The position numbers and the translations under genes are program-made. Shown here piece after piece: positions 1 to 64,000 of a stretch of DNA of 64,000 bases; position 1 is the stretch's first letter, and every line of letters begins with the position of its first letter. This stretch comes from Schmidtea nova (taxonomy: Eukaryota), in NCBI GenBank assembly GCA_044892505.1, contig CM097882.1, forward strand, positions 431,086,001 through 431,150,000. The letters are read 5' to 3'. The notes beneath the pieces are model-generated. The model had not been told where the DNA came from, ran no database searches, and saw nothing but the letters and a program-made list of their open reading frames with translations.

Positions 1-25800: not shown

Positions 25801-28800
25801 TATCACGGGCAAAATTATACCAATCGACTACTGTTTTGTTCGATAATTGCAACTCTTCCATTGTCAAATGATTGGGAAAACGCCGATTCCAATAATATAA
25901 CAGGAATACTAAATCGGGTAAACTGAAAAAAACCCCGATCAAATAGACTGAGTGTAGTTTTTGCATTTATAACACCGCCAACGGCAACAATCAATTCCAG
26001 CTTCGTAGTTGCTGACCGAGCAATGTTGGTGGCATGTAGGACATTGCAAGTAATTGGCCAATAATCACCACTTTGCCAAAAAACATATCGTAGCGTCAAT
26101 TGTCTGCGTTTTAATTACAAGTTGTCTCATATTCCATTTCTCACTTAAAATGGTATCCGTGTCTAATATCTCTTCTACCGTAACTAAACGAAAGCGGCTC
26201 ATCATTTGAAAGTGTGCCAGATAATGTATAAATTAAACAAATGAGTAATTTAAACAAAAACTTCAGGGGCGTTAAATTTTTAAGGGGGCGCAAAACTTCA
26301 CTAATACTCAACTATCTATCCAGTCTTGAATTTTGTTTAAAAATAATTTATAAATATCTAAATAATCTAAATAAAAAATAATTTTATTATTAAAACTTAG
26401 AAAATTTTTTACTTTCATTTTCGAATAATTCTAAAATAAAATAAATAATTTGAAATAATAAAACACAGACTTACTTTATCTAAAATTAATTTAAATTTTA
26501 TTTTTAATAGAAATATTTACTTATAATTTGCATAAATTAAATTAAACTTATAAATCAACTATAAACTATAATTTGTAATATAACTTTGAAAATTTTATTT
26601 AAACTATAATTTGCAACCTGACGGAATTATAATAAAAATAAAAAATTAATTTAATTTATGCATTTAACAAGAATAATAGTTTTTCAAAATTACCCCTTTG
26701 ATGCCATTTAGCTGTCAAATTTATTTACTCTTACCATGAATAATAGACAAAATGTCAATATTAAATTTGTTAAAATTTAAATTTTCATATTTTCAATAGG
26801 TTAACAGTTTTATCAAAAATGTTTAGTTAAATAGGATAAATTACGTATCATTCGATAGAGAAAAGTTAATTTTCCGAAAAAATTATAAGGAAAAATGTTA
26901 TATGTTGACTCTGAATATTATAATTCATTGAAAATTTTGAAATTTTCCATGATGTATAAATGACGAGAAAGAAAATGTTGTTATGAGACAGAAATAGTGG
27001 GATAATTGAATGATATGTATAATCTGAACATATATAGTTTGTTTATATTTATAGATGATCAGAATCGAGTTAAATTAAATAACAAAACATTTCCCGATGA
27101 TTATGTCAATGCAAATTATATTCCATTTATTAGTGATAAAAGGAAAATCGAGTACATAGCATCTCAAGGTCCGATTGAAGGCAGCTTGCCTCAGTTTTGG
27201 CAAATGATTTGGGAGCAAAATATCAGTTGCATTGCCATGTTGACCCAGTAGGAAATTATTTCATTTGTTGCTATATTATCTGAACCTAGAACGATGGAAG
27301 GAGACAAATTTAAATGTCTCCAATATTGGCCAGATGGAATTTGTGAAACTAAAGAATATGGAGATGGCAATAAACTGGCTGTCACCTTATTAATAGAGAA
27401 TAATTTAGAAGGCTATATAGAAAGGAAACTATCTGTAAAAAATTTGGTAAGAAAAAAATAAGAGAATATTTTATCAAACTTTGATCTTAACATTCAGGAG
27501 AATGAAAAAGAAAGGATTATAATACACCTCCATATGAATACGTGGAGTGATTTTTCGGCACCAAATATAGAATATTTTGATAAATATTTATTTCGATTTC
27601 AAGAGGTCTTATTCACGGGGAACTATCCATATCTAGTTCATTGCAGGTATAGCTAAACGCATATCCTACTGAATACTAACAAAATCTTTAATCTTTTTAA
27701 CCTATTAATATTTTATTTTTCATATTTTTTAATTATGTTGTTTAAAAGTTGAAATAATAATTTTCTTTTCATAATTTGCTTGGTATTTATCAAACATTTA
27801 CCAAAATCTAAGTAGCCTTACCCTTTACAGTTACTTACCTTGAAAATGATCAAATATGATCATTTAACGCTTTTAGAAAGAATATTTTAACCACATTTTA
27901 ATCACGATGTGTGATAATATTTGTATGTGAAAAAAAGCTTAATTTATTACATAATTTTAAGAATTAATTAATTAAATCAAATATTTTAATAGTTCTTGAA
28001 CATGGTCGACTGAAGGGTGTGTAACATCAAGATTGGCATGTCTGATTTTTAAATTTTTATCAAAAATGTCTTAATAATCAGTATGAACGCATTATAATAT
28101 GATGCGCTGTTGACAAGAGCTTTAAATCCAAAAATTATTGTGCAGCATGCGTGAACACATGCATTCTGAATGTTGTTAAATAGTTTGGATATCAATATGG
28201 GTATGTTGTGTTGATTAAATTGAATGATGAAATTGGTTTTGTAAAATTAAATAAATAATTTTTTCTAAATATTTTAAAAATATATTTAAAAGTTTGTTAA
28301 TCATTTTTAAATTAATTGCTGGATTAATTTTTAATAAATTAAAATTATATTTTGAAATAATATTTAAAATTTTAAACTTTAATTTATTATATTTTAAAAT
28401 TTGTTTAAATAAATTGAATTTAACAGATTTTTTCTCTGGATACCTGAAGATGACAAGGAGTCTGTCTAAATATATAGTAAGGATGTTTGATAAAAGGTGT
28501 CTTCCATTAAATAAACTTTGGGCATCCAAATAGGATAACTAAGGTTTTAGTAATTCCATTGCTTATATATGATCTGATATTATACTATTGAACCACAAAT
28601 GTTTCTCAAACGAAAAAAATAAACTTCAATATTATTTTTCCCAAACATTTACCAACCGATGATCCTTGACCAATAAACATAACATTGTACTTGGCGCAGA
28701 TAATATTACATAATATCATATTTTAATTGTGTGATCACATTTTCAATCACGTTAACATTTTTTTAGTGACAATCATATAAAGTTAATATTTATTTAATAT

Positions 28801-30055
28801 TTGATTAATTAATTAATTTTCTTTGAGTTTTGTTTAATTCTTGTTTTATAAAAGATTTTAAAAATTATAAAAAAAATTTTCTGCTTTCGGAATAAATTTT
28901 CACCTAAAACATAAATTTCTCACAAAACTGGTAAATTTACAAGTAAAGGGTATCAACTCTCACACAACACATTAAATCCTTACACTTCAAAAGTCTAAAT
29001 TTTCAAACTCAAGTAAAAATCTTCGTTCAATAACATACATAAGACAGTCAAATCTCTGATTTACCAAATGTAAAACGATAAATTTAAAAAGTAAAAAGAC
29101 TCGACTCTCACTTAAAACGATAAAGTATCTAAAAGCCTATCCCTACCATGGCAGACAAAAGAACTTTTAATTCACAGTTTTTACCTCAAGAAAGAACGAA
29201 ATAATAATTCAAATTCAACTTTAAAATTTACACATCACAAAATATTATTGAAACAANNNNNNNNNNNNNNNNNNNNNNNNNNNNNNNNNNNNNNNNNNNN
29301 NNNNNNNNNNNNNNNNNNNNNNNNNNNNNNNNNNNNNNNNNNNNNNNNNNNNNNNNNNNNNNNNNNNNNNNNNNNNNNNNNNNNNNNNNNNNNNNNNNNN
29401 NNNNNNNNNNNNNNNTTTTTAATTTAATTAATTTTTAAATAATTAAAATAGGTTTTTAGTTTAAAACCTCACACGCCACATATAGCATTATGTAACTTTT
29501 ATAATTACTGTAACCTTTCAAAAATTAGGAGGGAGTTTGTTTATAATTATTACTTAATTTATACAGTTTAGTTCATTTGGAGCCTGTGCTCGAGTCCCCA
29601 CTTCTCCCTACTGAGAGATTTTAATTATTAATTACAATAAAATTTGACAAGGAATATTAATACATAATATATATATATATATATTATCTTTACATTGAAA
29701 TTATTTGATGATAATAAAATGAATTACCTGTTTCAATCATTAAATTGTAACAACCAACCAAATAGTGCCGGAGTCGGGAGAACAGGAACTCTTATTTGTA
29801 TAGATCGTTTAGTGAAACAATTAGCGGACGACTGTCAAGAGATAAACATTTATCAAACCCTTCTGAAACTTCGGCAATATCGCAATTTGTTGGTCCAAAG
29901 ATCTGCTCAATATATATTCATCCATGAATATCTCGACAACTTCATTGCAAAATATTTGAGAATCGAAGAACTTGGCGGTAAAGTTTCTTTTAATTTCCTT
30001 ATTATGTCTCACAAGTGATAACTATTTAGAGGCATTATATTTCAATGAAGAATAA
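426..30055 (+). CDS. Multi-exon receptor-type protein tyrosine phosphatase (R3-like: FN3 repeats + kringle, single TM, single PTP domain); 5' end not resolved
   Basis: Manual splicing joins FN3-like exons (~450-2082, 7922-8870, ~10001-10644), a kringle exon (7645-7878), a TM exon (14118-14205) and PTP exons 23490-23598, 27055-27247, 27290-27446, 27498-27646, 29766-29977, 30030-30055. Junction phases in the PTP part are consistent (KNRFVNILP-Y-DQNRVKL; MLT-Q-TMEGDKFKCLQYWP; VHC-S-AGVGRTG). One juxtamembrane exon between 14327 and 23168 and exons hidden in N gaps were not located. Confidence 0.85.
555..1612 (+). CDS. RPTP ectodomain exons, fibronectin type III-like repeats
   Basis: FN3-like patterns (GPVTNISA...ISLSWQLP...GYYV; L...LPAFTRFNIDITP; FSRPAQPNGIIVKYRI; LKCRSYVVGVNPVN) linked by short introns 1015-1061 and 1208-1258. 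Confidence 0.7.
3651..3845 (+). mobile_element. Truncated copy of the purine-rich solo-LTR family
   Basis: Starts TGTTGAG; shares caaaataaaagaaatc(a/g)aacaataaaa with the copy at ~52560; no 3' end seen. Confidence 0.45.
3900..4770 (+). pseudogene. Degenerate Polinton/Maverick (adintovirus-type) major capsid protein, C-terminal part
   Basis: Frameshifted translation QLDFMDQPKYLLPGVNFHIRLKRSD...HRVRVEPSVLSGH...NAIY...YNGSH...FKHFN...CGIS...FIFVLAP...GNLKLYIKFAKAI...VHVIIYIE fits the Maverick MCP (F54H12.2-like) pattern as I recall it; no HMM was run. Confidence 0.7.
4820..5230 (+). pseudogene. Degenerate Polinton adenain-like cysteine protease
   Basis: FIGVFTHDKI...AIVVNT*SSTLSGEHWI...YSFDP...QHP...YGQHC, immediately downstream of the MCP remnant in the usual gene order. 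Confidence 0.65.
5257..5637 (+). CDS. Small ORF in the Polinton remnant, probable accessory gene
   Basis: 126-aa ORF directly after the protease remnant on the same strand; no recognisable domain. Confidence 0.3.
   Translation: MTCYFIDIVIDYSENVGGTIIKKLSIMIVNNNFRRKYWIYNDVPFYTGIGEPGQLELYEEDYHFCPSCTFKEIEDFGVTDKYKLTVLKKYFPNLRLIKYNVKEIEDFPTIFHVHIMIIQTMIIKAV
7645..7878 (+). CDS. Kringle-domain exon of the RPTP
   Basis: Translation DCFTDCHRPGSPYSGIVSTTTAGKICHPWKH...SNICSSVDNSHAWCPSNSVDKPWDLCDVTLC matches the kringle pattern (Y-x-G...T..G..C..W...N.C...WC...W..C...C). Bounded by AG/GT, with phase-1 joining to the FN3 exon at 7922. Confidence 0.8.
7922..10644 (+). CDS. RPTP ectodomain exons, further FN3 repeats (contains introns and a gap)
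   Basis: SLTIHWSNPTYPQKVIGY; PQKIQVKSLSLTTIQLTW...NGPANYYNI...NLKMCTEYCFVLSSGNGAGWS; LVNLSRNLIYSVKIQAEN; VHISWG...NGSIFEFIL. Confidence 0.75.
11415..11457 (+). ncRNA. Hammerhead ribozyme variant in tandem unit 1
   Basis: Core UUGAUAA-A-GGC UGU GCU-GAAAUAUU; stem II keeps pairing through a G-U; stem I imperfect. Confidence 0.55.
12209..12250 (+). ncRNA. Hammerhead ribozyme variant in tandem unit 2
   Basis: cccttgataaaggctgtgccgaaatattgtggtatt; intact core, stem I imperfect. Confidence 0.6.
12360..13735 (-). mobile_element. 5'-truncated Penelope-like retroelement (RT C-terminal part + GIY-YIG endonuclease) with 3' pseudo-LTR
   Basis: ORF 12585-13637: (G)LAMGNNLSP...RYIDD...IPFLD RT motifs, then NIVYKLSCQKCDATYIGETHRTFRTRLNEH (GIY-YIG). 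Truncated within RT and joined to an inverted pLTR at ~13736, a typical PLE layout. Confidence 0.93.
12449..12490 (-). ncRNA. Hammerhead ribozyme variant in the 3' pLTR of the PLE
   Basis: Same sequence as the reference copy; on the ORF sense strand ~95 nt downstream of the PLE stop codon. Confidence 0.75.
13737..13775 (+). ncRNA. Hammerhead ribozyme variant, inverted pLTR copy
   Basis: acacttgataaaggctgtgccgaaatattgtgttatt. Confidence 0.7.
13856..13897 (+). ncRNA. Minimal type I hammerhead ribozyme variant (reference copy)
   Basis: Stem I ACAC(13861-64)/GUGU(13890-93), extended by AAUA/UAUU; core UUGAUAA (13865-71); extra A; stem II GGC-UGU-GCC; GAAA; palindromic AUAU; predicted cleavage after AUU at 13889. 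Activity not tested. Confidence 0.75.
14118..14205 (+). CDS. Transmembrane exon of the RPTP
   Basis: DKTVWYVLICSTAVLMIFVTILILIRNHR: hydrophobic helix followed by basic stop-transfer residues. Followed by a 48-bp GT-AG intron and exon 14254-14327. Confidence 0.75.
14805..18008 (-). pseudogene. pol: Pol (protease, RT, RNase H, integrase) broken by stops and frameshifts
   Basis: LLDTGA (protease); WNTPLVCV, RICLDFRGLN, MPFG, YLDD (RT); LDTDAS...ELLAI (RNase H); H-H-C-C, VDFCGP, HTDRG, EQIER and YEGP (integrase). Confidence 0.95.
18120..19057 (-). pseudogene. gag: Gag with two CCHC zinc knuckles, interrupted by an in-frame TGA
   Basis: MATTLLANFVKPPDTFD...; reading through TGA at 18290-92 gives CWACTEMGHRRAEC and CSKCHKQGHFRHQC. 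Confidence 0.85.
19676..19830 (+). pseudogene. Merlin/ISXO2-like transposase fragment
   Basis: MIPESAIESDQ*STYNQLQTLGF...TINH*YGFTDPLTNASTN resembles the IS1595/Merlin SD...VNH...FVDP...HTN block. Confidence 0.55.
20896..21709 (+). mobile_element. Solo LTR, family B
   Basis: TGTAGGG...CCCAACA flanked by 4-bp TSD TAAT; shares gggaaacccgag repeats, gtaccagaa and ggagtcaga blocks with the other copies. Confidence 0.8.
21990..22495 (-). pseudogene. Mariner (DD34D) transposase remnant
   Basis: WLDKDEAP...KIMVSVWWS...PGKSITAETYCTQL...CHPPYSPDLAPTDYHFF...GINKLPLRWQNC across frameshifts. Confidence 0.88.
22697..22927. mobile_element. piggyBac-type MITE (231 bp)
   Basis: TIR CCCTTTCGC(A/C)CC at both ends, flanked by TTAA (22693-96, 22928-31). 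Confidence 0.8.
23168..30055 (+). CDS. PTP catalytic-domain exons
   Basis: Motifs KNRF, DYVNAN, YIASQGP, FWQMIWEQ, KCLQYWP, WSD (WPD loop), HCSAGVGRTG and VQRSAQYIFIH (Q loop) occur in order across exons. Confidence 0.93.
23921..24230. mobile_element. Head-to-head PLE pLTR palindrome with two hammerhead motifs (23981-24017 -, 24025-24060 +)
   Basis: Inverted arms around gtgtgtatgtaatatacac; the + copy has a damaged stem II (GGA/GCU); continues into the pLTR leader (gtgattccttggt). Confidence 0.75.
25140..26308 (-). mobile_element. Merlin (IS1595/ISXO2-like) DNA transposon, frameshifted transposase
   Basis: TIR GTATTAGTGAAGTTT(A/T)GCGCCCCCT at 25141-25166 and 26283-26307; 8-bp TSD CAACTATC (25132-39, 26309-16); VEIDETVLRKRKYNRG...WLFGG...ISD...HTQSIECAW...HLNEFMWR. 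Confidence 0.93.
27985..28140 (+). mobile_element. Fragment of a second PLE family (GIY-YIG 3' end)
   Basis: gttcttgaacatggtcga...agattggcat(g/a)tctgatttt...ttatcaaaaa is shared with 39360-39470. Confidence 0.45.
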
Positions 30056-30622
30056 GATTTCCCCACCAACAACGAGATAATATTATAAACAATGATTATA
30101 TTTAATTAAATAACTTTGACTTGTGATTTTATAATTATAAATATTTTGTTTATAATAATGCTTATGATTTAAACTTTTATTTATTATGTTATTTTAAAAA
30201 ATAATATTTTTTAATTCTATGAAATTGTTTATTAAGTCTGCAAAGCAGTTTTGCATCCATAATTAATATGTATACTTAGGAATTTTGCAGGGTTTGCCGA
30301 GTCTCCTCTACCATTTGCACCAGATAGCCGTAGTGCTAGTATTAAAAGAAAATATAAAATACATTTTTGAATTACACAAACTTCTTCCCACCTCGGAAAT
30401 CCTTTTGTGTTGGCAAGTAATTGATGTTGCACCAAACTGCTGGTTAACCTTTTCTATCAAAAATACTCATTTATTGTCATTTTCTTTATAATTTAGCATT
30501 ATTTCTAATATTTCTTCTAAACCTTATTATTAATTATTAATTATTATTTCATTGCATTCCTTTTCTTGTCATATTTATTATTGAATTCTTTTGAAATATT
30601 TCATCTCCTGTCTCTTTCCTAT

Positions 30623-31619
30623 TGTTAAGGATACCTAAATTAGAAATAATATAATAAATAAACAAAATTATTTTAGGGAAAATCGTCATGGGGAATGACA
30701 CGATTGATAGGAGCTTGGCAAAGAAAACGGAAATAAAAAGGAATGAGAAATGAGGAAGGGAAACAAAAGAAAAGAAATCAGAGAAGGAAATTGAAATAGA
30801 GGCCAGCACTAATTAATTAGTGCAAACAGAAAAAAATTCTAAAGTTGGGAAAAACAAAAAAGCAACAACAAGAATTTTATCTCGATAACCGGTCAGAGAT
30901 AACGTGGGCAAAAATCAAACAAGCCTGAGCGGCAAAAAGGAAACAGAGTTTATTTTGACGGCTGTCAGAGATAACTCCGTTGCTGAGAAAATGAATGGGA
31001 AATTATGTTGGAAAAAAATGGAATAACAAGTGATAATATTAAGTGCCACAAAGTGAAGAGATATAAAAGGAGAAACACAGCGGAAGCGATCAGAAGTTTA
31101 GACAGAAGTTTCAGAGAAATTTAGAGGAAGTTTTAACAGAATTAGAGAGAGAAGTTTAGAGAGCAGAACATAATAATCAGAAATTTTGGGAGAAGATTGA
31201 AGAAAATACAGAGGAAATTATTGGAGAAATTGAAAGATTGCGTGAAGCCAGAGGAAACTGAAAGAGAAGATTTAGAGAATAATACGAAGAAAATACGACG
31301 AAATATTATCTCAGAAATAAAGGACGTGACAGAAAATTGAGTGAAACCCGTTATCATCGATTAATAATAGAGTAAAACTCAACCAGTAAATCCAAGTCAA
31401 ATATAGAAGACAACCAGCTGAATGACCAATTGGTATACCTCTCAGTGGCGAGTGATCGTTCGAGCCAAGATTATATATTTAGTGTTAAAGACAATATTTT
31501 GTAATATTCAATAAAGTTTCCAGTGTTAATTGTTATTGGGGTCAATTAAAGGCACGCTTTGGAGTCAGATATTTGATTGGTAACTTTTACCATTTCACCA
31601 ACAACTCCAGTACCCAACA
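30623..31619 (+). mobile_element. Solo LTR, family B (TSD not preserved)
   Basis: TGTTAAGGATACCTAAA...ggagtcaga...CCCAACA; start and end blocks match the copy at 52414-53421. Confidence 0.65.
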
Positions 31620-32149
31620 ATTTTTTCCCTCGTTAGTTTCTTCTATTCCCTTATAGCAAAATTTGGCAAGATACGGCCCGAGAGACCTTCTAAATATATT
31701 TTAAAAATGTGCATAAATTTATAACAAAAATTATTTTTCACTCATTTTATTCTTTAAATGTTTGCAATGTGTTCTACTCTGCCATTTTGCTCAAGTCAAA
31801 TTTATTTTATATGCTTCGAATGTTTGTTGTTTAAAAGATACTCCGTGTTTCATATATCGCTCGGTTTCCCAATTATCTCGAGTTTTCCATTAGGTAATTA
31901 ACTTTTTTAATTAGTTTGTGTTTTCTTAATATTTCTTTCTGGGCGTTTTTTTAACTTTATATAACTATATTTGAATTCGTCTCATCATTTGACATCCGCC
32001 CATGCCAGTTTTTTGAATTCATTTTTGAATTTTTGTAAATTTTAATTAATGTTTATACTTTACTTATTATTTTTCAAATTTTTGTATTTTTATTGATTTG
32101 CACATAGTTTTTGTATTTTTTATTTCATGCTTGTTTAACACAACCCAAC

Positions 32150-32600
32150 ACTTGTAATAATGTGGGTTTCATCAGAGAAGTTAATGATCTTGTGACAACC
32201 CTGGATACTGTTCATCCTAAAGTATCATTCCATCGCATCATTCGCATAGAAAGTCTGTATAAATCTGTATTTGATTTCAAACACGTTGTTGACCTTGTCA
32301 GCATTATGAAAATAATTAGAGGCCGGGGTTAAATGCATTGGCAATATAAATAATTTCTTGAAGATTTGAAATCTTAACTTTCTGATGTACTTTCATACAA
32401 ATATACATTGGTCTAAGTCTCGGAAAAGTTTTTAATTTTAATGTGGAATCTTAAGGATGAGTACGAATGTTGTTTCTGGAAATAAATAATAACAGTAGAG
32501 TTGACAACTCAGATGAAAAATTCAGAATTGCTGTCAGAATTTGCATTCACAGTTATAAATCTTAATAGAATGAATGTGAAGCTTCAAATATTTTTTGCAC
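32150..32600 (+). pseudogene. hAT transposase remnant (GTF2IRD2/SPIN-like)
   Basis: VSFHRIIRIESL...HVVDLVS..IIRGRG*MHWQY...FLED resembles the HCIIHQE...IRARGLNHRQF block. Confidence 0.6.
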
Positions 32601-32910
32601 ATGAACCTTTATCAAAACTCATTTTGACTTTTACCTATTTCTTAATATNNNNNNNNNNNNNNNNNNNNNNNNNNNNNNNNNNNNNNNNNNNNNNNNNNNN
32701 NNNNNNNNNNNNNNNNNNNNNNNNNNNNNNNNNNNNNNNNNNNNNNNNNNNNNNNNNNNNNNNNNNNNNNNNNNNNNNNNNNNNNNNNNNNNNNNNNNNN
32801 NNNNNNNNNNNNNNNNNNNNNNNNNNNNNNNNNNNNNNNNNNNNNNNNNNNNNNNNNNNNNNNNNNNNNNNNNNNNNNNNNNNNNNNNNNNNNNNNNNNN
32901 NNNNNNNNNN

Positions 32911-33055
32911 CTATGCCGAAATATTGTGTTATTGTTTATAAAAAAAAATTTTTGATTTATAGTCATTATGAGAATTATTGATAATAATAATAAAAAAAGA
33001 TCAAAGGTGAAAAAAGATAATTATGATGATAATAATAATAATAATAATTATTATT

Positions 33056-33085
<30 letters not shown>
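32911..33085 (+). mobile_element. PLE pLTR fragment ending in (AAT)n
   Basis: gccgaaatattgtgttattg...gatcaaaggtgaaaaaagataattatga followed by (AAT)n; starts at a gap edge. Confidence 0.75.
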
Positions 33086-33086
<1 letters not shown>

Positions 33087-33125
33087 TAAAATAAAATAAC
33101 ATAAAAATAAAAAATTATTGTTTAA

Positions 33126-34000
33126 CACTAGAAGCACGGAAATTACAATGTACCTATAAGAACGGATGTGTCAGTTCTGACACAATCTCTTTTTATTAGA
33201 TATGGCTGCGTTTAAGACAATGTGTGTTTTAGTCAAAGGTCATGTTAATTAAAATTTATGTTAAGTGAAAAACTGAGAGTTTTCATCTCTTGTAGCCTTC
33301 TGTTACAAAAGAAAACAATCATATATTGACAGCATAGATAATAACCAGTATTACAAAACAAATAATAGTTGCGTATGGGACGATGAACACGAAGCACATA
33401 TAGTGTAAACATACTTTTGTCCATTGTTATGGTTTCCACAAACACTCTTATTACACTTCATACATAGCAAAAGAGTCAAGTTAGAACATTGTAAAACTAA
33501 ACAATGATATCTTTTCGTACATTGGGAACAATAAAATGAGTGTGCAGTTGCAATGAAGTTTGTGAGCAAAGATGTTTTACAATCGACATTTGAAAATCAC
33601 GCCTTTGAAATTCGGCTCTTATTCACCGATTTATAAATGATTCAAGAATTGAGCAAACATATCGAGCACATTACAAAATATACACCCAGGCCATCTTTGA
33701 GTTTGACACCTCATGCGATAAAGGCGCACCATTTGGTCAACAAAATCCACTCCACATTTTGTGGAATTATAGAAATTAATAATGTTGGATTTCTTCTTGC
33801 TTGAGTCGTATATTGACACAGTATCATGCGTAGAACTGAGGAGGGACACCACTTTATTTTTCTAGCATTTATAGACTGTTAAAATAGTTTTATTTTCAGA
33901 AATGAAGAAGCTGGTATCAAATAACGCTTTACCCTTCATGAGCGACTCCACGTCATGCAACTATGAAAAAATCTTAATCTTGTAAAATAGTATATCTTTT
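33126..34000 (-). pseudogene. piggyBac transposon 3' remnant
   Basis: TTAA followed by CACTAGAAGCACGG terminus at 33122-33139; VSLLSSTH...IINFYNSTKCGVDFVDQM...RWP; Cys-rich C-terminal CSQC...CMKCNKSVCGNH. No matching 5' TIR found. Confidence 0.8.
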
Positions 34001-34975
34001 TGTAACTCATTTCTTATTACAGATCTTTACTTACTTGCAGCTGTAAGTAGGCCTTTTTCAGTTCAAGCATTAATAACTATTCTCCTATTTTTCTTCATTT
34101 TTTCCGGCTCTCATCACGCACATCAATATCGCCTGTGTGACTCTTAAATACTCATTGAGTTGTCTAAACTCAAGAACAGGTTGGACAGGTTGGACATTTG
34201 CTATTTTGTATTGCAGTTAGGAGAGGCACAACAGTTTACATTGGTAAGAGTCAACCAACCTTCCATTATCAATCATTCCACTCCAGCTTCATACTCTTGG
34301 CAGACTTCAGGCTTAAATGCGCATTCAGCACTTTTTTCAGTAAGACGTAAATTTCTCTTTCCATTTCCAGATACTGTCTACTTGTCTCAGTCAGAGTTCG
34401 CTACAAAATCTTCGTTATATATTTGACTTGCTCTTGAATTAACACTGGCTTGGATACTCGGGGGCTTTTATCAAACAATACTTCTTAATTGGCAATCGAA
34501 AAGCCTTCAAGACATCCGATTGCACCGAGTTCTAAAAAAGCATCCAGGCCAGCTACAACATCTTTCATTATTCGTCAATTAATTATAAAATTTGTTCCTT
34601 GAACAGATATATTGCGCTGACTTTCCCCTTTATATCGGACTCTTATGCCATTCCCTTCTACAGCATTTCTGACTTTACTTATACTTTTAGCAAATATCCT
34701 AGCAACTATCGTTATAGTCACGCGAACGACTTTCAATTCACTTTGAGATTAACAAGCACTCGTGCCATCTCCGAAATCAATAAGAAACCGCTGGCGCTCT
34801 AATTTTTCTCCTGACATTTCCCTTTCAATTTGACGGGCATCATCTAGACAGGTGGCAGCTACTGGTATGTAGCCACGAGCTCTAGCCCACGCTATTATGG
34901 ATGATAAAATTGGTAAACCTCGAGCTTAAATTTACTTCTCATCTGTGGGGAATAGTTTTTTCCTAATGATAATAG

Positions 34976-35801
34976 TGTTGGGGTAGTTAAAAGTTACAGA
35001 AAATACATATTAAATAGCACAAATCAATAAAAATACGAAAATTGGAAAAATAATAATTAATGTGAAAACATTAATTAAAAATTTATAAAAAATCAAAATA
35101 AAGTTTGAGCGTTGGAAACTGGTATGGGAGAATGCCAAATGATGAGACAAATTCGAATATGGGTATATAAAAATAAAAAGGGGTCCCCAGAAAGAAATAT
35201 TTAGAAAATACAAATTAATTAAAACAATTAATTACTCTATAGGAAACCCGAGCTAATGAGAAACCCAAGCTAGTAGGAAACCCAAGCGATGTGGGAAACC
35301 CGAGTGATGTGGGAAACCCGGGGCATCAACAAAACGATTAATTAAAATAAATGGAATAATTGAAGGGTTCCATGGGGAAAGAAGCCGCAAACCCACTTAG
35401 AGTCAACTCCCAATTAATTTTGTAGATCACAGATCCATTAAGATGTGACAGAAACAATCAAAAAATCACTTTAAAAGGCAATTCAAAATTTCAGCACGCA
35501 CCAGTTGGTCGAAGAAAAATCTAAAAGAGTTAAACGAGGAAGTTGCAAGTGGAAAAGGAAGCGGGAACAGTAATAAGTTATAAAGTATCGATCGTTCAAT
35601 TTCCTACGTACCAGAAAGGGAGATATCCCATTGGGTGTTCTACCCTCACGCAGAAGAGTGCAGATAACATTGGAACTTTCTGTGATTTATATTGTTGTGG
35701 TATTGTTGAAAATAAAGTTTACTGTGTTGAGTCTAATTTGTTTTGTGAACGAAAGAACACCAGAGTCAGATACCAACTGACTTCTCATTAATAACCCAAC
35801 A
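34976..35801 (+). mobile_element. Solo LTR, family B
   Basis: TGTTGGGG...CCCAACA with TSD ATAG; five tandem ggaaaccc(g/a) units at ~35240-35322. Confidence 0.85.
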
Positions 35802-35809
35802 ATAGTCAT

Positions 35810-36200
35810 CAAAATACATTGAATTTTCTTGCATTCCTAGAGTCATTTATGCTTTTGAGGGTCACTCAAGTCATTTGGAATCCATTTGACTTGGACACTA
35901 TTTTCTTGAAATTATTGAGTCAGAATACGTGATCATAGAAAGGCTGGTGAGGCTCAAAGAATTGACAGACACAATAAGATCTCAAATGGTTTCCAAATTT
36001 TCTCGAGTTCTTGAAGTTTGTGGTCTTCCAGAACCGTTCAAATCAATCAGATTTACATTATTGAACATTTTTCACGACTTGTTGCAGTTTTCTTACAATA
36101 ATTATGTTTTTTCACTCATTTTCGATAAGACGGACACTCAAAATTATTCTTTATACAAGTGATGATGAAAATACTCTTTTCAGAAAATGTACTTTGCACA
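35810..36200 (-). pseudogene. Mariner N-terminal remnant, same family as 56600-57620
   Basis: SGRPQTSRTRENLETI; nucleotide similarity (tctgtcaattctttgagcctcaccagcc) to ~56900. Confidence 0.55.
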
Positions 36201-36511
36201 TCCATAGACTGTGCTTTTATTAGAAACGGAAGATAAAACGAAAATATTTAATGTATAAAAATTTATGTATTAAAATATTATTGTATTAAAATTTACAATA
36301 ATTCCGATAAATTAAAATTGCTTCATATTCCAGTCTATTGTTTCATAGATCAGTGTTTCCCAACCTGGGCGATTCGAAATTTTAGGTGGGCGATGTTTTT
36401 GCCATGTTTGTTTTGCATGTGTCAACTTTTTTGCCACTGCTTGCCTTAAAATTTTGTTATTTCTGTATCATTCTAAATTCTAGAATCTAGTGATAATTTA
36501 TGTATGTATGA

Positions 36512-36514
<3 letters not shown>

Positions 36515-36585
<71 letters not shown>
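36515..36585. repeat. (TA)n microsatellite
   Basis: Direct observation. Confidence 0.95.
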
Positions 36586-36619
36586 CAGAGACACACACAA
36601 ACAAGTCCTATAAATGACC

Positions 36620-37530
36620 TACCTCTATAAATACTTTTGACACCAATTTGTCAATCTTTATAGTATAACAATATGTGACGCACACACATCATCTTACATG
36701 TAGTTACATTCTCTACGGTATAAATACGGCAAGATTTATCAAAGGTACCATAATGATGCTGACAGTTAGAGGGCCCACAGTCAACCCAGTAAGCCACATC
36801 ATCAGCGGAAAAGTCAATCCACAGTCCTGGATCTATTGCTTGATTAATTTTATTATTTTCATCTTTATCATCATCTTCAGCTTCAGCAGACTGAAGTGGG
36901 TTACACTTACAACAAATTTCATTATCAAGCTCTATTGCAGTGTCTGGATTTGCAGAACAGCCTATAGTAGACCTATCAAGAAGGCCGATGGTGTCAGTAA
37001 AATCCTGTTTTTCCTGTTGCTTATCTAAAACTAAATAATTTGTTAATTTTCTGCTCGAAGCTTTCACAACAGAAATAGTGTGCTGTTTCTCTCTAGCTAG
37101 TTTTCTCTTTTGTGTACCAATTAACTGAACACGTTTCATTTTGGGGTCTGAAATTGAAAAAAGTATGTGAAAAGATGTAAATAAAAATGAATAAATGATA
37201 AAACCATTTAAATTAAAACAAAATTTTATGATTCATTATTTATAATTATAACAAGTTTATAGTAAAGATTTTCTACTACCATTACCATTTACCAGGAGTT
37301 TTTTAAATTTTTTATGCGCTTAATTTTTAAGGATTCAAGATTGTACCAAACTAGAATGTGAATTTTTATTATAATGTATATCTTCATTTTCATAGCGCTT
37401 GTTCAATTTTCAGTTGTTTCTGGACTTAAATTTGTTCAAAAATAATTTCTTGAGGACTTTGTAGTGCCCCCAAAGGCTTGGTGCGCAAGGCACGTGCCTT
37501 TTTTGCCTGATGGTTAGTCCAGGCCTGTCT
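36620..37530 (-). pseudogene. 5' end of a ZMYM1-like hAT element
   Basis: GC-rich terminus CAGGCCTGGACTAACC...AGGCACGTGCC; ORF 36651-37139 MKRVQLIGTQKRK...DPGLW...GPSNCQH...FDKSCRIY resembles hAT/TTF-type N-termini. Confidence 0.5.
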
Positions 37531-37728
37531 CTACCCCAGTGTTTCCCAACCTGGGTGATTTGAATTCTTAGCAATTGGAAATGGACGATAAAGTTTAGAT
37601 GAAATAACAAACTCCCTTTAAATTTTAATGATAAGAAAAAACTATAAATTTTTATTTTTCACTTTTAGAAATAATCTTTAACTAAAAAAGTGATTTGTTT
37701 TACTTATTACAATTTTATCGAGTTCCCT

Positions 37729-38634
37729 TTATGAGGAAGGACCATCAATTATTATTTCAAATTGACTTTTAAGGTCCCCATATTTTGCATAATTATAGCG
37801 AAGAATATTTCCCAATTGACATTGCAAAAATATTATGGCGCATTGTTGCACTGCCATATGAATTGCCACAAACGGCTTTTTATAGCCGACCTGTTGAACG
37901 AACGGGTAATAAATGTTCGAAAAGTAACCAAGTCCGTTTCTTTGAGGATAATAGGATAGGTTAAAAATATTTTCCTTATCCGCTGCAAAAACTCCAGTAC
38001 AAGATAAAGTGATGCCTGGAAGCTTTTCATTGATAAGATTTGGGATAAATCCGTAAACATCGTTAATTGTAAGAAACAGACACAATTCCCCATTGGACTT
38101 CAGCGTTAGTGGGTTTGCGCATGGCCCGAAATCGGTAATATTAAACGGGCAAACGTAATCTATAACGTTGGGAATTTTTGTATCTTTACTAGCATCACAT
38201 GTTGCTACCTTAGCAAGTTTGCTTATTTCTGTAATAGAATTCATCAGCTTGTCGATGTACAGTTTATAGTTCACTGTAATTGCCGATGAATGCGAGGTGA
38301 ATTTTAACAAAAAACTAGTATTGTCCATGACGGGTAGAACTTGAATTCCAGGAGTGAGTCGAAGAAGGTTTGACTCACCCGTTAGGAAGGGATATTTGGT
38401 CCAGGTCATTGCCAAATATGCCGACATCAATGCTACTAATGCAAGCAAAAGTAAGATATAAAACAAAATGTAAAACGCAATGATCTTCAGCCAACTTAAC
38501 GGGGTTCTTCCAAGAATTTCCTTGGTTTTGTTGTTGTACAAAGTTTGAGAGAAATTATCAAAATGTTTCCGCACTCTGTGCAATCTTGGAAGAGTTTCTT
38601 CTCTGCTAGTTACTGATAAAGCATCTGTTGACAT
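37729..38634 (-). CDS. ATP1B: Na+/K+-transporting (P2C-type) ATPase beta subunit, intronless
   Basis: LYNNKTKEILGRTPLSWLKIIAFYILFY (hallmark N-terminal/TM motif), TPGIQVLP, Cys pairs, YYPF and KPFVAI in the ectodomain; 301 aa from ATG 38634. Confidence 0.93.
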   Translation of the reverse strand: MSTDALSVTSREETLPRLHRVRKHFDNFSQTLYNNKTKEILGRTPLSWLKIIAFYILFYILLLLALVALMSAYLAMTWTKYPFLTGESNLLRLTPGIQVLPVMDNTSFLLKFTSHSSAITVNYKLYIDKLMNSITEISKLAKVATCDASKDTKIPNVIDYVCPFNITDFGPCANPLTLKSNGELCLFLTINDVYGFIPNLINEKLPGITLSCTGVFAADKENIFNLSYYPQRNGLGYFSNIYYPFVQQVGYKKPFVAIHMAVQQCAIIFLQCQLGNILRYNYAKYGDLKSQFEIIIDGPSS

Positions 38635-39229
38635 TCTCAAAAATAAATTATTTAATAAATATAATATTAATATATTTATTATATTTAATTTATTAATTTA
38701 TTGTTTTCTAATTATTAATTTAACGAATCTAAAAATGAATAACTGTACATATTAAATATTTTATGCATAATTTATTTAGATTTATCAAAGGGAGGCGGAC
38801 AACGCTTGGATCTCACGGAATTGACTCAGTAATACAAAATAAATGAATATATAAATTTTATAGAAAACCTACGGGTACTATTCTTTATATATCTCCAGAA
38901 AGGGTTTGTGAGTTTAACACGTTGCTTGTCGCACGAATATTACGTGACTTGCCCAAGGCGCCAGCGCGGAATTTTACTGCATATTATGTTGAAATATGAT
39001 TTACGGCAGATAAGGTTAGTTGTATAAACGTCTTTTATGCATTTTTCTTGGTGGGTCATCGGTGACTCTGAAGACGTTGCAGACCATTTTTATGATTATC
39101 AATTGTTCCAAACTGTTAACCTTTAGTTGCTAAGCAGCTACTATCATTTTGTTGGAGGAATTTAAAAATTATAAAAGGAAGATATGAAAGTAATTGAGTG
39201 GTTTAAACTTTAGAATTGTCTCCAATCCG

Positions 39230-39540
39230 TACAAAGTAAGTAGTGTTTGTTAATAACTCGGAAACCTCTGTTGGATTGTGTTCAAACTTTGTTTATCAAT
39301 TTAGTTGTAATGGGTGTAATGTTACATACATTTAAGAGACTGTCGTCTTCTCTACTCGAGTTCTTGAACATGGTCGATCGAGGGAGCGTTCGATAATAGT
39401 TATCACAATAAAGACTGTAACAGAGAGATTGGCATATCTGATTTTAAAATCTTATCAAAAAAATACTCTCGGTATCCTTGAAATAAAATAGTGATTTTCA
39501 AACTATTTCGTTCACGAAGCCCTAAATCTGAAAGACAAAT
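39230..39540 (+). mobile_element. Degenerate PLE GIY-YIG fragment (second family)
   Basis: SNFVYQFSCNGCNVTYI*ET...TRVLEHGR...ISDFKILSK. Confidence 0.65.
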
Positions 39541-39789
39541 TCCCGGAATATTCCCGGATTATTTGTCATCAATTAAGTATTCCAATATGCATGAATAAAG
39601 CATATAAAAACAATGAACAGAGATCAGATTCAATATCAGAAATACTAACTCGCAAGGAATTTTCCAAAGTTTCCATGGGAAAGTATGACCTGTTCTTATT
39701 TTTTATTACATGTAATGATGATACTGTTTCGCATAAGTATGAAGTCGCAAAAAGAAATGAAGGTTACTAGGCCTTTTCTTAAATAGCCG

Positions 39790-40080
39790 AATTTCTTTGC
39801 TGTCTCCCTATCCAAAATTCTTTTTCCATTAGATTCCACTCCAAACAGATTATTTGATTTAGTAACGATCAATCTTGAGCCGCTTGAGATGAGACGGTGA
39901 TTCATGTTCTTGACACCGTCTTGGCACGTGCACCAAAAATGCCCCATGTGCACCAAAAAATATTCCGAACTTATAAAATTTCGCGGACCACGAGGAAAAC
40001 TCTTCGGATTCTCAGAGGTCTAAGGACCTGAGTTTGGAAGTAATTCTTTAGCCGGCAATGTTGTATTCGAATGCAGAGAC
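39790..40080 (+). pseudogene. Possible LINE (CR1/L2-like) RT 3' remnant
   Basis: NLEPLEMRR...YKI...FFSRQ loosely follows the L2/CR1 C-terminal pattern; weak. Confidence 0.25.
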
Positions 40081-40316
40081 GACAAGAAGTCTCTCAGTAT
40101 ATTTTATATTACACCAACCGGTATATAATATCTATTAAGAAACATACCACTAGAACTAAATAAGATCTCTAATTTTACAAACTTTCATATCACCTAATAT
40201 ACTAATAATAAACAATTGTTTGTTTACCTTTGTTGATATTTTTCACTTTGTCAGTTTCACGTGACTGACCAAATTAAATCATTTGTAAATGATTCGTATT
40301 TCATTTCATTAAAACT

Positions 40317-43300
40317 ATGAAGACCTTAAGATCTTCGATTAAAAAGAGTTTTAATTCAAAAAAACCTTCAAAAGGAAGAGAAAAAAATAATGAAATATAC
40401 GATGAAGATGAGGATGACCCTCAATCCAGTAAAAACGAAGGTGTTTTTTCTTTGAAATTGAAAAGTATTAAAGATATAAACAATAATGAAATTATTCGTT
40501 TAGAAAAGGCAAAAGAAGAAGGAACATTGAATGATATTGAAACCTTCGAGGATGCTGCATCAGTTGAAAATGAAAACAATGGAAGAAGTTTTAAAAACAA
40601 AACGTGTGGCAAACCAAGTGATTCCCCTGATTTCACTCGAGAGTCAAGTCAGGAAAAGATGTTGCTTGAATGCGTAAATGTGTATGACACCGAAACTCTA
40701 GATATATGTCCACAGAGTCTAATTGAGAGAGGTAACAAAACAAATATAAATCAGCCAAACAAAAAACAACCAATTCAATTGGATGTTATGGTGCTTTCCA
40801 AGGAAGTTTTCAAAGAAAAGAAATTAAACAATACAAAAGATAACAAGATTATTAACAAACATGTTGATGATATTTGTGATGATAAAAATGTGAACATATC
40901 AGCAGATCAAATAGAGAGATCAAAGTTTAGCCAAAATGATCAATTGAAGGTTGAGAAAACAATAGAAATCACTTCTCAAGGTCCAATGTCTCCGTTAATC
41001 AGTAAGAGCTCTAGCTACACAAAAAACGAACCAACTTTGGATAAACCGAAAGATGTACAATCCGAGAACGACTTGTTAGATATCAAATCAAATGACAATG
41101 GTGAAGAAATGTATGCCGATGAGTACCAAGAAAATCAAACGGAGGATGTTCGTGTTGACGATGAAACTATTGATAATAGTAAAGTCGACAGTGATCAGAT
41201 TTCAGAGAATTCTTCCCATTCTGCTGTTCATGACAATCATTTAAAAGAAAATGAACAAAATCAAAGAAATAATTTAAACAAAGATTTAGAATATTTACAG
41301 AAGAAAATTCCAAATTTCAAATCTAAATTAAAGAATCAACTAAAGAATTTACAGAATCAGTCGAAGGAACAAGCCAAAAGTACTCGATTCGATGACAACA
41401 CGAGGAAAGTAACTGTAAACAATATTTCTCAAGCCTTACCTGAGAGTGATGATATCTATGATGAGGATGAAAATAACATTGATGATAATAAGAAAAACGA
41501 CCATGAAGAGGTTTATGATGATGATGGGGGTGGTGATGATGAAAATAGCTCCATTAATAATACTGACCAATTATCAGCAGCAAGTTTACAAAAGGATATT
41601 CAAATCAATCATTCCAATGAAGATTCTCAGCTTCAGTGTCTATCTTCAAAGAAAGGGAAATGTTCTTTCAAATTTGGCTCATTGTCTCCAATTTTAAACA
41701 AAAATTTACAGAATTTGCAGAAGAAAACCAAAGACTTCAAATCAAGTATTAAGAATCAGGTTAAGAACATACACCATCAGTGTAAGATAAACAATAATAA
41801 TAATACGCCATTTGAATGTGACGAGGTATATGAGGCAGAAATGGACAAGGAACCTCAAAGTCTTCCTGAGAAAGATGATATTTATGACGACGATGAAGAT
41901 AATATTATCGTGAACCTCAAGGATCTTAATAGTCATGACAATGAAGAGGTTTATGATGATGATGATAATAATCTAAATACTAGAGATCAAACGTTAGAAA
42001 CCATTTCGTCAAAAAATAGTAATGACAAACAATCAGTTCAGAAATTAAAAGAAAAGAAATCTTTCAACTCAACCTTACACTTCTTCGATAAAAGGACTTC
42101 AAATATACGGTCAAATATAAAACATCAAGTAAAACAAATTCAAACCCTTTCTAATGCAATAGGGGCAAAAGCTTTATCTAGTAATAAAGCAGTTAATAAT
42201 CTTGACACAAATGATAAATCTTCAGGCAAGGAAGCTAAGAATATGTTGGAAAATGAAGAGATGTATGATGACGATGAAAATACCAACTGTAATGCTGATA
42301 TAAATAATAAAGAAATGGAAACGGCTGGTAAAGATACCGAAACCAACAAAGAATCAACAGATGTTCAAAGCAGACAACAAGTAAAAGAAATCACACTTAA
42401 AGAAGTCATAAACACAAAAGAAGTGGTTGACACTAGCAAACAGTCTAAAGGGAATAAAAACAAAACTTGGAACCTCAAAAAGAAACTTGAAAATATAAAG
42501 GTTACCTCTTCAAATAAACACGTATTAGCAAAAGAAGATGAAACCAATATGAAGAACGATGATTTGCTAGACAATGAAATAATTGATAGAAAACTGGAAT
42601 TAAATAATAATAAAGATGTCTATGACGAAGATGAAAATGAAAGTAATGTCAATGACAATGATGATAAAATATCAGAAACAATTTCAGAAAAGGAGATCCA
42701 AAGCAATCATTCAAATGAAGACGCTGAGAATCAATGTTTACCGTCGAAGAAAAAAAAATCATCTTTCAGATTAGACTCATTGTCCCCAAATTTAAACAGA
42801 AATATTCGGAATTTGCAGAAAAAAACGAAAGATCTCAAATCAAGTTTTAAAAATCAAGTAAAGAGTCTTCAATTTCAGTGCAAAGCCGATAATACTCCTA
42901 ATGATCAGGACAAGAAACATGATGAAGGTATACACAAGGAACTACAAAATAAAAAGAATCAGAGCGTTTCTAATACCGATGACATTTATGACGACGATGA
43001 AAATAATGTTATCCACGAGGACCTCGAGAATCACGATATCCATGACAATGAAGAGGTTTATGATGATGATGATCATGATGATGATCATGATGATGATCAT
43101 GATGATTATATAAATAATCAAAAAAATAATAATCAAGCAATAGAAACAATTTCGCTAAAAGATAGTAATGAAAGAATATCAAATCATAAACTAAAAGGAA
43201 AGAAATCTTTCAACTCAACCTTACACTTCTTTGAAAAGAGGACATCAAATATGAGATCAAATATCAAGCATCAAGTGAAACAAATGCAAAGTGTATGCAA

Positions 43301-46300
43301 TTCAACAATGGAAAGAACTTCATCTGTTAACGCTGAAGTAGAAAACCAGTGTAAAACAGATAACGAAAAGACATTTTCTGGAAATGACGAATTGTATGAT
43401 GAAGATTCGGAAAAAGAAATTCTTAATAAAAAAATTCCAAACTTTCCTGAGAATGAAGAGGTCTATGATGATGATCGTGAAGAAGGTTCTGATAATAAAA
43501 GTAATTTTAATGACAATGACGAAAATGGGCAAATCTCAGAAATAGGATCCACAGAAGACTGTCAAGATCCTTCGCAGTCCTCAAAGTCTTTTAGTTTGAA
43601 TTTAATTTCACCAATTCTAAATAAAAACTTCAAATTCCTACAAAAGAAAACAAACAAATTGAAATCACATTTGAAGAATCAAGTAAAAAGTCTGCAACAT
43701 CAGTGTAAGTTAAATAAAGAGAATAATACCTTTGCAAATGATGAGGTGTATGATGAAGATATGGAAAAGGAATTCCATAGTGATCAAACTCAAGCCTTAT
43801 CCGAGAAAGATGATATTTATGACGACGATGAAAATACTTCACACAATGATAACACAGAGAATAATACTGTCAACGGTCATGAAGAGGTTTCTGAAGATGA
43901 CAACAATAATAGAAATAGAAAACCTTCAATGTTTAACTTGAAAGATAAAATGAAACATTTACAAATCCTTACGAAGACAAATAAATCCCAATCGTCATTG
44001 GCAAATGAAGAAGTATTTAAGGATGACGACAAAATAGACGATACCCTTTCAAACAAAGATGCCAGTTTCGACGTTATATCTCTACAAGACACTTGTGATA
44101 ACGATAGAAGTGATATCAAGGATTCCAATTCGGAAGCAATGGAACAAGTAAGTTTAAAGTCCTTTAATAATGAGAAGAAAAGTCAGAAAAAAGAACAACT
44201 GAAATTCGCCAAAAAATCCCAATTACAAAGTATAAAATATTTTACTAACAGACGAACGTTTTTGGAAAGAATTAGCAAAAATAAAGAAAATCCAAAATCG
44301 AACATAAACGAAGAGACTTATGATGACGACGAGAATGATGTTGAAAATAATGAAACCGAGAACCAGCTGATTGAAAGGAAACTAATTCAAAAGACAGAGA
44401 AAGCGTCTCCCCAAGGTGATATGTCAAGTATGTCAAATAGTACTTTTAAAACTGAAAATTCTTTAAAGAAAGATAAGAAAGATAAAAGGTCCTTTAATTT
44501 TAATATCGAAAAGAAACTTTCAACGTTCAAAACAAGTTTAAAGGATCAAGTAAATAACTTTCACAAGGATTCAAAGCGAAAGATAGAACTACAAAGTAGC
44601 GAGCCATTCAATCTCAATGAAGAGGTATATGATGATGATGAAAATAACGAAATTCACGAAATAAAAAATGGTAAATTGTGTGAAAATGAGGACGTTTATG
44701 ATGATGACGAAAATGTTAATTGTGACTGTGACAAAACCGATCAAATCTCAACAGTGACTTCACAAAGTGATGTTACTGATAATAATTTAAACAGCGACCT
44801 CCAGAATCCTTCATCGCCTCCAACAAAAAAGAAATCTTCATCTATTTTGAATTCAATATCTCCTTTATTTGATAAAAACATTCTTTATTTAGAGAAAAAA
44901 ACCTCTAAACTCAAAGTGAAGCTGAAAGGCCAGATTAATCAGTTGAAAAATCTACCAAAGATAAAAACGAAAAATGTTCACATTGGTAATAATGAAATTT
45001 ACGATGATGATGAAGATAATAATGCTGAGAAAAGCTCATGTGATGGTGAACTTACATCAATGAAGAATGTTTCTGACCTACCAACAAATTCTGAAGATCC
45101 ATCTCAAGAAAATACAGATCGTTCATCACAGGGATCGTTGCAATCTCAACAGCAAGCATCAAGGATAGATTTAAAACTGTCACCGGGAACAAATAAAGAA
45201 AAAAAGAATATAATTGACAAAAATCTGAAATTGATGAAAGCCAAAACACGAACCATGGCTCAAAATATCAAAACGCAAATGCTTATTTTTAAAGAATCAA
45301 CACGGACTTCTAAGGGTATCCAAGGTGATCAGGACAACGTGGAAAGTAAAGAAACCGATGATATCTATGACGATGATGAAAATTGTAATGAAATAAAAGA
45401 AAAACTTGACCTTGAGATGATTTCTGAACAAGATGTCTATGATGATGATAATAATGACATAAAGGATGAAAATTCCGAAACTCATGATCAAGACGGTTTG
45501 GTATCGTCTAATGCTAAAAAGAAAGATCCGAAGGATTTTAAAAATAACTCGATGTCGCCAAAAATTTCAGAAAGCTTATCTTATATTCAAATGAAAAGGG
45601 ACAGTTTGAAGACTAATATAAAATTACAAGTTCACAACATTAAAGGCTTTACTAGAAACCAAAGTAATAAAGGAAACTTAGTGAAAATTAAAAAAAATGG
45701 AATTCGTGATCTAATTGAAGAAGTGTATGATGACGATGAAAATAGTGAAAGATCAAGGACCAGTGACGATAATGGAGCGAGCTTTCACAATAATGAATCC
45801 ACTGAGGTTTATGATAAAGATGACGACCAGATAGAAGAAAATGATGAAGAAATATTTGATGATTCTGATAGCGATCGCTCAATAGACATGAAATATATCA
45901 AGAACCAATTCAACAATTTTTCCTCCAAGTGGCAATCAAAATTGAAAAAGAAAATGGTTAAACTTAATCAAAGGTCCAAACTTTATTTCCGAAAAAATGA
46001 AAATGTTGAAAGTGAAATCTCTAAATTTCCTTATTCAGTTGATGATGTTTACGATGACGATGAAGCTGATCAAAAGCAGTCAGAATCCTTTAGTGAAGAT
46101 CAGGAAACAAAAGATTTTATTGATGAAAAAAACGAAATTAATTTAGTTCCAACAATGTCTTATTATGATAAAAGACTTGACAGTCTAATAAATTTAAAAA
46201 AGAAAATTCACAAACAATTAAGCACTTCGGCGCAATTGAAAAATAGCAAAGTGAAACCGGAAAATCCTTTGACGGAAAAAGTATCAAAAGAGTTTGACTT

Positions 46301-47093
46301 TAAAACTGATGATGAGGTTTACGATGAAGATTCAGATAACGACGATCCTAATGCAGTTTCGAGCAAAGGTCCAATTCAACGAATACAAAAAGAAGATCTG
46401 AATAGTGGAAAATCAGAAAATATGAATCCATCAATGTTTAACGAAAGGAGAAACGATAAAGAATTTAAAAAAAATATTGAATTGAAAATAGTAGAAAATT
46501 CGGCGGATTCAAATGTAGGAGATAAAATTGATAAAGGTGTTGAAAATAAAGATACACTACTTCCTTCAATTATTGCTCTTCTAATTTCTCCTGAACCCTA
46601 TGCTCAATATTTATCAAACAAGCTCCAAAAGAAAATTACAAATCCATCCAATATTATGGATAACCCAGTCCATTCCGAAAAAATACCATTAACAAATCTT
46701 ATGGAAAATTATAGCGAAACAACAAAGAAAAAATCCTCGGAAATTAAAAACGTCAAGAAAATAGAAGACTTTTCGAAATTTGGATTCTTATCCTCAATAA
46801 GTGATCATAAGTGCCAAGACGAATCAGTAAAGGTTTTACCAGTCAGGTCTCTATCTATGAATAAAGACATAACTCCGCCAAATATATCAAGTAATGAAAA
46901 TAACTGTTCAACCAAAAATCCGGTAACCGATCTCAAAATAAAGAAACCCGACATAGGTCCGCAAAGACCACCGAAATTAAATCGCTTTATTGGAAGTAAC
47001 GAATCTCAAAGTCAGTCTGACTTCAACAAGGAAGTCCCCCCAAAATCATCGCCAAGTGTTCGAGAAAGAATAAAAATGAATGAAAATTTATGA
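40317..47093 (+). CDS. 2258-aa intronless, low-complexity acidic protein with about 24 tyrosine motifs and a basic helical repeat; function unknown
   Basis: 6.8-kb uninterrupted ORF in AT-rich DNA with internal duplications at DNA and protein level; no signal peptide, TM segment or globular domain recognised. Confidence 0.9.
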   Translation: MKTLRSSIKKSFNSKKPSKGREKNNEIYDEDEDDPQSSKNEGVFSLKLKSIKDINNNEIIRLEKAKEEGTLNDIETFEDAASVENENNGRSFKNKTCGKPSDSPDFTRESSQEKMLLECVNVYDTETLDICPQSLIERGNKTNINQPNKKQPIQLDVMVLSKEVFKEKKLNNTKDNKIINKHVDDICDDKNVNISADQIERSKFSQNDQLKVEKTIEITSQGPMSPLISKSSSYTKNEPTLDKPKDVQSENDLLDIKSNDNGEEMYADEYQENQTEDVRVDDETIDNSKVDSDQISENSSHSAVHDNHLKENEQNQRNNLNKDLEYLQKKIPNFKSKLKNQLKNLQNQSKEQAKSTRFDDNTRKVTVNNISQALPESDDIYDEDENNIDDNKKNDHEEVYDDDGGGDDENSSINNTDQLSAASLQKDIQINHSNEDSQLQCLSSKKGKCSFKFGSLSPILNKNLQNLQKKTKDFKSSIKNQVKNIHHQCKINNNNNTPFECDEVYEAEMDKEPQSLPEKDDIYDDDEDNIIVNLKDLNSHDNEEVYDDDDNNLNTRDQTLETISSKNSNDKQSVQKLKEKKSFNSTLHFFDKRTSNIRSNIKHQVKQIQTLSNAIGAKALSSNKAVNNLDTNDKSSGKEAKNMLENEEMYDDDENTNCNADINNKEMETAGKDTETNKESTDVQSRQQVKEITLKEVINTKEVVDTSKQSKGNKNKTWNLKKKLENIKVTSSNKHVLAKEDETNMKNDDLLDNEIIDRKLELNNNKDVYDEDENESNVNDNDDKISETISEKEIQSNHSNEDAENQCLPSKKKKSSFRLDSLSPNLNRNIRNLQKKTKDLKSSFKNQVKSLQFQCKADNTPNDQDKKHDEGIHKELQNKKNQSVSNTDDIYDDDENNVIHEDLENHDIHDNEEVYDDDDHDDDHDDDHDDYINNQKNNNQAIETISLKDSNERISNHKLKGKKSFNSTLHFFEKRTSNMRSNIKHQVKQMQSVCNSTMERTSSVNAEVENQCKTDNEKTFSGNDELYDEDSEKEILNKKIPNFPENEEVYDDDREEGSDNKSNFNDNDENGQISEIGSTEDCQDPSQSSKSFSLNLISPILNKNFKFLQKKTNKLKSHLKNQVKSLQHQCKLNKENNTFANDEVYDEDMEKEFHSDQTQALSEKDDIYDDDENTSHNDNTENNTVNGHEEVSEDDNNNRNRKPSMFNLKDKMKHLQILTKTNKSQSSLANEEVFKDDDKIDDTLSNKDASFDVISLQDTCDNDRSDIKDSNSEAMEQVSLKSFNNEKKSQKKEQLKFAKKSQLQSIKYFTNRRTFLERISKNKENPKSNINEETYDDDENDVENNETENQLIERKLIQKTEKASPQGDMSSMSNSTFKTENSLKKDKKDKRSFNFNIEKKLSTFKTSLKDQVNNFHKDSKRKIELQSSEPFNLNEEVYDDDENNEIHEIKNGKLCENEDVYDDDENVNCDCDKTDQISTVTSQSDVTDNNLNSDLQNPSSPPTKKKSSSILNSISPLFDKNILYLEKKTSKLKVKLKGQINQLKNLPKIKTKNVHIGNNEIYDDDEDNNAEKSSCDGELTSMKNVSDLPTNSEDPSQENTDRSSQGSLQSQQQASRIDLKLSPGTNKEKKNIIDKNLKLMKAKTRTMAQNIKTQMLIFKESTRTSKGIQGDQDNVESKETDDIYDDDENCNEIKEKLDLEMISEQDVYDDDNNDIKDENSETHDQDGLVSSNAKKKDPKDFKNNSMSPKISESLSYIQMKRDSLKTNIKLQVHNIKGFTRNQSNKGNLVKIKKNGIRDLIEEVYDDDENSERSRTSDDNGASFHNNESTEVYDKDDDQIEENDEEIFDDSDSDRSIDMKYIKNQFNNFSSKWQSKLKKKMVKLNQRSKLYFRKNENVESEISKFPYSVDDVYDDDEADQKQSESFSEDQETKDFIDEKNEINLVPTMSYYDKRLDSLINLKKKIHKQLSTSAQLKNSKVKPENPLTEKVSKEFDFKTDDEVYDEDSDNDDPNAVSSKGPIQRIQKEDLNSGKSENMNPSMFNERRNDKEFKKNIELKIVENSADSNVGDKIDKGVENKDTLLPSIIALLISPEPYAQYLSNKLQKKITNPSNIMDNPVHSEKIPLTNLMENYSETTKKKSSEIKNVKKIEDFSKFGFLSSISDHKCQDESVKVLPVRSLSMNKDITPPNISSNENNCSTKNPVTDLKIKKPDIGPQRPPKLNRFIGSNESQSQSDFNKEVPPKSSPSVRERIKMNENL

Positions 47094-48111
47094 AATCTTC
47101 AGTAGACCTATAAGCAATCTACTCGTTATATGTCATCGGCATTAAACTTAGAAATTATATATATTTTATAAATATATTTTCATTTTATCTGAGACAATTT
47201 ATCTATTTTTCATTTTTTACTCTTCAAAAGATTTGTTTGGCTCGTTTAAACAACGGTGACCATTCGCTAAACAAAAATGGGGAATAGTCCCCATTTTGAT
47301 TAATTTCCCCGTAAAATGTCATGCATTTTAAATATTGTCCGTTTTCTAACTTCATTTACATCTAATTAGTAGTCAATGGCCGACGTCTCATGCTCCTTGA
47401 TCAAATTTATATGGGAAATGAAATGTATAAAAATTGTATTTATATTTAATATATACAATTTTAATTGTATATTATATGACAAAGTTGGCACACTCTCATT
47501 TATTTTTGTGACAGTTTTTCTTTAATTTTTAAATTGAATACATCCTCTCCTATGTACCAATTATGTTCCCTATTGTCTTTTCAGAAAAATGGTCTACTTA
47601 GTGTAAAAGAGTACAGAACAATATTTGAATTTAAAAATAATTTAAATTTAAATTTATTAAAATTTAAAAAAGAAGCAAAAATCAAAGTTTGATTGAAAAA
47701 TAATTAATTAATTTAAAAATTAAAAATTCAATATTTTCGGTTTCCGACGCCCTTAAAATATCAGATTTATTCCGAGGCGCCCCGATTTAAAACATTGGTA
47801 ATCTAGTGGCAAACCTTATGTTACCACTAGTTTTTCTTCATTACCAATTCAGAAACTCATTGATATATTTACGTATACCTCTAAAGTTGTTTGCAATTTT
47901 ATCTAATAAATAATCAAAACTCCTGATTTTCTTGTAAATTGAAAAACTTACCTTTTGAAAAGTGATTACATACTTAACTTTTTTCTTTGCAACAATATAA
48001 AATACATAATTTCAGCTGTCTAGGAAATATTTATATTGAGACTAGACAACCACCAGGGTCTTGGTTGCAGTTACTGGCCGTGTGTCTAAGCGCATTGAAT
48101 ACTGTCACGAC

Positions 48112-48650
48112 TAGTGTTTGCAATCCCGGGTCATTTTTTCAATCCCGGGATCCCGGGATTGAAAGAATGTACACCAATAAGAAGAAAACCATGCAGTTAA
48201 TAAATAGAACACTTTTTTTAATTCCATTGGTATTTTATTATAGAAAACAATAAAAAATAATTCATGTTTAACAGAATATGTATTAATAATAAATAAAAAC
48301 AAAACTAACTACATATTATTTTTAAAATAACATCTAAGGAAACACAATGAGTCAATCGATTTGTCATCTAGCTGTGTTCTTAAATTTGAAATTATAGTAC
48401 CAGAAGCAGAAAACGCCCGCTCTAACTCTACACTGGTAGGTGGAATAGTAAGCAAATCATTGTAGACGCGTTCTAAATGTGGTCCTCGATGGCTGCTTTC
48501 TTCAAATATCTTCATCTCCCTTCCAAAAACAGTGATGAGTTTTAGACCGGGACAATTTTCGGTAGAGTTTGGCCTGTTTTCGATTGACACCAAACTATCC
48601 ATGAATCTTACGTTGCAATTCGTTTTCAAGATTTCCTTGTTGCAGCGTCT
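48112..48650 (-). pseudogene. hAT 3' end with dimerisation-domain remnant
   Basis: LLTIPPTSVELERAFSASG...RTQLDDKSIDSLCFLR; terminus TAGTGTTTGCAATCCCGGG with repeated ATCCCGGG subterminal motifs. Confidence 0.8.
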
Positions 48651-49029
48651 GCGTTTGTTCGATCAATATAATGTCTTCACCGGGTAAGTTATTTTCGGAC
48701 AAAAGTTTAATGCTTACTTGTAGTAGGGATTTTAGTTCCGTAATCAAGTTATATTTTAATTTCTCATAATAACCAACTACAATACTGCGTATTGTGTGAA
48801 GTGACTTGGGAATATTTTCGAAACCTCTTGCTCTGAGGGATTCTCTTAAATCATATTATGAGCAAAATATTCTAAAAGGAAATCCATCTACTGATGTCAA
48901 ACGCGCAAGAACAGCAGGTAATGTGCTGTCATTTTTAATCTTTGACGTTAGTTATGATGTAATTTTCCCTTTGATATCGCTAATATCTATTCTTTTCAAC
49001 TGATTTTCGTGACTCACGACACGCCGTGG

Positions 49030-51560
49030 TTAGGTTAGTTTAAAAATAAATTAAACACGTAATTAAATTCACAAACTATTTATTGAACAGACATTATTAA
49101 AATAATTAATGGGATGGATGGACTTGTTGTTCACTAAAAAACTTCTCGAATCTCGGAATAAAACTGGATATATGGACCATCATTTCCTGTACGAACGATA
49201 TTAACTTTATTACCGTGACTGCCGAAAACTCAGTTTTGCATAAATATGACGTTGGAAATGGGATTAATATTCGTAGAGATTCACCACTAAGCAGTGGATA
49301 ATCTTCTTTTAATGATATCCAAAAATCAGAAAGTTGCATTCTACAAAATTTTGACTTCAATTTATTATTGCAAGACAAATCAATAAGAGATTCGTCTAAA
49401 AAACGTAAATTTAGATAGAGCTTTGGCTTTAAATGGGTCTTGTATCCATGTGAATTTGTCAATATTATCTGATTGAAAGAATTTTTCAAACCATTTGATA
49501 AGCTGTGATAGATAATCTTTAAAAAGAGATTTTATATTGCATGACAAATCAATTTCATTGAAGATTACAAACTGGTGCAACAAGGGAAAACAATCAATGA
49601 AACTATCTGCATTAATTTTTCTTTTCTATTGTTGAGCTGGCGGAATCCAAAATAAATTTTGTTTAAATTCATCAAAAATTAAATATATACAAAGGGAAAC
49701 AAATTCCAAACGCACGATAAAGCATTAGACAGTAAAGTGACACAAAAGATTATAAAATACTAAAATATAAATACTCTTCATACGAACCCCATTTCATAAG
49801 TCTGTCGAAGTAGGGTTGAAATAATAGAAAAGAGGCTTCTTAGAAGAGAGCCCACAATTTGAATGCAGGTCGGACTTACATATGAAGAACCGCACGAGAA
49901 TCGAATGTGGTATATTATTGCTTGTATAGTGAATACGAAAACATGATCAAAGAAAAAAATCGGTAGCAGAGTAAAGAAAATAATTTATTAAAAATTACAG
50001 AAAAAGTCCCTATTGAAATATCTTAAAAATAACAGTGATAGAAATGAAATGAAATTTGATTTTTTTAATCAATAAAATAACGCACAAAAAACAATGGATA
50101 CACACACCATTTAATAGAATTAAAAACAAATATTTTAGAAAATATATAAATCAAATTATAAAGTTAAATTTATGAAAAATAAATAAATACTCATTAAAAC
50201 TAATAAGTAAGTTGAAATCGTTAATATCATTATTTAAAAAACAACATATGTAGGCGTCAATTGAATAAGTATAAATAGACGCTGAAAAATCACAATCTAA
50301 ACTTCTTGGTATTACATATGTATGCGAGTTTAATCAAAAAAAGTCTGTTTCCACAAAGTGTTTGGCATATTCATGTTTTTGTTCATCAAAGAAAGTGTAT
50401 ATTCCATGCTGAAAATGGAATTTACGAGGCAATAAACTCGTGCAAGATAGCCATCATGAGTGGCAGTAATACAACAAAGTTGTGTATTCAGCTCGTATAT
50501 CTTCTCACAATGTTTTGAAAAATATTGTTTTCAGTGGCCGAGCTTATATATAGTTTACTATTTTTATCACACATTCTAAAACTATATTTAGGGGAGGACT
50601 CATGTACTTTGATGCAAGTGCTTCTCTCTGAATAATGCAATGGATCCAAACTGAATCTAAGCGCCTGAAATTCTTCATAAAAGCCTGACATCGAACTACC
50701 ACCATCCGTACAAACACCAACGCACTTTGTCCATTCTAAATTATTTTCAAACATGAAGATATTCGGGATCTTAAACCAGTTCTGAGCCTTTGTACTTTCA
50801 GTAATTCGTTTACAAAAGAGAAGGTCTTCAACAATTGAATTATAATCTAAATTCCATGTGCAAAAAAAATTACGTGTGCAAATCAAGTATGCATCCTTAT
50901 TATTGTATGAAGCCCCATCGAGCTGCAATCCAAATTCACTTCCTTTTAATTTTTGAATTAATTGAATATTGAGATTCTCCCCCATGTGCTGAATTCTGCA
51001 ACAATTGATATTGTTAGACAAAATGTAGTTTGACAGCAGTTTCCCCGCCGACTCGCCTATAATAATGTTCACTAAATCTACAGCAGCTGGTAAAATGAGT
51101 TGCTCTGCGATGGTATCCGGTTTTTCACTTATTAACTTGATATGCAACTTTGCATGATGCTAGCAAAGCACTATTTGGTATTAGAATATATTTATAAATG
51201 CTGCTTTTTTGTTGTTTTAATTCAATTAAGTTTCTGGTAAAAGATTTGCGAGGTTTACCAACAAAGTTAGAATGGTTGGTTTCTAAATGTCGTTTTAATA
51301 TATTTGGAAGCACAGAAACTGGTGCCAAAGTTTTCATACACATGACACACTGTGGTCTCTCTTTCATTTTCATTTGTCGATGTAAAACAAAAATCCAAAT
51401 AACTGTCGTCATATTTACGATAATTATGCTTCCTATAACCCCTGTCACTTCTTAACCATGGAGAATTTTCCAAGGTCATTTATTTTTAATTTTTAAATCC
51501 ACAAATTTTTTTCGACTATTCAACACAATTTTTGGCAGTGCCATTTTCTCAAGCGTTATT
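49030..51560 (-). pseudogene. Buster/Charlie-type hAT (ZBED5/SCAND3-like) transposase, fragmented
   Basis: RKYDDSYL...RPQCVMC...LKRHLETNH; KPDTIAEQLILPA...FGLQLD; GVCTDG; FWISLKEDYPLL...LIPFPTSYLC. Interrupted by an AT-rich block at ~49600-50350. Confidence 0.9.
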
Positions 51561-52413
51561 TTCTGACAGTCTTATAACACATTGTCGACAAATTACTTAG
51601 AATAGGAAATTTTTTATTCTACTTTCAGAAAAGAATTATGAAAATTTAATATTATCAACTTAAAAACAATAAATAATTTTTATTTTTAATTTATTCCAAA
51701 ATTGACGGGTTACAAAATTTCATAAATTTGTTTTGAAATGATATAATTAGTAACCAATTTCAGAAATTTTGGACTTTGTGATGATTATTTACGCAATTAT
51801 TGATTAAAATACTTTTTAAGGGTGCAAATAGGATGTGCACATGTGCGTACATTTCACGGGTAAATAAACAACACTAACCCGATTGTAACTTCTAAAAACA
51901 TGTCAAGTCGGGTTTCCAATATTCTCGCCGTTTAAATGATAAAATATAGAAAAAATATTTTTTCAATGTGAAGAATTCTTAGAATATATATTTTACAATC
52001 TATACTACAGTATGAAAAAGGTATTTGAAACGATTTCATGTAGTAAACTAGCTTCCAGTTTTTTTGAAAATCATTAGTATGTCACCACAGGTCAGATATA
52101 GGCAGGATCTACCAACGAGATTCGATGTGACCACCTCTAACACATCGAAATGGGAAATCTTATTGGAAACACCTTCGCTTTTAGTATGAACTGATTTACT
52201 GAATGCATACAAAAGCTTCGGACGTGAGACAAGAATGCAAGCGAAACATGTAAGCCACTCTATCTAGTTGACATTTTTCTCAAAAACACAATAGAATGAT
52301 ACTGGCCGCTCTTAGCAGGAATCCACCTTGACGGTCAACGACGTCTAGGGTGAGAGATAGAGCGGACCCTAGACGTTTGGTTACTAATAATATCATTTCA
52401 AAACAAATTTATA

Positions 52414-53421
52414 TCTCGAGGATACCTAAATAATAAAACTAAATAATATAATAAATTTAAAAAAAATAATTGTTGGAAATGAGAAGGATAAACGAGACGA
52501 TGTTCTAGAACCCGGAGAAGAAGAAAGAAGGACAAAAAATGAGGAATGAGAAAGTATTAGCAAAATAAAAGAAATCGAACAATAAAAAAGTCATTTACAC
52601 TTAATAAGTGCAAAAGGAAAGATCATTTCCAAAATTTGAAAACAAAAACATGAAGAAAATTCATATCTGAACAGCTTGTCAGAGACATCAGAAGTGTGTA
52701 GAAAAAAAACGGAAAACCGAAAGAAAAAGAATGGCTTATCTCGATAGATGGCAGAGATAATGCAAGAGATAAGAAGAAAGTATGGAGTATGTTGAAGGTA
52801 GAGAAATGGGAAAAACAAAAATAATCTCAAGTACTAGAAAATGGAGAACTATGAGGGAGAAGCCACAGCAGATAAATTTAGAATTCAAATTGGAGAGAAT
52901 TCAGATTGAGGAAAATTTAGATTGGAGAATTCATATTGGAGAATTTAGATTAGAGAAATTAGAGAAATCGAAATTGTAGTAGAGGAGATAGAAAAGAAAC
53001 TTAATGAGTCAATTAGAATCATATTATTAAAAACTTGAGTTTAAGTAGATTAAATTGAACGTATTGAAACAAGAATTAATCAAATAAGAAAAGAGTTGAA
53101 ACCTATTGAATAAATTAATAAGTCAGAGCAAAAGAGCAACCGAAATCAATTTGCTAATTGTTGAATCCAACTCAGTGGTCAGTGATTGTTAAATATTTTC
53201 TATTATACAATAGTTCTCTTCCTCACAAAGTGTAGTAATAAGCGCTGTATAATTGCCTGTTGTGGTATTGAATTGGAAATGTCATTGTAACTTGTGTAGC
53301 CAACAGTCCTAAGCAATAATAGTCTATATTGTCTGAAATTTGATATTTTGTGGGTCAAATAAAGCACACTTGGAGTCAGAAAATTAATTGGTAAATTTTT
53401 AATTTCACCAACAACCCAACA
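52414..53421 (+). mobile_element. Solo LTR, family B
   Basis: TCTCGAGGATACCTAAA (TG apparently mutated to TC)...CCCAACA with TSD TATA. Confidence 0.7.
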
Positions 53422-53639
53422 TATATAAAAGGCGTAAGATATTTGAGGACAGACTTAAATTCTTAAAAAACAGAATATATAGTTACAGATAAAAGCTGTA
53501 TAATTGATGAATGTTATTAGGATAAAAATTAATTATCGCTTTTACAGTTTTATTAAATAAAGTCTTATTTAACTTCAATAATTGATTCCAAGTGTAATCA
53601 AAATTGTCTACATGCTTAAATTAAAGAATCCTAGTTCAT

Positions 53640-54120
53640 ATAAATCATTTCCCTAGCCATGGTGATTTTAAAAGTATCTTCGGTGTTATGGGGTGTATAT
53701 TTACCTTTTTTCAACAGACCTTCACACACAGAAGTCCAAAGGATTGAGGTCCTTGGGAGGTTGTAAGCCAAATGCTAGGAGTCGTGAAAATCTTCAATTT
53801 TTATTCCTGTGTTGAATGAGCCTTGTGTGATGGTGCAGAATCTTATAGAAATACATGAAGCCTTAAATTTCGTTTAAAGCGAATAATGAACATAACAAAC
53901 GTTTCTAGGCACCAGAATCAAATCTAAGTCCTTATGGAAATAAATGAGAATGACCACGTGTCCGTCATTGTTGTCAACTTTAAAAAAACCTTGACAGTAG
54001 CAGGAAATTCTATATCTTTAACTGTTGACACACGAACAATATTTTACATATCCAGCTGTCATTTTGAGAATTAAGTTTCTGATCATGATTAAAGGTTTTA
54101 TTGTTTGTGAAAAACAAAGT
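53640..54120 (-). pseudogene. Tc1/mariner-superfamily (maT-like) transposase remnant
   Basis: NDGHV...YFHKDL and PKDLNPLDFCV (SPDLNPLD-like). Confidence 0.6.
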
Positions 54121-54219
54121 CACACCTTCTTCTATTAAATTTTTAAATGCATTTAAGACTCCTTTAGATCTGATTTATCCATTTTTCATTGTAAATCCAA
54201 GTTGGTGATCACTTCATTA

Positions 54220-55004
54220 TGTTGAGTTATTTTATTTATTACTGATCTGTCCAACCTTTGACTTCTCGTGTCCTTTTATTTATATGAAATCAATAATACC
54301 CAACTCAGAAAAATTTATTAAATCGATACAACAAGTTACAATTTGTCGAAAATTTGCACTTTCTATTCAATAACGAATTTTTATAAACGTAAAACACGTA
54401 ACCCTAGGGGCAATCACCTTTTCTTGTACGTTTAATTTTAATTAGATTTTATTTCAATGATTTCCTGTATAACCTCTTTCGATCATTTTCAAATTTTGTC
54501 AATTGTATCTTTAACTCTCTTCAACCAACTGGAGGCTCGGCTCTTTAAAATTCATTGAGAAGATAATCAAGATAATTAAGTAAATATTTTCGGGAATAAA
54601 TTTGGACAAAAACAATTCAATTGTCACATTTTTAATGGTACCCGGGTGGGTTTATCATTAATTAACTAGATTCCCAGCTCTCCGGCTCACCAATGCGCTT
54701 CAGGTTTTCCTCATCACTCTGGTTTCCCATTGAGTCGGGATTCCCATTAGCTCGGGCTTCCCATTGAGAGGTTAATTAATTTTAATTAGTTTGGTATTTT
54801 GTAATAACTTTTCCTAGAAAGCCTTCACGAAGGTTTTTTACAATTTTAAGGTCATTGGATTTAGCGTACAACCATACCCCTTTTCTTCGATCAATATTAA
54901 TAATTAATTTTTGCACTTTCATTATTTTGATATTATTTTTTTGATTTTAACATTATTTATTGTGCTTTCGTTTTGCATTTATGGCTTTAATACTAATCCC
55001 GACA
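54220..55004 (-). mobile_element. Solo LTR, family B, opposite orientation
   Basis: - strand TGTCGGG...CTCAACA with TSD ATTA; 3' part closely resembles 59900-59983. Confidence 0.8.
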
Positions 55005-55339
55005 ATTACATTTTACTAGCAACACTACCTTAACAGATGTCATATATTTTTGCAGTTATATGCCATTTAGAAAGTGTACTCCAACGCGTGCAATATCTTT
55101 CATTTTGGGAATATTTGAGGGAAAATTTTGATTGAATAATTATTTGAAAAAATTGAAAAATTAAATTTGGTAAAAATGTGTTAAGCGATTTTCTTTTGTT
55201 TTTCTGACACAAATTGTCCTTTCCTCATCACATAAGACTTTTTTATTGATAAATTGCCATGTAATAAAAAAGTAATAATTATTAACTATGACATTTATAT
55301 TAGCTTAATTGACTTATTAATAGAATTGAAATGCGTCTA

Positions 55340-55760
55340 TCAGTGACATTGGTAATACTATTAATAGTATTTATATTATTAATAATATTTATATTATTAT
55401 TATTCATATTATTCATATTATTTATATTATTAATACTATTCATATTTTTAATAGTATTTATATTATTAAAAGTAATATCAATAATTCCCATAATGGATGA
55501 CTATAGATCAAAATTTCTTTAAATAAGTACACAATATTTCGACACAGCCTTTATCAAGTGTGTATTGATAAAGGCTGTGCCGAGATATTGTGTACTTATT
55601 TAAAAAAATTTTGATTTATAGTCATCCATTATGGGAATTATTGATATTAATATTAAAAAAAGATCAAAGGTGAAACAAAAAGATAATTATGATATTATTA
55701 AAAGTATTTATATTATTAATAGTATTTATATTATTAATAATAATATCACATTATTAATAG
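55340..55760. mobile_element. Head-to-head PLE pLTR palindrome with hammerhead motifs (55527-55565 -, 55565-55594 +)
   Basis: Arms invert around gtgtgta; the + core has GAGA instead of GAAA; flanked by short AT-rich tandem repeats. Confidence 0.8.
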
Positions 55761-56599
55761 TATTTATATTATTAAAATAAAACAATTTTTTCTAATACGA
55801 GTGTTTTATTAACACAAATATATTACTGATTACAAAGTAGTAGTTGAAAGTAGAAGGTTTAATTGATGAAATAAGTTATTTATGCTTCGGAAAAATCTTT
55901 ACAAAATCTCTTGTATCCGTTCACAGGATCTTTGCCGAAATATTTCAGTTGAATTACATCCCCGCTTTTTATTTCTAATTCCTTTGGAGTGTATTTCTAT
56001 GAAAATAAATTAGAAAAATGTTAAAAAATTACATAAGTTACCCTTCTCAAATCTGGCTGTAAGTTACTCGTGTGGATGTAGTAAGGTCTGTCCCTTTGGT
56101 TGATAGTTGCCCAAACTCCATCGTTTCTGAAAATGATTATTTATTTTTCGTATTTTATTTATAATTAGTATTTCTTTTATTTTAATTTTTTTTAAAAAAA
56201 TATCCAATGCTGCTATGGAAAAGAGAAAAATTAAATTTAAATGCGCAAAAGGTTTCGAGTCCAAATCAAATAAAATTTCAAAAGTTAATTTGAATTTAAA
56301 AAATTAATTAAAAATTCGAAAAATTGAAAATCAAGATTTTTTGTCAGGAAAAGATGAGTAAGTAGAATTCAACACTTAAAAGATGAATACAGTATTTTTT
56401 AATTGACGGGTGCCCTAGAGGCAATTCAATTGTAAAATTAAAAACTAATTAATTAATTAATTAATATATTGTTGAAGACAACTATTATTTCAAAAGGAAA
56501 TAAAATCGCAGAATTTGTCAGACAGAGAAAGAAATTTTTTAAATTTTATATTACAATTATTACAATTGCGCATTAATTGGTCTTGGATATAAAACGACA

Positions 56600-57620
56600 G
56601 CGTGGGTTTGGAAGAAATTTAGACGTATAGAAATTATTGGAAATTTAAATAAATTCTTATTTTCATTACAAGCCTGGTCCATACAAGGAACAAATTACAT
56701 TTGCTGAAAAAAAGCTTTTTCATCATTACTCTAACAAAGAATGATTTTGGTGTGACCGACATTCACCGCATTATCGAAAACGGCTGAAAGACATAATTGC
56801 CGTTAAAAGCGATCACCAAGTCGTGAAAGAAGTCCAAGTTCTGAAAGACCACGAACATCTGCAACTCAAAAAAATGTGGTAAACATTCGAGGTCTTATTG
56901 AGTCTGACAATTTCTTGAGCCTCATCAGTCTCCCTATGATCACTAACATTTCCAAGTCCCAAATCTAATCTTCGATGTATTTTGACCCAAGAACTTTAAA
57001 ATGTTATTGTTCAAGCCAAATGGCTTCCATATGACTTGAATGACAGTAAAAAATTGCTTCTCAGGACGCAAAAAAATTCGACTTTTTTCGATGACTCGTG
57101 ATATTAGAAAGAGATTGTTCATTACAGATGAGAAGTGGATAAATGATCGACATTTAGCATCTTTGTCATCCACTAGAACGTGAATACGGGCTACGGAAGA
57201 CAGATCAGCGGTTGCTAGAATAATCATGTGTGACAAAAGGTTTTAATGATGACGCCTACTCTGAGGCGCTAATTTCTGAAGGAACAGTAAACTCCGAAAG
57301 CTATGTAAAGTTTCTAGCTCAATTGTTTGACAGTTTTTGACCACACTCTACTTACGCTTAATGATGCTCACCGACATTTTGCAAAGAACAGTCCAAAGCT
57401 CACTGGAAGAAAAAACTATCAATCTACTCCGGCAGTTCCATTATTCTCCTTGCGTGATTCTAATGGATTGGTACATTTTCAGGTAATTTTAGCGTAAATA
57501 CTTTGTCTACGAAAAGTTTGGAATAGGAATAGATCCAATCATTTATTGAAACTTTTACTCAAGAATAATTTAAGAAGGAGTTCATTGAGTTTCAAGCCCC
57601 CCCCCGACAGAGTGAATGAT
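56600..57620 (+). pseudogene. Mariner transposase remnant
   Basis: RLFITDEKWI; DAHRHFAK...LEEKTINLLRQFHYSP...MDWYIFR. Confidence 0.7.
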
Positions 57621-58156
57621 TTATTTATAAATAGTTATTTAACTTTATTTTACAGTTTTTGTTTTTTTTGAATGCTATGTAATTGAATTTTGAAACTAAA
57701 AGTTTTGCTTCTACGTAAAATTAGTTTATAATCCTTTAAAAAAAAAGAAAAAAAGTGAAATATCACGATAATAGTTATGTAACCAAGGATGAAAATTGAA
57801 AACTTTATACAAATTTATGAAATATTAACACAAACTTTTTAAATAATCTTAAAATAAATTTATACTATTTATGTAAAATTTTATCAATTTTCCATGTTTC
57901 ACAGCTAGCCTTTCCACAAAATCGCTTATAGGAGTGATCTGTTTTTCGATTTGATTTTTTTCATACATCAGATGAAAATTTTAAAATAAAATAGTTTTTC
58001 TCTCATTTGCCACAACATTTCTGCATCGTTTTTTATTAGTTTTTGAAATGTTTATTAAAAAGTATTTAACTACAAACATATAGCACTCATATGAGTTTTG
58101 GCGTGCATTTATTCAATCAACTATTTGAACAACCTATTATAGCTACACCAATTAGT

Positions 58157-58164
<8 letters not shown>

Positions 58165-58210
<46 letters not shown>
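58165..58210. repeat. (CA)n-(TA)n microsatellite
   Basis: Direct observation. Confidence 0.9.
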
Positions 58211-58213
<3 letters not shown>

Positions 58214-59250
58214 TTAAATGTTTTATTAAAGATTTTATATAAATAGAATAATAATTTAAGTGAATTTTATAAAAGTAATTTTATATTAAAATAGTTTAAT
58301 TTAATTTTGAAAGTTTTATTTAAAAAAAATAATAAATTATAATAAAATTTTATAAATAGATTTAAAATAAAAATACTCGTTTTTAAATTTGTTTAAATAT
58401 CTTCAAAACATTCTTTAATTTAATAAATATCTTGGATGCTTTTATACTCTGATTTAAACGAAGATTTTTTAACATTATCTAACGAAGTTATTTTATCTTT
58501 TTGGATTGGGTGTACAAGCATTATGCAAAGCACCCCAAAACTCTTTCTTGGGACCTTTTAAAAACACAAGGAGATTAACAAAGACAATGTGAAAAATTTA
58601 TGTTGAAGAAAATACATTTCTTTAAATCATGACTTTAATTATTTAGGTTTATATTTTGATGGGAACTTTCATTATTTTAATTTGATAAATTATAATGTGA
58701 AATGCCAATGCCGTCACAGGGAGGGTAAATCATCAAGTATTAGATATGATATTTAATTTGGAATTCATTCTTGAATAATTTTTAGCAGACTCAATAAAGT
58801 CACAAATTATCATCTAAATTCTTTTTTCAACATAAAACGAATTACTCCTGTCAAAATAAAGATAATTATGAAAAAATAAAATGATTTATTATAATTCAAA
58901 TAAGAATTTCAGTAAATAAATTAAATCTTCGAAAGAAAATTTAGCATAGATTTTTATGATAAAAATTAAAATAATATTTAGTTGTATTTTTAGAGGGATT
59001 AGTGGGAATTATAAATTAAAACTAGTGTAAAATTTCTAATCAAAATACTTTGTGTAACTTGATAAGGTAAAGAAAATAAGGTCAGCAAATAATATTTTGC
59101 CATACAAGCAAGTTGGTGTGTTTCCTATTATATTAAATTATTGGATTTGCAATAATTAGAAACAAGACTACATAATCTAATCATAAAAAAAGAATTAAGT
59201 TTAGAGTTTCTCTTTTAAAATAAATAATAATTCAATAATTTTCAAATTAC

Positions 59251-59983
59251 TGTTAGGGTCAGAATAAAAAGGAACAAATTGTAAAATAATGTGCAAAAAC
59301 TAATTAAAATTTATAAAAAATTAATATTGGTATGACTGAATGCCAAATTAAAAGAAAAATAAAATAATAAATTAAGTGAGAGGTCCCCAGAGAAGTTATA
59401 TTGTAAAAACAATGGGAAACCCGAGCGATGAAGACAACCCGGAGCACAGGAAGACCCTAGAGATCAAAGGCCGGTAATTGAGCAAAACAATTAAAGATAA
59501 AGCACATCATGGCAACAGTGAGGGATCGAGAATTTAATTTGTTATTATCCCAGTTAGATCCAATTAATTCCAGATATTTTAGATGATTATTTTCTCGGTA
59601 ATAATATAAAAAAGATCGGAAAAGAAACGAGCCACCAGTTGGTAGAAAAGAGTTAAGAAAAAATATTGAGTTGAGGAACTTTACGGGAGGTAAAAATCGA
59701 TTATAATAAAACTTTATTCAATTAAACGTACCAGAAAAAGCAATTACCACATGGTTTTTCTGACTTAATGTCAATCAAATTAATAAACGAAAGAAAGTTC
59801 AAATTATTGGAAAATTGTAAATTGTATAGATTCAATAATTTGGAATTAAAGGAAAATTGTAATTTCTTGTGAAAATACAATTAAAAATATTCTGTTTTGG
59901 GTATTATTGATTTTGATATAAACAAAAGGACACGTGAAGTCAGAGTTTGAACCGATGTATTGTTTAAATAAAATAACCCAACA
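59251..59983 (+). mobile_element. Solo LTR, family B
   Basis: TGTTAGGG...CCCAACA with TSD TTAC (59247-50, 59984-87). Confidence 0.85.
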
Positions 59984-59995
59984 TTACTATTTGTA

Positions 59996-60125
59996 AGACT
60001 ATAGATCAAAATTCTTTTTGTTTGTTAAGTACACGATATTTCGGCACAACCATTATCAAGTGTGTATTTCTTTATTGAATTCAAAAAGAGATCAAAAGTA
60101 AAACAAATACTATTATGATAATTCA
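59996..60125 (-). mobile_element. Diverged PLE pLTR with hammerhead motif (60029-60066)
   Basis: - strand acacttgataatggttgtgccgaaatatcgtgt: core intact, extra nucleotide U, stem II U-G wobble, cleavage triplet AUC. Confidence 0.65.
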
Positions 60126-61159
60126 AAAATTGTATTTTTCAAGCGATTTTGAATGATATTACTAAAAGATTTTTATTTTTATATCAAAAATTATCTTTTC
60201 AAACGTTTAAAACACATCGAAGACTTTGAGAATATTCATAAGAATAAAACACTTTTAACTGGAAAATAAGAAATTTTTAATTAAAAAATGTATTTTGAAT
60301 TAGTTGGGCAAATTCTTAAACCTTAAAAATTTTGGAAATCCTTTGAAGACCTTAAAGGAAAATTTCTTGTTTATTAGGTCAAAGCTCGCGAAGGTTTTAT
60401 ATTAAAATTGTCACTGAAACACCGTCAACTATGGAATCGGTTAATAAAAACCCTGGCTAATAAATATTTCAGACTGTCGAAAAGGGTTGCAATTGGCTAT
60501 GAAAAGAAAGTTACTTATCAAATTCAACAATAAGCAGATTCTGTTACTAAAATTCCTTTCATTTAAGAAAAAATGAAGTCAACATATCCGGTTTAGTAGC
60601 AAAGAGATAATAAGACTGACAGTTTCTAGAGTTATTCAATTCTTTTCAATTATATGATGAAAATGTCATGATGACAGCTTTCTAAAAGTCACTTCAAGAT
60701 TTTTTATAATTTTTATTGATATTTAATTTAATAATAACTTACTCGATGCTTGAAACTTTGGCATCGTAAGCTTTTCCCATAATGAACGGCTCGCGATTCT
60801 GTAAAAAGATAAATTTATTACCACTTTATGTTGATAAAATTATAAATTATTTGACATTGTTTAAAGTTTTTTTATCAGTTGGTTTACTAAAAACTAATTT
60901 TCTTTTTTAATATTGATCCTTTTTTCAATTTCCTTTTTTTCACACTTATTATAGAATTTTGATCAATATTTTATTTTTAATACGAATTACCTGCACTGAC
61001 TTTTTCAAATATTCGAAAGGCATTGACAAAGATTTGTATTAAATATAAACAAAATATTAAGTAATTAATAAATATCGAAATAAGTCTTTACTGTAAAATT
61101 TTATTAAGTGAAAATTTTCGAATATAAAATAATCTGAACCTGGCTCATCCATTTTGAAA

Positions 61160-61610
61160 GTATAAAATGTGGGTTTCTTGGTAGAAGCATTAATTAAATA
61201 ATAATTTTCTATTATAAAACAATCCTGAAAGTTTTCATCTAATAAAACTTTGTAGCAAAGGCTTATTTTATTATTTTGTTATTTATAATTACTTAATATT
61301 TAATAAATTCTGCTTCCAGGAAAAAACAAAATATTGATCGATAAAATATGAATAAGATACAAGATTTTTGACTTTNNNNNNNNNNNNNNNNNNNNNNNNN
61401 NNNNNNNNNNNNNNNNNNNNNNNNNNNNNNNNNNNNNNNNNNNNNNNNNNNNNNNNNNNNNNNNNNNNNNNNNNNNNNNNNNNNNNNNNNNNNNNNNNNN
61501 NNNNNNNNNNNNNNNNNNNNNTGATCTTTTTTTATTATTATTATCAATAATTCTCATAATGACTATAGATATTTTGTGTTATTGTTTATAAAAAAAATTT
61601 GATCTATAGT
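61160..61610. mobile_element. PLE leader/pLTR fragments around gaps
   Basis: tataaaatgtgggtttcttggtagaagcatt matches the leader at 10881; reverse pLTR at 61522-61570. Confidence 0.6.
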
Positions 61611-61855
61611 NNNNNNNNNNNNNNNNNNNNNNNNNNNNNNNNNNNNNNNNNNNNNNNNNNNNNNNNNNNNNNNNNNNNNNNNNNNNNNNNNNNNNNNNNN
61701 NNNNNNNNNNNNNNNNNNNNNNNNNNNNNNNNNNNNNNNNNNNNNNNNNNNNNNNNCACTATTTTTTAAAATACATTATTGCAATATATTTCCACAGCTA
61801 AGCTGTCATCATCAGGTTTTAAACAAATTCAATAAAATAAAAATTGATCTATTTA

Positions 61856-62471
61856 TGCGTTTATTAGTGATTACATAATCACATATGCACAATCCTATAA
61901 AGCTTTTATTAACCCTAATAAAAATTATTAAATACTCTCAAAATGCATGTAGATTTTGCATTTTGTATGTCTCGCATTCATAATAATTTTTAAAACCCCC
62001 AGACAATATTTTGACATTGGAAAATCAATGCTTTTCTTCAAAATATTATAATGTTCAATAATTAAAATTAATATGCAAAGTTCGGACCATGTTCAGTAAT
62101 AAATCTTAGATGGCATTTGGTCTGTGATCTGATCTCGTATATCGTTTTATTTGTAATGGCTCTAATGCCACATACACTGGAGAGAGTTAAAACCATGTCA
62201 AAAAGCGCAGAAAGAGTAATATTATTGAGCATAATAAGACATGCAAGAAAAGCAGTGATATTTCCACTGTCAAAAAATTGTCTAGGGGTTTTAAAAATTA
62301 TTATGAATCTGTGAATTGGGAGGGTTTGATGATAAAATCATTTAATCCTAAAATAAACATACAAAATGCAATATCTACATGCATTTTGAGAGTTTTTAAT
62401 TAATTTTATTAGGGATAATAAAAGTTGTATTGTATTGCGCGCATGTGATTATGTAATCACTATTAAACGTA
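61856..62471. mobile_element. Foldback MITE with ~210-bp imperfect inverted arms
   Basis: t(g/a)cgttt(a)tagtgattacataatcacat...aaaatgcatgtagat...taataatttttaaaacccc mirrored at both ends; apparent TTA flanks. Confidence 0.75.
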
Positions 62472-62673
62472 TTAATAAGATGAGTTTTTAGTTAATTGAA
62501 TTTGTTTATTACCTATTTTAAAAAATGGTGTTCTTTTANNNNNNNNNNNNNNNNNNNNNNNNNNNNNNNNNNNNNNNNNNNNNNNNNNNNNNNNNNNNNN
62601 NNNNNNNNNNNNNNNNNNNNNNNNNNNNNNNNNNNNNNNNNNNNNNNNNNNNNNNNNNNNNNNNNNNNNNNNN

Positions 62674-62865
62674 TTTGATCTTTTTTTATTATTATTATCA
62701 ATAATTCTCATAATGACTATAGATCAAAAATTTTTTTTTATAAACAATAACACAATATTTCGGCACAGCCTTTATCAAGTGTGTATTGATAAAGGCTGTG
62801 CCGAAATATTGTGTTATTGTTTATAAAAAAAAATTTTTGATCTATAGTCATTATGAGAATTATTG

Positions 62866-62942
<77 letters not shown>
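62674..62942. mobile_element. Head-to-head PLE pLTR palindrome with hammerhead motifs (62746-62786 -, 62786-62818 +), ending in (TTA)n
   Basis: Near-perfect ~90-bp arms around gtgtgta, followed by a long (TTA)n run. Confidence 0.85.
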
Positions 62943-63168
62943 TAAATTTATTCAAGACACAATAAAGATATATCAACAACAATAATTACTAATAATAAAA
63001 ATGCTAATTATGTTCAGAAGAAATTATAATAATAGTAATAATAACGTTTAATAGCTTATTTTATATTGAAACTTACCCAATTAATTTATTATATTTTTAT
63101 AATTGTTTGAGAATAAATTAATTATCTTATATATAAAGCCAAGAACAAAGAAAAAATTATTCTCTCAT

Positions 63169-63755
63169 TTATATTTTCATAAACATTGAATATACCACAT
63201 GCACAATTCCATACAAATGGTGGGTCACTATTGTAACTATTATAACAAAAATTATTAAACTTACACTATTTTTGATACATCTGGTACACTTACCACACAG
63301 CATTTTCAATATGACAAATCCAACTCCAAAAACGAAGCCACCAACAGGGAAAAGGAATAATACGAACAGTCTACTCAGAACCAATTGTTTAGATGACGGG
63401 AGATTGGTCAGGGCTGATCTTGCACATGGACCTTTGCCAAAATAACTGAAAATATTAGAAAGCATTTTAACATACGACTTGTTCTTTTGAAAAATACGAA
63501 CTCGAAAATTAAATATTGATTAAATTAATAACTAAAATAATTTTTGGGTAAATCCATCAGGATTTTTAAATTGACATGAAATTAATTTTTTTAAAAAATC
63601 TTAAACTTGAAAAGGTAAGCCTTCGAACACAGTTAGTTTTCTATAAAATGATAAAACCTGGCCGCCAGTCCTTCTAGAATCAGATGCATAAATATATTTG
63701 GCATTCTCCAAACTATAGTCAATGCTGGAAATTGGTCTGCTATTAGAAATCGCAT
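63169..63755 (-). CDS. Putative small two-exon membrane protein (or 3' part of a larger gene)
   Basis: Exon 63755-63658 joins 63445-63169 in frame through a 212-bp GT-AG intron: MRFLIADQFP...LEGLAA-S-YFGKGPC...LFVLFLFPVGGFVFGVGFVIL...LIIFVIIVTIV; two hydrophobic stretches, no recognised family. Confidence 0.3.
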
Positions 63756-64000
63756 TTAATATCACGGACACGCAGAATTATCCGTCAAACATTTGATTCA
63801 ATCTTTTTATATTCTTCAATTTGTTTTGCTTAATATTTTTAAATAGATTTTCATTTTTAATAGTTTACTAGGAAATGAAACGAAAAACATAAAAAAATTA
63901 TCCGTTGAACCATTTGAGAAATAATGTCTGATAAATGATAATTTTTACATTGTTAATATCACGTAATAATCATCATCGTCACGCTTCAATGGATATCGTG

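Follow-up and report, generated by a model that had tools for sequence, protein, structure and literature searches.

A giant single-exon gene with 16 tandem units of acidic tyrosine motif and basic helix: a putative multivalent docking scaffold

The window considered here is a 64-kb stretch of DNA, and the feature of interest in it is a long open reading frame (ORF) on the forward strand. The surrounding genome is eukaryotic: it holds a receptor tyrosine phosphatase gene with introns, a Na/K-ATPase beta gene, and Gypsy and hAT elements. No pointers to a parasite were seen in the examined DNA, and the host is probably a free-living flatworm. The ORF, which had been described from the letters alone as giant and intronless, is intact. 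At its base composition 189 stops would be expected in frame, yet the terminal one is the first to appear; the remaining five frames carry 102–399 stops. Among the internal duplicates of its helix modules (described below), dN/dS is 0.10–0.16, with dS saturated. In view of the stop-free frame, against 189 stops expected, and of these dN/dS values, the 2258-codon single-exon ORF is a real gene.

An in-frame stop sits 27 nt 5′ of the ATG. As the interval between the two has no AG to serve as a splice acceptor, an upstream coding exon cannot be joined to the ORF. The stretch around the ATG is covered more deeply than the ORF body in some public runs, which may reflect a promoter-proximal peak or a low-copy repeat. 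Four public runs contain this DNA, and they resemble DNA libraries. The features of the locus are listed below, in coordinates of the window; scores in bits are against the unit profile.

39635–40427, no strand: stretch 5′ of and spanning the ATG; contig depth 2–3x that of the ORF body in 3 of the 4 public runs
40290–40316, + strand: in-frame stop (40290–40292) and the 24 bases up to the ATG; no AG present
40317–47093, + strand: complete single-exon ORF; 2258 aa, sole stop terminal
40317–40412, + strand: N-terminal basic stretch with KKSF (aa 1–20), resembling half a helix module, then the first motif, NEIYDEDE (Y28, 40389–40412)
40413–41090, + strand: non-repeat N-terminal region, aa 33–258, without family match
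41091–41372, + strand: unit 1; weak motif EEMYADEY (Y266); helix module aa 321–350; 54.5 bits
41436–41792, + strand: unit 2; DDIYDEDE (Y381), EEVYDDDG (Y400); KCSF and SLSP flank; helix aa 458–491 (41688–41789); from alignment and AlphaFold
41862–42152, + strand: unit 3; DDIYDDDE (Y523), EEVYDDDD (Y546); KKSF flank; helix aa 583–610; weak DEVYEAE (Y505) just upstream
42243–42521, + strand: unit 4; EEMYDDDE (Y650); degenerate helix module at about aa 709–735
42600–42887, + strand: unit 5; KDVYDEDE (Y769); KKKKSSF and SLSP flank; helix aa 824–858; from alignment and AlphaFold
42966–43301, + strand: unit 6; DDIYDDDE (Y891), EEVYDDDD (Y915); KKSF flank; helix aa 965–994; from alignment and AlphaFold
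43374–43712, + strand: unit 7; DELYDEDS (Y1027), EEVYDDDR (Y1050); SKSF and ISP flank; helix aa 1098–1131
43728–43988, + strand: unit 8; DEVYDEDM (Y1145), DDIYDDDE (Y1168), decayed EEVSEDD; short helix module
43998–44291, + strand: unit 9; decayed EEVFKDD; degenerate helix module; 26.6 bits
44298–44576, + strand: unit 10; EETYDDDE (Y1335); KRSF flank; helix aa 1394–1417
44607–44966, + strand: unit 11; EEVYDDDE (Y1438), EDVYDDDE (Y1461); SISP flank; helix aa 1514–1547; best unit, 87 bits
44979–45302, + strand: unit 12; NEIYDDDE (Y1562); helix aa 1632–1659
45345–45656, + strand: unit 13; DDIYDDDE (Y1684), QDVYDDDN (Y1708); SMSP flank; helix aa 1747–1777
45705–45995, + strand: unit 14; EEVYDDDE (Y1804), TEVYDKDD (Y1832), decayed EEIFDD; helix aa 1858–1890
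46029–46250, + strand: unit 15; DDVYDDDE (Y1912); helix aa 1949–1975
46299–46646, + strand: unit 16; DEVYDEDS (Y2002); last, degenerate helix module aa 2095–2108
46647–47090, + strand: non-repeat C-terminal tail, aa 2111–2258, rich in Ser, Lys and Pro, with one PxxPxK stretch; without family match

The product is dominated by Lys (289), Asn (274), Asp (254), Ser (241) and Glu (206), and has only two Trp. Charged residues make up 36% of it, for a net charge of −117, and the sign of the net charge alternates regularly along the chain, with clusters of the KKKK type. As originally predicted, the protein lacks a signal peptide: it starts with a basic stretch, and no 19-residue window exceeds 1.06 on the Kyte-Doolittle scale. 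Nor does hydropathy reveal a membrane segment anywhere in the 2258 residues.

The original prediction had noticed the tyrosine motifs but not the longer tandem repeat that contains them, 16 units each closed by a basic helix. The units, 75–120 residues each, are defined by unit alignment and a profile self-scan (14–87 bits per unit). Each follows the same plan: an acidic disordered segment with 1–3 tyrosine motifs, then a basic amphipathic helix of about 34 residues, the helix modules having net charges of +3 to +10. In an AlphaFold model of unit 2, residues 85–118 form a single helix with pLDDT above 90 and the remainder is disordered; a second model has helices at H16–50 (unit 5, pLDDT 85–93) and H157–186 (unit 6). 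The motif regions come out with pLDDT 41–65, so that their disorder, suspected earlier, is now also predicted by modeling. The helices do not pack on one another in these models (pTM 0.24–0.33). A flank of the type KKxSF or S-L-S-P often stands just before the helix. Both kinds are in excess over shuffled sequences, KKxSF-type flanks occurring 11 times (2.6 in shuffles) and S[LIM]SP flanks 6 times (0.5 in shuffles). Units 3 and 6 are duplicates still recognizable in the DNA (41922–42184 vs. 43068–43330, 75% identity).

About 24 acidic tyrosine motifs had been counted originally, and the count holds well: 23 of the 41 tyrosines of the protein fall in [VILMT]-Y-[DE]-[DEK]-[DE], two more (Y266 and Y505) lie in weaker acidic contexts, and three copies have decayed, with Phe or Ser for Tyr as had been noted (EEVSEDD, EEVFKDD and EEIFDD, at aa 1189, aa 1231 and about aa 1845, respectively). 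The copies share the consensus N-[DE]-[DE]-[VI]-Y-D-[DE]-D-E-N. A long form of the pattern is observed 20 times, against a mean of 0.01 (maximum 1) in shuffles of the same protein, and a short form 21 times against 0.06; in all six frames of the window, the motif was not found elsewhere. Pairing, too, is borne out, with eight pairs at Tyr-to-Tyr distances of 19–28 residues, mostly 23–24.

The positions around the tyrosine are constrained very unequally. Asp occupies +1 and +3 without exception (46 of 46, or 23/23 each); with a D:E ratio of 171:163 in the rest of the protein, this bias has a P of about 4e-14. Either acid is tolerated at +2, −2 and −3. Position +5 is Asn or Asp in 17 of the 23 copies, and Ile stands at +7 or +8 in several first-of-pair copies. 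Synonymous codons for Val, Tyr and Asp differ among the copies. The earlier remark that the spacers drift while the tyrosine context is kept is also borne out, mean column identity among units being 30% while Tyr, +1 and +3 never change among the 23 copies. Judged from the sequence, composition does not account for the motif, which is a multivalent short linear motif under selection; the pattern of conservation indicates that selection hits single motif positions (Val/Ile at −1, Tyr, Asp at +1 and +3) and the helix module, not the spacers.

Searches for relatives were uniformly blank. The protein matched no Pfam family and no PDB sequence, and word searches for similar proteins and a metagenome scan returned nothing. 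When 1.84 billion proteins were searched exhaustively by profile, no relative and no orthologue came up; the profile gives 794 bits with the protein itself. These results support the earlier view that the protein is undescribed, and the gene is probably lineage-restricted and planarian-specific.

What might such a protein do? We tentatively favor, short of an even chance, a lineage-restricted, non-secreted, largely disordered multivalent docking scaffold, in which the tyrosine motif is a putative phospho-acceptor. The motif would be docking site and phospho-acceptor in one. Its acidic field with a hydrophobic residue at −1 would suit non-receptor tyrosine kinases such as Src, Fes and Syk. A reader module would then contact positions −1, 0, +1 and +3, and the frequent pairing at 23–24 residues would suit a two-headed or dimeric reader. 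The basic helices may provide a second interaction surface, which could contact a membrane, some acidic partner or acidic blocks of the same chain, and serine phosphorylation at their flanks could tune it. With 23 sites and 16 helices, partners would be clustered into large assemblies. Functional parallels of nearly the same motif context, the ADAP and Tir peptides described below, speak for this reading.

The reader of the motif would have to be unusual, because the invariant Asp at +3 is not preferred by the known SH2 classes; Src, for example, takes pYEEI. A multivalent phosphotyrosine scaffold was already the proposal of the original prediction. The proposal survives as to disorder, multivalence and novelty, but the SH2-docking classes cited for it are mismatched by the Asp at +3. 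The supposed likeness to the ADAP-type class fails on this point, YDDV having a hydrophobic residue at +3 where this protein has Asp. A more elaborate form of the proposal, which we think improbable, is a flatworm-specific cytosolic ‘super-adaptor’, in which an acidophilic tyrosine kinase would phosphorylate the 23 sites, a reader of SH2 or other type would demand Asp at +1 and +3, and the 16 basic helices, controlled by phospho-serine, would tether the assembly to membranes or to itself. If true, it would be a switchable signalling condensate, and the reader specificity for Asp at +1 and +3 would belong to an as yet undescribed class.

Such a charge pattern could also function with no phosphorylation at all. 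The protein would then be a blocky polyampholyte, a self-assembling scaffold of the condensate or gel kind that binds itself, nucleic acids or membranes by electrostatics and tyrosine contacts, the tyrosines serving as ‘stickers’. We regard this as possible, if rather doubtful. The regular alternation of charge sign, the high content of charged residues with a net −117, the 16 basic helices (confident in the AlphaFold models) set between disordered acidic parts and the want of any known domain speak for it. It leaves unexplained why Asp and never Glu occupies +1 and +3, why −1 is Val or Ile, and why pairs keep to 23–24 residues. AlphaFold, moreover, did not dock the acidic motifs on the helices, which is weak evidence.

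The preference for Asp could also be read as a sign of metal binding, strict Asp over Glu being typical of Ca2+ ligands. Y-D-x-D-x-[ND] looks like the opening half of a DxDxD/N loop of EF-hand type, placed after a hydrophobic-aromatic pair, with Asp at +1 and +3 in every copy, Asn or Asp at +5 in 17 of 23 and Ile at +7 or +8 in several first-of-pair copies. Set against the full loop D-x-[DNS]-x-[DNS]-G-x-[ILV]-x-x-x-[ED], the motif fits at positions 1, 3 and 5, but position 6 is Asn rather than Gly and position 12 has no conserved Glu or Asp. No flanking helices, and so no helix-loop-helix, are predicted (pLDDT 41–65), the 23-residue spacing is too short for paired EF-hands, and at E up to 10 no Ca2+-binding family, EF-hand or other, matched any of the 16 units. 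A high-capacity binder of Ca2+ or another metal is, on balance, quite unlikely.

We give similarly little credence to a nuclear or nucleolar chaperone-like role with a logic akin to that of Nopp140 or nucleoplasmin, in which histones or other basic proteins would be the ligands of the acidic-aromatic motifs, and the Lys-rich modules would serve as nuclear localization signals or nucleic-acid binders. Several H2A-H2B-binding peptides carry an aromatic anchor within an acidic run, and alternating acidic and basic blocks with KKKK-type clusters are present. The protein, however, matches no histone-chaperone or Nopp140 family, and its acidic blocks are without the serine clusters for casein kinase 2 found in Nopp140.

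A secreted, tyrosine-sulfated protein is very improbable: acidic tyrosine contexts suit sulfotransferases, and DIYDEDEN (aa 379–386) occurs identically in human factor VIII, but the protein has neither signal peptide nor membrane segment, and the in-frame stop 27 nt upstream, with no AG before the ATG, leaves no signal-peptide exon to be joined, in agreement with the original argument against sulfation. The original alternative of a parasite effector that mimics host phosphotyrosine signalling in the manner of Tarp and CagA is hardly credible, the formal likeness to their repeated acidic tyrosine motifs standing against the absence of a secretion signal, the lack of similarity to effector families and a genome that is probably that of a free-living flatworm.

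Several known systems share some features of the protein. Two of the candidate classes are remote. In an ITAM, two YxxL/I are 6–12 residues apart; here +3 is Asp and pairs are spaced at 19–28. An LQKKT in the helix module recalls WH2/VCA-type units, which have LKKT/V in the WH2 helix and a conserved Trp in the acidic segment, but no unit matched Pfam WH2 (E up to 10), the helix has 34 residues, and the aromatic residue is Tyr and not the conserved Trp. Proteins of the Nopp140/treacle type are likewise long and disordered, with about 10–16 acidic and basic blocks in regular alternation; their acidic blocks are Ser clusters for casein kinase 2, whereas those here are Ser-free tyrosine motifs, and the SRP40 C-terminal domain is not found (Pfam). 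The tyrosine in DIYDEDEN of factor VIII is a classical sulfation site. The octapeptide, from the acidic a3 region, is contained in the human peptide EDFDIYDEDEN (PMC7244179); factor VIII is secreted and sulfated in the Golgi, whereas our protein has no signal peptide, and the identity is a single, convergent stretch of 8 residues. Chlamydia Tarp (ENIYE) and Helicobacter CagA (EPIYA) are also disordered tandem repeats in which the tyrosine context is kept and the spacers vary. They are secreted bacterial proteins that act in the host cell, unlike the present protein, whose nuclear gene lies in what is probably an animal genome and which has a repeat unit of its own (basic helix and motif), and no similarity to their sequences was found in Pfam or protein searches.

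In Nck-binding YDxV arrays, several sites jointly cluster adaptors. Those of nephrin, EPEC Tir and vaccinia A36 have, like our protein, Asp at +1, an acidic context and Ile or Val at −1, but they are membrane-anchored and our protein is without a membrane segment. The Nck SH2 domain binds the Tir peptide EEHI-pY-DEVAADP (PMC9333988), and the Nck consensus is pY-D/E-x-V/P (PMC8187788). The motif agrees with it at +1 (Asp in 23/23) and departs from it at +3 (again Asp in 23/23, rather than Val or Pro). In ADAP, the peptide DDQEV-pY-DDVAE binds SLP-76, Nck, PLC-gamma, CRK, Gads and RasGAP in a phospho-dependent manner (PMC2908683). No sequence relation to ADAP was detected in searches that included PDB sequences (where hSH3 structures are present), and with no Pfam domain and no PDB match the protein does not belong to the ADAP/FYB family. 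The central region of ADAP/FYB1, with its Fyn-site tyrosine and two EVYDDV sites, nevertheless shows the same kind of acidic, disordered, paired tyrosine motifs, in which Val/Ile precedes the tyrosine and Asp follows it. ADAP combines a few such sites, with Val at +3, and folded hSH3 domains; the protein described here has no hSH3 and combines 23 sites, with Asp at +3, and 16 basic helices.

Twenty-three of the 41 tyrosines in the protein encoded by the single-exon ORF at 40317-47093 (+) fit the pattern [VILMT]-Y-[DE]-[DEK]-[DE], the full consensus being N-[DE]-[DE]-[VI]-Y-D-[DE]-D-E-N. Two further tyrosines, Y266 and Y505, have a weaker acidic context, and in three copies (EEVSEDD, EEVFKDD and EEIFDD) the tyrosine is gone. 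Shuffling the residues of the same protein gives the long form of the pattern 0.01 times on average, against 20 observed, and the short form 0.06 times, against 21; six-frame translation of the 64-kb window yields no copy elsewhere. Among the motifs are eight pairs whose tyrosines lie 19-28 residues apart (mostly 23-24). The original prediction was thus correct in describing some two dozen acidic Tyr motifs, often paired and in part decayed.

The residues around the tyrosine (position 0) are not equally constrained. Asp is found at +1 and +3 in 46 of 46 cases, although the protein elsewhere uses Asp and Glu about equally (171:163; P about 4e-14 for Asp only at these two positions). Either acid is accepted at +2, -2 and -3, and 20 of the 23 copies have Val or Ile at -1. 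The copies differ in their synonymous codons (Val GTT/GTC/GTG/GTA, Tyr TAT/TAC, Asp GAT/GAC), so they are not recent DNA copies. Selection on the motif acts position by position, and generic acidity is insufficient as an explanation, since Asp is invariant at +1 and +3 and the choice of acid is free at the other three positions.

The Tyr motifs belong to a larger repeat that had escaped the original prediction. A basic module, roughly KKKxSF - SLSP - x-L-N-K-N-L-x-x-L-Q-K-K-T-K-x-L-K-S-x-I-K-N-Q-V-K-x-L-Q, recurs about 16 times, each time between groups of Tyr motifs. The resulting 16 units, of 75-120 residues each, align coherently (alignment A1) in the order acidic motif(s), linker, basic module, and the profile made from A1 re-detects the units in the protein at 14-87 bits apiece (794 bits in total). 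There are two subtypes of the basic module, SLSP-ILNKNL... and KKSF-NSTLHFF..., which alternate in the best-preserved part of the protein. A super-repeat of 382 residues is still detectable in the DNA (41922-42184 vs. 43068-43330, 75% identity). In one public sequencing run (X1), a contig links 41972 to 45003 with 24 other letters between them, both ends being GAT-rich motif DNA. Different repeat units were most probably fused here during assembly, a deletion allele being the alternative.

When the units served as the alignment for an AlphaFold run, the basic module was predicted to be a single 34-residue helix (pLDDT above 90) and the rest of the modelled unit, including both Tyr motifs, to be disordered (pLDDT 47-65). 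A model of a helix-motifs-helix segment likewise has two confident helices and a disordered acidic middle (pLDDT 41-55), with no packing in this model (pTM 0.24). The disorder originally expected of the motif-bearing parts is thus borne out by prediction (pLDDT 41-65 outside the helices). The helices carry a net charge of +3 to +10, have hydrophobic positions at intervals of 3-4 residues with a Lys after each, and show moderate amphipathicity (maximum hydrophobic moment 0.22-0.60 vs. 0.34 +/- 0.10 in shuffles). In the flanks on their N-terminal side, [KR]-x-SF (11 vs. 2.6 expected) and S-[LIM]-S-P (6 vs. 0.5 expected) are over-represented, and we take these to resemble basophilic and proline-directed Ser phosphorylation sites, respectively.

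The ORF has every appearance of a gene under constraint. No stop precedes the terminal one in 2258 codons, where the base composition of the stretch predicts 189, and the other five frames have 102-399 stops. Internal duplicates of the helix module have pS of 0.5-0.9 and few non-synonymous changes (dN/dS 0.10-0.16; 0.30 for the super-repeat as a whole). The combination of saturated synonymous differences with few non-synonymous ones indicates that the duplications are old and that the protein has been under purifying selection. An in-frame stop at 40290 is followed by 24 bases without AG before the ATG, so that no upstream coding exon can be spliced on; a hidden upstream exon encoding a signal peptide is thereby excluded.

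No RNA run was among the matches in a search of public sequencing runs. In four runs from one 2024 study (X1-X4) the stretch is present with 99-100% identity, its contigs being colinear with the genomic sequence and free of joints. With Tn5/Nextera ends and contig sets of 0.3-0.5 Gb in 2.6-5.5 million pieces, these runs look like DNA-type rather than RNA libraries, and hence confirm the sequence of the gene and not its transcription. In three of the four (X2-X4), contig depth over the 0.6-0.8 kb that lead up to the ATG and span it (39635-40427) reaches 2-3 times the value for the ORF body; a promoter-type peak of the Tn5 libraries and a low-copy repeat are both conceivable. One contig of X4 matches only from 40213 onward, with 255 unrelated letters ahead of the match. 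No AG precedes 40213, which rules out a splice acceptor there, and the break, some 100 bp before the start codon, possibly marks an insertion/deletion polymorphism.

The G+C content of the window is 20-36% in 2-kb windows, mostly near 29%. The following features were recognized around the Tyr-motif gene:

14523-19343, minus strand: Gypsy element of 4.8 kb whose ORFs encode gag, RT, RNase H and integrase
27006-27248, 27252-27458, 27462-27653 and 29668-30015, plus strand: exons of the single protein-tyrosine-phosphatase domain of a receptor-type tyrosine phosphatase gene, which has introns and lies upstream on the same strand as the Tyr-motif gene
37729-38640, minus strand: single-exon gene of the Na/K-ATPase beta subunit (Pfam PF00287, E 1e-35)
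48309-48629, minus strand, downstream of the ORF: hAT transposase remnant, C-terminal dimerisation domain (E 8e-11)

The phosphatase exons, which precede the Tyr-motif gene by 10 kb, are the cytoplasmic end of the receptor; an intron of some 2 kb separates the two parts of their catalytic signature, VHC / SAGVGRTG. We rejected the ORF as the last exon of this gene on three grounds: the single phosphatase domain ends near 30015, the Na/K-ATPase beta gene intervenes on the opposite strand, and the in-frame stop without an acceptor lies ahead of the ATG. The ORF was also rejected as the cargo of a giant retroelement, as no long direct repeats flank it and the window has a single pair of LTRs (14523-14809 / 19057-19343, 287 bp each), which bounds the separate Gypsy element. 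These LTRs are 100% identical, so the Gypsy insertion is very young. Minus-strand ORFs at 49106-51448 matched no family and may be the decayed remainder of the hAT element. Direct repeats of one family overlap densely at 9807-14266, in 73 registers relative to a 300-nt reference and with a periodicity of about 0.8 kb; N runs break up this stretch.

The protein was called undescribed in the original prediction, and every search for homologues came back blank. At E up to 1, Pfam gave no match to the whole protein, and at E up to 10 no family recurred among the 16 units taken separately; word-index searches with the whole protein and with a 187-residue piece found no relatives. The A1 profile had no match at E up to 0.001 among 1.84 billion representative proteins, every one of which was read without a length filter; given the strength of the profile on the protein itself, a relative with as few as one or two recognisable units ought to have been picked up. 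PDB sequences, the ESM Atlas and JGI metagenome contigs gave no match either. Absence of the family outside flatworms is well supported by these sequence searches, with the reservation that the protein itself is missing from the collections, which may therefore also lack the proteomes of its closest relatives.

What might such a protein do? We tentatively rank first a multivalent phospho-Tyr docking scaffold. Several non-receptor tyrosine kinases have as their substrate context a hydrophobic -1 residue in acidic surroundings, and SH2 domains contact their ligands mainly at 0, +1 and +3. These features, together with a likeness to the SH2 ligands in ADAP and Tir, decide the ranking. The side chains at -1, 0, +1 and +3 would be read by a partner, as they are when a peptide binds in an extended conformation; the regular pairing at 23-24 residues suggests a two-headed or dimeric reader; and the basic helices, flanked by putative phospho-Ser sites, may form a second, regulated surface.

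A less likely rival is assembly as a polyampholyte, independent of phosphorylation. The charge pattern agrees with it (36% of residues charged, net charge -117, the sign of the net charge alternating across the entire array of units), but the preference for Asp over Glu would be left unexplained. That preference does agree with Ca2+ binding through DxDxN half-loops, and EF-hand loop positions 1, 3 and 5 fit. The fit ends there, with no family match and no helix-loop-helix predicted, so that an EF-hand proper is rejected and Ca2+ binding is retained as an unlikely rival; a nuclear chaperone-like protein is about as improbable. A sulfated secreted protein is very improbable: the octapeptide DIYDEDEN is identical to a stretch of factor VIII (PMC7244179), but the protein has no means of entering the secretory pathway. 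The protein has no hydrophobic segment (best 19-residue Kyte-Doolittle window 1.06) and an upstream coding exon is impossible, which upholds the earlier statement that it has no signal peptide. Least credible is a parasite effector, as the host-mimic branch of the original prediction falls if the genome is planarian. A WH2/VCA unit, suggested by the LQKKT helix and the acidic aromatic motif, was rejected because none of the 16 units matches WH2, the 34-residue helix is too long and the aromatic is Tyr where Trp is required. The FFAT consensus, E-F-F-D-A-x-E, has two aromatics in an acidic tract and is bound by VAP. By inspection, the Tyr and the Asp residues at +1 and +3 fall off the FFAT-critical positions in either register and the small residue after Asp is absent; a FFAT-like motif was accordingly rejected.

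For the docking reading, the nearest documented motifs are DDQEV-pY-DDVAE of ADAP, a phospho-dependent ligand of SLP-76, Nck, PLC-gamma, CRK, Gads and RasGAP (PMC2908683), and EEHI-pY-DEVAADP of Tir, to which the SH2 domain of Nck binds (PMC9333988). For Nck the consensus is pY-D/E-x-V/P (PMC8187788). The Asp at +3 in the motif of this protein, where Nck ligands have V/P, counts against docking. We know of no described class with a preference for Asp at +3. If the docking reading is true, a reader or kinase whose specificity lies outside the current catalogue is to be expected from the strict Asp at +1 and +3, and the protein could serve as bait for a new motif-reader pair in flatworms, a regeneration model; if it is wrong, the protein simply joins the orphan proteins with charged repeats. 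As a general kind, disordered multivalent scaffolds with Tyr motifs or a charge pattern are already known. The design of this orphan family, a basic helix and a Y-D-x-D motif repeated 16 times, is new, and as a docking protein, its unit having no known relatives, it would rank among the most multivalent of known scaffolds with Tyr motifs.
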